DNA of 64,000 bases from positions 42,470,001 to 42,534,000 of the forward strand of contig NC_042998.1 of NCBI RefSeq assembly GCF_006345805.1, in the 5' to 3' direction. Numbering within the stretch: the first letter of the stretch is position 1; every line of letters begins with the position of its first letter. The position numbers were made by a program, and so were the translations under genes. Shown here one piece after another: positions 1-64,000 of the stretch. Below the pieces are notes generated by a model that was not told the DNA's origin, did not search any database, and saw only the letters and a list, made by a program, of their open reading frames with translations. The DNA is from Octopus sinensis (lineage: Eukaryota).

Positions 1-1338
1 GACACATCCATTCATAACAGATGCATGTACATAGTCACAAAAACCTATACACATAGACACACTCAAATAAGCATACAGAAGGAGACAGAGGTACACAAAT
101 ACACACACACATACATACAAACACACAAACATATGAATATACAGAATACACACTTACAAACGTACACACATGCATACATATATATATGAGCATACACACA
201 TAAACACACATACGCACATACATACATACATACATACATACATGCATACATACATACATACATATATACATAAAGACCCCCTTCGGTCATGAATGACCAT
301 GGGATTGCATCTAGAAAGTTACCCTCCTAGACACAAGTCCGGGCAAGGTTGTTTATGGAAGACCAGCAGTCGCCCATGCATACCGGCCTCCCCTCTCCAC
401 GTCACCGGTGTTGTCCAAGGGAAAGGCAAAGGGGCCGATACAGCTTGACACCAGTGACGTCGCAGCTCATTTCTACAGCTGAGTGAACTGGAGCAATGTG
501 AAATAAAGTGTCTTGCTCAAGAACACAACACGCAGCCCGGTCCGGGATTCGAGCTCACAACCTCACGATCGTAAGCTCGACGCTCTAACCACTGAGCCAT
601 GCGCCTATATATACATACATATATGTATACACATGCATGCTGATGCACTCACATGTGCACAGACTAAAAACAAAAAGAACGCAGCTCCGATAATGGACAG
701 AATCAACAACTACTGAAGAGGTTGCAAGAAGCAACAAAACTTTTATAAAAACAAAAATAAGTGGAAATCGAACTGGTGTGTTAATAAGGAATTAAAACAG
801 AATGACCCTCCACAGACACAACAATATATACATATGTATGTATATAAATATGTGTGTGTGTATAGTTTAAATTTATAGAAAAGCAAAAGATGAAGACAGG
901 TGTAGGAATAACAAGCAAGTGTATTAGTTTGATGCTTAGGAAAATAGTAATTCTTTTGTTTCAAGCCTACGCTTTTCAACAGAAAGGAATAAGAAGAAAT
1001 AGAGAGAGAAGAAAAAAAACGTCATATGTATATACATATATGTGTATGTATGTATATATATATATATATATTTATTTATTTATTTATATATATATTTATT
1101 TATGCACCCTTTTCAAGTCTAACCAGGCTCATGAGCCCAGTTTCCCGGTTTCTATGGTGTATGTGTTCCCCCCCAAGAAACAGGAAGAAAGAGTGAGAGA
1201 AAGTTGAGGCAAAAGAGTACAACAGGGGTTGCCACCAACCCCTGCCGGAGCCTCGTGAAGCTTTAGGTGTTTTTGCTCAATAAACACATACAATGCCCGG
1301 TCTGGGAATCAAAACTGCGATCCTCCGACCACGATCCT

Positions 1339-1394
<56 letters not shown>

Positions 1395-1521
1395 GCATGT
1401 GTGTGTGTATATATATATAATACACACATATACACACACACACATATATAAATGTATATATACGACATGCCAACAAAGTCATAAACCAGATCCATCCTCA
1501 AAAATATATTCATTGACTTAC

Positions 1522-1732
1522 CTGAAATGGTACTGAATCAAAAAAGATTGCCATAAACCAAGTAAGAGTTATAGTGGATAGTTCTATATCAGTCCTTTCT
1601 AGGTGCTCTGCTAGATTAGGCAGCATATTTTTGACTAAGTCTTTCAGGATAAATTGATCCGCTTGTGCACCAATTAGGTTATTATCAAAGTAATGCTGAG
1701 GGAAGTAAAATTCTGTAATGGCAACCAGAGCC
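1522..1732 (-). CDS. TBC1D2: Coding exon 17 (ALVAITEFYFPQHYF...LTWFMAIFFDSVPFQ); gene continues beyond the window start
   Basis: Completes the split Trp codon; CAG|GTAAGT donor; TBC C-terminal half. Confidence 0.95.
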
Positions 1733-2292
1733 CTACATCAGTAAAAAATAAAAGATAATTTGTTTTAGTATTAACAAAATTATGTTAGTAATGTTTAGTA
1801 AATAACAAAATTATGGGATAATCAGAGGAATATTTCGGCTTCACAGCATGTAAAGAAAATAGATTAGTTGGACAATTTTCACTTAATATATGAATTCGTT
1901 TCCTTGTCATTTTTTTTTTAAGTATATCATTTATTATTTTGCTTAAGTATTTAATCTCAGTTACTTATTTATCTACTCATAAGGAAATTTAATTAATCAT
2001 GGTTCCTGAATTTTTTCTGTAGATTACTTACAATTTTTCTTTCTTTTTTTCTAAGATTATTCACAGATTTCATTATCTTTCATCTTTTATTGGTTTCAGT
2101 CATTAGACTGTGGCCATGCTGGAGTACTACCTTGATGGGTTCAGTCAAACAAGTTGCCCCCAGTACTTACATTTGAGTCTGGCACTAATTCTATTTGTTA
2201 AACTGCTAAATAAACCAACACTAGTTATCACAAGGTGGAGAGGTGGAGGGGGACAAGCACAAAGACATACTAACATATACAAATATATACAT

Positions 2293-2342
<50 letters not shown>

Positions 2343-2457
2343 TATACTGCCAGATCTGACTGGACTGGTGCAGCTTTCGGGCTCCCCAGACCCCAGTTGA
2401 ACCGTCCAACCCATGCTAGCATGGAAAGCGGACGTTAAATGATGATGATGATGATGA

Positions 2458-2496
<39 letters not shown>

Positions 2497-4586
2497 TATA
2501 TATAAGTATGTATATATATATATATATAAACACACACACACATATACACACAAACATACAGACATATGCACACACACACACACACACACACACGTATATA
2601 TAAAATCATCTGTCAATCACATGATAGAAGGTAGTTTTAGATTCTTTGGATTAATTTTCAAAAACATTTTTTAGAAATGTTTTTACCTGATTTTGGACTT
2701 TAATTTTTGCTATTTTTTTCAATAGCAATAACACAGCTATGAACAGAAAATCATATTCAATATATTCTTAATTAAATTTTGTAGTCACTATTTAAAATCT
2801 CTTTTTCACTTATAGAAAAACTTTCCACTTAAAAATACAAACACATCATACCCACTATGTCATTAAACAACAGCCTCTCTACAAGCTACAGTAATTCAAA
2901 AAGATGGTACTTAGCATTGCATCCAATACTGTTATAAAGATGACAGATGAACTAATTGGTGCCCATTCTTTCAAACTTAGAATAGTGTCCATTCTTGTCA
3001 AGGATGCAATGGAACACTTGTATCAAATATGACAGCACAAACCATGATTAATAATCCAATATCTTAACCACCAAGTAAATTTATTCAATACAATTATTAT
3101 AATTATATTTTTTCAATTTATTTTATTCCATACATTTATTATAGTTATATGTTATTATAAGTGACATCATGAGAATTTTATAAACTTTTGACAGAATGTG
3201 AAATAATTCTTTTTTTTGGAGCAGTGGATCTCAAAGCAAGTAAAGCTATATAGTATGACTTTAATCATATTGGTTTCAAATTTTGGCACAAGGTCAGCAA
3301 GTTTGAGGCAAGTTACCACTGATCAGCTAGTACTTATTTTATTGACCTCAAAAGGATGAAATGGAAAGTTGACCGTGGTGGAATTTGAACTCTGAACATA
3401 AAGACAGACCAAGTGCTGCCAAGCATTTTGCCCAGCATGCTAATGATTGTGCCAGCTCACTGCCTTATTATAATTATTCATATTAACTAAAGTGGTGTGT
3501 TGGCTGAGTTGTTAGAGTATTTGATAGACTGTCTCAGAGTACTTGTTCCAATTCTCTGTTTTCTGAGTTCAAATCCCACTAAAGTCAATTCTACTTTTTG
3601 TTAATAATAAAGTACCAATACAGGTTGATGGACTGGCAGAACTGTCAAAGCATCACATGAGATGCCTAGCAGTATTTGTCTTGGCCCTTTATATTCTGAT
3701 TGTAACACCTTTAATAACACTGGTGCCAAGCTGTATCAACCCTAATGTGGTGGCCTTCCCTTTAGACAACATTGATGGCATGGTGAGAAGGGACCTGAAT
3801 AGATGGGCAACTGCTAGTCTTCCACATAAAAAAAAAATCATGTAGAAAAGTGGTCAACTCTGATTGATTGCAATTTCTTGAGATGAGCTCATTATTCCTT
3901 CATGTATATCTTACACACATTAATGTCTTTATTGACTATACACAAGCATCTTTATATCTAGTTCTTCGTTCATATTATTTGTGTAAGAAGAGTATATATT
4001 CTAAAAGCATTTATCATCATTATTTTTTAACATCCATTTTTCTATGTTTGCATAGGTCAGACAGAATTTGTTGAGGCAGATTTTCTATGGTTGGATGCTC
4101 TTCCAGTTACCAACCCTCCCCTGTTTCCAAATAAGGTAATATTTTCCCTTGGCTAGACATGTTTCCCACAGAAGACTGGAAATGAACAGCTTCTCATGAA
4201 TGGGTGTTAATGATTCTCTTTAACACCCATTCATCACATGATGTCTAGACAAGAGTACACATATAATGGGCTTCTTTCATTTTCTGTCCACTAAATTCAC
4301 TCACAAGGCTTTGATTGGCTTTTGATTGGCACAATGGGACTGAACCCAAGACCACATGGTTGGGAAGCAAGCTTCTCAACCACACAACCATACCTGCACT
4401 TATGCCATGCCTACACCTATTGGGCCACACCAGTGCATATACATACCTGTACCTATCCTTCTTAATATCAATTTACACCCACTTAGAGGGAAATGTATAC
4501 AACGTCCAATTATACATTTTAAATTTTATTTATAATTATAGATAAAGAGGATGCAAACAAAAATATTAAAAAAATCAAACTCTTAC

Positions 4587-4711
4587 CAGAATGTATCATG
4601 TGCATTCATAAACAAGAGACACATTGCTGCAAAGAAGTTCATACCCTGGCAGTAACCAATACAGGGATTGTGAACACAATATGCCAAAAGTATGTCTTGA
4701 AGGTCCATCAC
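4587..4711 (-). CDS. TBC1D2: Coding exon 16, glutamine finger (VMDLQDILLAYCVHNPCIGYCQGMNFFAAMCLLFMNAHDTFW)
   Basis: YCQG motif; ttttcag acceptor; GTAAGA donor; phase 0/2. Confidence 0.95.
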
Positions 4712-5686
4712 CTGAAAAATATCTTCTTATTAAATTTCTGCTTCATAATTTGTAGTTCATGTTTAACAATAACAACAAAAAAAAAGAAGGAAAAAAACCC
4801 AAATTTTTTCTTGTTAAACTTAGAACTGAACTAAAATATATATATAAAAAAAAAACTTTCTAGTAAATGGAATTTTAAGATATCAAAATCAAGAGTGATC
4901 TTATAACTTGTAAATAAAAAAAAAACTTCATTTTTGCCTCAATGTCAGTTGCACATTGCCCCTCATCTAATACATCTTTAATAATGAATGTATCTCTCGA
5001 GACATGATGAAAATGTTTTGCCTCAAGAAATAAGCTTCATTTTCTTCACACTTGTTTGTGTCTATGTGCAACTAGTTAAGAACTTAAGAGGATCAATGTA
5101 GTGTAGATATAAATATCAAAAGACTTTTCTCTCTAATGATGAAATAAATCAACTGAAAAGTATGATTTTGTCTAATTTCAAATTAAGAAAATATGATTAG
5201 AAAATAATTTTACTGTTTACTAAAATAACTCAAGTAAAAATTATAGTTGAATGGATTTGTGACTATACATAGCTTTTAGCACCAGCCAGAGAATCAATGC
5301 ACAAACTGGAGGAATTAGTTGTGAAGATAAAAAAAGATTTCAGAAATGACTTTTAATCTTTTAGCATTCAGATTACTCTGTCAAATGTAGCACTTATTTA
5401 GTTGCATTATTTTGAATTATTCATACATTATCTTGAAGGCTTGAAATTTCAAGGTGATATACTCTTTACTCTTTTACTTGTTTCAGTCATTTGACTGTGG
5501 CCATGCTGGAGCAACGCCTTTAGTCGAGCAAATCGACCCCCAGGACTTATTCTTTGGAAGCCTAGTACTTATTCTATCGGTCTATTTTGCTGAACTGCTA
5601 AGTTATGGGGATGTAAACACACCAGTATCGGTTGTCAAGCAATGTTGGAGAGACAAACACAGACACACAAACATATACACACATGT

Positions 5687-5719
<33 letters not shown>

Positions 5720-6272
5720 CACATATATATTTAGATACATATATATGATGGTCTTCTTTCAGGTTCCATCTACACAATCCACTCACAAGGCTTTGGTCGG
5801 CCCGAGGCTATTGCCCAAGGTGCCATGCAGTGGGACTGAACCCAGAACCATGTGGTTGGTAAGCAAGCTACTTACCACACAGCCATTCCTACATCTTTAT
5901 TTTTACAATATCATTATATGGGACATGTGGGGGTCTGGATCAGGCTGATTTGACTAAACAGGTAGAATATTTTGCTTGGTTATGGCTAGTTTAAATTCAA
6001 AAGGGTTAAAGTGTTATAAAGATTGTAGAATCACTTTAAGTAATTCTCTTAAGCCACATTTCTGCAAAGGTGTAATACATACTTCCATATCATACAAACC
6101 TGTAGACGATGGCTGTAATTACAAGGTTTATGTTGAAATAAAGAAGACTTATTCTGGTTGTTAACTTTGGTGCATTTTCTTCCTTATGATGTTGGAATAT
6201 AGAGTAATGCAATATTTATCTAAAGAAAAAAAGTAAATGAAATGACAACAAAATATTGAAAATTTGGCTCAC

Positions 6273-6362
6273 CCCTTTACTCTCTGCTGATGAAAACTTA
6301 ACATTATTTGGCATCGTTCGTAAGAGATCAACAAAGACTTGTCGTCGATATTTAGCAGCCGA
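6273..6362 (-). CDS. TBC1D2: Coding exon 15, arginine finger (SAAKYRRQVFVDLLRTMPNNVKFSSAESKG)
   Basis: DxxR catalytic motif; tttacag acceptor; GTGAGC donor; phase 0/0. Confidence 0.93.
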
Positions 6363-7226
6363 CTGTAAATATGAAGCAAATGGAATTTTATACTTCTAGA
6401 ACTTCTGAAATAGATAAATTCTAGAAGGAGTGATACAAACAAAAATTATCCCAATGTATATTTTACAATTTAATCTTAACATTAGTTCCTGTTAGGCTGA
6501 ATTAGCTTTTTTTTCTGGCAAGAAGAACAATATGTTGTCTATGGGTTTAAATTATATTGATTTAACCTCTAAAAATTACTAAATGGTAAAATCAAGGCGT
6601 TGTTGTAAAAAGTTTGGTTTCAAATTTTGGGAAAGTGTGTAAGTCAATTACATCAACCCCAGTGCTCAACTAGTATTTATTTTATGGACCCCAAAAGCCC
6701 AGCAATGTAATGGTATAGGGTAAGTGTTTAACTGGTCACTTTATCAACCCTGAAATGATGAAAGGCAAAGTTGATCTCAATAAAATTTGAACTCAGAAAA
6801 TAAAAATGAGCAGAATGCTGCTAAGCATTTTGCCCAGTATGCTAATGGTTCTGTCAGCTCACTGTGTTATTGTCATGAAAATATTGTTGTAAATTAAGGA
6901 ACCCTAATCTGGTATGATCAATAAATTGGTGATGGAGGAATAGTTTATCAAGCACTTGGTGGTAAGTCACAAACTTCATTTGTTGCTCTAGTTTATAGTT
7001 TGATGGGTGAGTGGAGGGGATATTATTATCCAGGGAACTTTTTTTATATGTTAGATGGTGGGAAATGGTTCCTTATGATACTCTTTTGAGCTGCAGTTGG
7101 CATGATGATCATGTGAAAGTACTGAAGGTAATATTTTGTAAGAAATTATTGCAGCTTAGTAATTGGGAAGGAAAGTTTAACTATAGCATTCCAGTCTGGA
7201 GTTTAGAGTATAAGAGAGAATATTGA

Positions 7227-7362
<136 letters not shown>

Positions 7363-7965
7363 GAGGGCAGTAGCTAGGGTTACTTAACATGCTGATACAT
7401 TTTCTTCCATGTAGTTTAATACTTTGTTGAATTATGCAGTGGTAATAATGTCAATTCATTAACATTTAATTAAGCAGTCAATGGTTTGATTAACTGTCCA
7501 GTTAATCCATCAGTTAGCTAAGTTTGTTAAAGTCTTTTTGTCACTATTTATTACCTCATCAATGACATGGTCTCTCTACTTGGAATCTGCTTCAGATCTG
7601 TGGTGAATGGCAATAAAAGAACTTTGACAAACCTAGCCAATTGATTGATATTAATTACAAATTCCCATAGGACCACTAGCTCCAGAAATCCTGTTATTTA
7701 TTCTCCAACAAGTTAAAATCCACATTTATTTAGAGACATCTGATTTTCAATCCACCTCAAAAACTGTGGCAATATCAACTGTAGCAATATCAATGTATAA
7801 GAATGCAATGTATTGTTCAAATTAAAACGTCTCTTGTTTATATTTTCTAACTAATGAACGTTTTAAATTTGCAGCTCTTGTCGAGATAACTATTCAAATA
7901 GAAACAAATGAATTAATCAATTTTTTGAGTTGCTCATTCATTTATGAAGTCCTAATATTACAGAG

Positions 7966-8235
7966 TGGAGGTGCAATGGCCCAGTGGTTAGGGCAGCGGA
8001 CTCACGGTTGGAGGATCACAGTTTCGATTCCCAGACCGGGTGTTGTGTGCATTTATTGAGCAAAAACACCTAAAGCTCCACGAGGCTCTGGCAGGGGGTG
8101 GTGGCAACCCCTGTTGTACTCTTTCGCCCCAACTTTCTCTCACTCTTTCTTCCTGTTTCTTGAGGAATGCTGTGATGGACTGGTGTCCTGTCCTGCTGGG
8201 GGGAACACATATGCTACATAAACTGGGAAAAGGGC
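7966..8235 (+). mobile_element. tRNA-derived SINE group A. Other copies at ~274-605(-), 1105-1340(-), 16659-16870, 20615-20960, 53150-53398(-), 60010-60320
   Basis: A-box TGGCCCAGTGGTTAG and B-box GTTTCGATTCC, followed by a non-tRNA body. Confidence 0.8.
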
Positions 8236-8336
8236 ACATAAATAAATAAAAATATTACAGAATTCATGACGACTGAAAATAACCACAAAAGCATATATAA
8301 AATACAGTTTATATCAACAAGAAAAAACAGTTGTAC

Positions 8337-8492
8337 CTGACAATCAATTTGAATATTACATAGATTACTAAAATAATGAAGTCCTTTGTCAGACATTATA
8401 TTTTCTAACTTTAATTTAATAAAATAACTCCAAAGCTTTCCACGGAACTGGTCAGGTATCCCTTTGCGACCAAGCAATTTCAGTTCCTTTTT
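8337..8492 (-). CDS. TBC1D2: Coding exon 14, TBC start (KKELKLLGRKGIPDQFRGKLWSYF...IDCQ)
   Basis: GIP...R..W TBC motif; ttccag acceptor; CAG|GTACAA donor. Confidence 0.93.
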
Positions 8493-9931
8493 CTGGAAAA
8501 TAAATAAACGAAAAGTAAACAAATAATTAAATGGAATTTTTTTGGATGGCAGTATAAAATTATAATATAATTAGAATAAAAGTATATTGTACAGGATCTA
8601 AACAGAATAATTCTAAGTTAATTTGGTTGGAAAGAAGATCAAATTAAAAAACATCAAACACCTTTCTTTCAAATAAATCTGACAAACTAAAACATTTAAA
8701 AGTCATAATTAACATCCTCTCAAGATTGGGGCTTTGATTTTTCTTTTATGGTATGGTAGAAACTAAATTCCCAATACATACATTCATTATAAAATTGTTT
8801 GTCTCAAAAAAATATCAGCCCAGTTTTGCTCAGTACTATTTTGAAAAACATCAAACAAAAGATTTTAATACATTCTACACGCATCTTGATAAATTCTTTG
8901 AAACAAACTCAGTCAAACTTCCAACACCAGTATGTCTGTCTATTAACAAACCATCTTTTCTTGAATGAACCACAATGAACATAGAGTCTTCAGCCAAATA
9001 AAGTTAAACATAGCTAATAATGATTTCTTTTGATTTCTCTTGAGACAGACAGACAGTCAGATAAAGAGAAAGTGGGAGAGAGAGAGAGAAAGAGAGAGAG
9101 TGGGATATCATTAAGATAAATTCTAGCAACTGAGCAATGTCCATAGCCAATTGGGTCATTGGGGGTGGGGCATCATCAAAGACATTGTCTTCATCTTCAT
9201 GCTATGATTCAAATAGTTTCCAGTTACCCTTCTTTAGATCTTGTGGATATTTAAGTTCAGCCCTGCTGAGTAAGAAATCATTTGTCTGTTACACAGTGAA
9301 CTTGTCAACAGTGGTAAATTGTACTTCTTATGATAAGAAAGACCGATTTATTCAGTATTAAATGTCTTTGCTTTGATATCAGTATAGTACATAGATAAAT
9401 AGCTGATGATCCATTGGTTAGAAAACTAGAGCTCTGTTAACTTGTCAAGCAAAAACTCTGACTACTTTACAGGTACTCATTTAATTAACCTTCAGGTAAT
9501 AACAGGTAAATGTGACTGTGTTACAAAAGTAGCTTTGTGAGGTGAAATACAATAAAATATCTAGACCACTTATTTATTGTTTTTACCAGTTTCAGTGTCC
9601 CATTTAGTATAACAAGTCTGCAAAATAGATGATCATGAGCTGAAGTCTTTTTGAATTGATTGGACTATTTTAAGGTTTATTCAGACAAATAAGGTACCCT
9701 ATCTTTTTCAGAATCCTTTCTATGTCATATAACACCTGTGGCTGGTGTAGAGGTTTCAATTTCCAACTGATTCTATTAGTTTTAAAATTTCATTTTCACA
9801 ATCATAAGCAATGAAGTAACCTTTAAGAGAGGCAGTTCTTGAATGAAGCAAATAGAAAAGGGTTCTTTTGTACAAGATTTTGTATGTTTAATCAAAAAAA
9901 TATATATTTATGAATTAAATTATGACAGTAC

Positions 9932-10136
9932 CTTTTTCTTATTTTTCCACCATTCAGTTGGAGTGTTTAGGTTTTTAGTGAAAATTTTCCATTGTATTTG
10001 GTTACAGTCATAGTTTTCTAGTTGTTTGCTGTAGTGTAAAGAGAGCTGCTGGCATGTATAGTGTATGGCCATATCTGAAGTACTATGTACATGCTTAAAG
10101 CCATAACTGTCGACATGAACCTGTTTAGCTATCAGC
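9932..10136 (-). CDS. TBC1D2: Coding exon 13 (LIAKQVHVDSYGFKH...QWKIF...WWKNKKK)
   Basis: D.YGF pre-TBC motif; ctag acceptor, phase 2; AAG|GTACTG donor. Confidence 0.9.
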
Positions 10137-10841
10137 CTAGTGAAAAGATATCAAATGGTTATTAAATAATTAACAAAATTTATTTAATGGAATAAAATTA
10201 GCTTGCTAAAACTAAATTTATCTATTTTGGAAAATAAGGCTCTATGAAAAGTATGTATGGTATATGGTATCTATTTTTCCTTGATTTTTGGTGAAGTTGT
10301 CATTGTTATGCATCTTATGCTTTTGCAGTGTGTTCATGACACTACAATGAAAGTTTTCTTGATTAAGTGTAAGTTCACCCATCAGATAAAGCTATAACAT
10401 TACTTTGTTCTGACATTCTTACAGTGTTTTCTTGGAATGGTTTGCCATTGTCTTCTCCAACTGGATAGTGTTGGCCCACAAGGAGCTCAACCACTCTTCA
10501 GTTGGTCTTGATTTTAGTCCTCCTAGGTGTCCAGACACCCTGGTCACAAAAGTAGTAAGCTACACAAATGGGCCACTTGACCATGGAACAGGTAGTACTG
10601 GTTTACATGGTACCAACAGTAGGTCTTGTCAGCCTGTGATGAGATCCCTGACTAGTGAAGTAAGAGTGCTATATACTTACTGATATACTGAGGAGGTAGT
10701 TTAAATTCCTTCAAACAAAAACCATAACTTTTAAAAAATGGAACTAAAAATAGTGTCTTTTTCATATGTATCTACAATTTCATGTCTAAGAAATCAATAA
10801 AAATATATAAAATGTTATAAAAGAAATAAAAAATAATTTAC

Positions 10842-10912
10842 CTCTCATATACTGGTAAACTGGGATTTGTTTGTCTTGCTTCTTCAAGAAGTTTGCAAAC
10901 TTTTTCTTTATA
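10842..10912 (-). CDS. TBC1D2: Coding exon 12 (YKEKVCKLLEEARQTNPSLPVYER)
   Basis: ttcttag acceptor; AG|GTAAAT donor; phase 0/2. Confidence 0.85.
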
Positions 10913-11994
10913 CTAAGAAAGTTTATACAGGAATACAAAATATATATAAATATTTGACTACCATACTTAAGATTTGGACAAATATTTAAAATTATAAAAG
11001 AAAATGAAACAAATGAAAAAAAAATATGTTTATTATGGGATCAGGCCTCTCTACAAATGCCTTTGTTAGTTTATTATGAGTACTTATTTTATTATGTACA
11101 CAAGAATGAAAGGTAAATAAGTATCAATAAGTTTCAAAATTTGAAATCTAATTTACCCTTTAGCCATATTTGGTCTAAATATTCTATCTATTTTATGTTC
11201 AAGATCTGGTCTCTCACACTTATCCTACAATGTTATTCTAAAAATGTGCAATCACATCATCAAAATCTTAAAGCTACAAGAGAATGCATGGTTAATTCAA
11301 AACAATGTGAATAAATAAGCATTACATTTGACAGAGAAATATGAATGTTAAAGGGTTAAAGCCCTAATTTCAATAACACTTTATAATTATATTTACAATC
11401 AATGGGTTCTCTATATAATACTGACACAACTACGACAGCAACATCTGCTTCCTCCATCTGCTGATATTAAGCTCTCCTACCACATCACTGTATGTTACTT
11501 TTTCAGCTTTGTATTCAATCGTTACTCAGTCCTTCTTCCTCAGAGTTATTTCACTACTCAGAGACAGATCCAAATGTCTCAACAGTTTCAAATATTAAAA
11601 TAAGCTTTTCAGACTTGTAAATAATTTTCTTCAGTGATCTTGCATTTTCTTAGATTCAACCACAATTTATAGATTTAATAAATATTCAAACTGTTAACAT
11701 TGTTTTTTTCTTCACAGCTTCATTCATACACAACTCTCTTGTTTGGTATCTGATAAGGAATGATGTTATTTTATTCACATGTGAGGATACAAAACAAAAA
11801 TTAATTTTTCTAACCTCATCCAGGTATTTTCTTTCCCAGCAATTCAGGAAAAAGTAAAAAGCTATGGACATTGCTGCTTCAGATTTATGAATGAAAAGTT
11901 AAAAAAGCCCTTGAACTCATTTCATGCTAACATTTACAGTTATTTATAACAATTCAAAACAAATATTAACAGTAACTAAAACAAAAATTCTTAC

Positions 11995-12127
11995 ATAGGT
12001 CTGATTTGTAGAGATAAACTGTGATTCATCAATATTTTCACTTTGAGGAAACTTTATGCATGACTGGATCAAATGGCAGAATTCCCTTTTACACGAATAA
12101 ATTTCTGATTCTAAGATTTTTATTTCA
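11995..12127 (-). CDS. TBC1D2: Coding exon 11 (EIKILESEIYSCKREFCHLIQSCIKFPQSENIDESQFISTNQTY)
   Basis: ttttag acceptor; GTAAGA donor; phase 2/0. Confidence 0.85.
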
Positions 12128-13169
12128 CTAAAATGTCAATAAGAAACACATCCATCAGTTTAAATATATTTACTGCATAAAAAACAAGTTTATCTTTTAT
12201 CTTTTACTTGCTTCAGTCATTGGACTATGGCCATGCTGGGGTACCACTTTGTAGAATTTTAGTTGAATAAATTGACCCCAGGATTTACATTCTTTTTTAA
12301 AGTCAGGGACTTATGCTGTTGGTCTTTTTTGTTGGATCGCTGAGTTGTGGAGATGTAATGTGTATGTCTCTCACCACCATCACCACTACCACCACTATTA
12401 CAACTTTACAATACCAGTTGTAAAGTGGTGGTGATGAGAGGCAGCACAGGCATAAAAACTCATATACACACACACACATATATACAACAAACTTCCACAG
12501 AGTTTCTGTCTGCCAAATTCATTCACATGCCATATAAAATGCACTTGTGTTGGTACCACAAAAAATGCAGCCATGATGGTGGCATGCCCAAAGCATCCAG
12601 CACACTCTGTAAAGAGGTTGGTGTTAGGAAGGGCATCCAGCAGTAGAGACCATGCCAAAACAAACAACTGGAGTCTAGACAGTTCTTTGGCTGGCCAGCT
12701 CCTGTCAAACCATCCAACTCATGCCAGCATGGAAAATGGACATTAAACAGTGATGATGACGATATTTACTTAAGGTGCCATGGAGTAGGATTGAACCTGA
12801 AATCCCATGGTTGCAAAACAAGCTTCTGAACCCACACAACCAATCTTGTGCCTATGTTTCCTTGTAAATTTTTGTAAAGTTTCGGACATTTGTTATTTTA
12901 CATTTCTAAATTTTGAAGATCAGAAATTTACCACAATATATCAGTGACAAACTTTGTGAACTAAGGATAAACTTGTTTATAAACAGTGATATTCACTAAA
13001 AATAAACAGTGATAAACTTTGTGAACTAAAGCCTATTGGAATTGATTGAGGATTAAGAATTTTTTTTTATTGTTATTATAAATGTGACTTAAAGATCCAG
13101 ATTATGCAACGATCTTGTTTCAAGTCTGTATCTGTAATTCCTAATTTACATGACATTTGAATGGTTTAA

Positions 13170-13216
<47 letters not shown>

Positions 13217-14100
13217 TGACAACAATGACAATAACAACAACAACAACAAAAATAATAATGGTTTCAAATTTTGCCACAAGGGCAGTAATTTTGGTGTTGG
13301 GGAGATGAGTTGATTACATCGACCCAAATATTCAACTGGTATTTATTTTATTGACTCTGAAAAGATGAAAGGCAAAGTCAACCTCGGTGGAATTTGAACT
13401 CCAAACATAAAGATAGACAAAATGCTGCTAAGCGTTTTGCCTAGTGTGCTAATGATTCTGTCAGCTCACCACCTTAATAATAATAATAATAATAATAATA
13501 TAATAATAATAATAATAATAATAATGATAATAATTCTTTCTAATATAGGCACAAGATTTTTGAAATTTTTTGGTTGGGGTGCGATTACATTGACTCCGCA
13601 CCACTGCTCAGCAGGTACTTATTTTATTGATCCTAAAAGACTGAAAAGCAATGTCAACCTCGGTGGAATTTGAACTCAGAACATAAAGACAAACTAAATG
13701 CTATTCAGCATTTCTCGTGTGCTCATGATTCTACCAGCTTGTCACCTTTAACTGTTTCTAATGTAGGTACAAGGCCAGCAGTTTTGAGGAAGAGGTTAAT
13801 TGATTACATCAATCCTCAAAACTTTACTGATACATTTTATTGTCCTTGGAGAGATGGAAAGCTAAATTGACCTTGGCAATATTTGAATTCAGAATATAAA
13901 AAGCCAGAACAAATATGCAAAGCATTTTTCCCTAATGCTCTAGTGATTCTTCAAATCAATAGAAAACATTAAATTTCACTGTTTTTTTTCATTATTAAAA
14001 GAAGCATAAATCAAATAAAACATTGTTTATCACAACTCTATGATATTGTGATACATATTCACTAACATAGTTAAATCTGAAAGATTTATAACCTATAATC

Positions 14101-14495
14101 GCAGGAGTAGCTGAGTGGTAAGTAGCTTGCTTACCAACCAAATGGTTCCAGGTTCAGTCCCACCGCATGGCACCTTGGGCAAGTGTCTTCTACTATAGCC
14201 TCAGGCTGACCAAAGCCTTGTGAGTGGATTTGGTAGACGGAAACTAAAAGAAGCCTGTCGTATATATGTATATATGTATATGTATGTATATGTTTATGTG
14301 CTTCTGTTTGTCCCCCCAACATCGCTTGACAACCGATGCTGGTGTGTTTACGTCCCCATAACTTAGCAGTTCGGCAAAAGAGACCAATGGAATAAGTACT
14401 AGGCTTACAAAGAATAAGTCCTGGGGTTGATTTGCTCAACTAAAGGCAGTGCTCCAGCATGGCCACAGTCAAATGACTGAAACAAGTAAAAGAGT
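14101..14495 (+). mobile_element. tRNA-derived SINE group B with an internal TA/TG microsatellite. Other copies at ~5462-5890(-), 39574-40030, 56217-56965, 62463-62793(-)
   Basis: GGAGTGGCTGTGTGGTAAG...GGTTCAGTCCCAC head; CAGCATGGCCACAGTCAAATGACTGAAACAAG tail. Confidence 0.8.
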
Positions 14496-15024
14496 ATGAT
14501 AATTATTAAATTAGAACTAATTCTAATAGATGATATTCTTTTTTGCTTATGAAAATGTAGAAGCTTTGAAAGACTATGGGAGAAATTATTGCAATGGTGA
14601 ATCTGAAAGTGGATACAGCTATAATTAATATGTGATAATTAGGGTTAAAAAAAGAAAACAAACTCTTGGATGAAAAAATGTCTGAAGGTTACCAAGAGTA
14701 ACTGAACCTGCATCTTCATCCAAAGATTTCTTTAAACCAATATATTACATGATATTTTTATAGCAGCATCCACTTTAAGATTCACCATTAAAATGGTTTT
14801 TTTCTACGTTTGTTTCTGTCTTGTCCTCAATGTATTTATTATATGCTTACTTTTTAATATGGAAAAAAAAGAACTATTTTGCTTTGCAACTATGTGGTTT
14901 CAAGTTCAGTCCCAATATGTGGCACCTTGGGCAAATGTCTTCTAATATAGTGCCAGGCCAACCAATACCTTGTCAGTGAATTCGGTAGACAGAAACTGTG
15001 AGGTACCCATTGTATATGTGTGTA

Positions 15025-15056
<32 letters not shown>

Positions 15057-15459
15057 TGTGTGCATGTGTGTGTGCTGTGTTTGTCCCCACTCGGTAACTA
15101 TACCCTTAAAGGTGATACCCTAGCATGGTCACAGTCCAATGAATGAAACAACCAAAAGATAAAAGATATATCCTAAAAAAAAAGATATGATGGGATATAA
15201 GTCAGGATTTAAAAATACTGCCTTAGATTTTTATTTTTCACTTGTTCAATAGCTGTATTTTATTTTTCACCATTTAACCAGGAAGTAGGTTAGTTCTCAT
15301 AACTTTTTTCAAAGTGTCTGAGACTGATGGAAAGCAGGAAGGTATCTTTAAACAGAAAACCTGCCTGAAAACACTTGCAACTCCTCTGCTAAAGGCAGCC
15401 AAGAGCCAAGTGAGGGTATTAATCCGTTTATTACCATGTTTATACTGGAATATACTGCT

Positions 15460-15783
15460 CTTGACAGTACTGGGACTGCCATGATGAACTTGCCATGATG
15501 AACTTGTTTAGAAGGCAATAGCACCAGATCCTCTCCTTGGTTGGCATAAGTGGAGATGTGGTCAGCTGAAGACGTGGATCACAACAGTCAAAGCAGATAT
15601 GGAACTTGTTTCTGGCCCTTGAGTCTTTGGTGTTCAACACTGGAACTGGGAATGCCTTCGACATGCTGCAGAATTGGCTACCAACAGACGTGCATGGACC
15701 ACTTTGACCCGTGACGTTGTGACCTCAATAGGAGCTGGCTTAACCCCTATCCCCACCCAAGGTTAAATCTGTTACAAGACAAG
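15460..15783 (+). mobile_element. 3' fragment of a second, distinct RTE-type LINE
   Basis: Translates to GQLKTWITTVKADMELVSGP*VFGVQHWNW...ELATNRRAW, a C-terminus like SR2-type RTE elements. Confidence 0.55.
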
Positions 15784-16487
15784 GAGAGAAGATAATAGTA
15801 TTTTATTTTATTGATTTCTTGTCACATTTTCATTAGCCAACTTATTGTCTCATGCAGGCAAGGACAAACTTTTTTGGGAAGGAAGCTGCATAGAACTTGG
15901 TTCATCATCAGGCAGACCACACTACTAAGAAAAATTCAAGGTAATTTTTCTTTAGATATGCCATTTAGAAAGACTCACTGGCAGCAATGGGTCTCATGCA
16001 GATCTATGAAATGTGTACTTGACTGATTTTAGATTATAGAACTAATGTTCATGATAATACTGAGCTGAAAATGCTTTGCCTCTTATGAGCTGTGGTAAGG
16101 TACTGTAATAACCAGTGATAAAAAGCTAAAAAGGAAGTCTCTGTGGAGTTGTTTGACTTGTTAGAAATAGCTACCAAATTTTCTTTAAATTACAACAAAA
16201 CTGCTTCAAAAGAAGACACAGTAGAAATGTAATCCTAGAGATGACAAGTCTGAAGAAAAAAGAAAAAAAAAAAGCATAATGATCCCAGCTGGAAAAACTT
16301 CAGTAGCTGTTATGTTTGATTAGAGATGACATGAGGTTAAATAACAACAACAACAACAACAACAGCAGTGGCAGCAGCAGCAGTGGCATCAGTGGTGGTA
16401 GCAGCAGTGGCAGTAGTTGTAGCAGCAACAACAACAGTGGCAGCAGTAACAGTAGCAGTAGAAGCAGCAGCACAATTCTCCATGAAA

Positions 16488-16545
<58 letters not shown>

Positions 16546-16911
16546 TTACTGCTACTACAACAAGAAAAATAAGAAAAAGATGTTTAAACCAGATATCTCA
16601 CCCAAATAGAAATGACTTAAATAAAAAAACAATTCGATAATGAATAAATGTATATATAGAGAGGCGCAATGGCCTAGTGGTTAGGGCAGCGGACTCGCGG
16701 TCGCAGGATCGCGGTTTCGATTCTCAGACTGGGCGTTGTGTGTGTTTATTGAGCGAAAACACCTAAAAGCTCTACGAGGCTCCGGCAGGGGGTGGTGATC
16801 CCTGCTGTACTCTTTCACCACAATGGCGGTGCCCCAGCATGGCCACAGCTCAAGAGCTGAAACTGGAAAAACAAAAACAAACAAAAACAAAAAATATATA
16901 TATTTACATAC

Positions 16912-17052
16912 TCGTATTGGTCAGCGTATTTCAACTGATCTTGCTGACGAAATGTTGCAAGTCTTTGAACTTCCTTATTGAGGAAACGATTCTTATTTTG
17001 CAAAACTCGAATATGTTCTTGGATCTCTTTGATTTTTTTCGAAGCATTCTCA
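16912..17052 (-). CDS. TBC1D2: Coding exon 10, coiled coil (ENASKKIKEIQEHIRVLQNKNRFLNKEVQRLATFRQQDQLKYADQY)
   Basis: ctttcag acceptor; GTATGT donor; N.FLN.E motif as recalled for TBC1D2. Confidence 0.9.
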
Positions 17053-17310
17053 CTGAAAGTATGACATGTATGTAGAATAATTAAAATTAGAGTTTATTCA
17101 ATTTTGGTGTTTGCTATGAGTGAAACAATATCATTAAAACTATAAACTGAATGCGGAAAATATTGATTGAATGTGTATGCATAGATTAGTTAATTTCATG
17201 AAGATATATGTATGTCTGTGTGTGCTGTGCTGTATGTGTGCTGTATGTGTGTATGCTGAGGGTGTGAGTATTGAGACAAAACAGCTGTTGCATATACAAA
17301 CATGGTATTC

Positions 17311-17379
<69 letters not shown>

Positions 17380-17387
17380 CCTATCTG

Positions 17388-17425
<38 letters not shown>

Positions 17426-17519
17426 AATCTATCCATTCCTCCCTTCCTCCCCCTCTCTCTCTCTCACTCTCTGTCTGTCTCTTTGTCTGCTTGTCTGTCT
17501 CTCTCTATATATGTGTGTG

Positions 17520-18435
17520 TACAAGATGGTATCAAAATGTTCCTGGACTAGTTCTGTAGCATGCCAACAGATGACAGCACATGATTGTGTGCTCAATGAG
17601 AGTTAGCAGTGACCTTCATGAGATAGTATGCTGAGTGACATCATTGTGTTTACTTTGCGAGTTGTAAAAATTTTTTTTTGTGTTTACATGTATACTGTAT
17701 TTTGCAGTTTTGTCATGGACATCAGATCAAAGTCTATCAAGATCTCTATCAGTGGGCCACAGATGACTCATCCTTCATGTCAAGGATCATCACAGATGAC
17801 AAGAGTTGGGTCTACAGGTATAACCCTGAGATGCAGTATCAGTCATCACAATGGAAGAACTCTTAATTTCCATGATGATAGCGCTGCAGTTCAATCTAGA
17901 GCATGTTACCTTTTTTTTTTATTTTGTGATCCACAATATTGTGCATTGAGAATTCATCCCCCAGGACTAGACTCTTAATCGAGAGTTCTACCACATCGTT
18001 TTGAAGTACTTGAGGAAGGACATTCAGCGAAAGTGACCAGATCTGTGGGATTTTTCATGTAAAAAGCACCAACCGATTGTGGCTGCTGCCAGCCTCCCCT
18101 GGCACGTAAAAAGCATCCACTACACTCATCGATTGGTTGGCGTTAGGAAGGGCATCCAGCTTTAGAAACACTGCCAGATTAGACTGGAGCCTGTTGCAGC
18201 CTCCTGGCTTCCCAGACCCCGGTTGAACTGCCCAACTCATGCTAGCTTGGAAAACGGACGTTAAACGATGATGATGATGATGATGAAGATGATGATAATG
18301 CACCCTGTCATTGAGCTCTCCTCACTCATGAGTTTCTAGCCCAAAACAACATGGTATCACTTCTGCACCTGCCCTATTTGCCAGATTTAACCCCTGTGGA
18401 CTTCCATCTCTTCCCCAAGATGAAAATGCGGCTTT
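17520..18435 (+). mobile_element. Decayed mariner (IS630-Tc1-mariner) transposon, interrupted by an RTE 3' end
   Basis: IITDDKSWVY, HDNAPCH and PYLPDLTPVDFHLFPKMK remnants (TGDE, HDNA and YSPDLAP motifs). Confidence 0.8.
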
Positions 18436-18464
18436 CAAAAATCATAAAGAAATTTGATATTTAC

Positions 18465-18605
18465 TTTTTCAAACCTGGTTGTGAACTCATTTCGAGTTCT
18501 TCAAGATGCTGGTCTAATTGTAAGATTATCAAATCTTTTCTGGCTATTGTCTCTTGGTAAGTTGTTAAAGTGTTTAGTACTTTAGCTAAAGTACACTTGG
18601 TTTCC
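18465..18605 (-). CDS. TBC1D2: Coding exon 9, coiled coil (ETKCTLAKVLNTLTTYQETIARKDLIILQLDQHLEELEMSSQPGLK)
   Basis: ttttccag acceptor; GTAAAT donor; phase 2/2. Confidence 0.85.
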
Positions 18606-19539
18606 CTGGAAAATACAAACATCCAGAAAGTTGAGTTAAGCAATGTATGTTAGATTTATTGAAAAGTAGAAGTCAATGAAGAAGAGAAAGAAAGCTCATT
18701 CACAGAACAAGTAATGTATTACCTCTTTAGCATTCAGATTACTCTGTCAAATGTAATGCTTATTTATTCATATTGTTTTGAATTTATCATGCTTATCTTG
18801 TGGCTTCATGATTTCAATGATGTGATTATTTATTTTCATAATGGCATTGTAGGGTAGGTATGACATGTTAGATCTGGTAAGTTTGAACATAAAAGTGATA
18901 GAATATTTTGGCTGGAAAGGGCTAGTTTAGATGTTAAAGGGTTACGGTAGGCATGGGCAATCTTTTTTGCGAAGTAGGCTACATAATGCATAGTTCATCA
19001 TCATGTGGGCTACACTACAAAAAAATTTAAAACTATTTTTTTCATTAAGCATGCCATACAGAAAATCCCATGGGTGGTAGGTTGCCCATTATTGTATTAA
19101 GGTGACACTGATCAAGAGAAAAAAATACTGTGAACTTTATTTCACAGAATTCATTTATGAAAAGCTCACAATTACACAGAAAGACAAAAAAGAAATGGGA
19201 AGATGATACTTTTTAGAACTTGCTCAGTTTAAGTAAAAAACATATGGTTTGGGTTGTGATAAAGAAATTCAGTGAACATTGGACAAACTTATGTGACTAA
19301 TACCACTAATGAAAAGTCAGTGAATGAGTAAGAGTAATCAGATGATTGCTAATTGCCTATAAGAGAACAATATGGAAGATATGGTATATAGGAACTTAAC
19401 AAAGATCAATTAGAGCAGACTAAGAACCATTTATAATTGAACAGAATTTGTTAATCATCAATATAACAGGTTATCTAACAACATCCATAAGCAACCTACG
19501 TGATAGTTTGAGGTAAGAATTAATTATTCTAAAACTCAC

Positions 19540-19632
19540 ATGAGTTCTTCTTCAAGCTCTGTTTCTCTTGCCATATGTTTATTTTCTTCACTATTCTCTT
19601 CTGAATCATTGTCCTTTTTGTTGCAGCAATTT
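19540..19632 (-). CDS. TBC1D2: Coding exon 8 (NCCNKKDNDSEENSEENKHMARETELEEELM)
   Basis: ttttag acceptor; GTGAGT donor; phase 2/2. Confidence 0.8.
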
Positions 19633-20972
19633 CTAAAATAGAATAAAATAAAATGAATACGAAGTGTTTTATCAAAAAAAAAAAAAAAAAATTTCAGATA
19701 TATAATTCGTTTGTGGAAGCATATCAAGGCTTCTCAGTACTCAGAGCTAGAGACACTTTAGGCACCTGTCATCTTAATTAACAGGCCTGGTATAGTAGTG
19801 GAAATTTTGCAGATCTTTGCACCAGTACCTGTTTCTTTACTGCCCACAAGGGGCTACACACAGAGGGAACAAACAAGGACAGACAAACAGATTAAGTCGA
19901 TTATATCGACCCCAGTGCATAACTGGTACTTAATTTATCGAACCCGAAAGGATGAAAGGCAAAGTCGACCTCGGCGGAATTTGAACTCAGAACGTAAACG
20001 GCAGACGAAATACCGTTAAGCATTTCGCTCGGTGTGCTAACGATTCTGCCAGCTCGCCACCCTAGTACCAGTACCAGAGTGGGTGTGGGGTGTGGTGAGA
20101 AAATTTTCCTCTTAACTATACTTCTACTTATTTGTGTAAGTTAGGAAATATAGCTAGGACATTTATAATGAACCTAAAGCGAGAAGTTTATTGTAGATTC
20201 AATATACATACATATATACATACATTCCAATGAAGGTGCCTTGGATCTTGGTTAGAAACTGGCTCTTTCTCTATTGACAAGAAATCTTGAAATAAAACTG
20301 AACAATCACATAAATTTAAATATATATGAGCATGTTTATATATGCAACTATATGCATGAGAATACATGCATAAAACAAAACATACAAACCTGCACATATA
20401 CATACATACATACATACATACATACATACATTAACCTATTCCTTATTATCATCACCACCACCACCACCACCACCACCATCATCATGATTTAACGTCCATT
20501 TTCCATGTTGGCATGGGTTAAGTAGTTTGACAGGAGATTGTAAGGCTAGGGGGCCACACCATTGTCCATTATCTATTCTGGCATGGTTTCCTACTGAAAA
20601 CATATATATTGATGTGAAGGAGCATGGCTCTGTGGTTAAAGTGCTGGGCTTACAATCATGAGGTAGTGAGTTTGATTCTTGGACTGGACTGTGTGTTGTA
20701 TTCTTGAGCAAGACACTTTATGTCATGTTATTTCATTTCACTCAGTTGTAGAAATGAGTTGTGATGTCACTGGTGCCAAGCTTTATCAGCTTTTGCCTTT
20801 CCCTTGGACAACATTGGTGGTGTGGAGAGGGGAGGCTGGTATGCATGGGCAACTGCTTGTCTTCCATAAGCAACCTTGCTCAGACTTGTACCTTGAAGGG
20901 TAACTTTCCAAGTGCAATCCCATGGTCATTCATGACCAGTTGACCAATGGGGTTTTTTACCCTTTATATATA

Positions 20973-21266
20973 TATCTGTAAATGTAATATGTGATAACTA
21001 TTTGGTAGTCATGATAAAATTCCGAGCTTCGGATGCCGAGGTGGAAATCCATGCCGCCATCTCTTCAGTTATCCAGCCATCGGAAAAATGTGTTTATTTA
21101 TCTTATGTAAAAGAAAGCTTTCCATCTCATACATTTATTTATCTTAGGCATTTTTCCGATGGCTGGATAACTGAAGAGATAGCAGCATGGATTTCCACCT
21201 CGACATTTGAAACTCAGAGTTTTATCATGGCTACCAAATAATTGTCACATATTACATTTACAGATA
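20973..21266. mobile_element. Inverted repeat (118-bp arms 20973-21090 and 21149-21266) with a hammerhead-like motif at 21166-21226
   Basis: GATAA-CTGAAGA-...-GAAA-CTCAGAG-TT-TTATC; the arms are reverse complements; TA runs nearby. Confidence 0.65.
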
Positions 21267-21328
21267 AATTCCTCTATTTACATAATATCGAGGTCTCTTT
21301 CTTTCTTTTGTTGTCTTACCGTTTTTAT

Positions 21329-21361
<33 letters not shown>

Positions 21362-21367
<6 letters not shown>

Positions 21368-22815
21368 TGTAGGTAGAAACTCTATAAGATGTACCCAGTG
21401 TAAGCTATGGACACATAAGAGGTGCAGCAATGTCAAAGGTAGGCTAACTGGGAAGATAGTTTTTGTATGTGGCAGATGCTCGGGAGCATTGACCTCCGAA
21501 AATCTGCAGAAAACAACTTCCGTCACTTTCCGGGGGGAAAAACTAGAAGTAGTTGATAGCTTCCGCTATCTAGGTGACCAAGTCAGTAGTGGGGGTGGGA
21601 GCGCTGAAAGTGTAACTGCTAGAATAAGAATAGCCTGGGCAAAGTTTAGGGAGCTCTTACCTCTGCTGGTGACTAAAGGCCTCTCGCTCAGAGTAAAAGG
21701 CAGACTGTATGATGCATGTGTACGAACAGCTATGCTACATGGCAGTGAAACATGGGCCGTGACTGCTGAGGACATGTGTAAGCTCGTGAGGAATGAAGCC
21801 AGTATGCTCCGATGGATGTGTAATGTCAGTGTACTTACTCGACAGAGCGTTAGTACCTTGAGGGAAATGTTGTACCTAAGAAGCATCAGTTGTGGTGTGC
21901 AAGAGAGACGATTGCGCTGGTATGGTCATGTGGCGAGAATGGATGAAGATAGGTGTGTGAGAAAGTGCCAATCCCTAGCAGTTGAGGGAACCCGTGGAAG
22001 AGGTAGACCCAGGAAAACCTGGGACGAGGTGGTGAAGCACGACCTTCGGACGTTAGGCCTCACCATGGAAATGACTAGAGACCGAGACCTATGGAAGTAT
22101 GCTGTGCGTGAGAAGACCCGGCAAGACTAGTGAAGCCATATCCCGTGGCCTCTACCTGGGACGTAGTCAGTCCACCTGTGCATACCTTCCTTATTGTGAC
22201 ACTTGAGAAGACCTGTTGAGGCAAGTGAAAATCAAAATCAAAACCAAATCAAAATAGATGTACATCAATGGAATTTGTATCCTATTTGTATCCTGTATGG
22301 TACCAGTGCCGGTGGCACATAAGAAAACCATCTGAACGTGACCGTAGCCAGTACCGCATCAACTGGCCTCCGTGCTGAGGGCATGTAACAAACACCATCC
22401 GAGCGTGGCCATTCGCCAGCCTCGTCTGGCACCTGTGCCGGTGACACATAAGAAAACACCATCCGAGCGTGGCCGTCTGCCAGCCTCGTCTGGCACCTGT
22501 GTAGGTGGCACATAAAAAACACCATCCGAGCGTGGCCGTCTGCCAGCCTCGTCTGGCACCTGTGTCGGTGGCACATAAAAAACACCATCCGAGCGTGGCC
22601 GTCTGCCAGCCTCGTCTGGCACCTGTGTCGGTGGCACATAAAATCACCCACTACACTCTCGGAGTGGTTGGCGTTAGGAAGGGCATCCAGCTGTAGAAAC
22701 ACTACCAGATCTGACTGGCCTGGTGCAGCCTTCGGGCTTGCCAGACCCCAGTTGAACCGTCCAACCCATGCTAGCATGGAAAGCGGACGTTAAACGATGA
22801 TGATGATGATGATAT
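21362..22815 (+). mobile_element. 5'-truncated RTE-clade LINE, young copy: intact C-terminal ORF2 to the stop at 22130, 3'UTR with ~61-bp tandem repeats, (GAT)n tail, inserted in (TA)n
   Basis: ORF contains FRYLG, RIRIAWAKF, HGSETW, RRLRWYGHVARM and RGRGRPRKTW, typical of the RTE post-RT region. Confidence 0.9.
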
Positions 22816-22823
22816 ATAAATAC

Positions 22824-22902
<79 letters not shown>

Positions 22903-23407
22903 GAAATTAAATGAATATAATTTATTTAATCTCATATTATGCTCTGTACTCAACTAATGTTTTCTTCTGAAGCATATGTATATTGAGTTCTAACACCTAC
23001 CCCACTTCACATCATCTCCCTATTTCTAATCTGTCTACGATTTTATGAAACTTACTTTTCACACCCCAGCTCATTTGTGCTGTTACTTATCATCCCTTCC
23101 TCTCTGACCTACTTCTGGTTTTCTTTACCTTCCCCACAAACTGAGACTCACCACTGACCAAATCCAGTCACAAAGTTTTGGTCAGCTTAGAGTTGTAGAA
23201 GACACTTGTGCAAGTTACCACATAGTGGGACTGAACCTGAAATCATGTAGTTGGGAAACAAATTTCTTAACCACCTCACCACAGCCACACCTTCCATTTA
23301 TTATTTAGTTATAAAATCTTGAAACATATATAATGATTGTGTAAACTTTAATAACTGTCTATCACATTTCTATAAGCAATAGGAAAAGAAAAAAAATCAG
23401 TCCTTAC

Positions 23408-23696
23408 TTTGTTTCAGCAAGAACTGATGTAATTTCCCGAATGGTTTCTCCTGTGATAGTATTTCGTTTACTTCGTTTGTTTTGCTTTGCACTTCGGGTA
23501 GGGTTGTGATTATTTTCAGCAGTTTGTTCACAATTGTACACTATTTCAGAACTCTTACTGAGAGTGCTAGACGAGATAAATGGTGACTTTTCAATAGCCT
23601 CATTGTTCTGATAATTTGAAATTGATTTAGTTTGGTTTTGGAGTTCAACGTCAGCCGTTAAATTCTTTGCTTTCATTGATGAGTCTTTTATCGAAT
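23408..23696 (-). CDS. TBC1D2: Coding exon 7, S/N-rich linker (SIKDSSMKAKNLTAD...ITSVLAETK)
   Basis: Coincides with ORF 23404..23676; aag acceptor; GTAAGG donor; phase 1/2. Confidence 0.75.
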
Positions 23697-23799
23697 CTTT
23701 TGTAAAGAAAAGAAATATTTAAATAATAGATACAAATAAAATCAAGGAAATACATCAAGGATATAATCTGTTTGAAAATTCATATCTATATTTCTTTCT

Positions 23800-24650
23800 A
23801 TTTCAAGGCCTGAAATTTTGCAAGAGAGGTCTATTTGATTACATCGAGAGATCTATTTGATTACATTGACTAGTACTTATTTCATTGCCCCTAAAAGGGT
23901 GAAAGGCAAAGTTGATTTTGGCAGAATTTGAACTTAGTATGTAAAGATGGACAAAATGGTGTGCTAACAATTCTTATTTCTTTATTGCCCACAAGAGGCT
24001 AAACATAGACGGGACAAACAACGACAGACAAAGGGGTTAAGTCGATTACATCGATCCCAGTGCATAACTGGTACTTAATTTATTGACCCCGAAAGGATGA
24101 AAGGCAAAGTCGACCTCGGTTGAATTTGAACTCAAAATGTAACGGCAGATGAAATACCTATTTCTTTACTACCCACAAGGGGCTAAACACAGAGAGGACA
24201 AACAAGGACAGACAAACAGATTAAGTCGATTATATCGACCCCAGTGCATGACTGGTACTTATTTAATCAACCCCGAGAGGATGAAAGGCAAAGTCGACCT
24301 CGGCGGAATTTGAACTCAGAACGTAATGGCAGATGAAATACGGCTATGCATTTCACCTGGCGTGCTAACGTTTCTGCCAGCTCGCCGCCTTAAAATCCAT
24401 ATCTATATTATTTATTCTGTCAGATCTTATTTAATATTCTTTCTGCTATAGGTACAAAGCCTGAAATTTTGGGAGAAGGGGATAGTTGATCACATCGATC
24501 CTAGTTCTCAAATGGGGCTTATTTTATGAACCCTGAAAGGATGAAAGGCAATGTTGACTTCAGCAGAATTTGAGCTCAGAATGTAAAGACAGACAAAATT
24601 CTTAGCATCTTTTCCAGCATGCTAATGATTCTGCCAGCTCACCACATTAG
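23800..24650 (-). mobile_element. Nested and tandem cluster of SINE group C. Other copies at ~13260-13960, 19830-20060, 58520-58745(+), 63925-64000(+)
   Basis: Repeated AAAGGATGAAAGGCAAAGTCGACCTCGGCGGAATTTGAACTCAGAAC core (B-box on the minus strand). Confidence 0.8.
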
Positions 24651-24960
24651 ACCTTACTTTAATGTAAGATAATACCAGGTAAATTTGTAATCTTTTGCAT
24701 CATATATTAAACTAAGACTATAAATTTAACCTTTCTTGGTGAATCTTTTAAACCTAAGAGGTAACACAAATGGTAAAGGTTTTTTTAAGGTAAAAAATAA
24801 AAATAAAAGCAAAGTAATATCATTACAATGAACCACTATTAGACTTATTGGACAACTCATTGAGCTTATACATTTAACAAAGCTACTGTTCTTGAATGCA
24901 TATTTTATAACAAAAACAAAGAAAAACAAAAAGTGAATGCTAACATTCATTTAATCTTAC

Positions 24961-25014
24961 CTTTAAATAATGGTGGTAGAGATCTCATTCGGATTAGACT
25001 TTTTTTCTCCACAT
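24961..25014 (-). CDS. TBC1D2: Coding exon 6, 54 nt (HVEKKSLIRMRSLPPLFK)
   Basis: Weak AAG acceptor; strong AAG|GTAAGA donor; phase 1/1, so it can be skipped in frame. Confidence 0.6.
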
Positions 25015-25428
25015 CTTTACATAAAAAAGTATAAATAACCAAAATTAGATTAACAGCCTAAAACAATTTCAGATTTCCATAGAAATTGTTTATAAGATTA
25101 ATTCAAAGAATCATGCATCATAAAATTTGCATGCAACTCTCATATTCTACATCAGCTACTCAAATTGGCTTGACTTTATACATGTTAAAGTACAGGTGTC
25201 TGAATATAAAAAATGTATTCGCTTCTAATAGAAGCAACAGTTTGAAATAACATGCATTTTATAACTACTGTAAGATTTTCACCATAGATTGCATCAAACA
25301 AAAATGGATTTGTTAATTGTGTTACCAACTCATTATATCATTTATCACTTTTGTCAATCTCTATTTAACGTCTCTGAAATTTTTGCACAACATGCATAAA
25401 ACTTCCCAATTCCTTTTCATCCATAAAA

Positions 25429-26912
25429 CACCAGTATGGTGAGGGTGGGCAATGAGTACAGCAAAGAATTCAGGGTACAAGTAGGGGTTCACCAAGGATC
25501 GGTGCTCAGCCCCCTCTTGTTCATCATAGTTCTCCAGACAATAACAGAGGAATTCAAGGCAGGCTGCATCTAGGAGCTCCTCTATGCTGATGACCTTGCT
25601 CTTATAGTTGAGTCACTACTTGAACTAGAGAAGTTCCAGGTATGGGAGCAAGGTCTAGAATCAAAGGGCCTTAGGGTTAACCTAGCAAAAACCAAAGTCA
25701 TAGTTAGTAGGAAAGTAGACAGAACACAAATCCCTTCAGGTAGATGGCCCTGCTCAATCTGTAGAAAAGGTGTAAAAAACTCCATAAGATGCATCCAATG
25801 GAAGCTTTAGACACATAAAAGGTGCAGCAACATCCAAGAAAGGTTAACAGGGTAACTAACTTTTGTATGTGGAAGGTGCACAAGTACAATAAATGCTGAA
25901 AATGCACAGAAAACAGGCTCCATCAACTGCCAGGGAGGCAAGCTAGAAGTAGTAGATAGCTTCCATTATCTAGGTGACCAAGTTAGTAGTGGGGGTGGAT
26001 GGCCAGAGAGTGTAGTTGTGAGAATAAGTTTAGGCTGGGCAAAGTTCAGAAGGTCCTACCCCTGCTGGCAACAAAAGGCCCCTCTCTCTCAGAGTGAAAG
26101 GCAGAGTGTTTGATGCCTGTGTGTGAACAGCCATGCAGCATGACAGTGAAACATGGGCTATGACAGCTGAGGACATGTGTGGTTGAAAGAAATGAAGCCA
26201 GTATACTTCGCTGGATGTGCAATGTCAGTGTGCATGTTTGACAGAATGTAAGCATCTTGAGGGAAAGTTAGGCATAAGAGGAATCCGATGTGGTGTGCAA
26301 GAGAAACAACTGCGCTGGTATGGCCATGTAATGTGTATGGATGAGGACAGCTGTGTAAAGAAGTGCTGATCTCTAACTGTGAAGGAAACATGTGGTAGAC
26401 CCAGGAAGACATGGGATGAGGTGGTGAAACATGATCTTCGAACTCTGAGCCTCTCAGAGGCAATGATTGGTGACCAAAACCTTTAGTGAGGTGCTGTGCT
26501 TGAGAGGACCCATTAAGCCAAGTGCATCCGTGTTGGTGGCACATAAAGGATATCGTATGAATGTTGGGCCTCATGGAGACAAATATTAAGGCTTTTGACA
26601 TTATGTTATGCTTGAGAAGAAGACCCATCAAGCTGAGCAAAATTGCAGTCATGGCAGATACCAGTGTCATGCAAATTAGTACCCATACCACTGGCCCATA
26701 AATGCACCCCAGTGTTATGCAAATGGCATGCATGCTAGTAGTATGTAAAAGCACCTATTACACTCTCAGAGTGGTTGGCATTAAGTAGGGCATCCAGCCA
26801 TAGAAATCCATGCAAAATCAGACTGGAGTCTGGTGCAGCCTTCTAGCATGCTAGCCCAGTCAAACTATCCAACCCATGCTAGCATGAACAACAGACGTTA
26901 AATGATGATGAT
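25429..26912 (+). mobile_element. Decayed RTE LINE copy including RT motifs
   Basis: GVHQGSVLSPLLF, ELLYADDL and GLRVNLAKTK with stops and frameshifts; same family as 21362-22815. Confidence 0.88.
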
Positions 26913-28969
26913 ATATATAAAAATGAATAGAAAACGGAGATATACAACTGACAATTCAAAAATAATAATTTATTAACATAATGTTATATTATATTCTTAT
27001 AATAATATGATATAATATAATATAATATAATATAATATAATAAATAATAAATACAAATTACATACAATTGCTTCAATTCTTACCCATAATAAAACTATTA
27101 AAATCCATTGGTTGTAGGTAAGAATCTCTTCAGTGTAATTTTTGATATAGTAGGATTCACAGATCCAAGAAAAGACTGAATTTAAATGTATCTATGTTTT
27201 TCAGCATGAGAGACAATAATTAAAAACAAAATCAAAAGTAAAAAGTGAAAAATAAATTATGAAAAATAAACAGTCATAAAATATAAATGTATAGTATTAA
27301 GTATTTTTATCTAAATATATCTTAGTGCATTAGTTTTTTTTAAATACCAGGAACATATTTTATTTATTTACATTTTTTGTTGATAGTTGCAGAAGTTACA
27401 GAGTGACTCATGGGATGTGAGTTTTGTATGTTGACACTTATTATCAATGCATGAAATGCTTGGTCCTTGTGTCACTCTGTAACTTCTGCCAATCATTAAT
27501 AAAAAAATATATATATATGTATATACTCATATATATATATATATACTCATTTTATACACACACACACACGCAGAGGCACACACACACACACATACACACA
27601 CACACAAAACAGGTTTCTTTCAACCAAATCCACTCACAAGGCTTTGATCAACCCAGGACTATTGTAGATGTCACCTGCTCAAGGTTCCACATAGTGAGAC
27701 TGAACCTAAAACCATGTGGTTGGGAAGCAAATTTCCCAACCACACAACCACACCTGCACCAATAACCATGCCAGCACCTTTGATGTAGAAAATTTAATGT
27801 AAGCAAAAATTCTTGTTTCATGTGTTCATACAATATTCAAATGACTTAAATCACATTTATAGCATACAATTATGCTGTGACTGCGAAGATCCAACAAATA
27901 ATGTGAGTTCATGGTTATTTCCTGCACCAGCTTCACATAGAAGCCCCAGCCCATTCAAAGTACCTTGGATCACAGGATAGCCTGCTGTGCTTTAGGAGAC
28001 CTATTGAGTCAAGTACGTCAACATCAAAAAAGTCAAATGAAAATTGTAGTTGTGATACCTGTGCTGGTGGCACATAAAAAGCACCATCTGTATGTGACTG
28101 ATGCCAGCACTGCCTTGACGAGCTTCCGTGCCAGTGGCACATAAAAAGCAGCAACCGATCGTGGCCATTGCCAGCCTTGCCTGGCACATAAAAAGTATCC
28201 ACTACACTCACAGAGTGGTTGATATTAGGAAGGGCATCCAGCTGTAGAAACACTGCCCGATCAGAGTGGAGCCTGTTGCAGCCTCCTGGATTCCCAGACC
28301 CAGGTCGAACCGTCCAACCCATGCTAGCATGGAAAACGGACGTTAAACGATAATGATGATAATGATGATGATGATGATGATGATGAATTACTCAATGATT
28401 AAAAAAACTTGTTGAGACATATTTAGTATGATTATTATTTGTCTTCTATATTTAAACTGCATTTTATAAGAAAAAATCCATGGAAATTTTATTTATTATA
28501 TTATACAGTAATGTAGTGTCTGCTTCTACAAAATTTCTGTATACAATATTTTGTTTTAGACAAAAGATCCATTTTCATTCATTATTTTTGTTATAATACT
28601 AAGTCTACTTAAATTTCCTATTCTGGACATAGCTACACAAAAGTGACTATAAGAAAAGCATTCATTGTTTTTTAGGTAGATTCCAACTTTTGAATGTGTT
28701 TGACCTTGAGCTTTGTGAATTGTAAGATCAAAGAACAGGCTGAGAGCAAACTGATGCATTTTGTCTTTTCTTTATTCTTCCGTGCTGTCTTTTTCTCTCA
28801 CTTAATCTTCCCTTCAGTAATTCTTTTTGTCATGCTCTAATCTCTTATCTAGAATATTTAACCCATGCACATTTTCTATCTTTCTCTGTCACATTCTTTT
28901 CTTAACTTCTCTTTCTTTTCTCAAAAAAGAGAGTGAGAAAAAGAGGGAGAGAACCACAGATATATAGAA

Positions 28970-29018
<49 letters not shown>

Positions 29019-29879
29019 TAAAAAACTTAAGAGGACTTGAATATTATAAAAAATGTGAAATTTTACAACTGTTTTACTCTCTATTATTTCTTTTTTTGTT
29101 CATTATTGAGAGAAAGAAAGTGTATATAAGATAAAATATAACAACCCCAATGAACATAAACGGAAACATATATGTAAAGAACTTATTACCCAATATTTAT
29201 ACATAGCTGCATATGCATATGAGTATCTGTGTGTATATATACATAGGTTACATATATGTATCATTCTTCTCTCCTTCATTGATTCTCTTTATCACTGTTA
29301 AAAACTTAATGTATACACTTTGTCACTCTTCTCTTTTTCATCTCCTTTTTCGGCTCTGTCTCTTCCTTTCTTTTACCTGTACAGCTATGTATTATAGATC
29401 TTTATAATTCATTCATGGGAGCATGTACATATGCACACAGGGACTTGATATAAATTTATAAAGAGATTCTCTTCTCTAAACCATATTTAGTTCACTTAGT
29501 GATTTCCTTTCACTTCTTTTATATGATTTAATCTGTCCATTCAGACGAGTCCCTCTCATTATGTTTCCTTGACTTAAATTCAACCAGTTTCATTGAGCTT
29601 TACAATTCATATTTTGTAGCATAAATTTATCGTGAGAACTTCTTTGCTTGTAAGTCACTTCTGATTTCAACAATTTGAGTTTTATTGCTCTAATTAACAA
29701 ATATGATGACCACATATTTTTAGCCTCAATTCTTATGCTGTGTAAAGAAACATATGTATATATAAGACCAGATTCATTAAGCTTCTGATAATATATGAAA
29801 AAAATTAAAATAATGTTGCAAATTTGCTTTATGTCTAGCTTCACAGTCCTTGGTAGAGTCTCTGACTGAGAAGAGACAA

Positions 29880-30600
29880 CCATGAGGCCATTGTGTTGCA
29901 CCATCTGAAGCCACCGTTCTGCCAGTTTTTTGATCCCACACTGATGCCAGTTCGTGTCCTTTGGGATAAAGAACTACTTCACTGAAGCTTCTTCCTCCTT
30001 CTTGTAAGTGCAGGAAGTGAACTATGGATCAGAGCTAGTAATAATCCAAGGGAGATACTTTCCTGCAATCCTAATACACATAAGCAGTGGCTAAGCAAGG
30101 GTCAGCTTTCAGATCCTGTTGTCAAACATGTGTTTTTCAAACATAAGGAGATGTTTTGTGTCTACTTTTGTTCTGGACAGTTGAACCATCAATGCCAATC
30201 TGTACTCTGAACAGCTGGAGTGGATGTATGGCACTGTGCAGCAAAACTACCCAGCATTAGTTAAAGGAAAGCGAGCTCTTCTGCAGCAAGACAGTGCAAG
30301 ACCTCAAACAATCCGGGATAAACTCCAGAAATCTGAGGAAATTGAAGTAGTTCCACACCCTGTATATAGTGTGGACCTAGTTCCTTCTGATTATTACTTG
30401 TTCTGATCCATGGCTCACTTCCTGCACTTGCAATGCTTCAACTAAGAGAAGGTGGAAGCTTCTGTGTGGAATCAAAGAACTGGCAGAAAGGTGACTTCAA
30501 ACAGTGCAACATAATGATCACTACTTTGAGTGCTAGGCTGCTTTTGTTGTAACTTGAATAAAGCAAATAAGATACCAAAATATTGCAAAACTTTTGAATC
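29880..30600. mobile_element. Two mariner transposase fragments in opposite orientation
   Basis: Plus: QQDSARP and PHPVYSVDLVPSDYYLF. Minus: GIKKLAERWLQMVQHNG. Confidence 0.7.
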
Positions 30601-31106
30601 ATATCAATACTAAAATGAACAATAATAAATCTCTGAACGAGGTATAAACAATAGCTACATGACAATGTGAAGTATATTTGTCATTTAAATGTGGCTAACC
30701 ACTAAGGGTGGATGCTACTGTAGCTTGTAGCCCCAGGAGAAGATCTTCTTCAGCTGGCTATTGACACACTTTCTGTACCCTATCAGTATTTGCAAAGGGA
30801 AGCCATCCTTTCCATCGTCGACCTGACTTGATACACATGAACGCGGGGTTCTGGTATTTACCCATCATCTACTAAAATGAACTACATTATACTACATCTA
30901 ATGAGGGTGCATAATAGGGGTAGCATGGAGAAATACAAGGTATAACTTCAACTGCTGTCCTGTCTTTGCTTTTGTAGTTCACTTTTGTGTTTCAAAATAC
31001 ATTGTTTCAGCCCTAACAAGTTTTTGTCTAAAACAAGCATGATTGTTTTAATTAGCAGAAGACAAAATATTAAAAATGTAACTGTAGGATTAAAAAAGTA
31101 ACTTAC

Positions 31107-31215
31107 GTTTTTCTGAGGAGATTAGATGCACTGAAGAATTAGAATCTCTTGCATGATTCATATTTGGGTTCGAACATTTTACTGTTTGAATTATTCCTCT
31201 ATTGTACAGTTTATC
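31107..31215 (-). CDS. TBC1D2: Coding exon 5 (DKLYNRGIIQTVKCSNPNMNHARDSNSSVHLISSEK)
   Basis: ttttacag acceptor; GTAAGT donor; phase 0/1. Confidence 0.75.
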
Positions 31216-31267
31216 CTGTAAAATATATAAAACATAGATTTAGAAACAAGTCTTTTCCACATATAGA

Positions 31268-31318
<51 letters not shown>

Positions 31319-31588
31319 TTGGACTAATGAGTATACATCAATTAGTGTGCTGATGTGTTGAGTAAAACATTGGCAGTTTGGGATGCTGTCATCTGCAGTT
31401 GGAATATATTTCCTTTGGATCTACTTCAAGAATTCTGTCATATTAATTGAGAAAATAATCAAATTATGTGAACGGAAGATGGAATTGGTATAACTCTTGA
31501 TTTTGTATGATGATTGTTTCAACCAATGTGGACTGTTGGCGATTTTTTTTTTTCTGTCTTCCTTTTCTCTTGGACTTTCCTGTCTCCT

Positions 31589-31623
31589 GCTTCTGAAGAA
31601 GAGCTTTGCTCAAAATGTAAAAC
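31589..31623 (+). ncRNA. CpG-decayed hammerhead remnant
   Basis: GCTT-CTGAAGA-A-GAGC(TTT)GCTC-AAAA-TG-TA-AAAC, consistent with CGAAACG decayed to CAAAATG. Confidence 0.5.
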
Positions 31624-31829
31624 ACCTGGCAGATACTGGTGTCATACAAATGGCACCCATGCCAGTGACACGTAAAAGCACCCATTACACTCTCGGAGTA
31701 GTTGGCGTTAGGAAGGACATTCAGCCACAGAAAACCATTCCAAATCTGACTGGAGTCTGAAACAGCCTTCCAGCATACCAGGCCTGGTCAAACTGTCCAA
31801 TTCATGCTAACATGGACAATGGACATTAA

Positions 31830-31891
<62 letters not shown>

Positions 31892-32087
31892 AATGATGAT
31901 GATGATGATGTGTATATATATATACATATATATATCAATTAAATATAAGGATAAAATCTATATAAGATTTTATCAAGTAGTCAGTATGTAAAACCAATCA
32001 AGGTAAGAAATTAATACTAAGCATGTGGCTTTACTTAGAGAAGCAGCCCTTAATGTAATAATAATAATAATAATCATAGTAGTAGTA

Positions 32088-32158
<71 letters not shown>

Positions 32159-32693
32159 AACAGTAGTTCTCATGGCTTCTGATCTTAACTGATTGGAAGT
32201 GTTATCATGTACATTGTTTTGTTTTGGTATAAAAGATGGGCTACAGCAAATATTCTGCTCAATACCACAGATTTGCTTGTCAGTTGTTTGACCATAACCA
32301 GTTGAGCATGTCCCTTAGTGGCTGATGATATGTGCATCTCTGATCATGAGTAGAAGTAGTGGGGGAGCATCATAGCTGTGTGTTGAAAGGAATTCTTAGA
32401 GGTTTGGATAATTCACCTTTGGAAACATGAGTGGTTCGTTCAACATCCTTAAACAATCCTTATTCAGGGACCTTTTGAGCAGGATGTGCTACTCGACCAA
32501 AAGAAAATTCTAACTGGGCCCCACCTGCAAGGTTGTTTGCTGTTTATCTTGATATGAGATCACAATGTCACGCACATATGGTTGTGATGCATGTGCCTGG
32601 TGTACCTTATCAGACGGGTAATCATGATAGGTATACTGGGCTTTGTATATTTTACCCCAGTGTCACTTGATGGCATGCACTGCTCTCTCACTC

Positions 32694-32728
<35 letters not shown>

Positions 32729-32746
32729 TGATGATGATAATATATA

Positions 32747-32826
<80 letters not shown>

Positions 32827-32829
<3 letters not shown>

Positions 32830-33571
32830 GTAGACCCAGGAAAACCTGGGACGAGGTGGTGAAGAACGACCTTCGCGCTTTAGGTCTCACCGAGAAAATG
32901 ACCAGAGACCGAGACCTTTGGAAGTATGCTGTGCGCGAGAAGACCCGGCAGGACATGTGAGGCCATAACCCATGGCCCCTACCTGGGACGTAGTCAGTCC
33001 ACCTGTGCATACCTTCCTTCTTGGGTCACATAACTCTACTTGTGAAGACCTGTTGAGGCAAGTGAAAATCAAATCAAATCAAAATCGATGAACATCAATG
33101 GAATTTGTATTTTTGTGGTACCAGTGCCAGTGGCACATAAGAAAACCATCCGAACGTGGCCGTAGCCAGTACCACATCGACTGGCCTCCATGCTGTGGGC
33201 ACGTAACAAACACCATCCGATCGTGACTGTGCCAGCCTCGCCTGGCCTCCATGCTGGTGGCACGTAGAAAACACCATCTGAGCGTGGCCGTTTGCCAGCC
33301 TCGTCTGGCACCTGTGTCGGTGGCACAAAAAAAAAACACCATCCGAGCGTGGCCGGTCACCAGCCTTGTCTGGCACCTGTGTCGGTGGCACATAAAAAGC
33401 ACCCACTACACTCATGGAGTGGTTGGCGTTAGGAAGGGCATCCAGCTGTAGAAACACTGCCAGATCTGACTGGCCTGGTGCAGCCTTCAGGCTTCCCAGA
33501 CCCCAGTTGAACCGTCCAACCCATGCTAGCATGGAAAGCGGACGTTAAATGATGTTGATGATGATGATGAT
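32827..33571 (+). mobile_element. RTE 3' fragment in (TA)n. Further 3'-UTR-only copies at ~2348-2460, 12540-12760, 18056-18298, 27884-28385, 31625-31910, 34440-34868, 35530-35890, 36205-36749, 51578-52031, 56446-56770 (minus), 61530-61994
   Basis: Shared terminus GGCGTTAGGAAGGGCATCCAGCTGTAGAAAC...CATGGAAAGCGGACGTTAAACGATGATGAT. Confidence 0.85.
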
Positions 33572-35159
33572 ATGTATGACAAGTTGTAGATAATAATCAT
33601 TACATATTTTTACTTTTTAAATTAAATTTGGCTTACAGCTGTTTCCAGTAGTCATTATAAGTATGTTACTAATAAGTTTACTCAGTCAGTCTATTGATCA
33701 GTTGTTTCCAATGTCCATAACCATTATCTATACTTGTCTTATATATCACTCTGTATAAACCAGTTTGTTTGGGGCCCAACCATGGATTTACAATATAGAA
33801 TTGTGATGAGCCATAACCTTGCACTCTAAGAATACTTGGAGTCCTTCACTAATCGCAACAATAATGTTAGCCTGGTGTACCAACAGAGCACTTATGAAGT
33901 ATTTTGACTTGATTGCTAATCCTTCACTATTAGCTTTATGTATGTATGTATGTATGTATGTATGTATGTACGTATGTATGTATGTATGTATGTATGTATG
34001 TATGTATGTATGTATGTATGTATGTATGTATGTATGTATGCATGCATGCATGTATATTTGTATGTACTATGTAGTTACATATATATGTGTATTTATGTGT
34101 GTCTATATATATCTTCATATATGTATATGAATATGTGTGTGTGTTATTTTTTCTTTCACGAGCCTTACGTCTTCATGAGCTGGAGCTTACACTAGAATCC
34201 ATGGTGTATAGATGACTGAGATTACAACATTATCTACCGAATGGGATACCGGTCCCTCATTGTGTTGACTTCCCAAGCTATTGATAGAACTCAATTACAG
34301 TCGAGTGGACTGAGCAATGTGAAATAAAATGTTTTACTCAAGAACACAATGCACCTCTGGACAAGGAATGAAGATCCCGATCTTACAATTATGAATACAA
34401 TATCCTAACCACTATTCCACATATATACATATATTATGAGTGAGATCGTTGCCAGAACAACAAGCTGGCCTCCGTGCCGTTGGCATGTTAAAAACACCAT
34501 TTGAGTGTGATCATTGCCTGTGTCACCTAACTAGCACTTGTGCTGGTGGCACGTGGAAAAAAAACATTCGAGCGCGGTTGTTGTCAGTGCCGCTGGACTG
34601 GCTCCTGTGCAGGTGGCACATAAAAAGCACCATTTGAGTATGGCCATTGCCAGTACCGCCTGACTGGACCTTGTGCCAGTGGCACGTAAAAGCACCCACT
34701 ACACTCTCAGAGTGGTTGGCATTAGGAAGGGCATCAAGCTGTAGAAACTCTTCCAGATCAGATTGGAGTCTGGTGCAGCCATCTGGTTCGCCAAACCTCA
34801 GTCAAATCGTCCAACCCATGCTGGCATGGAAAGCGGACGTTAAACGATGATGATGATGATGATGATGATAAAATCATGATATTACATGTGTCATACAAAA
34901 CATCTTCAGAAGCCACATGTGGCCTGAATACCATAGGTTTTCTATGTCTGTGTTAGTATTTACTCAGCTATAACAACAATCATAATTCCAATCATGTCAG
35001 CAGTAAAGTTATAGAATAAATTTAACACCATCAAAACTAACAAAACCTATAATTTCAACAAAATTTACTCATAGCTGAAAGAATAGTGTAATAACTATTA
35101 TAAATATATTTAGTAACTTGGCAGAAACATCCATCAAATTTAGATTAAATATGCATTAC

Positions 35160-35240
35160 TTTATCATAGCTGTTTTCTTCAGTTGGATATTCAGATTCAT
35201 TTACAGTACAGCACAGACAAGAATAATGCATTTGTTTGGC
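35160..35240 (-). CDS. TBC1D2: Coding exon 4 (AKQMHYSCLCCTVNESEYPTEENSYDK)
   Basis: Polypyrimidine tract with tttcag acceptor; GTAATG donor; phase 0/0. Confidence 0.75.
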
Positions 35241-37752
35241 CTGAAACCAGAGAAAAATAAGTAATGACATGTTATTTCAAAATTAACAAACCAATGAATA
35301 AATAAAATGAAAAATAAATGAATAAGTGAATAAATAAATATGCAAAAATAATAAATAACAGAATAAATTAATAGATTTCTACTCTTGTAAAATACTTAAT
35401 TAGAATATTTCTCCAATTATATTACAAATGTTCCATGAGAAATTTCATTATTTTCATAATTTTATTTTTCTCTGTATGTCCATTTTGACATGAGAAGAAG
35501 GCCAGTTGTATTTGGTAAATACAATTTACTTGCCTGCGTCACCTTACTAGCACTTGTGCTGGTGGCACGTGAAAAACAAAATAACATTCGAGTGAGGTCG
35601 TTGCCAGTGCCACTAGACTGGCTCCTGTGCAGGTAGCATGTAAAAAGCACCATTTGAGCGTGGCCGGTGCCAGTACCACCTGACTGGCCCTCGTGCCGGT
35701 GGCATGTAAAAGCACCCACTACACTCTCGGAGTGGTTGGTGTTAGAAAGGGCATCCAGCTGTAGAAACTCTACCAGATCAGATTGGAGTCTGGTGTAGCC
35801 ATCTGGTTCACCAGACCTCAAGTCAAATTGTCCAACCCATGCTAGCATGGAAAGTGGATGTTAAACGATGGCAATGATGCTGATGGTGATGAATTATTGT
35901 TTGAAATTTTGGGATTAGTTTGCAATAGGGAATTCAAGCATTGAGGGAATTCAAGGGGTATTTAAAACTTTGGAGCAAGGACTGAGTTATGAACTTAATA
36001 GATTACAATAGAAAGTGTGATGATTTAACAGAGATGTAACAAATGGATATCTTTTATATTATTTTTAATTGTTATCAGCGTGGAGCTGGCAGAATACTTA
36101 GTATGCTGGACAAAATGCTTAGCTGCATTTCTTCTGGCTTTATGTGCTGAGTTTGAATTCCACCAAGGTTAACTTTGCTTTTCATCCTTTCAGGATCAAT
36201 AAAGGTCAAGTGTGACCTTCGTATGTTGGGCCTCACAGAGGCTATGACGAAAGACCGAGATCTCTGGAGATATGCTGTGACTTCGAAGACCCGACAAATG
36301 AAGTGAGTTCATGGCTTGCAGGATGACCTGCAGCTAACCCTGGTTCGTAGGGCAGCCTGCTGTGCTTGAGGAGACCTATTGAGTCAAGTACGTTAACACC
36401 AACATCAAAATGAAAATCAAATGGAAATTGTAGTTAAGATACCTGCGCCGGTGGCATGTAAAAACACCTTCCGAATGTGGCCGATGCCAGCACCGCCTAA
36501 GTGGCGTTCATATCGGTGACACATAAAAAGCACCAACCGATCGTGGCCATTTGCCAGCCTTCTCTGGCCCCTGTGCTGGTGGCACATTAAAAGCACCCAC
36601 TACACTCACAGAGTGGTTGGCATTAAGAAGTACATCCAGCAGTAGAAACACTGCCAAATCAGACTGGAGCCTGGCACAGACCCCGGTTGAACCGTCCAAC
36701 CCATGCTAGTATGGAAAACGGATGTTGAACGATGATGATGATGATGATGAGCACTGGGGTTAATGTAAACAACTACCCACCTCATCTCCAAAATTTTCAG
36801 ATCATGTACCCTTATTTTTTTTATCTTTTAGTCAGGAAAGAAGACTGTGATTATGACTTACTACAGAGCCTCAAAAATATGTGGGAGAGACATTCTTAGT
36901 CAGCGACCTGGATTGAATTCTTGTAACAGAATGGATTCTGACCAAGGTACCCAATGAACCAGGTGGTGTTAAACTGGGTAACAGATTAAGTGTACCATGC
37001 AAGAAGGCCAAGGTGAGATTTGAATTCAGAATGCAAAGAGCTGAATAAATATTGCAAAGCATCCCATCTGATGTCCTTGCTGTTCCACTAATCCATTGCA
37101 TTGAATTTGTACTTTTTATCCACCCCTAAAAGATGAAAGTAAAGTTGACCTAAGCAGGATCTGAACTCTGAGTGCAGTACAATATTAACTTGTAAACTTT
37201 TTATATACTTGGTGGTATACTATGGTTGCAAAACAAAATACTGTGTCCTTGCTATCAATTAATATTATATATTTGTGCATTATATCAGTTAACCCTTGCC
37301 TGTCCAAAGCATTTTCATGTTATAACTATCTTGTTTTTCTTTCCCTGGAACAATATAATCTGGAATACTTCATCCCATGTCTCCTTCCTTGGTAAGACTG
37401 TAGAGAGTTATTTGAAGGGTATTGGCTGATACTTTTAGTAGTCTGAGCAAACATTTAGAAGCTCCCCACCTTTACTGGTTTGAGGAAATGTAGTGTTTTC
37501 TTCATATATCATATATCTGTGGTTTGGTGTTTTTTTAAGTAGGTAAATTGTTATGTGCCATGGTGGAATATGCTTTAATTATTTGTGAAAAGATGTCTGT
37601 CAAAAGATATATGAGAATACAGTTTGAGAACAGCAGGTGAGAAGGGATTGTGCATCATCTACAGGTGCATGTAAGTGTGTGTGCATGTGTGTGTGAGTGA
37701 ATGAATGCATGTGTATGAAATGATGCTTATGTTAGAAAGAGTGCGAGTGACT

Positions 37753-37791
<39 letters not shown>

Positions 37792-39723
37792 CGTGCACGT
37801 GCATGTGCATTTGATTAGATGTAACAACTTGTAGCTCATTATTGTTAATAAGAAAAGAGCAGGAGAAATAATCAAATCCTGAAGTTGTCAGGATGAGACT
37901 TGGAGAGCATACAGTCAACACATACCTCAATGGAACAAGCTAATAGTAGGCTTTTAATCTGTGAAGTCTTTGAAGGAATAAAGAGCAAAGACTTTATTTT
38001 CAGTCATGTTTTTACGGGGAAGATCCCATAGTGAATGACATACAAGATAGTCTCCAGTATTTCTAGGATCTGTACAAATTATACTTGCAGTTTCTGTGAA
38101 GGGAAAGATGACTAAATTGATAAAAAGGTGGCCATTTACAATCATTTCCATTACTTTAAAGAAGCTGGAGATAAGAGCTAAAGATCAATAGTTGGTAGTG
38201 TTAGAAAAGTTTTCTTTGTTGGGTCTAGAAGGCATTGCTGTATGTTAAAATTAGAGAGTATTAACCTTTTGCCTGTCCTGTGTAATACAAGTAATATACA
38301 AGACACTAACCTTTCATCATCTGGCACAAGATCCCCTCTGGCACAATGCCCCTTCCCCTCTCAAAATTCCTTGTCTTGCAAGTTACTTGGTGACCCTGCC
38401 GGTGCTGGTGCCACATAAAAAGCATTCAGTTCACCCTGTGAAGTGGTTGGCATTTGGAAGGGCATCCAGCTATAAAAATCACGCCAACAAATTGACCCCA
38501 GTACATATTCTTAAAGTCTGTTACTTATTCTATTGGTCTCTTTAGCCAAACTGCTAAGTTATGGAGCTATAAACAAACCAACACCAGTTGTCAAACAATG
38601 GGAGTAGGAAACAAATATAAAGACACACACACACACATATATAAACGATGGGCTTCCACACAGTTTCTATCTACCAAATTCACTCACAAAGCATTAGTCA
38701 GCTCATGGCTATAATTGAAGATACTTGCCCATGGGTGTAAAGCAAGTTTCTTAATCACATTTGTAGTGCCTGTGAGGCCTTTGAAAATAAATGATAGTGA
38801 ATTTTTTTCCCGGGGCCCTTAACTCTTTGAAGGAGTCATAGTGGGCCCTATTGAGGTATATGGCATGTCTTGTGAATTTTAAGAACTCTCTAGGACTGGC
38901 TACAGCTAATTTCTTTCAGAAGAGAGAAAGGTGGGCAGAAAAAAATAAAACAGTAAGAGAAGTGGCCCCAGTACAGGAATAATACTTTACTTATTGACCC
39001 CGAAAAGATGAAAGGCTAAGTTGATCTCAGCAGGATTTGAATTCAAAGTAAAGAAGTCTGTAATGAATACTGCAAACCGATCTATCCAATGCTCCAACAC
39101 CTCTGCCCATTGGCTGCTGATACAAAAGTAATGTTATTAAGAAGAAAAGTAGAAATCATTGTTAAAGACATGTGTGACATTGTTTGATATTTCAGTTTTG
39201 AACTACAAGGGAGAAAGAAATTGATTCAAGACTGTAAAGAAAACTATTCAAATCAGATAAACATTATTATGTTAATGCTTAAAAGTGTATTATATGTCAA
39301 AGCTACCAGATGGCTTAACTGCAAGTCACAGCTTAAAAACTTTGTCAGCTTGACAATCTCTGAAAATAGTTTGACATTGACTTATTGATTTGATAAAATA
39401 ATTGTTTTAGCCGTTGTAATCAACTAAAATTGAAATTTACTTTGCAGGAAATGGTATTGATTTTTATCTCCTTTCCAGTTTTTATCTTTGACTCATCTCT
39501 GCTGTCCAGGCTATACTCTATACTCCAACTTTTCTCTGAAACATAGTGCCTGCATGTAGTGTATATAGAATCTGCAGGAGTGGCTGTGTGGTAAGTAGCT
39601 TGCTTACCAACCACATGGTTCCGGGTTCAGTCCCACTGCATGGCACCTTGGGCAAGTGTCTTCTACTATAGCCTCGGGCCGACCAAAGCCTTGTGAATAG
39701 ACGGAAACTGAAAGAAGCCCATC

Positions 39724-39828
<105 letters not shown>

Positions 39829-40853
39829 GTATATGTGTGTGTGTGTATGTGTATGTTTGTGTGTCTGTGTTTGTCCCCCCAACATCGCTTGACAACCGGT
39901 GCTGGTGTGTTTAAGTCTCCATCACTTAGCGGTTCAGCAAGAGAGACCGATAGAATAAGTCCTGGGGTCGATTTGCTTGACCAAAAGTGGTGCTCCAGCA
40001 TGGCCACAGTCAAATGACTGAAACAAATAAAGAAAAATAAATCCCTTCTTCCTATCATTTGCTTCTCAGTTGGACTTCCAATTACTGGTACAAGGTCTCT
40101 CTTCCCCCATTTCTTTATGTTTATTTGCTGTCTACACAGCTCTTTAAACTCCTCCAGTCACCATCAACTATTTGACTGTTTCATGTTTTCCATTACATGT
40201 CATCTGTTTCACTTTTCTCTAAAATTATTGTCCTTGGTCACTCAATGTATATAAACTCTTCTTGGTCCCTATATATTAACTCACAATATATTAACACTAT
40301 TGGTAAGAAAGTTTACCATTCTAATCTCTTTGCATTAGCTAGTATAAGCATAAAATGAATAGTGATCCTACCCAAAACATTCACTAATGGAGACATGGCA
40401 ATCTTTTTTCTTTTAACTTCACAAAGATACATTCACTACACATGTCAAGAAAACAATCTTGTACCTCACACTCTTTTGGACAATAAGCAATTAAAACTCT
40501 CAAAGTTGCAACAAATGTTGTTCTCATAATTTCTGAAAGTCACTTTTGCTTAGTTCCTGTTCTCAGCATAGCAAGAATTTTAATCTAAAGACTGTCCTTA
40601 TTCTTCAGAAGCAGGAAATATTTCAGCTCTAAAAATTTGCTCTGCTCTAAAATCAAAATCAGACATAAAATAGAATATTGTTCCCATATATGGGATGATA
40701 TACATAAACATCCTAGATTACACCCAAATGAACATCACCTAGTAGATTGTCAAAAATTCTCTCACTCATAAACTTCAACTGTTATTCCACAAATTCACTA
40801 CTTTTCCTATTTGCTTTTGCTACTGCACTACAATAGCATTTGTTTCTCTAGAC

Positions 40854-41189
40854 CAATGGTTCTAAATCAGGGTCCACATGGCTCCTGAGGATTCATATAA
40901 GATTTTTGAGGGTCCATGCAACAGAATAGTAAACAATAATATTTTAAGGGCCCTTGAAAAAGTTTTGCTTTAGATGTATATCGGTATGTATCGCAAGAAA
41001 CAGCTGAATTTCTTTCTCTAATATTTTACATGGTTCAGCCTACACAAGCTAATGTGTGAAAAACAAAATAGGAATTTTGGAAGAAGTTTCTATAAAACTA
41101 GTTTTTAAACATCAAAAGGTTACGAGGTTCCACCAGAATAAAATAGTAATGAAAAGAGTCCATAGATAAAAAATGGTTGAGAAATCCTG
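40854..41189. mobile_element. hAT (Charlie-type) non-autonomous DNA transposon
   Basis: 8-bp TSD CTCTAGAC (40846-40853 and 41190-41197); degenerate CAGGGGTTCTCAA-type TIRs. Confidence 0.75.
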
Positions 41190-41334
41190 CTCTAGACTAT
41201 CAAATTGTATAATTACCCCCACTCCATACACATCTCTTCTCTTGTCACCCTAACCAAACTTCATACCAACTACTGTGCACAAGAATCTCATTTCCATCTC
41301 TATAATTCCTTTCCCACTCAACATTTTTCTTTAG

Positions 41335-41537
41335 TTACGGAGATGTATTTGCATAGCAAGTGACCTGATCTGAGATCGTGTGCTGGAATGAAAACAATTG
41401 CAGCGTGGAAGGTGTTTATAAGCCATTTAAGAAACACACAAAAGCCGTTAGATTCACTTCAACATATAGATTTAATTTGTCAAAATATTTTCGTCTCTTT
41501 GAGACTGCGACCTGTTCACTGACAAAATTCTGTGCTG
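41335..41537 (-). mobile_element. 203-bp non-autonomous retroelement carrying a hammerhead, with a 13-bp TSD
   Basis: CATTTTTCTTTAG is duplicated at 41322-41334 and 41538-41550. Confidence 0.75.
41476..41526 (-). ncRNA. Minimal type I hammerhead ribozyme, G3-C8 core variant
   Basis: TTTGTCA-GTGAACA-G-GTCGC(AGTCTCAAA)GAGAC-GAAA-ATAT-TT-TGACAAA: 7-bp stem I, palindromic stem III AATATT. Confidence 0.7.
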
Positions 41538-43255
41538 CATTTTTCTTTAGGTTTTGACAGTTACTCAAGCTAAACAACCACAGTACTTCTCATGCCTTGG
41601 AAAATGTACAAATTTTAAATAGCTTCTTCTTTCAGACTATACTTTTAAAACCCAGCCGTTTTTTAATAACCATCATTGTATCGAAACTCATTGTATCATC
41701 TGACCAATTCTTAATCATGTCAGCACATTCCAAATACTCTTATTGTACAACCCCACCCACTTGAATGCTCTGCCAACAGATTATAGATCCACTACTTGTA
41801 CACCATGTTCCCCTGACTACAGTTTTATGTCAATCAATGGCACATTTGAACCAGTAACTGAAAACCATCTTCTGAGGCGAGTCCTTTTACATTTCTCACA
41901 CATTTATTTTCTTTAATTTTTTTTTTACTCTGAATTGTTCTACTTAGCAATCAGATTCATATATTGTATCCCTGTCTACAATATTTAATATTGCTTGTGA
42001 TGTGAATATGTATGTGCACTTTGCTAAGGAATATAGTATATATAATACATAATAGAAACCATTATAATCTATGATGGGTCTTTTAACTACATGCTAGTGA
42101 TAGTTTTCTTAAGTTTGCTTTTTTTTAGACAAGTATTATACAAATACCTGAATTTCATTGTTTGTTCTCAATAGTATGGATTTCTCATTTTATATAGAGA
42201 TTGTCATAGTTGCAGCAGAGCTATATGCCTCACTACAATGCTGTTAAAAGAATATTCTTTTACAGTCATCTCTCTCTCTCTCTCTCTCATTCATATGGTA
42301 TCAGAAACTTATTTTTGCTTGCATGACTTGCATGTTGACTGGCAATGGAAAAGAACATACTTTATACAAACTTACACTCCGATTTCTCTTTGAGCTAATG
42401 TACACAGATATAAAGACGCATTCATTGACATCTTTGTGTAAATACTAACTTTTGTTTGTCAGTCATTCAAACTTGACTTTTCTGTTTGTGTTCTCTATTG
42501 GCCCGATGGGGTTAATTTATTCTATTTAATGCTAGTAAATATGTTGTGGTTATTAACATGCAATCTTAACCTATATTCTCCTTTACAAAGTTATGTATGC
42601 ATTCTCCCAAAGCTTAAACCAATAAATTTTTGTCTTTTTGAATTAAAATGATTATCAGAAACATTATATATGTATATGTGTATTTATTATTATTTTTATT
42701 GTATTTTTGTATCTATATTCATGTAACATTGTCTGTTTTTCTGTCCTTGTTTTCATATACATTCGATGCTTTTTTCCAAGGAATATAATGCTCTTAGCTT
42801 AGTTTTTCCTTGGGGCTGGCCAGATTGGAGTAATCTCAAGATTAATCAGCCAAAATTGCAAGGATGATTGGGTTCTTGACTGAGGATAAAAGGCTTCAAA
42901 TGACTCGTCCTTATTTTTTGTATCGTCTATCTGGATGTTTTGTTGTCCCTTTCTATATCACCTAGTTGTCCAGATGTTTTGCATTCTTGTCCCATTTTGT
43001 GTTTTATATATATATATATATATATAATAGAAATATTAAAATTACTAAGTCTCTCTAAAGGAGATTACGGCAGCGTTACTGGATATTAATAGTTATTGCC
43101 ATACTAATATGGCAGTCTATAAACATAAGACTAAAGCTGTTGCTGATTAGCTCCAAGAGGCCACCACCTCTAGCTAGCTATATGACACACGAACCTGCGT
43201 CCATTACAACCTTCGAATAGGGGAGGTCAGCCGCTTCACCTTGATAGTCAGACAT

Positions 43256-43296
43256 CTGCAGACATGTTTCAGGGTTGTTGCTCTTTATCAATGCAG
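43256..43296 (-). ncRNA. Minimal hammerhead in the inverted copy, with one stem II mismatch
   Basis: Reverse complement of the same motif, with AGAG/CCCT in stem II. Confidence 0.65.
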
Positions 43297-43374
43297 CGTA
43301 GTCAGAACCAGCAGGTGTCGCTACTGACCGTCTGTTCGAAGATTTTATTTACCTAGTTACAGTAGAATACTACG

Positions 43375-43415
43375 CTGCATTGATAAAGGGCAACAACCCT
43401 GAAACATGTCTGCAG
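43375..43415 (+). ncRNA. Minimal type I hammerhead ribozyme, U3-A8 core variant (copy 1)
   Basis: CTGCA-TTGATAA-AGGG(CAACAA)CCCT-GAAA-CATG-TC-TGCAG: 5-bp stem I, 4-bp stem II, palindromic stem III ACATGT, GUC cleavage triplet. Confidence 0.8.
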
Positions 43416-43736
43416 ATGTCTGACAAGCAAGGTGAAGCAGCTGACCTCCCCTGTTCGAAGGTTGTAATGGACGCAGGTTCGTGTGTCATATAGCTAGCTA
43501 GAGGCGGTGGCCTCTTGGACCTAATCAGTGGCAGCTTTAGTCTTATGTTTATAGACTGCCATATTAGTATGGCGATAACTATTAATATCCAGTAACGCTG
43601 CCGTAATCTCCTTTAGAGAGACTTAGTAATTTTAATATTTCTATTATTGAAAACAAGTGGATGTATTCCACTGTAACTAGGTAAATAAAATCTTCGAACA
43701 GACGGTCAGTAGCGACACCTGCTGGTTCTGACTAAG

Positions 43737-43777
43737 CTGCATTGATAAAGGGCAACAACCCTGAAACATGTCTGCAG
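43737..43777 (+). ncRNA. Minimal type I hammerhead ribozyme, U3-A8 core variant (copy 2)
   Basis: Identical 41-nt motif, 362 nt downstream of copy 1. Confidence 0.8.
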
Positions 43778-43948
43778 ATGTCTGACTAGCAAGGTGAAGC
43801 GGCTGATCTCCCCTGTTCGAAGGTTGTAATGGATGCAAGTTCGTGTGTCATATAGCTAGCTAGAGGCGGTGGCCTCTTGGAGCTAATCAGCGACAGCTTT
43901 AGTCTTATGTTTATAGACTGCCATATTAGTATGGCGATAACTATTAAT

Positions 43949-44017
<69 letters not shown>

Positions 44018-44236
44018 TTTTAAAAAGTGATAATCAAACAAGCATGTTCAAACTATATTCAAAATCATTTTCAGAACCCTTTTATTTGCAGGAAACAAAA
44101 ACAGAAATAGACAAACATCAACAGTATTGGTTTATTTTGATAAACTATTAAACCAATATGTATACAAATGTTTATGTCACACTCTGTGCATTTAGCTAGC
44201 TTATCTGAAAAAAAAGTTACAATTCATATGACTTGC

Positions 44237-44309
44237 CTGTAGACCAAGGAGCCAAATCATCATTGATTCATGATTTTCTGCACAAAATATGTATTCTTTT
44301 CCATTGCAC
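44237..44309 (-). CDS. TBC1D2: Coding exon 3, PH C-terminal helix (CNGKEYIFCAENHESMMIWLLGLQ), GC donor
   Basis: tgtcag acceptor; CAG|GCAAGT non-canonical donor; PH helix with the conserved Trp. Confidence 0.85.
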
Positions 44310-44766
44310 CTGACAAACAGTAAAGGGAATAATAAGTAACAATTCTTCCTTCATTTTTCTTTGAGTATATTATTGAATTATCTCAAATCAATGAATTCAT
44401 TAATAATAATAATGAATATCAACAATAGTAATAATTATATCAACAGTAAACTCACTTGGTACACTCTGCACAAAACAAGTAACACAGAGCCTATCACAAC
44501 TCAATAAAATAACATAACTCACATATTCCTCTCTCTACAATACAGTAATATAATACATACTATTTCATAATTAGCACCCACTTCTATAAAATCAACAACT
44601 TACCTACCTTACATTATATGCCTATTAATATAATGCTGCACAACCATACTCTACACCAATGGTTCTCGACCTTTTGTACCTCAGTGTTCCCTTTCACTGA
44701 ATGGTATTTTACAAATAAAAATAAAAGTTTAAAAAATAGGCACTTAAGGTGGCAAGCTGGCAGAAT

Positions 44767-45147
44767 TGAAGTGACGCCATCTTGGAAATCTCCAGAACGC
44801 ATGCGCAGGGTTGGAGTCTTCCGGGAGGCCTGCCGGAAGTTCCCTCATGCACATGCACAGAAAACTAGCAGCAGCAAAAATTCTCTGGTATCACCCTCTT
44901 GAACGCCAGCAGCTGAACGTGTCTGCATCAGCTCTCTCGAGCTGCTACTTCATGGTGCCTCTCCACTATGCTTGAATGGGCATAGTGCCGATTCGCCCAG
45001 TGGAAGGAAATGTTTATATTGCAAATTAAGAATAAATATTTATACTGTTGAAGTTAATCGGAAGTCTTGACTCTTTCTTTGATTAATATTTAATGTAAGG
45101 GATGCGAGATGCACCCATCCAGTGCGGGAATCTCTCATCCTGTTACA
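44767..45147. mobile_element. Solo LTR (381 bp) inserted in a SINE head
   Basis: TG...CA termini; 4-bp TSD GAAT (44763-44766 and 45148-45151); internal AATAAA; splits the SINE motif GGCAAGCTGGCAGAAT|CATTA. Confidence 0.75.
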
Positions 45148-46972
45148 GAATCATTACCAGCATTTAGTTCATCTTTACATTCTGAGTTCAAATTCTGCCA
45201 AGGTTGACTATGCCTTTCAGGAGCAGAAACTAGCTAATTTTGCAAAATGGTTTTTATCCCCCATCTAGTACATGCCAGCTTTTAGATACTTGCTCAGACT
45301 AGTGACTTTGATGTTAGATTTTTATAGAAATTACTAAAGATGGTGAGGATTTATACAACAAAATTATATTGGCCGTTGGTGCATTATCTGTCATATCTGT
45401 ACTCACTGATAATTCAATGGCCTACTCATATTCTAATTCCAACAAAGATTTTTGTTTGAAAATATATTTCAAATATAAATATTGTGCCTGGTTTAAATAT
45501 TTTATTTATAACAAAAATCACGAACCCTCTAAACACTCAGTGCCCTCCCCCAGATGAACCAACTTGATATTTGATGAATCCTCAAGAGCTCACAATATTC
45601 TCAAGGGATCGCTTATACATATGTTAACAACAACTATTTTACAAAAACTGACCCAACACCAAAACATATAACACATCTTGCACAGTGTATATGAAAGACA
45701 ATTGTCAGACATGTACATAGAAAGTGTGTGCAGGAGAAGAAAGATAATGAATGAGTTCATAATCTAGCACAAAATGCATTTAAATGACTTCAATACAAAA
45801 CTGAAAGGATGCAAAAAAATGGTAATGGATATATGACTTTATCTGTGTTTTTAAGAAGAAATTTAACCTGTGTGAACCTCGATTACTTGATGGTAATATT
45901 ACACTCTGTACAACCTGAACGTCCTGTGACAAGACACATGTGTCTCATGCCAATCTCAACTCAGAGAAAAGGGCATCAAAATTTTTAAATAATGGTCGCT
46001 ACTTTTCCACATTGAGAAGTCATAGCTCTGGTAATATGGACGTGTGATTAGAATGTCACAAGAAAGATTAAAACTGATTCTTCAAACCAATGAGACCATG
46101 AGTGAGAAAGATGACTAATATTCATAGTTTCAGTAGGTCATGCTTGAGAATTTAGCAGGAAAGTGTAATGATAGTTGCTTCGGATAGGACTCTATGGAGG
46201 AAGTGCCTGAGGATTTTGTCCCATGACTCTCTCAGGAATAGTGGGCAGAGAAGATGGATGAATAAATTTCAAGAAAGACTGCCTACTTTATAAATCCTTC
46301 AGAATGATTTTTCCTATTTTTCAGGATACCTTCTCTGTTAGTGTCAGTTAGGTATCAGAACATTTCTGATTTGAATTAATTGAGACCCATGTAATTCTGT
46401 GTTGAAGAATAAGTTTTTCGAGAGTCATTATCAGCACATTTTATCAATATCTTGTACTAAATTATATCAAGATTAAATGTTTGGCCTCAGAAATTAAGTT
46501 AATGCTCAGTAACACATGTAACTGTGAACAATTATATTATGGGCTTGAATAAGTTTTGACTTTAGTTTCACCCTACTCCTCATATCAAGACTAAAAGTGG
46601 CTACAGTTCAGTCTTTGGTGCCAAAAGTTGATATATTGATTAAATCAAGTATCAAAGAGCAATAGTACAAGATACGCGACAGAGTAATTAAGATAATTTC
46701 ATAACTAATTTTGTTTACTTGTTTGTTAACATGAATGTGGAATAAATTCACGTTCCTTATTTTTAAAGTGATTGCAATCTGTTCCAACATAGTTATGTTA
46801 TCTGTCCTGAATTCTATATACTCATCATATATTTGGCTGACTAGAGTAAATGATTTTGATATCCTTGATGCTGCGGTTCCTTCACTGGCTCATAACTGCA
46901 GGTGCTGTTGGAGAAGTAGCTGTTAGAGTTGAAAGCTCTTTCTATTGCAAATTACACAGTTTTAACATAGGA

Positions 46973-48224
46973 ATGGTGAAGGTGGGAGTCTGGATGACCC
47001 CTGTGCAAAGACAATCCAAACACAGACAGGTGTTGTAATGAATGACCAGTAGAGCGGAAATGGCATGAGACTGGGGTGTCATTGCCATGTCTAATATATA
47101 CATATATATCTACACTTGTTTTTGTTTTTCAGTTTAAACAAAAGAACTTCACTGAAAATTACTCTTAGGTCTTTTGACTGTCAAAACATTTTAAATAAAA
47201 TTCTAATCTAAGTAAAATCATTGTCAAGAATTAAATGGTAACATTAAGGGTGATGTATATTTTATGTACTTGGTGTAGCAAATTGAAAGAATCTGTTTAT
47301 AAAATGAAGCCTCTCTATTCATAATTTATAAAGCTTGTGATATTTACATAATGACAAACTGGTTTTGTCGTTCCATGTCCAATATAATTGCAGAATCTTT
47401 TATATTCATGATGTCTGTCGGAGATCCTTTTAATGATTCTTGTTCATTCTTGTAACATAGCAACTGGCATTTCTTTTCTTCAAATACACACCATAATTTC
47501 TTTTTTGCTTTTAGTTTCTGAAAGGCTACAATTTATGAAATATGAAATTGAAATATTTTAATTAAACATTATACATGAAAGCAAATTAATAATAATGAAA
47601 AAAAAAAAATGATGCGATTCCAAGTCCAACAGTCATATTAGAATAATGATTAAACGTTAATTTAAAATGTTTATAAATCAAAATTAAAACTTCTTTCAAG
47701 GATTAATTTGCTTCTGGATATATTTCTTGGAGAGCATATTAAAAGTGAACAGTTTGACAATATTTTTTAGATATTTATTCAAGTATACAGTGCTTAGGAT
47801 ATTTTAAAATTACAAAGTGGGCTGAACTTATTCAAATTATTGACTTGAAATTACTCTAGCTGAACTCTCTTTTTATGTTAACAGTGAGATTTTTTATACA
47901 CACACACACACACACGTGCATACACATATATATAGGCAAATCAGAAATTATAAATAAAAAACAACAAAAGTCAAAAGGACATACTTATGAAATGTATTTG
48001 CTTGATGCTCAGTATAAGATGGAAAAATGAGTGGGTGTATAACGTTTCCAGCACGACTCTTTGTCAAGTGTGTGTGTGTGTGTAAATATATATATATATA
48101 TGTTAGACTTGGCAATGACACCCTGGTCTCATGCCATTTCCGCTCTACTGGTCATTCATTACAACACCTGTCTGCGTTTGGATTGTCTTTGCACAGGGGC
48201 CATCCAGACACCCACCTTCACCAT
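46973..48224. repeat. 122-bp inverted repeat pair (46973-47094 and 48103-48224) bracketing coding exon 2
   Basis: Direct reverse-complement comparison shows only scattered mismatches. Confidence 0.85.
47348..47525 (-). CDS. TBC1D2: Coding exon 2, PH domain (SFQKLKAKKKLWCVFEEKKCQLLCYKNEQESLKGSPTDIMNIKDSAIILDMERQNQFVIM)
   Basis: tgtag acceptor matching the phase 1 donor of exon 1; GTAAAT donor, phase 2; W.VF...KCQL resembles the TBC1D2 PH domain. Confidence 0.85.
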
Positions 48225-48819
48225 GAACAAGAATTAATCTTCTCTCTTTGCTCCTTTGCACCACATGAGCTCAACTCCCCTTCCCTCTTCATCTGACTCC
48301 CCTCCTCTTTCCTCTCTTCATCATTACCCCTCCATCCACAAACCGTCCCTACACATCCCAACCCCACCATCCCAACACATCCAAACCCCACCACCCCACA
48401 CAACCCCAAACATCCCACTCCCACATACCCGACCCTACCACATCCCATCACGTACTCCTCACACACTAGCACTGACCACTTCTCAACACCCACACCACAC
48501 CATACACCACCACACCACATTATGCCACACCACATCACACCACTCCACACACACTAGCACTGACCACTTCCCAGCACCCACGCCATCATCCACACACCCA
48601 CACATTACAGACACACACACATGCACACATCAAGGTCACCAGCCCTTATTCACATGTACACACACTCTCGCATACACATGCACACACACCTTCGTTTTAG
48701 GATCACCAATAATTTATTATCTTCCCTTCTTCCTAGCTCTCATATTTAACCACCTTTGTCCAGGTAGCCACAATGATTGACCACTAGTTACTAAAGCTTT
48801 TTTAATTCTCCCTCTGTTT

Positions 48820-48960
48820 ATTTTCTCATGTTCCTTTCTATTGAAGAGCATAGGCTTGAAACGTAAAAGACTTACTCACCTTTGGAGCATTAAACTTATA
48901 CACCTGTTTGTTGTTTATACACCTGTCTATGGCTTTTGTTTTTCTGTAAATTCTAACTAT
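48820..48960 (+). repeat. Short repeat with a decayed hammerhead (48834-48869); a related copy lies on the minus strand at ~862-1020 (motif 953-986)
   Basis: CTTT-CTATTGA-A-GAGC(ATAG)GCTT-GAAA-CG-TA-AAAG; the other copy reads CTTT-CTGTTGA-A-AAGC(GTAG)GCTT-GAAA-C. Confidence 0.55.
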
Positions 48961-50694
48961 ATATATATTTATATATATATAAAGGCTGTCATTTTTTAGT
49001 ATCAGAGCATTTAATAAATTATAATGAATTTACAAATGCAGTACAGTATTGAATCCACAAGGTTTATTCTAAAGTATATCATAGTATACAAAATTAACAC
49101 AGGTTAGTAATTTACCCATCAAATTATCTATATCCAGTTTACTAATAGTAGCTAAAAATATAATATAACTATGGGTACCTAGAGAAAGTAATTAAGTTAC
49201 TGATGAAATCACAATAACTAGTCCAGCTGACACCCCTTTTCCTATTCCTAGTGAAATTTAAAAACAAAAAAGAGTGCATTTAATTAATTTATGTTTACGG
49301 TGCAAGCTTAAACATGTAATTTATTCTGTTACATATCATAGCATGAAATTATCTCGAGTACGGATTTCTCATAGAAAAGAAAAGAGAGCAATCGACTCTT
49401 CAAAATCTGAAATGTTCTCAATAGCATCCCAGTATTATATTTTGCACTAATAATTGGTTGGCATCACATTTGATAATCATACCCTTTACTCATTTCATAA
49501 CATGCTGGGTCCTATAGGTGTATGCTAAATTGAACTATTCTCTGAATCGATGTTTTAGAAGTGATGCCAATTATATCAGTAATTTCAGAAAGCACCCTGA
49601 GAGCCAAATTTCTATAGACTCAAATGGGCAACAGGATATAATTCTCTAATACACACTTCAGAAGAGAATAGTTCCAAAACAACCAAAATGAAATATGAGT
49701 GAAACACCATTTGACTGACCAGGGGCAAGAAAATAACATTATTTAAGCCTATATAAATATCATATTGATATGTCCAGTAAAAAATTACAAGCTGTCTTAA
49801 ATGGCTTACTTTGACTAGAAAAATGTTTATAGGTAAATGATTAAGCAAGAGGTGATAGCTAAAGATGCACAGAACTGCTGTCAAATAAGGATGCTGTCCT
49901 AAAGGGAAAAGAATTGTTGCTGTTCATGTCTAAGTTGACCTAGGAATAAAAGCGTTCTAACCACAACTATCCTCAGGTTTCTTCCAGATGCAGTGCTTCT
50001 AGAACATGTCCAATGTGACCTTTGTTTTGGGGGGATGGTCGACTTATATGAATAAGATTTGGTTACTATTTTTAGCAGGCTGAACTGCCACTTATAGGCT
50101 TCCTCGTTGGCTTGAGTGAGACAGGTGTTGTGTTGGGGGTCAAGTACCATATTAAGATTTAATTAATCGAACTCATCGTCACATTGTACTCTTACTTGTG
50201 TATGCAGTAGAGTGAGATATGGGTTTTTGATTGTTGATGTTTGTACTTTGTGACACAAAAGTTGTCAAGAATTGTAAAACGAATAAAATGAACTCTTTTT
50301 GATGTTAATTCTGTTATGAAAAATGCACTGCTGAACATCTTGTATTTGATAACATGGTATAAAAATGTCAAAGTAACTCTCAAATATTGACTTAAATATA
50401 GCTGGAACAAATCTACAAACATTGTTTGTTATAGGTGGAGCAGAAGGTCACCTAACCTGTGAAACAGAGTGGCATTATGTAAGAGAAGCATGCATAAAAC
50501 TGAAAAAAAAATAATAATAAAAAAAAGTAATCAAATATAAAAGAAAAAATCAATCAAGCCTTTCTAAATGTTTTTCCAAATTTTATAAACTTGCATTAAA
50601 AGTAGGTCAAAATCCTGCACAAGTAGATTAAAGATTTTTAAAAGTAGGTAAAATAAATAAAATCATTTCTATATTTAAGAGATGAGGAATAACG

Positions 50695-50850
50695 TACATT
50701 ATTTACATTTGACAGATATTTGTCCTCATCTTGTTTGTTGTTAAACACAACGTTACAGCTGATATACCCTCCAGCCTTCATCAGTTGTCTTGGGGAAATT
50801 TTAAATCTGGGTTCTCATTCCTAAGGTATTTTTTGATATCATCATCATCA

Positions 50851-50904
<54 letters not shown>

Positions 50905-50916
50905 TCCAGGCAGTGA

Positions 50917-50947
<31 letters not shown>

Positions 50948-51172
50948 CATGATGATGATGATGATGATGATGATGAGGATGATGATGATGATGATGAGGA
51001 TGATGAGGATGATGATGATGATGATGATAATAATAACATCTAGAAATACCTTAGGAATGAGAACCCAGGTTTGAAATTTCCCAAGATACCTGATGAAGGC
51101 TGGAAGGTATATCAGCTGAAATGTGTTAACAACAAACAAGATGACAAATATCCGTCAAATGTAAATAATGTA
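50695..51172. mobile_element. Inverted repeat (~140-bp arms) around ATT/ATC microsatellites, each arm with a decayed hammerhead (minus 50744-50789, plus 51085-51127)
   Basis: CTGATGA-A-GGCTG...CAGCT-GAAA or GTAA; the minus arm retains CG-TT-GTGTT. Confidence 0.65.
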
Positions 51173-52585
51173 TATAATGTAAAGAATGTAAATAAAATCA
51201 TATACTTATTAAGTGAAATTTCTTAAAAATTAATTTAACTTTATATTTCAGAAAAAAGGTGTTTACTATGTGATTCAGTGAATTTTCAAAATAAGATTTT
51301 GAATAAAATATATGCAGCTTTTCCTGTTTATTGGTATAATGAATTAATTGCATTACAAATTAACCAGTTCTTATATGCAAAATTATGAGTAGGCTTTTAC
51401 CAGTTGACATGCTGTTGTTTAGTTCTAGATCAACCATGAATAAGTAAATCTGTGACCAAAATATTCCAGCTGTGACCATCCTGCCTTTTTAGAAGTATAT
51501 AGAATGTGTGATGATGGGTTAGCTTGGATAAGCAGGTATTATAATAATTCTTATTTGGAATTGGATCTCAGGACCATATGAGTGAGATCGTTTCCACCAT
51601 ATGAGTGAGATCATTGCCAGAGCAACAAGCTGGCCTCCGTGCCGATGGCACATTAAAAGAAACACCATTCGAGTGTGATCATTACCTGCTTCGCCTTACT
51701 AGCACCTGTGCTGGTGGCATGTGAAAAACATTAGAAGTGAGGTTGTTGCCAGTGATGCTGGACTGGCTCCTGTGCAGGTGGCACATAAAAAGCACCATTT
51801 CGAGCATGGCCATTGCCAGTACCGCCTGACTGGCCCTTGTACAGGTGGCACGTAAAAGCACCCACTACACTCTTGGAGTGGTTGGCGTTAGTAAGGGCAT
51901 CCAGCTGTAGAAACTCTACCAGATCAGATTGGAGACTGGTGCAGCCATCTGGTTCGCCAGACCACAGTCAAATCGTCCAACCCATGCTAACATGGAAAGC
52001 AGACGTTAAACGATGATGATGATGATGATGACTACATATAAAGTTATAAGCAATAGCATGTAAATATTGGGTCGGAAACCTTTTTGGATAGAAAAAAGTT
52101 AATGGCTCAAATCCACATCTCCTGTAGACATGACAGATATAACAATATTTTTTTTTTCTATCTTTAAGTCAGAAGGAAGAGCAGTACCTGTGACCTGAGG
52201 TGTCTATGACCTATTACAGGGCCTCTGAGACTAGTGGACAGAAGGGAGGAAGCTATTCTCAAGTTAGAAATATGGCCTGAATGCATGCAACAAAGTGGAC
52301 TCTGTTAAAAGCATCCAAGATGCCAGGTGTTGGTGTCAAACTGGAGCAACAAGCTGAGTCTACCACCTTAACAGGACATGGCAGAATTTGAACTCAGAAC
52401 ACAAAGAACTGGAACAAATATTGCAAAACACCTGGTCTGATGTTCTCACATTTCTATCAATTTGCTGTTTTGAATTGATACTTTTCTATCAAACTCCAAA
52501 TCATGAAAGACAGTGCATAGCTAAAGTAATAAAATATATCAAATATATTCAGCATAATTTAATTAGCCATATACATACATGCATA

Positions 52586-52629
<44 letters not shown>

Positions 52630-52883
52630 TACATACATATATGCATGCATGCATGCATGCATGCATGCATGCATGCATACATACATACATACATACATAC
52701 ATACATACATACATACATACATACATACATACATACATACATACATACATACATACATACATACATACATACATACATACATACATACATACATGTATAC
52801 ATATACATATTTTATTTTATTTTTGTATATAAATTGCTGAAATAGCCAATGCTAAAATTACAAAAATGCAAATTTTTACTCAC

Positions 52884-52935
52884 ATCCACCTGGTTTATAA
52901 TGTAAATATCCCGACAAGCTGTGCCAACCAGACAT
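52884..52935 (-). CDS. TBC1D2: TBC1D2-like coding exon 1 (MSGWHSLSGYLHYKPGG); the exon begins at 52987 with 5'UTR
   Basis: tttcag acceptor before 52987; in-frame TAG upstream of ATG 52935; GTGAGT donor, phase 1; LSGYL is PH beta-1. Confidence 0.8.
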
Positions 52936-53871
52936 CTTTTCTATCTTCTAAACATCAAATTATTCTGTGAGGCTTCTCAATAAACATCTGAAACAAATGT
53001 TGTTCTTAATGATGAATATTAAGAATTATGTTAGATAACAAATATGAAAGGCATAAAACAATTCTTTTTAGAAATTGAAAGTTCACTGATGAATGATATA
53101 CCTTAATACTGATTGAATATATAGAAATAAAAAGTTAAAGAAAATAAATGCACCCTTTTAAAGCCTAGCCAGGCTCATGGGCCCGGTTTCCCGGTTTCTA
53201 TGGTGTATGCGTTCCCCAGCTGGACGAGACACCAGTCCATCGCAGTGTTACTCATTTTTGCCAGCTGAGTGGACTGGAGCAATGTGAAATGAAGTGTTTT
53301 GCTCAAGAACACAACGTGTCGCCCAGTCCAGGAATCAAAACTACAATCTTACGATCATGGTGCTGACACTTTAACCACTAAGCCATGCGCCTCCACAAAT
53401 AAAAAGTTATTTTATTAAAATAGTATGTATAATTGAATGAAACACTTAACAATATTCAGTTTCCTCTGCTAGAATGCTGTATTTGATAATTTGGAAAAAT
53501 CAACTAGTTAGTATCCAATTGTTGACTATGTTGATATTAGTATCCTGTTGAAGTGTTACTTCAAAATCCAGAGCTAATTACCATTTCTGTAATTCATTTT
53601 AGCTTCTGAATTGATTAACTCTGTGTATTTGTTTGCATGTTTATGCATCAAAATATTTGTTTGTGACTGCTTTGATTATTTTGAATACATATGCATCTTT
53701 ATACAGAATTATACAAAGGAATGAGAATTAATGAATGGTCAAGTAGTTTGAAGAGATGAACTTAATTATTAAATGAGAAATGAAGGTTTAATTTCCCTCT
53801 GACTCACACAATAATTTTATTTTATTTTCCACAATTTTTGTTCGGAATCCCAAGTCACATAAGATCTTTAA

Positions 53872-54062
53872 CCCTTTTGTTACCGTATTTATTTTGAGAT
53901 GCTCTGTGTTTCTTTTAATTAATTTTAAATATAACACAGAATTTAGTAAAATAACTTAGTTATCATTAAGCAAGTGTGGAAGAATTTAATTCAAAACTTA
54001 TGGAAACAAGACATTTGTATTTAGAGCCAGAGCCGGTTTCAGCCAGGTTGGTAATGAAAGGG
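53872..54062. mobile_element. piggyBac-type MITE; a second family has copies at ~11156-11355, ~18720-18943 and ~5356-6008 (SINE-interrupted)
   Basis: TTAA|CCCTTT...AAAGGG|TTAA termini. Confidence 0.65.
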
Positions 54063-54640
54063 TTAAGAATTTAATTATTACCAAGTATGTTATTTCTCTA
54101 AACCATGGAACATGAACAACAAAGTTCACATTAGTAGTTACAGAGATTAAAGCAGTTACTATTTATACATAGATATACATTTATTTTATTGCTAGCCTTT
54201 AACAGATATTGAGTTAAGCTAAATACATGAAGAATGTTACAGAAGCAATAAGTAGTAGGCAACAGCTTGCCTGACCTGTTTGAGAATATGATTTGTCTAA
54301 TCTTTCTGTTTCAAAGTCCTACTCTCAAAGATTCTCTGCTATTACACAGTTACTTTCTGAGTAATTTGATTTTTCCTGATCTGTTACTTGACTAATATCT
54401 CATTGCAATAGCATATCCAGTTACGTGTTAAAAAGTCAGGTAAAAGTCATAGCTGAAAAGTTGATTAATATGATTGAGACAATCAATGTTGTTTGTGATA
54501 TACAAAGGAAAAAAACAGAGCATAACAAAAGTTTATGATTGTGTCATATATGTTGTGACTGTGTGGTAAGAAGCTTGTTTCTCAACCACATGGTTCAGGA
54601 TTCAGTCCCACTGGATGACACCTATATATATATATATATA

Positions 54641-55068
54641 AATAGATGAGTGTATTTTTCCCTTGTTAACAACCTCTTTACTTGTGTGATTTTTTGCTAC
54701 TATTTATCTATTTTTTCCGTGTTAATCGTTAACAAGGGAAAAATACACTCATCTATTCATATATACTTTAATCAGATTTATTTATAACCTGTTAACAAAA
54801 TAGTAACAGCATATGTAATTATTTAATATTAACGCATCACTGAAGGATATTCCCATTCCACCAAAGAATGCTTTCCTTAAACAACTTGTCCATAAGATAA
54901 ATTCATTCATCAACCAAAAATGTCTTATTGACGAGTTTCATTTCTTCACTTCCTTGAAGAGAAGATTACATTGTTTTACACCATTTATTCCTTTGGAATA
55001 ATATCAGTGAAATCTTCGAAACATGTGTCAGAAGTAAAAGTATTTGAATTATACCTGCGTTAAACTCC

Positions 55069-55071
<3 letters not shown>
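54641..55071 (+). mobile_element. Deleted Penelope-like relic in (TA)n: 30-bp inverted repeat, short ORF remnant SLKDIPIPPKNAFLKQLVHKINSF, decayed hammerhead at 54948-55035
   Basis: 54641-54670 is the reverse complement of 54728-54757; ACTTC(C)-TTGAAGA-GAAGATT...AATCTTC-GAAA-CATGTG-TC-AGAAGT. Confidence 0.6.
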
Positions 55072-55127
<56 letters not shown>

Positions 55128-56379
55128 ATACACATACATACATACATATATATATATTTCACTCTCATTCATTATTTATAATTCAAAATCCACTTTAATA
55201 TGATGAATGAAATGACTGAGATGAATTTGCATAATAGCACATCTTCAACTAACATGTTATGTTTTCTCATGATGGGCCAGGTTTGATGTCCTAAGATATA
55301 TTCATTTCACCCAAGTTTTCGTTGGCTTATCTTCACAATAAGCTTGTAGCATAATTTGTTTTGACCAAACATTTGTTTTCTGAAGTGTTACAGTGTCTTG
55401 CCTGAACAGTTGTCTCACTTACCAAGGCCAATTTCTCTGATGCCAATTGAATCTAACAGTCAGATTTAAAATTCTCCATGTACATGAATATAAACTTGTG
55501 TTTGAGATTTAGGGCATGAAGCATCAATTTTTAGTGTATAGCTTAACACATGTACAGCATGGGAATGTTTATCAATTGATTACATATTACGAAGGAAGTA
55601 GAGGTAGGTGAGGCAGTAGAGTGTTGATCAAACGTAATATTTTTATTATTTCTCCTGCTTTTGTTATGAGGACAATCCAACTGGGGTGGTTTTTGTCTTT
55701 CATCCATCTGTAATTAATAGAATAGTGATTCCTAAGATCAGCAACTCTGAGCAGAGAGTGTGGATGTTTAATCAATACCATTGGTTCCAATATATGACTG
55801 GTACTTATACTATTGACCTCTGAGGGTTGGAAAGTAAAGTTGACTATAGTAGGTTTTGAATTCAGAATGTAAAGCATTACTGCAAGGTTGTTTTCTGACA
55901 CTCAAACGATTCTTCCAGCCCAATGCCGTGAATTGATAAAGTAATGCCATTAACATATGGCCACTGAAAGTTAAGTCTTTGTGATATGGTGGCTTGTTTG
56001 CCTTAATTATCTTGAAATCTCTACTAGTCAAGCACAATTTCTTAGTAAGGCTTCCCATGTGGGACAGGTCATAAGATAGAGGCTAGACAAATATAGATCA
56101 CCTAATCCCAGGGATAAAAAAATATTGTATTGGTTTGCATAAGGTCAACATCCATATCTAGAAAAATCAAAGTTGCAGAAGTAATGATGACAATTCAAAT
56201 CCAATAAAATAAAGGTATAGGAGTGGCTGTGTGGTAAGTAGCTTGCTAGCCAACCACATGGTTCTGGGTTCAGTCCCACTGCATGGCACTTTGGCCAAGT
56301 GTCTTCTACTATAGCCTTGGGCTGACCAAAGCCTAGTGAGTGGATATGGTAGACAGAAACTGAAAGAAGCCCGTCATAA

Positions 56380-56413
<34 letters not shown>

Positions 56414-56791
56414 GTTTGTATATGCATATGTATGTATAAATATATCATCATCATCATCATCATCATTTAGCGTCCGCTTTCCATGCTAGCATGGGTTGGA
56501 CGGGTCAACTGGGGTCTGTGAAGCTGGAAGGCTTCGTCAGGCCCAGTCAGATCTGGCAGTGTTTCTACGGCTGGATGCCCTTCCTAACGCCAACCACTCC
56601 GCGAGTGTAGTGGGTGTTTTTTTACGTGCCACCTGCACAGGTGCCAGACAGAGCTGGCGAACGGCCACGAATGGATGGTGCTTTTACGTGTCACCGGCAC
56701 GGGGCCTGGCGATGCTGGCAACGGACACGAACGGATGGTGCTTTTACGTGCCACCGACACGGGGCCAGACAGAGCTATATATATATGTATG

Positions 56792-56881
<90 letters not shown>

Positions 56882-56978
56882 GTATGTGTGTGTATATATG
56901 CTTGTGTGTGTGTTTGTCTTCCCAAAATTACTTGACTAAAGGCAGTACTTGAGCATGGCCACAGTAAAAAAATTCAAA

Positions 56979-57114
56979 GTCTTACACCTGTTTCTGGGAT
57001 ATCCCAGAGTATGGGTTATTCTGTTGTCAGAGACAAGTAGGGAAAATGAGAAGGGTATTTGTATCTGATGACGGGATATCCCATACTCTGGGATATCCCA
57101 GAAACAGCTAGGAT
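56979..57114. ncRNA. Inverted pair of decayed hammerhead motifs (minus 56979-57034, plus 57061-57114)
   Basis: Plus: CTGATGA-C-GGGATATCCCA(TACTC)TGGGATATCCC-A-GAAA-CAGC-TA. Minus: GTCT-CTGACAA...GAAA-CAGGTG-TA-AGAC. Confidence 0.6.
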
Positions 57115-57429
57115 GATAATAATAATGTATATGACTTGAAATGTTTGTCTTGCCTTAACATTCGTTGTCTTCCTCAACAATATATATATATATATATATA
57201 ATCCTTCCTAGAATTAAGATTGAATGAATGTGGTGGTATCTAACATATATTTGTTTCCAAACAACACTTATTTTAGTGGTGTTGACACTGCTGGATTAAA
57301 TGGTACTACCTAGGTGTTGAAACCATAGTGATATCTGTGGGGCTGCTGATGATGGAGGTGTGTTGGATTGTTAGTATGGCTGTTATTGTATGTTGGAATA
57401 GTTTTGTAAGACATACATTTGATATATCT

Positions 57430-57478
<49 letters not shown>

Positions 57479-57489
57479 TATATATTATC

Positions 57490-58770
57490 ATCATCATTTA
57501 ATGTCCACTTTCCATGGCATGGGTTAGACAGCTTAACTGGACCTGGTAAGCTGGGAAACCGCCAGTATGAATTTGGCTTGGTTTCTATAGTTGGATGTCC
57601 TTTCTAATTCCAACCATTTTGAGAGTGTACTGGGTGTCTTTTATGTGTCACCAGCACAGGTGCTTTTATGTGCCTCCACATAGATGTTTTTACGTGTTAC
57701 TGGCGCAGTTGCTTTTTGTGTTACTAGTATGGATGTTGTTACATGTCACTGGTACCAGCCACAACTATGATTTCACTTGGCTTGACGGGTCTTTTCAAAC
57801 ACAGCAAATTGCCAAAGGTCATGATTGCTTGTCATTCCCTCCATAAGACCCCACATTTGAAGTTCATGCTTCACCACCTTGTCCCACGTCTTCCTGGGTC
57901 TACCTCTTCCACAAGTTCCCACCACAGTTAGAGATTGACACTTCTTTATGCCTCATCCTCATCCATACATGTCACATGCCCATACCAATGCAATGCCTCT
58001 CTTGTACACCATATCTGATGTTTCTTATACCCAGTTTTTCTCTGAAGCCACTTACACTCAGTCATACAGGAACACTAACATTGCACATCCAGCGGAGCAT
58101 ACTAGATTCATTTCTTTCAAGCTTTTGCATGTCCTCTGCCACCACAGCCCATGTTTCAATGCTGTGTAGCATAGCTGTTTGAACACATGCATCATACAAT
58201 CTGCCTTTCACACTGAGGGAGAGGCCCTCTGTTGTCAACAAAGGTAGAAGCTCTCTTAACTTTGCTCAGCCTATTCTTATTCTAGCAGTTATGCTCTCAG
58301 AGCATCCCCCTCCACTGCTGACTTGGTTACCTAGATAACAAAAGCTATCAGCTACTTCTAGGTTTCTCACTGGCATTTGATGGGGCCTATTTTCAGTATA
58401 TTTCTAGTCTCTACTGTACCTATGCATCTGCCATACACAAATACTATTATCCCTGTTACTCCTCTGATATTGCTGCACCTCTTATGCATTTGTAGCTTGC
58501 ACTGGGTACACCTTATGGATGAGCTGGCAGAAACGTTAGCGCACCAGGTGAAATGCTTAGCGGTATTTCGTCTGCTGTTACGCTCTGAGTTCAAATTCCG
58601 CCGAGGTCGACTTTGCCTTTCATCCTTTCGGGGTCGATAAAATAAAGTACCAGTTACACACTGGGGTTGATGTAATTGACTTAATCCCTTTGTCTGTCCT
58701 TGTTTGTCCCCTCTATGTTTTGCCCCTTGTGGGCAATAAAGAAATATATCTATGTCTTTTTTACACATTG
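57490..58770 (-). mobile_element. Decayed RTE LINE copy on the minus strand, interrupted by a SINE at ~58520-58745
   Basis: Reverse-complement similarity to 21362-22815 (IRCTQCKL..HKRCSN). Confidence 0.82.
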
Positions 58771-61700
58771 CAAAGTAAGCTTCTTAAACCACACAGCCAT
58801 ATCTGAGATTGTGTTAGAAATCATTACATGTGAAAGATCAATACAAAAGTATTTGTAGTTGTTGTACTTGTTTAATCCTAGGCCAGCTCTTAAACAGAAA
58901 ATATACAATCAAAGACATTCCAACAGTGCCTCTCTCATTTTATTTTCAAACACAGTATATTAAAGATTATACTATCCTATGTTTTTTTTAAGGTGGTAAT
59001 GTATGATTTAAGGAAGATAGGTTGTTATTTCTAACATGTCATCAGCTACTATAAAATTGGTTGTAATATGATGAGTCATGTTAACAATCACATATGTTAC
59101 AATATTCCCTCCCTTGTTTAAACAAGACTCTGTTTCATCAACAAAAATTAATGCTTTATACATGTGAAACCATGTATCTATCTGAGGTAATTGTGTTGAA
59201 GTCGTTTCAATAAGACATTGACCAACATTGCCACATGGGAATCAAAAGCTGAAAAACAATGCAAAAATGATATTTCTGATTGTTTTGGTTCCTTGTGTTG
59301 TTTTAAGAAAGTATATTCACCACCACCACCATTATCATCATCTTTGTTATCATTGTCATTAACCTCATCATTCTTCTAACCTACTTAAGCCTTTCACTCC
59401 CTATGGAGTACTGGCTGTGGATGACTTTTCCTCACTGTTTTCAACTCCAAGTTGTCTTTTCTTCTTCTCCCTAGTTGGCTCCCTGCTTCTTCAGCTTTGC
59501 TTCAGTATCCTGCATCCTTTCTCCAATCTTCATTGTGGATTTCAGGTCAAAGCCTGACATGTAATGCAGGATAATTGGTTTCCTTAAAGTGTGGCCTTTC
59601 AGATTTTACTGCACTGAGCCATATGTTTCTCTGAGGGAAGGCTTTCCTCTCCCAGGTCTGTGAATTGTCATTGACACTTCAGTAACTTTGCTTTTTTTTT
59701 CTAGGTAGCCATGTTGGCCCTACACAAACCCATTTTTCTCCCTGGGAAGAGGAAATCTATATTAGTCTGGCCTCTATCGTTTGATCTGTCTAGCATAGGA
59801 GCCCCTCCCAGGAGCTTGCACTCCTCTAGTATAGCTGTCAGAATAATTAAAACAAACTATGACACTGTAATAAGGGCTGAATTTTGTGGTGGCCTATAGT
59901 AAATAGATTTTAAAATAATATCAAGTACTTTTAGGATCATAAATATTTACTGCTTACCTATGAGGTTTGTACTGTTAAACAAATCCAAAATGACTTGTTC
60001 GGTATGGGTGACTCTAGAATCATGAGTTAGTGAGTTCGATTCCTGAACTGAGTTGTGTATTGTGTTCATGAGCGACACTTTATTTCCTGTTGCTCCAGTT
60101 CACTCAGGTATAGAAATGAGTTGCAAAGTCACTGGTGCCAAGCTGTATCGGCCTTTGTCTTTCCCTTGGTTATCATCAGTGGCATGGAGATGGGAGGCTG
60201 GTACACATGGGCAATTGCTGGTCTTCCATAAACAACCTTGCCTGGATTTGTGCCTCGGAGGGTAACTTTCTAGATGCAATCCCATGGTCACTCATGACTA
60301 AAGGGGATCTTTACCCTTTTATCATAACTTGTACTCTGCTGGAAAAGCTCTCAGAGTCAATGAAGCACACAAGTTATCATACTGTAACAAAGACTGAACC
60401 TTGTGGTCTTTTTTCTCAGCTGTTACAGTTTGAACTAATCTTCAGCAGAAGACTGATCTTCACCATTCTTTCAATCCTATGATAGCTTATCAGAGAAACC
60501 CAAAAATCTTTAAGATTTGACTGGATCATTTAATATCTTGCCTTTGGTTTTTCTTTATCATGAGATCTTGATACTCATTAACATTGCAGCTGTCTATTTG
60601 TTTCACATGTCCATGTCAGTATAGTTGCTTCCTCTACATACACTGGTTGATACCTTCATTGCTCAGTCATTTCCTTGTTTTTTGTTTTTGTTTCTCTAAT
60701 GCTGTTCAGCAAACAAATCTCATTTTATTTTCATAAGTTCTTGTATATTAGAATGATTTCATCAGATCTCAATCCTTTTGAACTTGTTTCTCCTTCACAT
60801 ACAAAGAATGATCAAGGCTCCATCTCTCTCACATAAACAGCATCTCTTAAAATGTATCAATACGGCAGTATGCAGTTACACATGCATAAAAGCATGCAAC
60901 CTAGTGGTTAAGACATTGCACTAATGATAGTGGTTTTGATTTTCAGACCAGGCTGTGCACTGTTTCACATGTCTCCAGCCCACTCTGCTGTAAATGAGTT
61001 CCAGCAAAAGCTGGGTAGTTAAAACCTGCAATGGAGTAGTGTCCTATTCAGGTGCAAGAAAGTAATTTAATCTCAGTCACTTTTATGCCAAGACAGCAGA
61101 GCGACCAGATGATTTGTTGACTGAGAAATGACAGCAAACTTCACTGCTTGTAATTCAGTGGTTTTGTATATGAAGCTTGCAGAACATAAGTACTCACACA
61201 CACACCCAGACATATATGCACACACACACACACATGTACATGCACTGAGACACCTATACATGCATGTTTATGTGTATGTGTACAATAGGCAGAAACATAA
61301 TGTGCATCAATGTCACTGAGGGCTACAACCCTCAGAGCAGTAAATCATCCCAGTTGTCGCATTGCATCCCTGGTATACGCAAGTCAGCTTGGTCTGCTTC
61401 AGCCTTATGAGTTCTAGGATTAATGACAGACCTAAACTACACATGCAGGCAAAAATTTGTGACTGCTGGCGCATATACTACTGTGTGATGAATCTATGGA
61501 ACTGCTGATATTTCATTGATGCAAACATGTGAACCAAATTCGATGACTGGCACCCATGCCAGTGGAGCACTAACAGCTCTATCCAAGCAGGATCACTGCC
61601 AGAACAGCTGTCTGGCATGTAAGGTGCATCATTTGAGTGTGATTGTTGTCAGCGTCGCCTCACTGGCACTTGTGCCCGTGGCACGTGAACAAAACATTTG

Positions 61701-64000
61701 AGCGAGGTCGTTGCCAGTGCTGCTGGACTGACTCCTGTGCAGGTGGCACATAAAAAACACCACTTTTGAGTGTGGCTGGTGCCAGTACTGCCTGACTGGC
61801 CCTCATGCTGGTGGCACTTTAAAAGCACCCACTACACTCTCGGAGTGGTTGGCATTAGGAAGGGCATCCAGCTGTAGAAACTCTGCCAGATCAGATTGGA
61901 GCCTGACACAGCCATCTGGTTCACCAGTCCTCAGTCAAATCGTCCAACACATGCTAGCATGGAAAGCGGACATTAAACAATGATGATGATGATGTACTGA
62001 AGATGGTTTGAAGAAGTTTGAATCCTGACTTGTGCTAACATTGAATTATAGTGAGGGAGAGATGTGCCAAACAATCAACCGCACTTATCTCATCCCTGAC
62101 TTTCTACACCTGCAGCAGGGCAGACCAGGTTCACTTGAGGTATATCAGGGATGCAATGAGATGACCAGGATTATTTACTGCTCTAACTATACTCTAAGGT
62201 ATGTAGCCTCCAATGATAGTGCTGCACATTATCTTTTGGCCTATTATACACACACATATACATGTGTATATAATTGTGAGAGTGAGTGCTTACATTATAC
62301 AAGCTTCATATGCAAATCTACTGACTGCAAGCAATGAAGTTTGCTGTCATTTCTCAATCAACAAATCATCTGGTGGCTCTGCTGTGTTGAAGGTGTGTGG
62401 AATAAGAGATCACTTGCTTGAAAAAGAAGTAAAGGTTAGTAACAAGAAGGGCATCTGGCTATACTCTTTTACTTGTTTCAGTCATTTGACTGCAGCCATG
62501 CTGGAGCACCGCCTTTAGTCGAGCAAATCGACCCCGGTTGTCAAGCATCGGTTGTCAAGCAATGCTAAGGGGACAAACACAGACACACAAACCTATAAAC
62601 ACACATACATATATATATATACATATATACAACAGGCTTCTTTCAGTTTCTGTCTACCAAATCCACCCACATGGCATTGGTCGGCCAGGGGCTATAGCAG
62701 AAGACACTTGCCCAAGATGCCACACAGTGGAACTGAACCCGGAACCATGTGGTATGTAAGCAAGCTACTTACCACACAGCCACTCCTGCGCCTATGAAAA
62801 CAATCTCTCAATAATATATATTCATTTAACCCATGCTAGCTGGGAAAAACATAAAAGTGAATGAATAAATGTAACACACAGTCACTCAATCAATTCATGA
62901 ACCAAAGACAGAAACAATGAAAAAGAGAGGCACTTAATTCTTTGATGGTTGGAAATGTATGCAAAGATTATTGATATGCAAATGATGGCAGCGGTGGTGA
63001 TATTATCAATTTACACTGAGTATGAATTATGCTAAATAAACTGTTTAATTCCTGAAATTTGACAAATGTGAGGAGTTAAATTTGATCTGTTGAATGTTTA
63101 GTGAAACCAAATAATTGGAAAATTGCAACAGATACTTCACAAGTTTTATATCTGCATTCATATCATTTAAACACATTTGGCCGTATGGTGATGAAGACCA
63201 CTTCATTGTCACATGGTTTTGGGTTCCCTTCCACTGCATGGCACCTTAGTATCTCTACCATAACCTCAGGATGACTTATGAATAAGGTTTTATGAATGAA
63301 ATGCTGGTCAACAGAAAATATACAGAATCCAATGCTTTTCTTTCTTTTTCTTTTTATTTGTGTGTGTGTGTGTGGGGGTGTTTGCATGAATCAGGTCACT
63401 GTTAGTGCTACTGGTAACATGTCATCCAGTACAACCTGTTGCATGGTTTGGCTGTCAGCAACTGACCCAGTAATCCTACCAAGCCTAAGGAGGGTAGCTT
63501 TTATTGGACACCCTGCAAAATGAAAAACAAAACCTCTGGTAGAAGCAACAGCCATCCAGCTGTTGGTAGTGAAATACCCCTATTCTTTGATTAGACATCT
63601 CCCTATGAGAAGGATATTCTGAAATAATACTTCTAGCATTATGAAGCTGGAGATCTTCAGCATGAACATTACTGACAACCATTGTCTTTAATATCTGGGA
63701 TAAGATAATTTATTAGTGATGGCCATGCTTGTTTATGAATTGATAGCCATCATGTATGTGCGCATGTGTGTGTGTGCGTATGTGTGTATGTGTGTGAGAG
63801 AAAGAGTCAGAGAGCGAGAAAGATTTTATTTCCATGTGGCTTCACATCAACACCTTTTGAGTAATATTGCATTTGTTTGTGTCTCCCATAAGCATATATA
63901 ACTCAGTGGTATTGTTGGTTTTAAGGCGGCGAGCTGGCAGAAACGTTAACACGCCAGGCGAAATGCTTAGCGGTATTTCGTCTGCGTTACGTTGTGAGTT

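Follow-up and report, generated by a model that had tools for sequence, protein, structure and literature searches.

What is a hammerhead ribozyme with a reversed tertiary 3-8 pair doing in an intron of an octopus gene, and did it play any part in getting there? The question is posed by a short insertion in the window, that is, the whole 64,000-nt stretch of Octopus sinensis DNA analysed here (contig NC_042998.1; all positions below are window positions). The initial annotation had read it as a short non-autonomous retroposon headed by a ribozyme that may cut itself out of host transcripts. We agree that it was retroposed and that it lacks a Pol III head; however, it is almost certainly a piece of a Penelope-like element (PLE), consisting of a pLTR end and the first 92 nt of an RT plus GIY-YIG ORF, and as such the start of an autonomous element. 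In our preferred reading, to which we assign a probability of roughly 0.7, it represents, as a lone insertion, the first ~205 nt of the predicted PLE transcript, internally primed on uncut and probably capped RNA.

The host is a TBC1D2B-like gene that encodes PH and TBC domains; tblastn placed it on the minus strand at 1513-52935, with no fewer than 17 exons. Because the insertion lies between two minus-strand exons of this gene (44314-44222 and 35276-35160), in an intron at 35277..44221 whose edges are the approximate exon edges given by tblastn, it is sense to the pre-mRNA, as had been claimed; against a prior of 50%, the sense orientation of one copy shows nothing. The same intron holds a second PLE-like insertion at 43050-43950, in which two direct copies 362 bp apart each carry a U3-A8 hammerhead motif on the plus strand (43380 and 43742), antisense to the host, and which also has an inverted partner and terminates in (TA)n; the two motifs on one RNA could allow a dimer to form. 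At 40847-41198 lies a short element that, by eye, is bounded by an 8-bp direct repeat and has inverted termini, and that resembles what we take to be a hAT MITE; a LINE-type reverse transcriptase fragment, presumably RTE-like, occupies the plus strand of a host intron at 21183-22130.

We number the element along the minus strand, position 1 being 41537 and position p being 41538 - p. By similarity to its family and to full elements, positions 1-203 (41335..41537) are a solo PLE pLTR end, or 5' transcript end, flanked by the 13-bp TSD that had been described, with the 3' copy at 41322..41334 and the 5' copy at 41538..41550. The last three nucleotides of the latter (ATG on the minus strand, positions -2 to 0) belong to the TSD end and to the element sequence alike, a microhomology that places the true start of the element at about position -2 or -4. 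The start codon (41426-41424, positions 112-114 of the 203-nt segment) opens the first 92 nt, or about 31 codons, of the PLE ORF (41335..41426). The last part of the segment, 41335..41391, lies between the two 3' ends preferred in the family, near positions 146 and 203, and corresponds to the PLE "tail" (compare PMC11167929). The annotated lack of a tRNA head is borne out, in that ARAGORN found no tRNA in 41000-42000 and that Rfam and ARAGORN gave no sign of a tRNA-, 7SL- or 5S-derived SINE head. A DNA transposon (MITE), at which a short complementarity of the ends hinted, was dismissed on account of the variable TSD length, the ragged 5' ends and a parent that codes for an RT.

The PLE-type type I hammerhead motif, recognised from the sequence, the family fold and covariation with relatives, spans 41476..41526 on the minus strand. 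A 7-bp stem I (41526-41520 with 41482-41476) leads into the core G3-U4-G5-A6-A7-C8-A9 (GUGAACA, 41519-41513), which is followed by an extra G (41512), stem II (41511-41507 with 41497-41493), GAAA (41492-41489), the palindromic stem III (AAUAUU, 41489-41484) and U17 (41483); by hammerhead numbering, the predicted cleavage site falls after the triplet UUU, between 41483 and 41482, which is after position 55. The stem I, core, stem III and UUU that the initial annotation had read on this strand are all there, and the palindrome is actually 10 nt long and takes in A13 and A14. The layout is that of a type I hammerhead, with a three-way junction, a Watson-Crick 3-8 pair, GAAA and an NUH triplet; compared with the consensus CUGANGA, its core differs at positions 3 and 8. 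A relaxed hammerhead descriptor gave six matches in the window (two on the minus and four on the plus strand, overlapping parses being left unmerged), compared with none in 58 of 60 shuffled controls and one in each of the other two. Rfam had no match at the gathering threshold over the whole window, and an E-value search of 41200-41700 returned two weak unrelated matches and no hammerhead.

The individual copy in the window is probably not a working ribozyme. A rare C-to-A change at 41496 breaks its stem II and favours an alternative hairpin; the resulting G-A mismatch, which had been pointed out as a weakness of this copy, is real here and rare in the family, the same change occurring in three of 206 pieces and G-C in 148, in a set that includes loci selected on hammerhead sequence. 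Since stem II is mismatched and the predicted fold base-pairs the core, the copy is probably inactive; it probably misfolds, to judge from the folding model, and as a single intronic copy it is probably inert.

The family is large and keeps the motif. The genome contains 2756 candidate copies, of which 40 were scored, the best being 94-96% identical to the window element, and a 34-nt probe from the 3' part has 1037 exact genomic matches as opposed to none for the reversed control. Of 100 listed probe matches, 90, minus one tandem duplicate, make up the 89-locus set used below for unbiased counts. For the majority sequence of the family, the predicted fold is a hammerhead whose 5-bp stem II is perfect. 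Among the 52 copies of the 89-locus set that cover the motif, G3-C8 is found in 45 and the UUU triplet in 48; the double change C3G plus G8C, which the initial annotation had noted in this copy, is the family-wide state.

On the upstream side of the element the RNA reads left a loose end in common, a motif with 708 genomic matches at up to two mismatches. Walking upstream from this long form, one crosses a microsatellite-rich spacer of ~1 kb and then meets a GIY-YIG coding end; walking back from the ORF start, one arrives at the same 203-nt segment, continuous with the ORF. Two loci, L207 and L210, are pLTR-ORF-pLTR tandems that have the segment at both ends, its upstream copy running into an ORF of ~1070 codons interrupted by frameshifts; identity between the window copy and the two pLTR copies is 93-94% for L207 and 89-90% for L210. 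In full copies the frame that opens in the 203-nt segment leads on into RT and GIY-YIG. At a further locus (L214:3455-6484, minus strand) an uninterrupted frame of 1010 aa, 5'-truncated by ~57 codons, contains DKS, GGAIG, YVDD, a CX3CxxC linker, GIVY..YIG and CCHH residues, and suggests that the parent PLE was recently active. The five best fold matches of its predicted structure (pLDDT 77.7) are telomerase RTs, with E-values from 8e-6 to 1e-4; no match to the parent ORF came from a Pfam search, and no solved structure from a PDB sequence search. The parent combines a telomerase-related RT with a C-terminal GIY-YIG and has its ORF start within tandem pLTRs, and family copies show the inverted 5'-truncated partner and the optional tail expected of PLEs; by motif comparison, made by eye, it is an EN+ PLE of Neptune/Nematis type.

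An endonuclease search of cluster representatives gave 197 matches. A young GIY-YIG PLE with frames of 781 aa was considered as the parent and rejected, the element being unmatched in the 20 GIY-YIG loci that were examined and the young PLE family having a U3-A8 motif of its own. L097, L098 and L107, together with several 781-aa frames, belong to this apparently intact, Neptune-like family, which has the U3-A8 hammerhead 3' of the ORF. The parent ORF matches the genome's other GIY-YIG PLE only weakly (26% over 89 aa).

Like the Neptune/Nematis-type EN+ PLEs in the portions of Craig et al. 2021 (PMC8557442) and Arkhipova et al. 2013 (PMC3846280) used here, the octopus PLE has RT followed by GIY-YIG, a CX2-5CxxC linker, CCHH residues, (TA)n targets, partial tandems, inverted 5'-truncated copies, an optional tail and a pLTR that includes the first codons. 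It differs from them in its longer ORF (~1070 aa) with DKS and in the microsatellite-rich spacer of ~1 kb that precedes the ribozyme; the part of the PMC8557442 supplement compared did not turn up two of its RT motifs, and, by eye only, the Nematis rows come closest to its endonuclease.

If the motif is a true hammerhead, its stems and its 3-8 pair should be expected to covary among homologues, and this is what we see. The genome also contains a sister PLE family, with ~33-38% identity over the N-terminal region. Ahead of its start codon lies a similarly laid out motif that has the same extra G, and in which stems I, II and III differ in bases yet still pair; the 3-8 pair is C-G in eight of nine parsed copies and U-G in the ninth. 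Metagenome relatives were scanned at nine loci, three of which (L356, L357 and L359) have a motif 3' of the ORF; the extra G is present in all three and U17 in two, the 3-8 pair is C3-G8 in L357 and L359 and U3-A8 in L356, and the distance from core to start codon is 95 nt in L357 as compared with 93 in the window family. The covariation asked for by the initial annotation was thus found, judged by eye from the parsed motifs of the sister family and the three relatives, the MAFFT alignment with the sister family having been used solely for the region downstream of the ribozyme. With the sister family and the metagenome relatives, three Watson-Crick pairs (C-G, U-A and G-C) occur at 3-8 in one lineage; the correspondingly placed hammerheads of related PLEs have C3-G8 or U3-A8 along with stem changes that compensate, which makes the swap a case of natural covariation. 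The window motif is therefore a true hammerhead homologue, the ordinary pLTR ribozyme of this PLE lineage but for its reversed 3-8 pair, and G3-C8 is a new core variant of an already known PLE hammerhead. The sister-family core, CUGAUGC, has C in place of A9 in eight of the nine parsed copies (L233, L239, L280, L283, L286, L288, L291 and L292), a further core variant, and L356 likewise has C9.

Published hammerheads provide a context for this variant. The minimal type I hammerheads of metazoan PLEs in the part of Cervera and De la Pena 2014 (PMC4209133) considered here also lie in the pLTR, and share with the octopus motif an extra nucleotide between 9 and 10.1, G10.1-C11.1 and a palindrome of 15.2-16.2 plus loop 3; they too occur chiefly as lone truncated copies, in some cases on opposite strands. 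The differences are that the extra base, A, C or U by consensus in that survey, is G in the octopus family, that stem I is longer in the latter (at least 7 bp), and that the cores in the Fig. S3 rows considered begin CUGA or UUGA and in no case GUGA. The same rows have frequent U17, a UUU site for Crassostrea and no G3, which weakens the earlier caveat that UUU usually cleaves poorly. U3-A8 is described as the natural covariation of the 3-8 pair in PMC3088659, and G3-C8 only as an engineered variant, in PMC11167929 and PMC3884650. No natural G3-C8 hammerhead was found in the literature searched, from which absence from print does not follow, and a search for octopus PLE hammerheads yielded nothing relevant.

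How the copies were made can be read from their ends. Among the 89 probe-chosen copies, 40 have their 5' ends at -4 to +2, 22 at 4-49 and 25 beyond 62, whereas two (at 54 and 62) end near the predicted cut (50-62), no excess over an even truncation spread; none is a long form or runs on into the ORF. At position -5 the eight long copies all have C, as opposed to G in 12 of the 22 short ones (binomial p 9e-5 against 17.5% G), and beyond this point the short copies are unrelated; genome-wide, A is found here in 36 of 357 matches, and a hand count of the first 100 of the other 321 gave 45 G, 44 C and 11 T. In LINE insertions, an extra G at the 5' junction marks a copied cap or a non-templated C. 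The 3' ends of 30 loci selected on upstream sequence alone fall at 197-203 in 13, at 139-147 in 12 and elsewhere in five. An inverted head-to-head 5' partner accompanies 46 of the 89 probe-chosen copies, 32 of these ending at 140-148. TSDs are variable, an exact one of at least 8 bp being found in nine of 43 simple copies by a strict exact-match search.

Because the cut would fall after position 55, yet the 5' ends pile up upstream of it, the templates were not cleavage products; and two fixed 3' ends combined with inverted partners make up the internal-priming tail signature of PLEs, for which PMC8557442 and PMC3846280 give the description and PMC11167929 two internal RT initiation sites that bound the tail, unprocessed RNA being the chief substrate. 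We thus regard it as probable that the copies arose by internal priming on uncut RNA. The element protein would nick AT-rich DNA and start reverse transcription inside uncut RNA, near the 5' end of that RNA. Transcription would begin at the A of an initiator-like TCAG, at position -4; the RT, for which ~146 and ~203 would be the start sites, would prime at one or the other, reach the end of the RNA and copy the cap as the extra G, while second-strand priming at ~146 would give rise to the inverted partner. The hammerhead does not set the ends of the inserted copies. Three loci (L226, L228 and L229) hold copies that enter the ORF for ~285 nt and then jump back to the element's 5' end, a structure that suggests template jumps and one more site at which the RT starts.

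The closest published parallel is PAc, the Poseidon element of Anolis carolinensis, as far as the account in Frangieh et al. 2024 (PMC11167929) was followed: its hammerhead likewise lies at the pLTR/ORF junction, and it shares the two internal RT starts bounding a tail, AT-rich targets and an uncut RNA template. The octopus element differs in its ~57-nt tail, in having the ORF start 3' of the ribozyme and in its Zn-finger-like linker, and G3-C8, an engineered rescue in PAc, is its natural family state.

Could the ribozyme itself have made these copies, by excising a retroposon from host transcripts as was first proposed? Speaking for this are a genuine homologue of the hammerhead close to the 5' end, the absence of a tRNA head and the presence of family copies in RNA runs. 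Mapping the 5' ends, however, went against it: the two of 89 that lie near the cut, as compared with 40 at -4 to +2, match even truncation, a cut 55-60 nt into the element would take half of the ribozyme away, and the segment belongs to a coding PLE, so that we find self-excision hardly credible. As to the RNA, in runs that are apparently unstranded, probably from another species and sampled at ~6% each, a fraction of 0.84-0.86 of the aligned reads continues into unlike flanks, both mate directions are about equally frequent and no pile of ends occurs; these data show the family riding as a passenger in transcripts. No end-to-start (circular) joint was among the 15 RNA joints listed of 24, from a library ill-suited to detecting one. 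Alternatively, since the sequence upstream reads as a branch point, a pyrimidine tract and AG, splicing could set the 5' end, which would then be the 3' splice site of a pLTR intron, short copies deriving from spliced RNA truncated at the junction. CTAAC, a pyrimidine tract and AG do stand directly before position -2 in 30 long loci, themselves selected on the motif, and the D. virilis Penelope intron is described as ending at helix I (PMC4209133, PMC2377424). Yet no common exon-1 sequence precedes the 22 and the 30 short loci, an acceptor of this kind is absent from the corresponding place in the sister family and, as a weak indication given that repeats were skipped and the species is probably another, the 15 RNA joints listed of 17 on the long copy include no GT..AG; splicing at this boundary seems to us very improbable.

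A different challenge comes from the abundance of the short form, which might now copy itself as a SINE- or retrozyme-like subfamily, non-autonomous in that its own copies supply the transcripts and PLE protein mobilises them in trans. Copies bearing the ORF are few, its 5' region having 34 genomic matches versus 1037 for the probe, and with no long form among the 89 probe-chosen copies, the short ones may come from a separate source; moreover, a head-to-tail multimer exists (L021), and retrozymes are derived from pLTRs in bioRxiv 10.64898/2026.07.22.740005. On the other hand, the short form has no upstream sequence, tandems are rare among the loci examined (L021 and L053/L054), a solo copy stops at an RT start site that the enzyme may need to pass, and neither the extra G nor the two 3' ends require a separate source. 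The octopus copies do resemble non-LTR retrozymes, as these appear in the sections used of Cervera and De la Pena 2020 (PMC7229834) and of the bioRxiv report, in being short, non-coding and pLTR-derived and in having a type I hammerhead and long TSDs; but they keep the ORF start, match a coding parent and are mostly solo or head-to-head where retrozymes form tandem arrays, and the window copy, being solo, lacks the tandem hammerhead units that are the retrozyme hallmark. We regard an independent subfamily as improbable, and return to internal priming on the parent transcript as the preferred account.

This leaves the activity of the ribozyme. We lean modestly towards a family hammerhead that is catalytically active, and we would predict it to cleave weakly, only as a dimer or with the help of protein. 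PLE hammerheads are reported in PMC4209133, which also describes the extra base and the palindrome, to be weak in vitro and dimer-dependent, and the engineered C3G/G8C double mutant in PMC11167929 is partly active. The G3-C8/UUU motif might instead be viewed as a catalytically dead relic kept as structure only, which would be compatible with its PLE origin. In favour of such a relic, the 10-nt palindrome can, in the models, sequester A13 and A14, stem I forming instead between the two molecules of the predicted dimer; the in vitro activity of PLE hammerheads is weak (PMC4209133), and insertion in vitro does not require them (PMC11167929). The pair is also broken to G3-G8 in five of nine ORF-leading motifs (L179, L180, L181, L182 and L229), as compared with two of 38 other long copies and three of 153 short copies, in a count where near-duplicates make up three of the five and shared descent is possible; this would agree with a ribozyme that can be dispensed with, or with selection in full tandems for one that is dead. 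Against a relic, two transversions that restore a Watson-Crick pair would be hard to fix without selection, L207 and L210 differ in loop II yet keep the core, stem I and stem II pairing, and the remaining core is intact. On balance we think a relic possible and somewhat doubtful. A bolder idea, which we hold only tentatively and think unlikely, is that we have here the first active G3-C8 hammerhead from nature, and that it serves as a brake, cutting transcripts that contain two ribozymes while 205-nt, strong-stop-like cDNAs flood the genome. If so, the cut transcripts would be those of full tandem elements and the cDNAs would be primed near the cap, the C-G, U-A and G-C set would be completed within one PLE lineage, and the enrichment of G3-G8 in ORF-leading motifs (five of nine versus three of 153 in short copies) would be explained.

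G3-C8 is a standard laboratory rescue mutant, and a family in which it is fixed puts the 3-8 tertiary pair to the test in nature; it also means that genome scans with CUGANGA and UUGANAA descriptors miss whole families. The anatomy of the copies, with 5' ends that pile up and carry an extra G, two preferred 3' ends and none at the cut, provides genomic support from a mollusc for internal priming on uncut RNA, previously described in vitro for one lizard PLE in the part of PMC11167929 considered, and also bears on what PLE hammerheads are for.

What the first reader, a model, noticed from the sequence alone, without database searches (positions are those of the whole stretch)
43024..43950. Tandem hammerhead ribozymes (U3-A8 variant) delimiting a 362-nt unit, with an inverted third copy: retrozyme/Penelope-like self-cleaving RNA element
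Seen: two identical motifs CTGCA-TTGATAA-AGGG-CAACAA-CCCT-GAAA-CATG-TC-TGCAG at 43375-43415 and 43737-43777, and an inverted copy at 43256-43296, all within (TA)n. Established: the hammerhead core is CUGAnGA/GAAA/UH with a C3-G8 tertiary pair. Here both positions change together (U3, A8), so the pair is kept. Palindromic mini stem III (ACAUGU) marks Penelope-associated minimal hammerheads that cleave as dimers, and tandem-plus-inverted pseudo-LTRs are typical Penelope architecture. Inference: a plus-strand transcript cut after 43410 and 43772 would release a 362-nt monomer that could circularise like metazoan non-LTR retrozyme RNAs. Standard CUGAnGA pattern searches would miss this variant.
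Basis: partly seen in the sequence, partly recalled or inferred. Interest (0 to 1): 0.85.

Follow-up and report, generated by a model that had tools for sequence, protein, structure and literature searches.

The report
Hammerhead retrozyme copied by Penelope enzymes
This is one copy of a 362-base non-coding repeat family that carries a variant hammerhead ribozyme motif and sits in TA microsatellites with two fixed ends, the same footprint left by Penelope-type jumping genes in this genome, so it is likely a self-cutting RNA parasite that borrows their enzyme.

Summary
In detail: two identical type I hammerhead motifs lie 362 nt apart, with an inverted third copy (one stem II mismatch), inside (TA)n. 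The locus belongs to a genome-wide non-coding family: 2,691 U3-A8 pattern hits against 64 for the reversed controls, mostly this family among the places listed. Subfamilies covary in stems I and II, show all four bases at position 7, and swap the stem III palindrome ACAUGU for ACGCGU, as dimer cleavage predicts. The U3-A8 core itself is already published (Schistosoma Penelope elements). An intact Neptune-type Penelope family here does the same (5 of 5). A second Penelope family has two such ends and a U3-A8 hammerhead. This ties an animal retrozyme to a Penelope mobiliser through insertion anatomy. Cleavage, expression and circles are untested. A read-through transcript of this very locus is predicted to bury one hammerhead in a long hairpin, so this copy is probably a dead end.

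The parts
43006..43025 (.). Left (TA)n target microsatellite; it overlaps the element end by microhomology
   Evidence: sequence
43024..43370 (-). Inverted arm: 347 nt of the unit (unit positions u253-362 then u1-237, where u1 = 43411), ending at fixed end 2
43024..43038 (-). Fixed 3' end 2 (u237) joined to (TA)n
   Evidence: 905 exact end-2/(TA)n junctions in G000, control 0
43256..43296 (-). Hammerhead copy 3, U3-A8, with one stem II mismatch
43369..43950 (+). Direct arm: 1.6 tandem units (u321-362, u1-362, u1-178), 5'-truncated 6 nt upstream of hammerhead 1
43375..43415 (+). Hammerhead 1: stem I 43375-79, core U3..A9 43380-86, stem II 43387-43400, G12-A14 43401-03, palindrome ACAUGU 43404-09, C17 43410
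43411..43772 (+). 362-nt cleavage-to-cleavage monomer, non-coding, predicted highly self-paired
   Evidence: linear fold -124.1 kcal/mol, z -6.1; longest ATG-started frame in the whole element 39 aa
43580..43588 (+). Internal copy of the end-1 motif (u170-178)
43589..43647 (+). 59-nt 'tail' between the two fixed ends (u179-237)
   Evidence: analogous to the Penelope tail of PMC8557442 and PMC11167929
43737..43777 (+). Hammerhead 2, identical to hammerhead 1; C17 at 43772
43942..43950 (+). Fixed 3' end 1 (u178) joined to (TA)n
43947..44012 (.). Right (TA)n target microsatellite

Best explanation
This is a copy of a dispersed, non-coding 362-nt repeat family with a U3-A8 type I hammerhead motif and two fixed ends joined to (TA)n; it is likely an animal non-LTR retrozyme mobilised in trans by a Neptune-type Penelope enzyme. 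Shown: family size, covariation of the hammerhead, two fixed 3' ends, random 5' ends, one end of each kind per inverted insertion, and the same end pattern in an intact co-resident Penelope family. Inferred steps: (1) tandem source copies are transcribed; (2) two neighbouring hammerheads pair through their stem III palindromes and cut out a monomer, which a host ligase would circularise; (3) the Penelope reverse transcriptase-endonuclease nicks both strands of a (TA)n tract; (4) one nick primes cDNA at u178 and the other at u237, using AT-rich microhomology; (5) both cDNAs run through the hammerhead and past one unit length, and are joined head to head at their truncated 5' ends. The window's copy is an older insertion (its arms differ by 3.4%) and is predicted to fold into a long hairpin rather than release a monomer.
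For: Copy number: U3-A8 with ACAUGU 691 hits (control 54) and with ACGCGU 2,000 hits (control 10). The 3-8 pair with GAAACATGTC genome-wide: C-G 599, U-A 691, C-A 142, U-G 133 (controls 13, 54, 24, 26). On 17 hand-picked haplotypes, 97.5% of cells pair, 8 of 14 pairs change on both sides, and the two central stem III bases are AU in 8 and GC in 9, never mixed. Among 145 regex-collected motifs the central pair is AT 104, GC 38, other 3, and position 7 takes all four bases. The double hammerhead is within 3 kcal/mol of the minimum-energy fold in 33 of 38 natural tandem pairs, is complete in the unconstrained fold in 18 of 38, and beats two separate monomers in 37 of 38. For 43369-43800 the energies are -138.8 (double), -140.4 (minimum) and -125.9 (two monomers). 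Circular folds of 18 natural monomers score z -3.8 to -9.9, against -0.1 to -0.8 for 5 flank controls. Ends: 97 of 121 3' ends fall at u178 or u237. Of 61 inverted insertions, 35 have both ends at fixed sites and all 35 are mixed; 8 of 8 further ones from an end-anchored set are mixed too. Mobiliser candidates: family B has intact 775-777 aa RT plus GIY-YIG frames, a CX4CXXC linker, a hammerhead variant with a palindromic stem III (974 exact hits), and two ends 47 nt apart, mixed in 5 of 5 readable inverted insertions. Family A has a U3-A8 hammerhead and two ends about 35 nt apart. Single insertions reach about 10 units between the two fixed ends (L238).
Against: No cleavage, transcript or circle was shown. 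The unit has no BLAST-detectable homology to the sampled Penelope loci (45 loci, 20, partly overlapping), so the exact partner is not identified. The shared end motifs are AT-rich and could be convergent on the (TA)n target. Within one subfamily the hammerhead is only slightly better conserved than the rest (2.2% against 3.1% non-majority letters). Between subfamilies A, B and C, 6 of 44 differing columns lie in the 41-nt hammerhead, no fewer than expected. Most subfamily differences at columns paired in the window's predicted rod break the pair, so that particular fold is not supported by covariation. The window's subfamily has A-U at 10.1-11.1 rather than the usual G-C. In the Anolis Penelope system, hammerhead cleavage was not needed for insertion (PMC11167929), and only 1 of 9 Xenopus retrozyme dimers cleaved in vitro (preprint). 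Arrays are not uniform: L239 alternates two unit types and in L237 one unit differs from four near-identical ones, which fits local DNA expansion as well as rolling-circle copying. One insertion (L026) has two u237 ends; it holds an internal (TA)n, has the same 5' breakpoint on both arms, and fell out by my 60-nt gap rule. The rows are related and not independent.
Confidence: 0.7

Rival explanations
1. It is the same non-autonomous Penelope parasite, but copied from uncut linear multimer transcripts. The hammerhead is real but weak or protein-dependent, and no circle serves as template.
For: Copies read straight through the cleavage site, and 5' ends are not enriched there (1 of 121 within 3 nt; the set is biased towards copies with a whole hammerhead). 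Anolis PAc uses unprocessed RNA (PMC11167929). Units within arrays are heterogeneous. The window's own arms are no closer to each other than to 12 of 56 other arms.
Against: Read-through is equally expected on a circle. Subfamily covariation keeps a dimer-competent ribozyme, and the unit's fold brings the two hammerheads together. Coral, mussel and axolotl retrozymes of this size accumulate as circles (PMC7229834).
Confidence: 0.2
2. The locus is only the terminal repeat (pLTR) remnant of an autonomous Penelope element that I did not sample, truncated and inverted as usual.
For: Same architecture as Penelope insertions (PMC8557442). An autonomous family here has a U3-A8 hammerhead in its pLTR. 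Earlier scan notes reached this verdict for other genomes. My searches score only the best candidates.
Against: The unit joins head to tail to itself with a strict period of about 360 nt, up to about 10 units. It has no coding frame. A tblastn of the loci then held found Penelope RT next to a family copy only in L008, across a (TA)n tract, and weakly in L021; none was found in the 30 end-anchored loci. The one 4.4-kb gap between two hammerheads held an unrelated secondary insertion.
Confidence: 0.06
3. It is a DNA-level minisatellite or fold-back repeat that carries a fossil hammerhead and spreads without RNA.
For: Some arrays show signs of local expansion, and there is no RNA evidence.
Against: Dispersed copies have fixed 3' ends, random 5' ends and (TA)n targets, the polarity expected of reverse transcription. 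Compensatory changes in the ribozyme distinguish several subfamilies.
Confidence: 0.04

Closest known systems
Animal non-LTR retrozymes (Cervera and de la Pena 2020, PMC7229834; review PMC7761336; preprint 10.64898/2026.07.22.740005)
   Same: Non-coding 170-400 nt unit with one type I hammerhead per unit, tandem and dispersed copies, weak palindromic helix III suited to dimer cleavage, GC below 50%, highly self-paired monomer, and co-occurrence with Penelope elements.
   Different: U3-A8 core. Most copies are 0.3-2 unit, 5'-truncated, inverted insertions in (TA)n with two fixed ends, rather than plain tandem arrays with large target duplications. The review states that these repeats show no conserved motif pointing to their mobiliser; here the ends do. 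Circles are not shown.
Endonuclease-bearing Penelope-like elements, Neptune type (PMC8557442; in vitro mechanism PMC11167929)
   Same: Partial tandem plus inverted 5'-truncated copy, (TA)n targeting, a tail often at one end only, two initiation sites, and a hammerhead upstream of the ends.
   Different: No RT or GIY-YIG frame, a 59-nt tail instead of 30-40 nt, and no detectable sequence homology to the sampled pLTRs. The ends look like microhomology with the target, whereas PAc initiated at a site not homologous to the target.
U3-A8 hammerhead variant of Schistosoma mansoni Cercyon elements (PMC4209133)
   Same: The same double change in the catalytic core.
   Different: There it was found through Cercyon homology among minimal hammerheads and mostly as single, heterogeneous motifs. 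Here it sits in canonical-proportioned hammerheads in tandem units with young, homogeneous subfamilies.

Membership tests
Type I hammerhead ribozyme | Conserved core with a 3-8 pair and three helices | tested here: met
   Core U3 U4 G5 A6 N7 A8 A9 / G12 A13 A14 / U16.1 C17; helices covary
Type I hammerhead ribozyme | Match to a curated Rfam hammerhead model | tested here: not met
   No hit at E<=5 in 42500-44500
Type I hammerhead ribozyme | Site-specific self-cleavage | not testable with these tools
   Needs an in vitro assay
Dimer-cleaving (double) hammerhead | Short palindromic helix III able to pair between two copies | tested here: met
   ACAUGU and ACGCGU both self-complementary; central bases change together; double fold near minimum energy (prediction only)
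Minimal Penelope hammerhead (min-HHR) | Long helix II (7-8 bp) and missing helix III | tested here: not met
   Helix II is 4 bp and a 2-bp plus 2-nt palindromic helix III is present (definition from PMC4209133)
Non-LTR retrozyme | Non-coding 150-450 nt tandem unit with a type I hammerhead in each unit | tested here: met
   362-nt unit, longest ATG frame 39 aa; arrays with 6-8 hammerheads
Non-LTR retrozyme | Highly self-paired monomer | tested here: met
   z -3.8 to -9.9 in 18 of 18 natural monomers; the individual rod pairs are not supported by covariation
Non-LTR retrozyme | Expressed as linear and circular monomer RNA | tested here: inconclusive
   No holder on record as RNA and only contigs available
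Non-LTR retrozyme | Target-site duplication, when present, longer than 4 bp | tested here: inconclusive
   Cannot be read inside (TA)n
Autonomous Penelope-like element | RT plus GIY-YIG frame between pLTRs | tested here: not met
   None in the element; no tblastn hit of the family B protein anywhere in the window
Penelope-type insertion | 5' truncation, partial tandem, inverted copy, tail at one end, (TA)n bias | tested here: met
   features from PMC8557442
Non-autonomous derivative of a named Penelope family | Sequence homology to that family's pLTR | tested here: not met
   No BLAST hit beyond short AT-rich chance matches in the sampled families A, A2 and B; other families not sampled
tRNA-derived SINE | tRNA-like head | tested here: not met
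   ARAGORN found 0 genes in 4 of 4 loci; decayed heads could be missed

The most novel reading that the evidence does not exclude
A circular retrozyme RNA is the template for a dimeric Neptune-type Penelope enzyme whose two active sites dock asymmetrically, one at u178 and one at u237, each primed by one nicked strand of a (TA)n tract. The strict one-end-of-each rule would then be a general law of Penelope integration that explains the one-sided tail and the inverted arm. This family would be the first animal retrozyme with its mobiliser and priming sites read directly from the genome.
Probability: 0.35. Interest if true: 0.75.

Novelty: new variant of a known kind. Interest (0 to 1): 0.55.

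Why it matters
Which enzyme moves animal retrozymes is open. The 2020 papers only nominate Penelope elements, and the 2026 preprint argues from co-occurrence and pLTR homology in frogs. This family gives independent, mechanical evidence from insertion ends, and it names two priming sites and intact candidate enzymes, so the question becomes directly testable with the published in vitro assay. The one-end-of-each rule is a sharp constraint on how Penelope elements make inverted insertions. The ACAUGU to ACGCGU swap is natural covariation for the double-hammerhead model. The thousands of U3-A8 motifs missed by Rfam and by CUGAnGA patterns suggest that retrozyme counts in other genomes are too low.

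Tried and rejected
Expression: no RNA holder listed. Four runs laid on the unit were contigs only. They hold the family in organisms A, B, C and D, but cannot show ends, strand or circles, and the 'goes back 362' joint also stands in runs not marked as RNA. None of the 40 listed variant places fell in 43375-43415 (9 more were not shown); I treat this as a weak hint only. Hammerhead pairs 1.4-4.4 kb apart were checked as possible pLTR-ORF-pLTR elements (L061-L063, L169, L170): they were secondary insertions, duplications or separate copies, and none held a Penelope RT frame. My first strict hammerhead regex missed the hammerheads of the autonomous families; they were found by eye and by looser scans. 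A search with the endonuclease region returned only family B and so did not widen the partner search. A within-subfamily conservation test was nearly uninformative, because most divergence arose after insertion. Covariation of the rod was not supported. Enrichment of 5' ends at the cleavage site was not seen. No tRNA head was found. No earlier scan notes were found by sequence or for this genome. Lunse et al. (PMC5785218) was not held, and the supplement of PMC7229834 could not be read; either may already list U3-A8 tests or related families.

Full report
Observation. 43375-43415 and 43737-43777 are identical, and the minus-strand copy at 43256-43296 has one stem II mismatch. The insertion is a 347-nt inverted arm (43024-43370) fused head to head, with a 2-nt overlap, to a 582-nt direct arm (43369-43950), between two (TA)n tracts. 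I number the unit from the predicted cleavage site (u1 = 43411). Rfam finds no hammerhead here, and the element has no ATG frame over 39 aa. The genome is a 2.72-Gb assembly. I guessed a cephalopod from recall of its size and repeats and did not test this.

Family. The exact 41-mer occurs 158 times (control 0). Looser patterns give 691 U3-A8 motifs with GAAACATGTC (control 54) and 2,000 with GAAACGCGTC (control 10). Most of the first 100 places listed in each call carry this family's stem II; a few do not. One fixed end joined to (TA)n matches exactly 905 times (control 0). Subfamilies are 80-97% identical to the window's unit. Contigs from runs of four coded organisms hold the family.

Is it a hammerhead? 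With the same GAAACATGTC tail, the 3-8 combinations count C-G 599, U-A 691, C-A 142 and U-G 133 (controls 13, 54, 24, 26). The mismatched hits listed look mostly like decayed C-G copies. On 17 haplotypes that I picked by hand (14 of this family, 3 of a C3-G8 sister family), 97.5% of cells pair and 8 of 14 pairs change on both sides, while slid controls give at most 1; these rows are related. Position 7 takes all four bases while U3 and A8 stay fixed (140 of 145 collected motifs are U-A; 5 or so of the 145 are not family members). The two central bases of the stem III palindrome are AT in 104, GC in 38 and anything else in 3. A single hammerhead has no reason to keep these two loop bases complementary, but a double hammerhead does. 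Against this, divergence inside the window's subfamily is only a little lower in the hammerhead (2.2% against 3.1%; 46 whole copies in 29 loci). The hammerhead also holds its share of between-subfamily differences (6 of 44), though these fall at tolerated places, apart from one column driven by a single locus.

Folding, all predicted. The monomer folds well (z -6.1; z -3.8 to -9.9 for 18 natural monomers against -0.1 to -0.8 for 5 flank controls, 15 shuffles each). Its closing helix is stem I of a double hammerhead. That double form is within 3 kcal/mol of the minimum in 33 of 38 natural tandem pairs and is the complete unconstrained fold in 18 of 38; two of the 38 rows look like chance regex hits and many come from the same arrays. 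For the window's pair it costs 0.4-1.6 kcal/mol and beats two monomers by 13. The inner pairs of the rod are not supported by subfamily covariation. For the whole insertion, hammerhead 1 pairs with its antisense copy and the double form costs 137 kcal/mol. The minus-strand hammerhead is buried as well. This locus is therefore a poor source of monomers unless transcription starts inside it.

Ends. In 85 de-duplicated insertions anchored on the unit or the hammerhead, 97 of 121 scored 3' ends lie within 6 nt of u178 or u237. The 5' ends are spread out, with 1 of 121 within 3 nt of the cleavage site; this set is biased towards copies that keep a hammerhead. In a wider pass, 61 of 101 insertions were inverted. 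Of these, 35 had both ends at fixed sites, and all 35 had one u178 end and one u237 end (two of them, L230 and L231, are duplicates of each other). The other 26 had at least one end elsewhere. An end-anchored set added 8 of 8 new mixed cases. L026 has two u237 ends, but its arms are separated by an internal (TA)n and share one breakpoint; it fell out by my gap rule. The two arms of one insertion are closer to each other than to other copies (median 2.8% against 6.2%), but are nearest or tied in only 18 of 49. Single insertions reach about 6 and 10 units (L237, L238). Their units are not uniformly identical, and L239 alternates two types, so arrays do not prove rolling-circle copying.

Mobiliser. 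G000 holds intact two-frame Penelope elements. Family B has a 775-777 aa frame with RVT_1 and GIY-YIG hits (RVT_1 just under its curated cut-off) and a CX4CXXC linker, which PMC8557442 gives as typical of Neptune and Nematis; I did not build a tree. It is young: at least 19 copies are identical over 180 aa. Its pLTR has a hammerhead variant (C at position 4, palindrome AGUACU; 974 exact hits) and two ends 47 nt apart in (TA)n. These are mixed in 5 of 5 inverted insertions with both ends readable; three more had an end elsewhere or unclear. Its first end shares TATTAATAT with u178. The older family A has a U3-A8 hammerhead with palindrome AGCGCU and two ends about 35 nt apart, and its relative A2 has C3-G8 with the same palindrome. 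The unit has no BLAST homology to any of these loci. The class of mobiliser is therefore well supported, but the exact partner is open.

Literature. PMC4209133 (parts 1-2 of 4 read) reports the U3-A8 variant and defines canonical and minimal metazoan hammerheads. PMC7229834 (parts 2-4 of 6; supplement unreadable) shows circles for coral, mussel and axolotl retrozymes and nominates Penelope elements as mobilisers. PMC7761336 (passages) says no motif points to the mobiliser. Preprint 10.64898/2026.07.22.740005 (parts 1-3 of 5; supplements closed) argues a Penelope origin from co-occurrence and pLTR homology, and found 1 of 9 dimers cleaving. PMC8557442 (passages) describes tandem and inverted insertions, a tail often at one end only, and (TA)n bias. 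PMC11167929 (parts 1-2 of 4) shows two initiation sites, extension of both target strands, no strand preference between the sites, a predicted protein dimer, and a protein-assisted hammerhead that is not needed for insertion. PMC6765202 was seen as passages. Searches found no paper on this family, on a U3-A8 retrozyme, or on a strict one-end-of-each rule. The library lacks most subscription papers, including Lunse et al..

Verdict. This works like, and by its tested features is, an animal non-LTR retrozyme with a Penelope-type insertion footprint. It is not an autonomous Penelope element and not a minimal hammerhead. The core variant is known. The end rule, the palindrome swap and the co-resident candidate enzymes are the added value. 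Activity and circles are inferred. Interest 0.55.

Noticed in passing
L171 (G000:C1:171934500-171938500), also L112, L118, L134, L135, L137: A second retrozyme-like family: 355-nt tandem unit, C3-G8 core, the same ACAUGU palindrome, strong fold (z -5.8), and a similar end-2 motif leading into (TA)n.
   Followed up: partly
L095-L101, L104, L106, L108: A very young intact two-frame Neptune-type Penelope family. An upstream frame of about 450 aa with no Pfam hit overlaps the RT-endonuclease frame in another phase, which suggests a frameshift. Its hammerhead has C at position 4.
   Followed up: partly
L103, L064, L107, L273, L276, L280 versus L285, L287: Related autonomous Penelope families differ at the 3-8 pair (U-A in family A, C-G in family A2) while keeping the AGCGCU palindrome.
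   Followed up: partly
L273:5761-5850: A short inverted pair of yet another U3-A8 hammerhead (palindrome ACCGGU, 5-bp stem I) inserted in the (TA)n behind a Penelope element.
   Followed up: no
L239 (G000:C1:28191500-28197500): An array of 7 hammerheads whose units alternate two sequence types (lag-2 similarity). This could be a copied dimeric circle or a DNA duplication of a dimer.
   Followed up: partly
L061:3023-7015 and L062:3172-4738: Secondary insertions encoding a zinc-knuckle, gag-like frame (label recalled) interrupt copies of the element.
   Followed up: no
G000 genome-wide, e.g. L109-L133: Hundreds of old, decayed C3-G8 hammerhead remnants with GAAACATGTC and no clear stems, apparently from older families.
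   Followed up: no
window 21183-22130: A 315-aa stop-to-stop frame that resembles the C-terminal part of a LINE reverse transcriptase (recalled); no Pfam hit.
   Followed up: partly
window 22386-22643, 33177-33403, 56620-56776: A recurring 60-65 nt tandem repeat family within the window.
   Followed up: no
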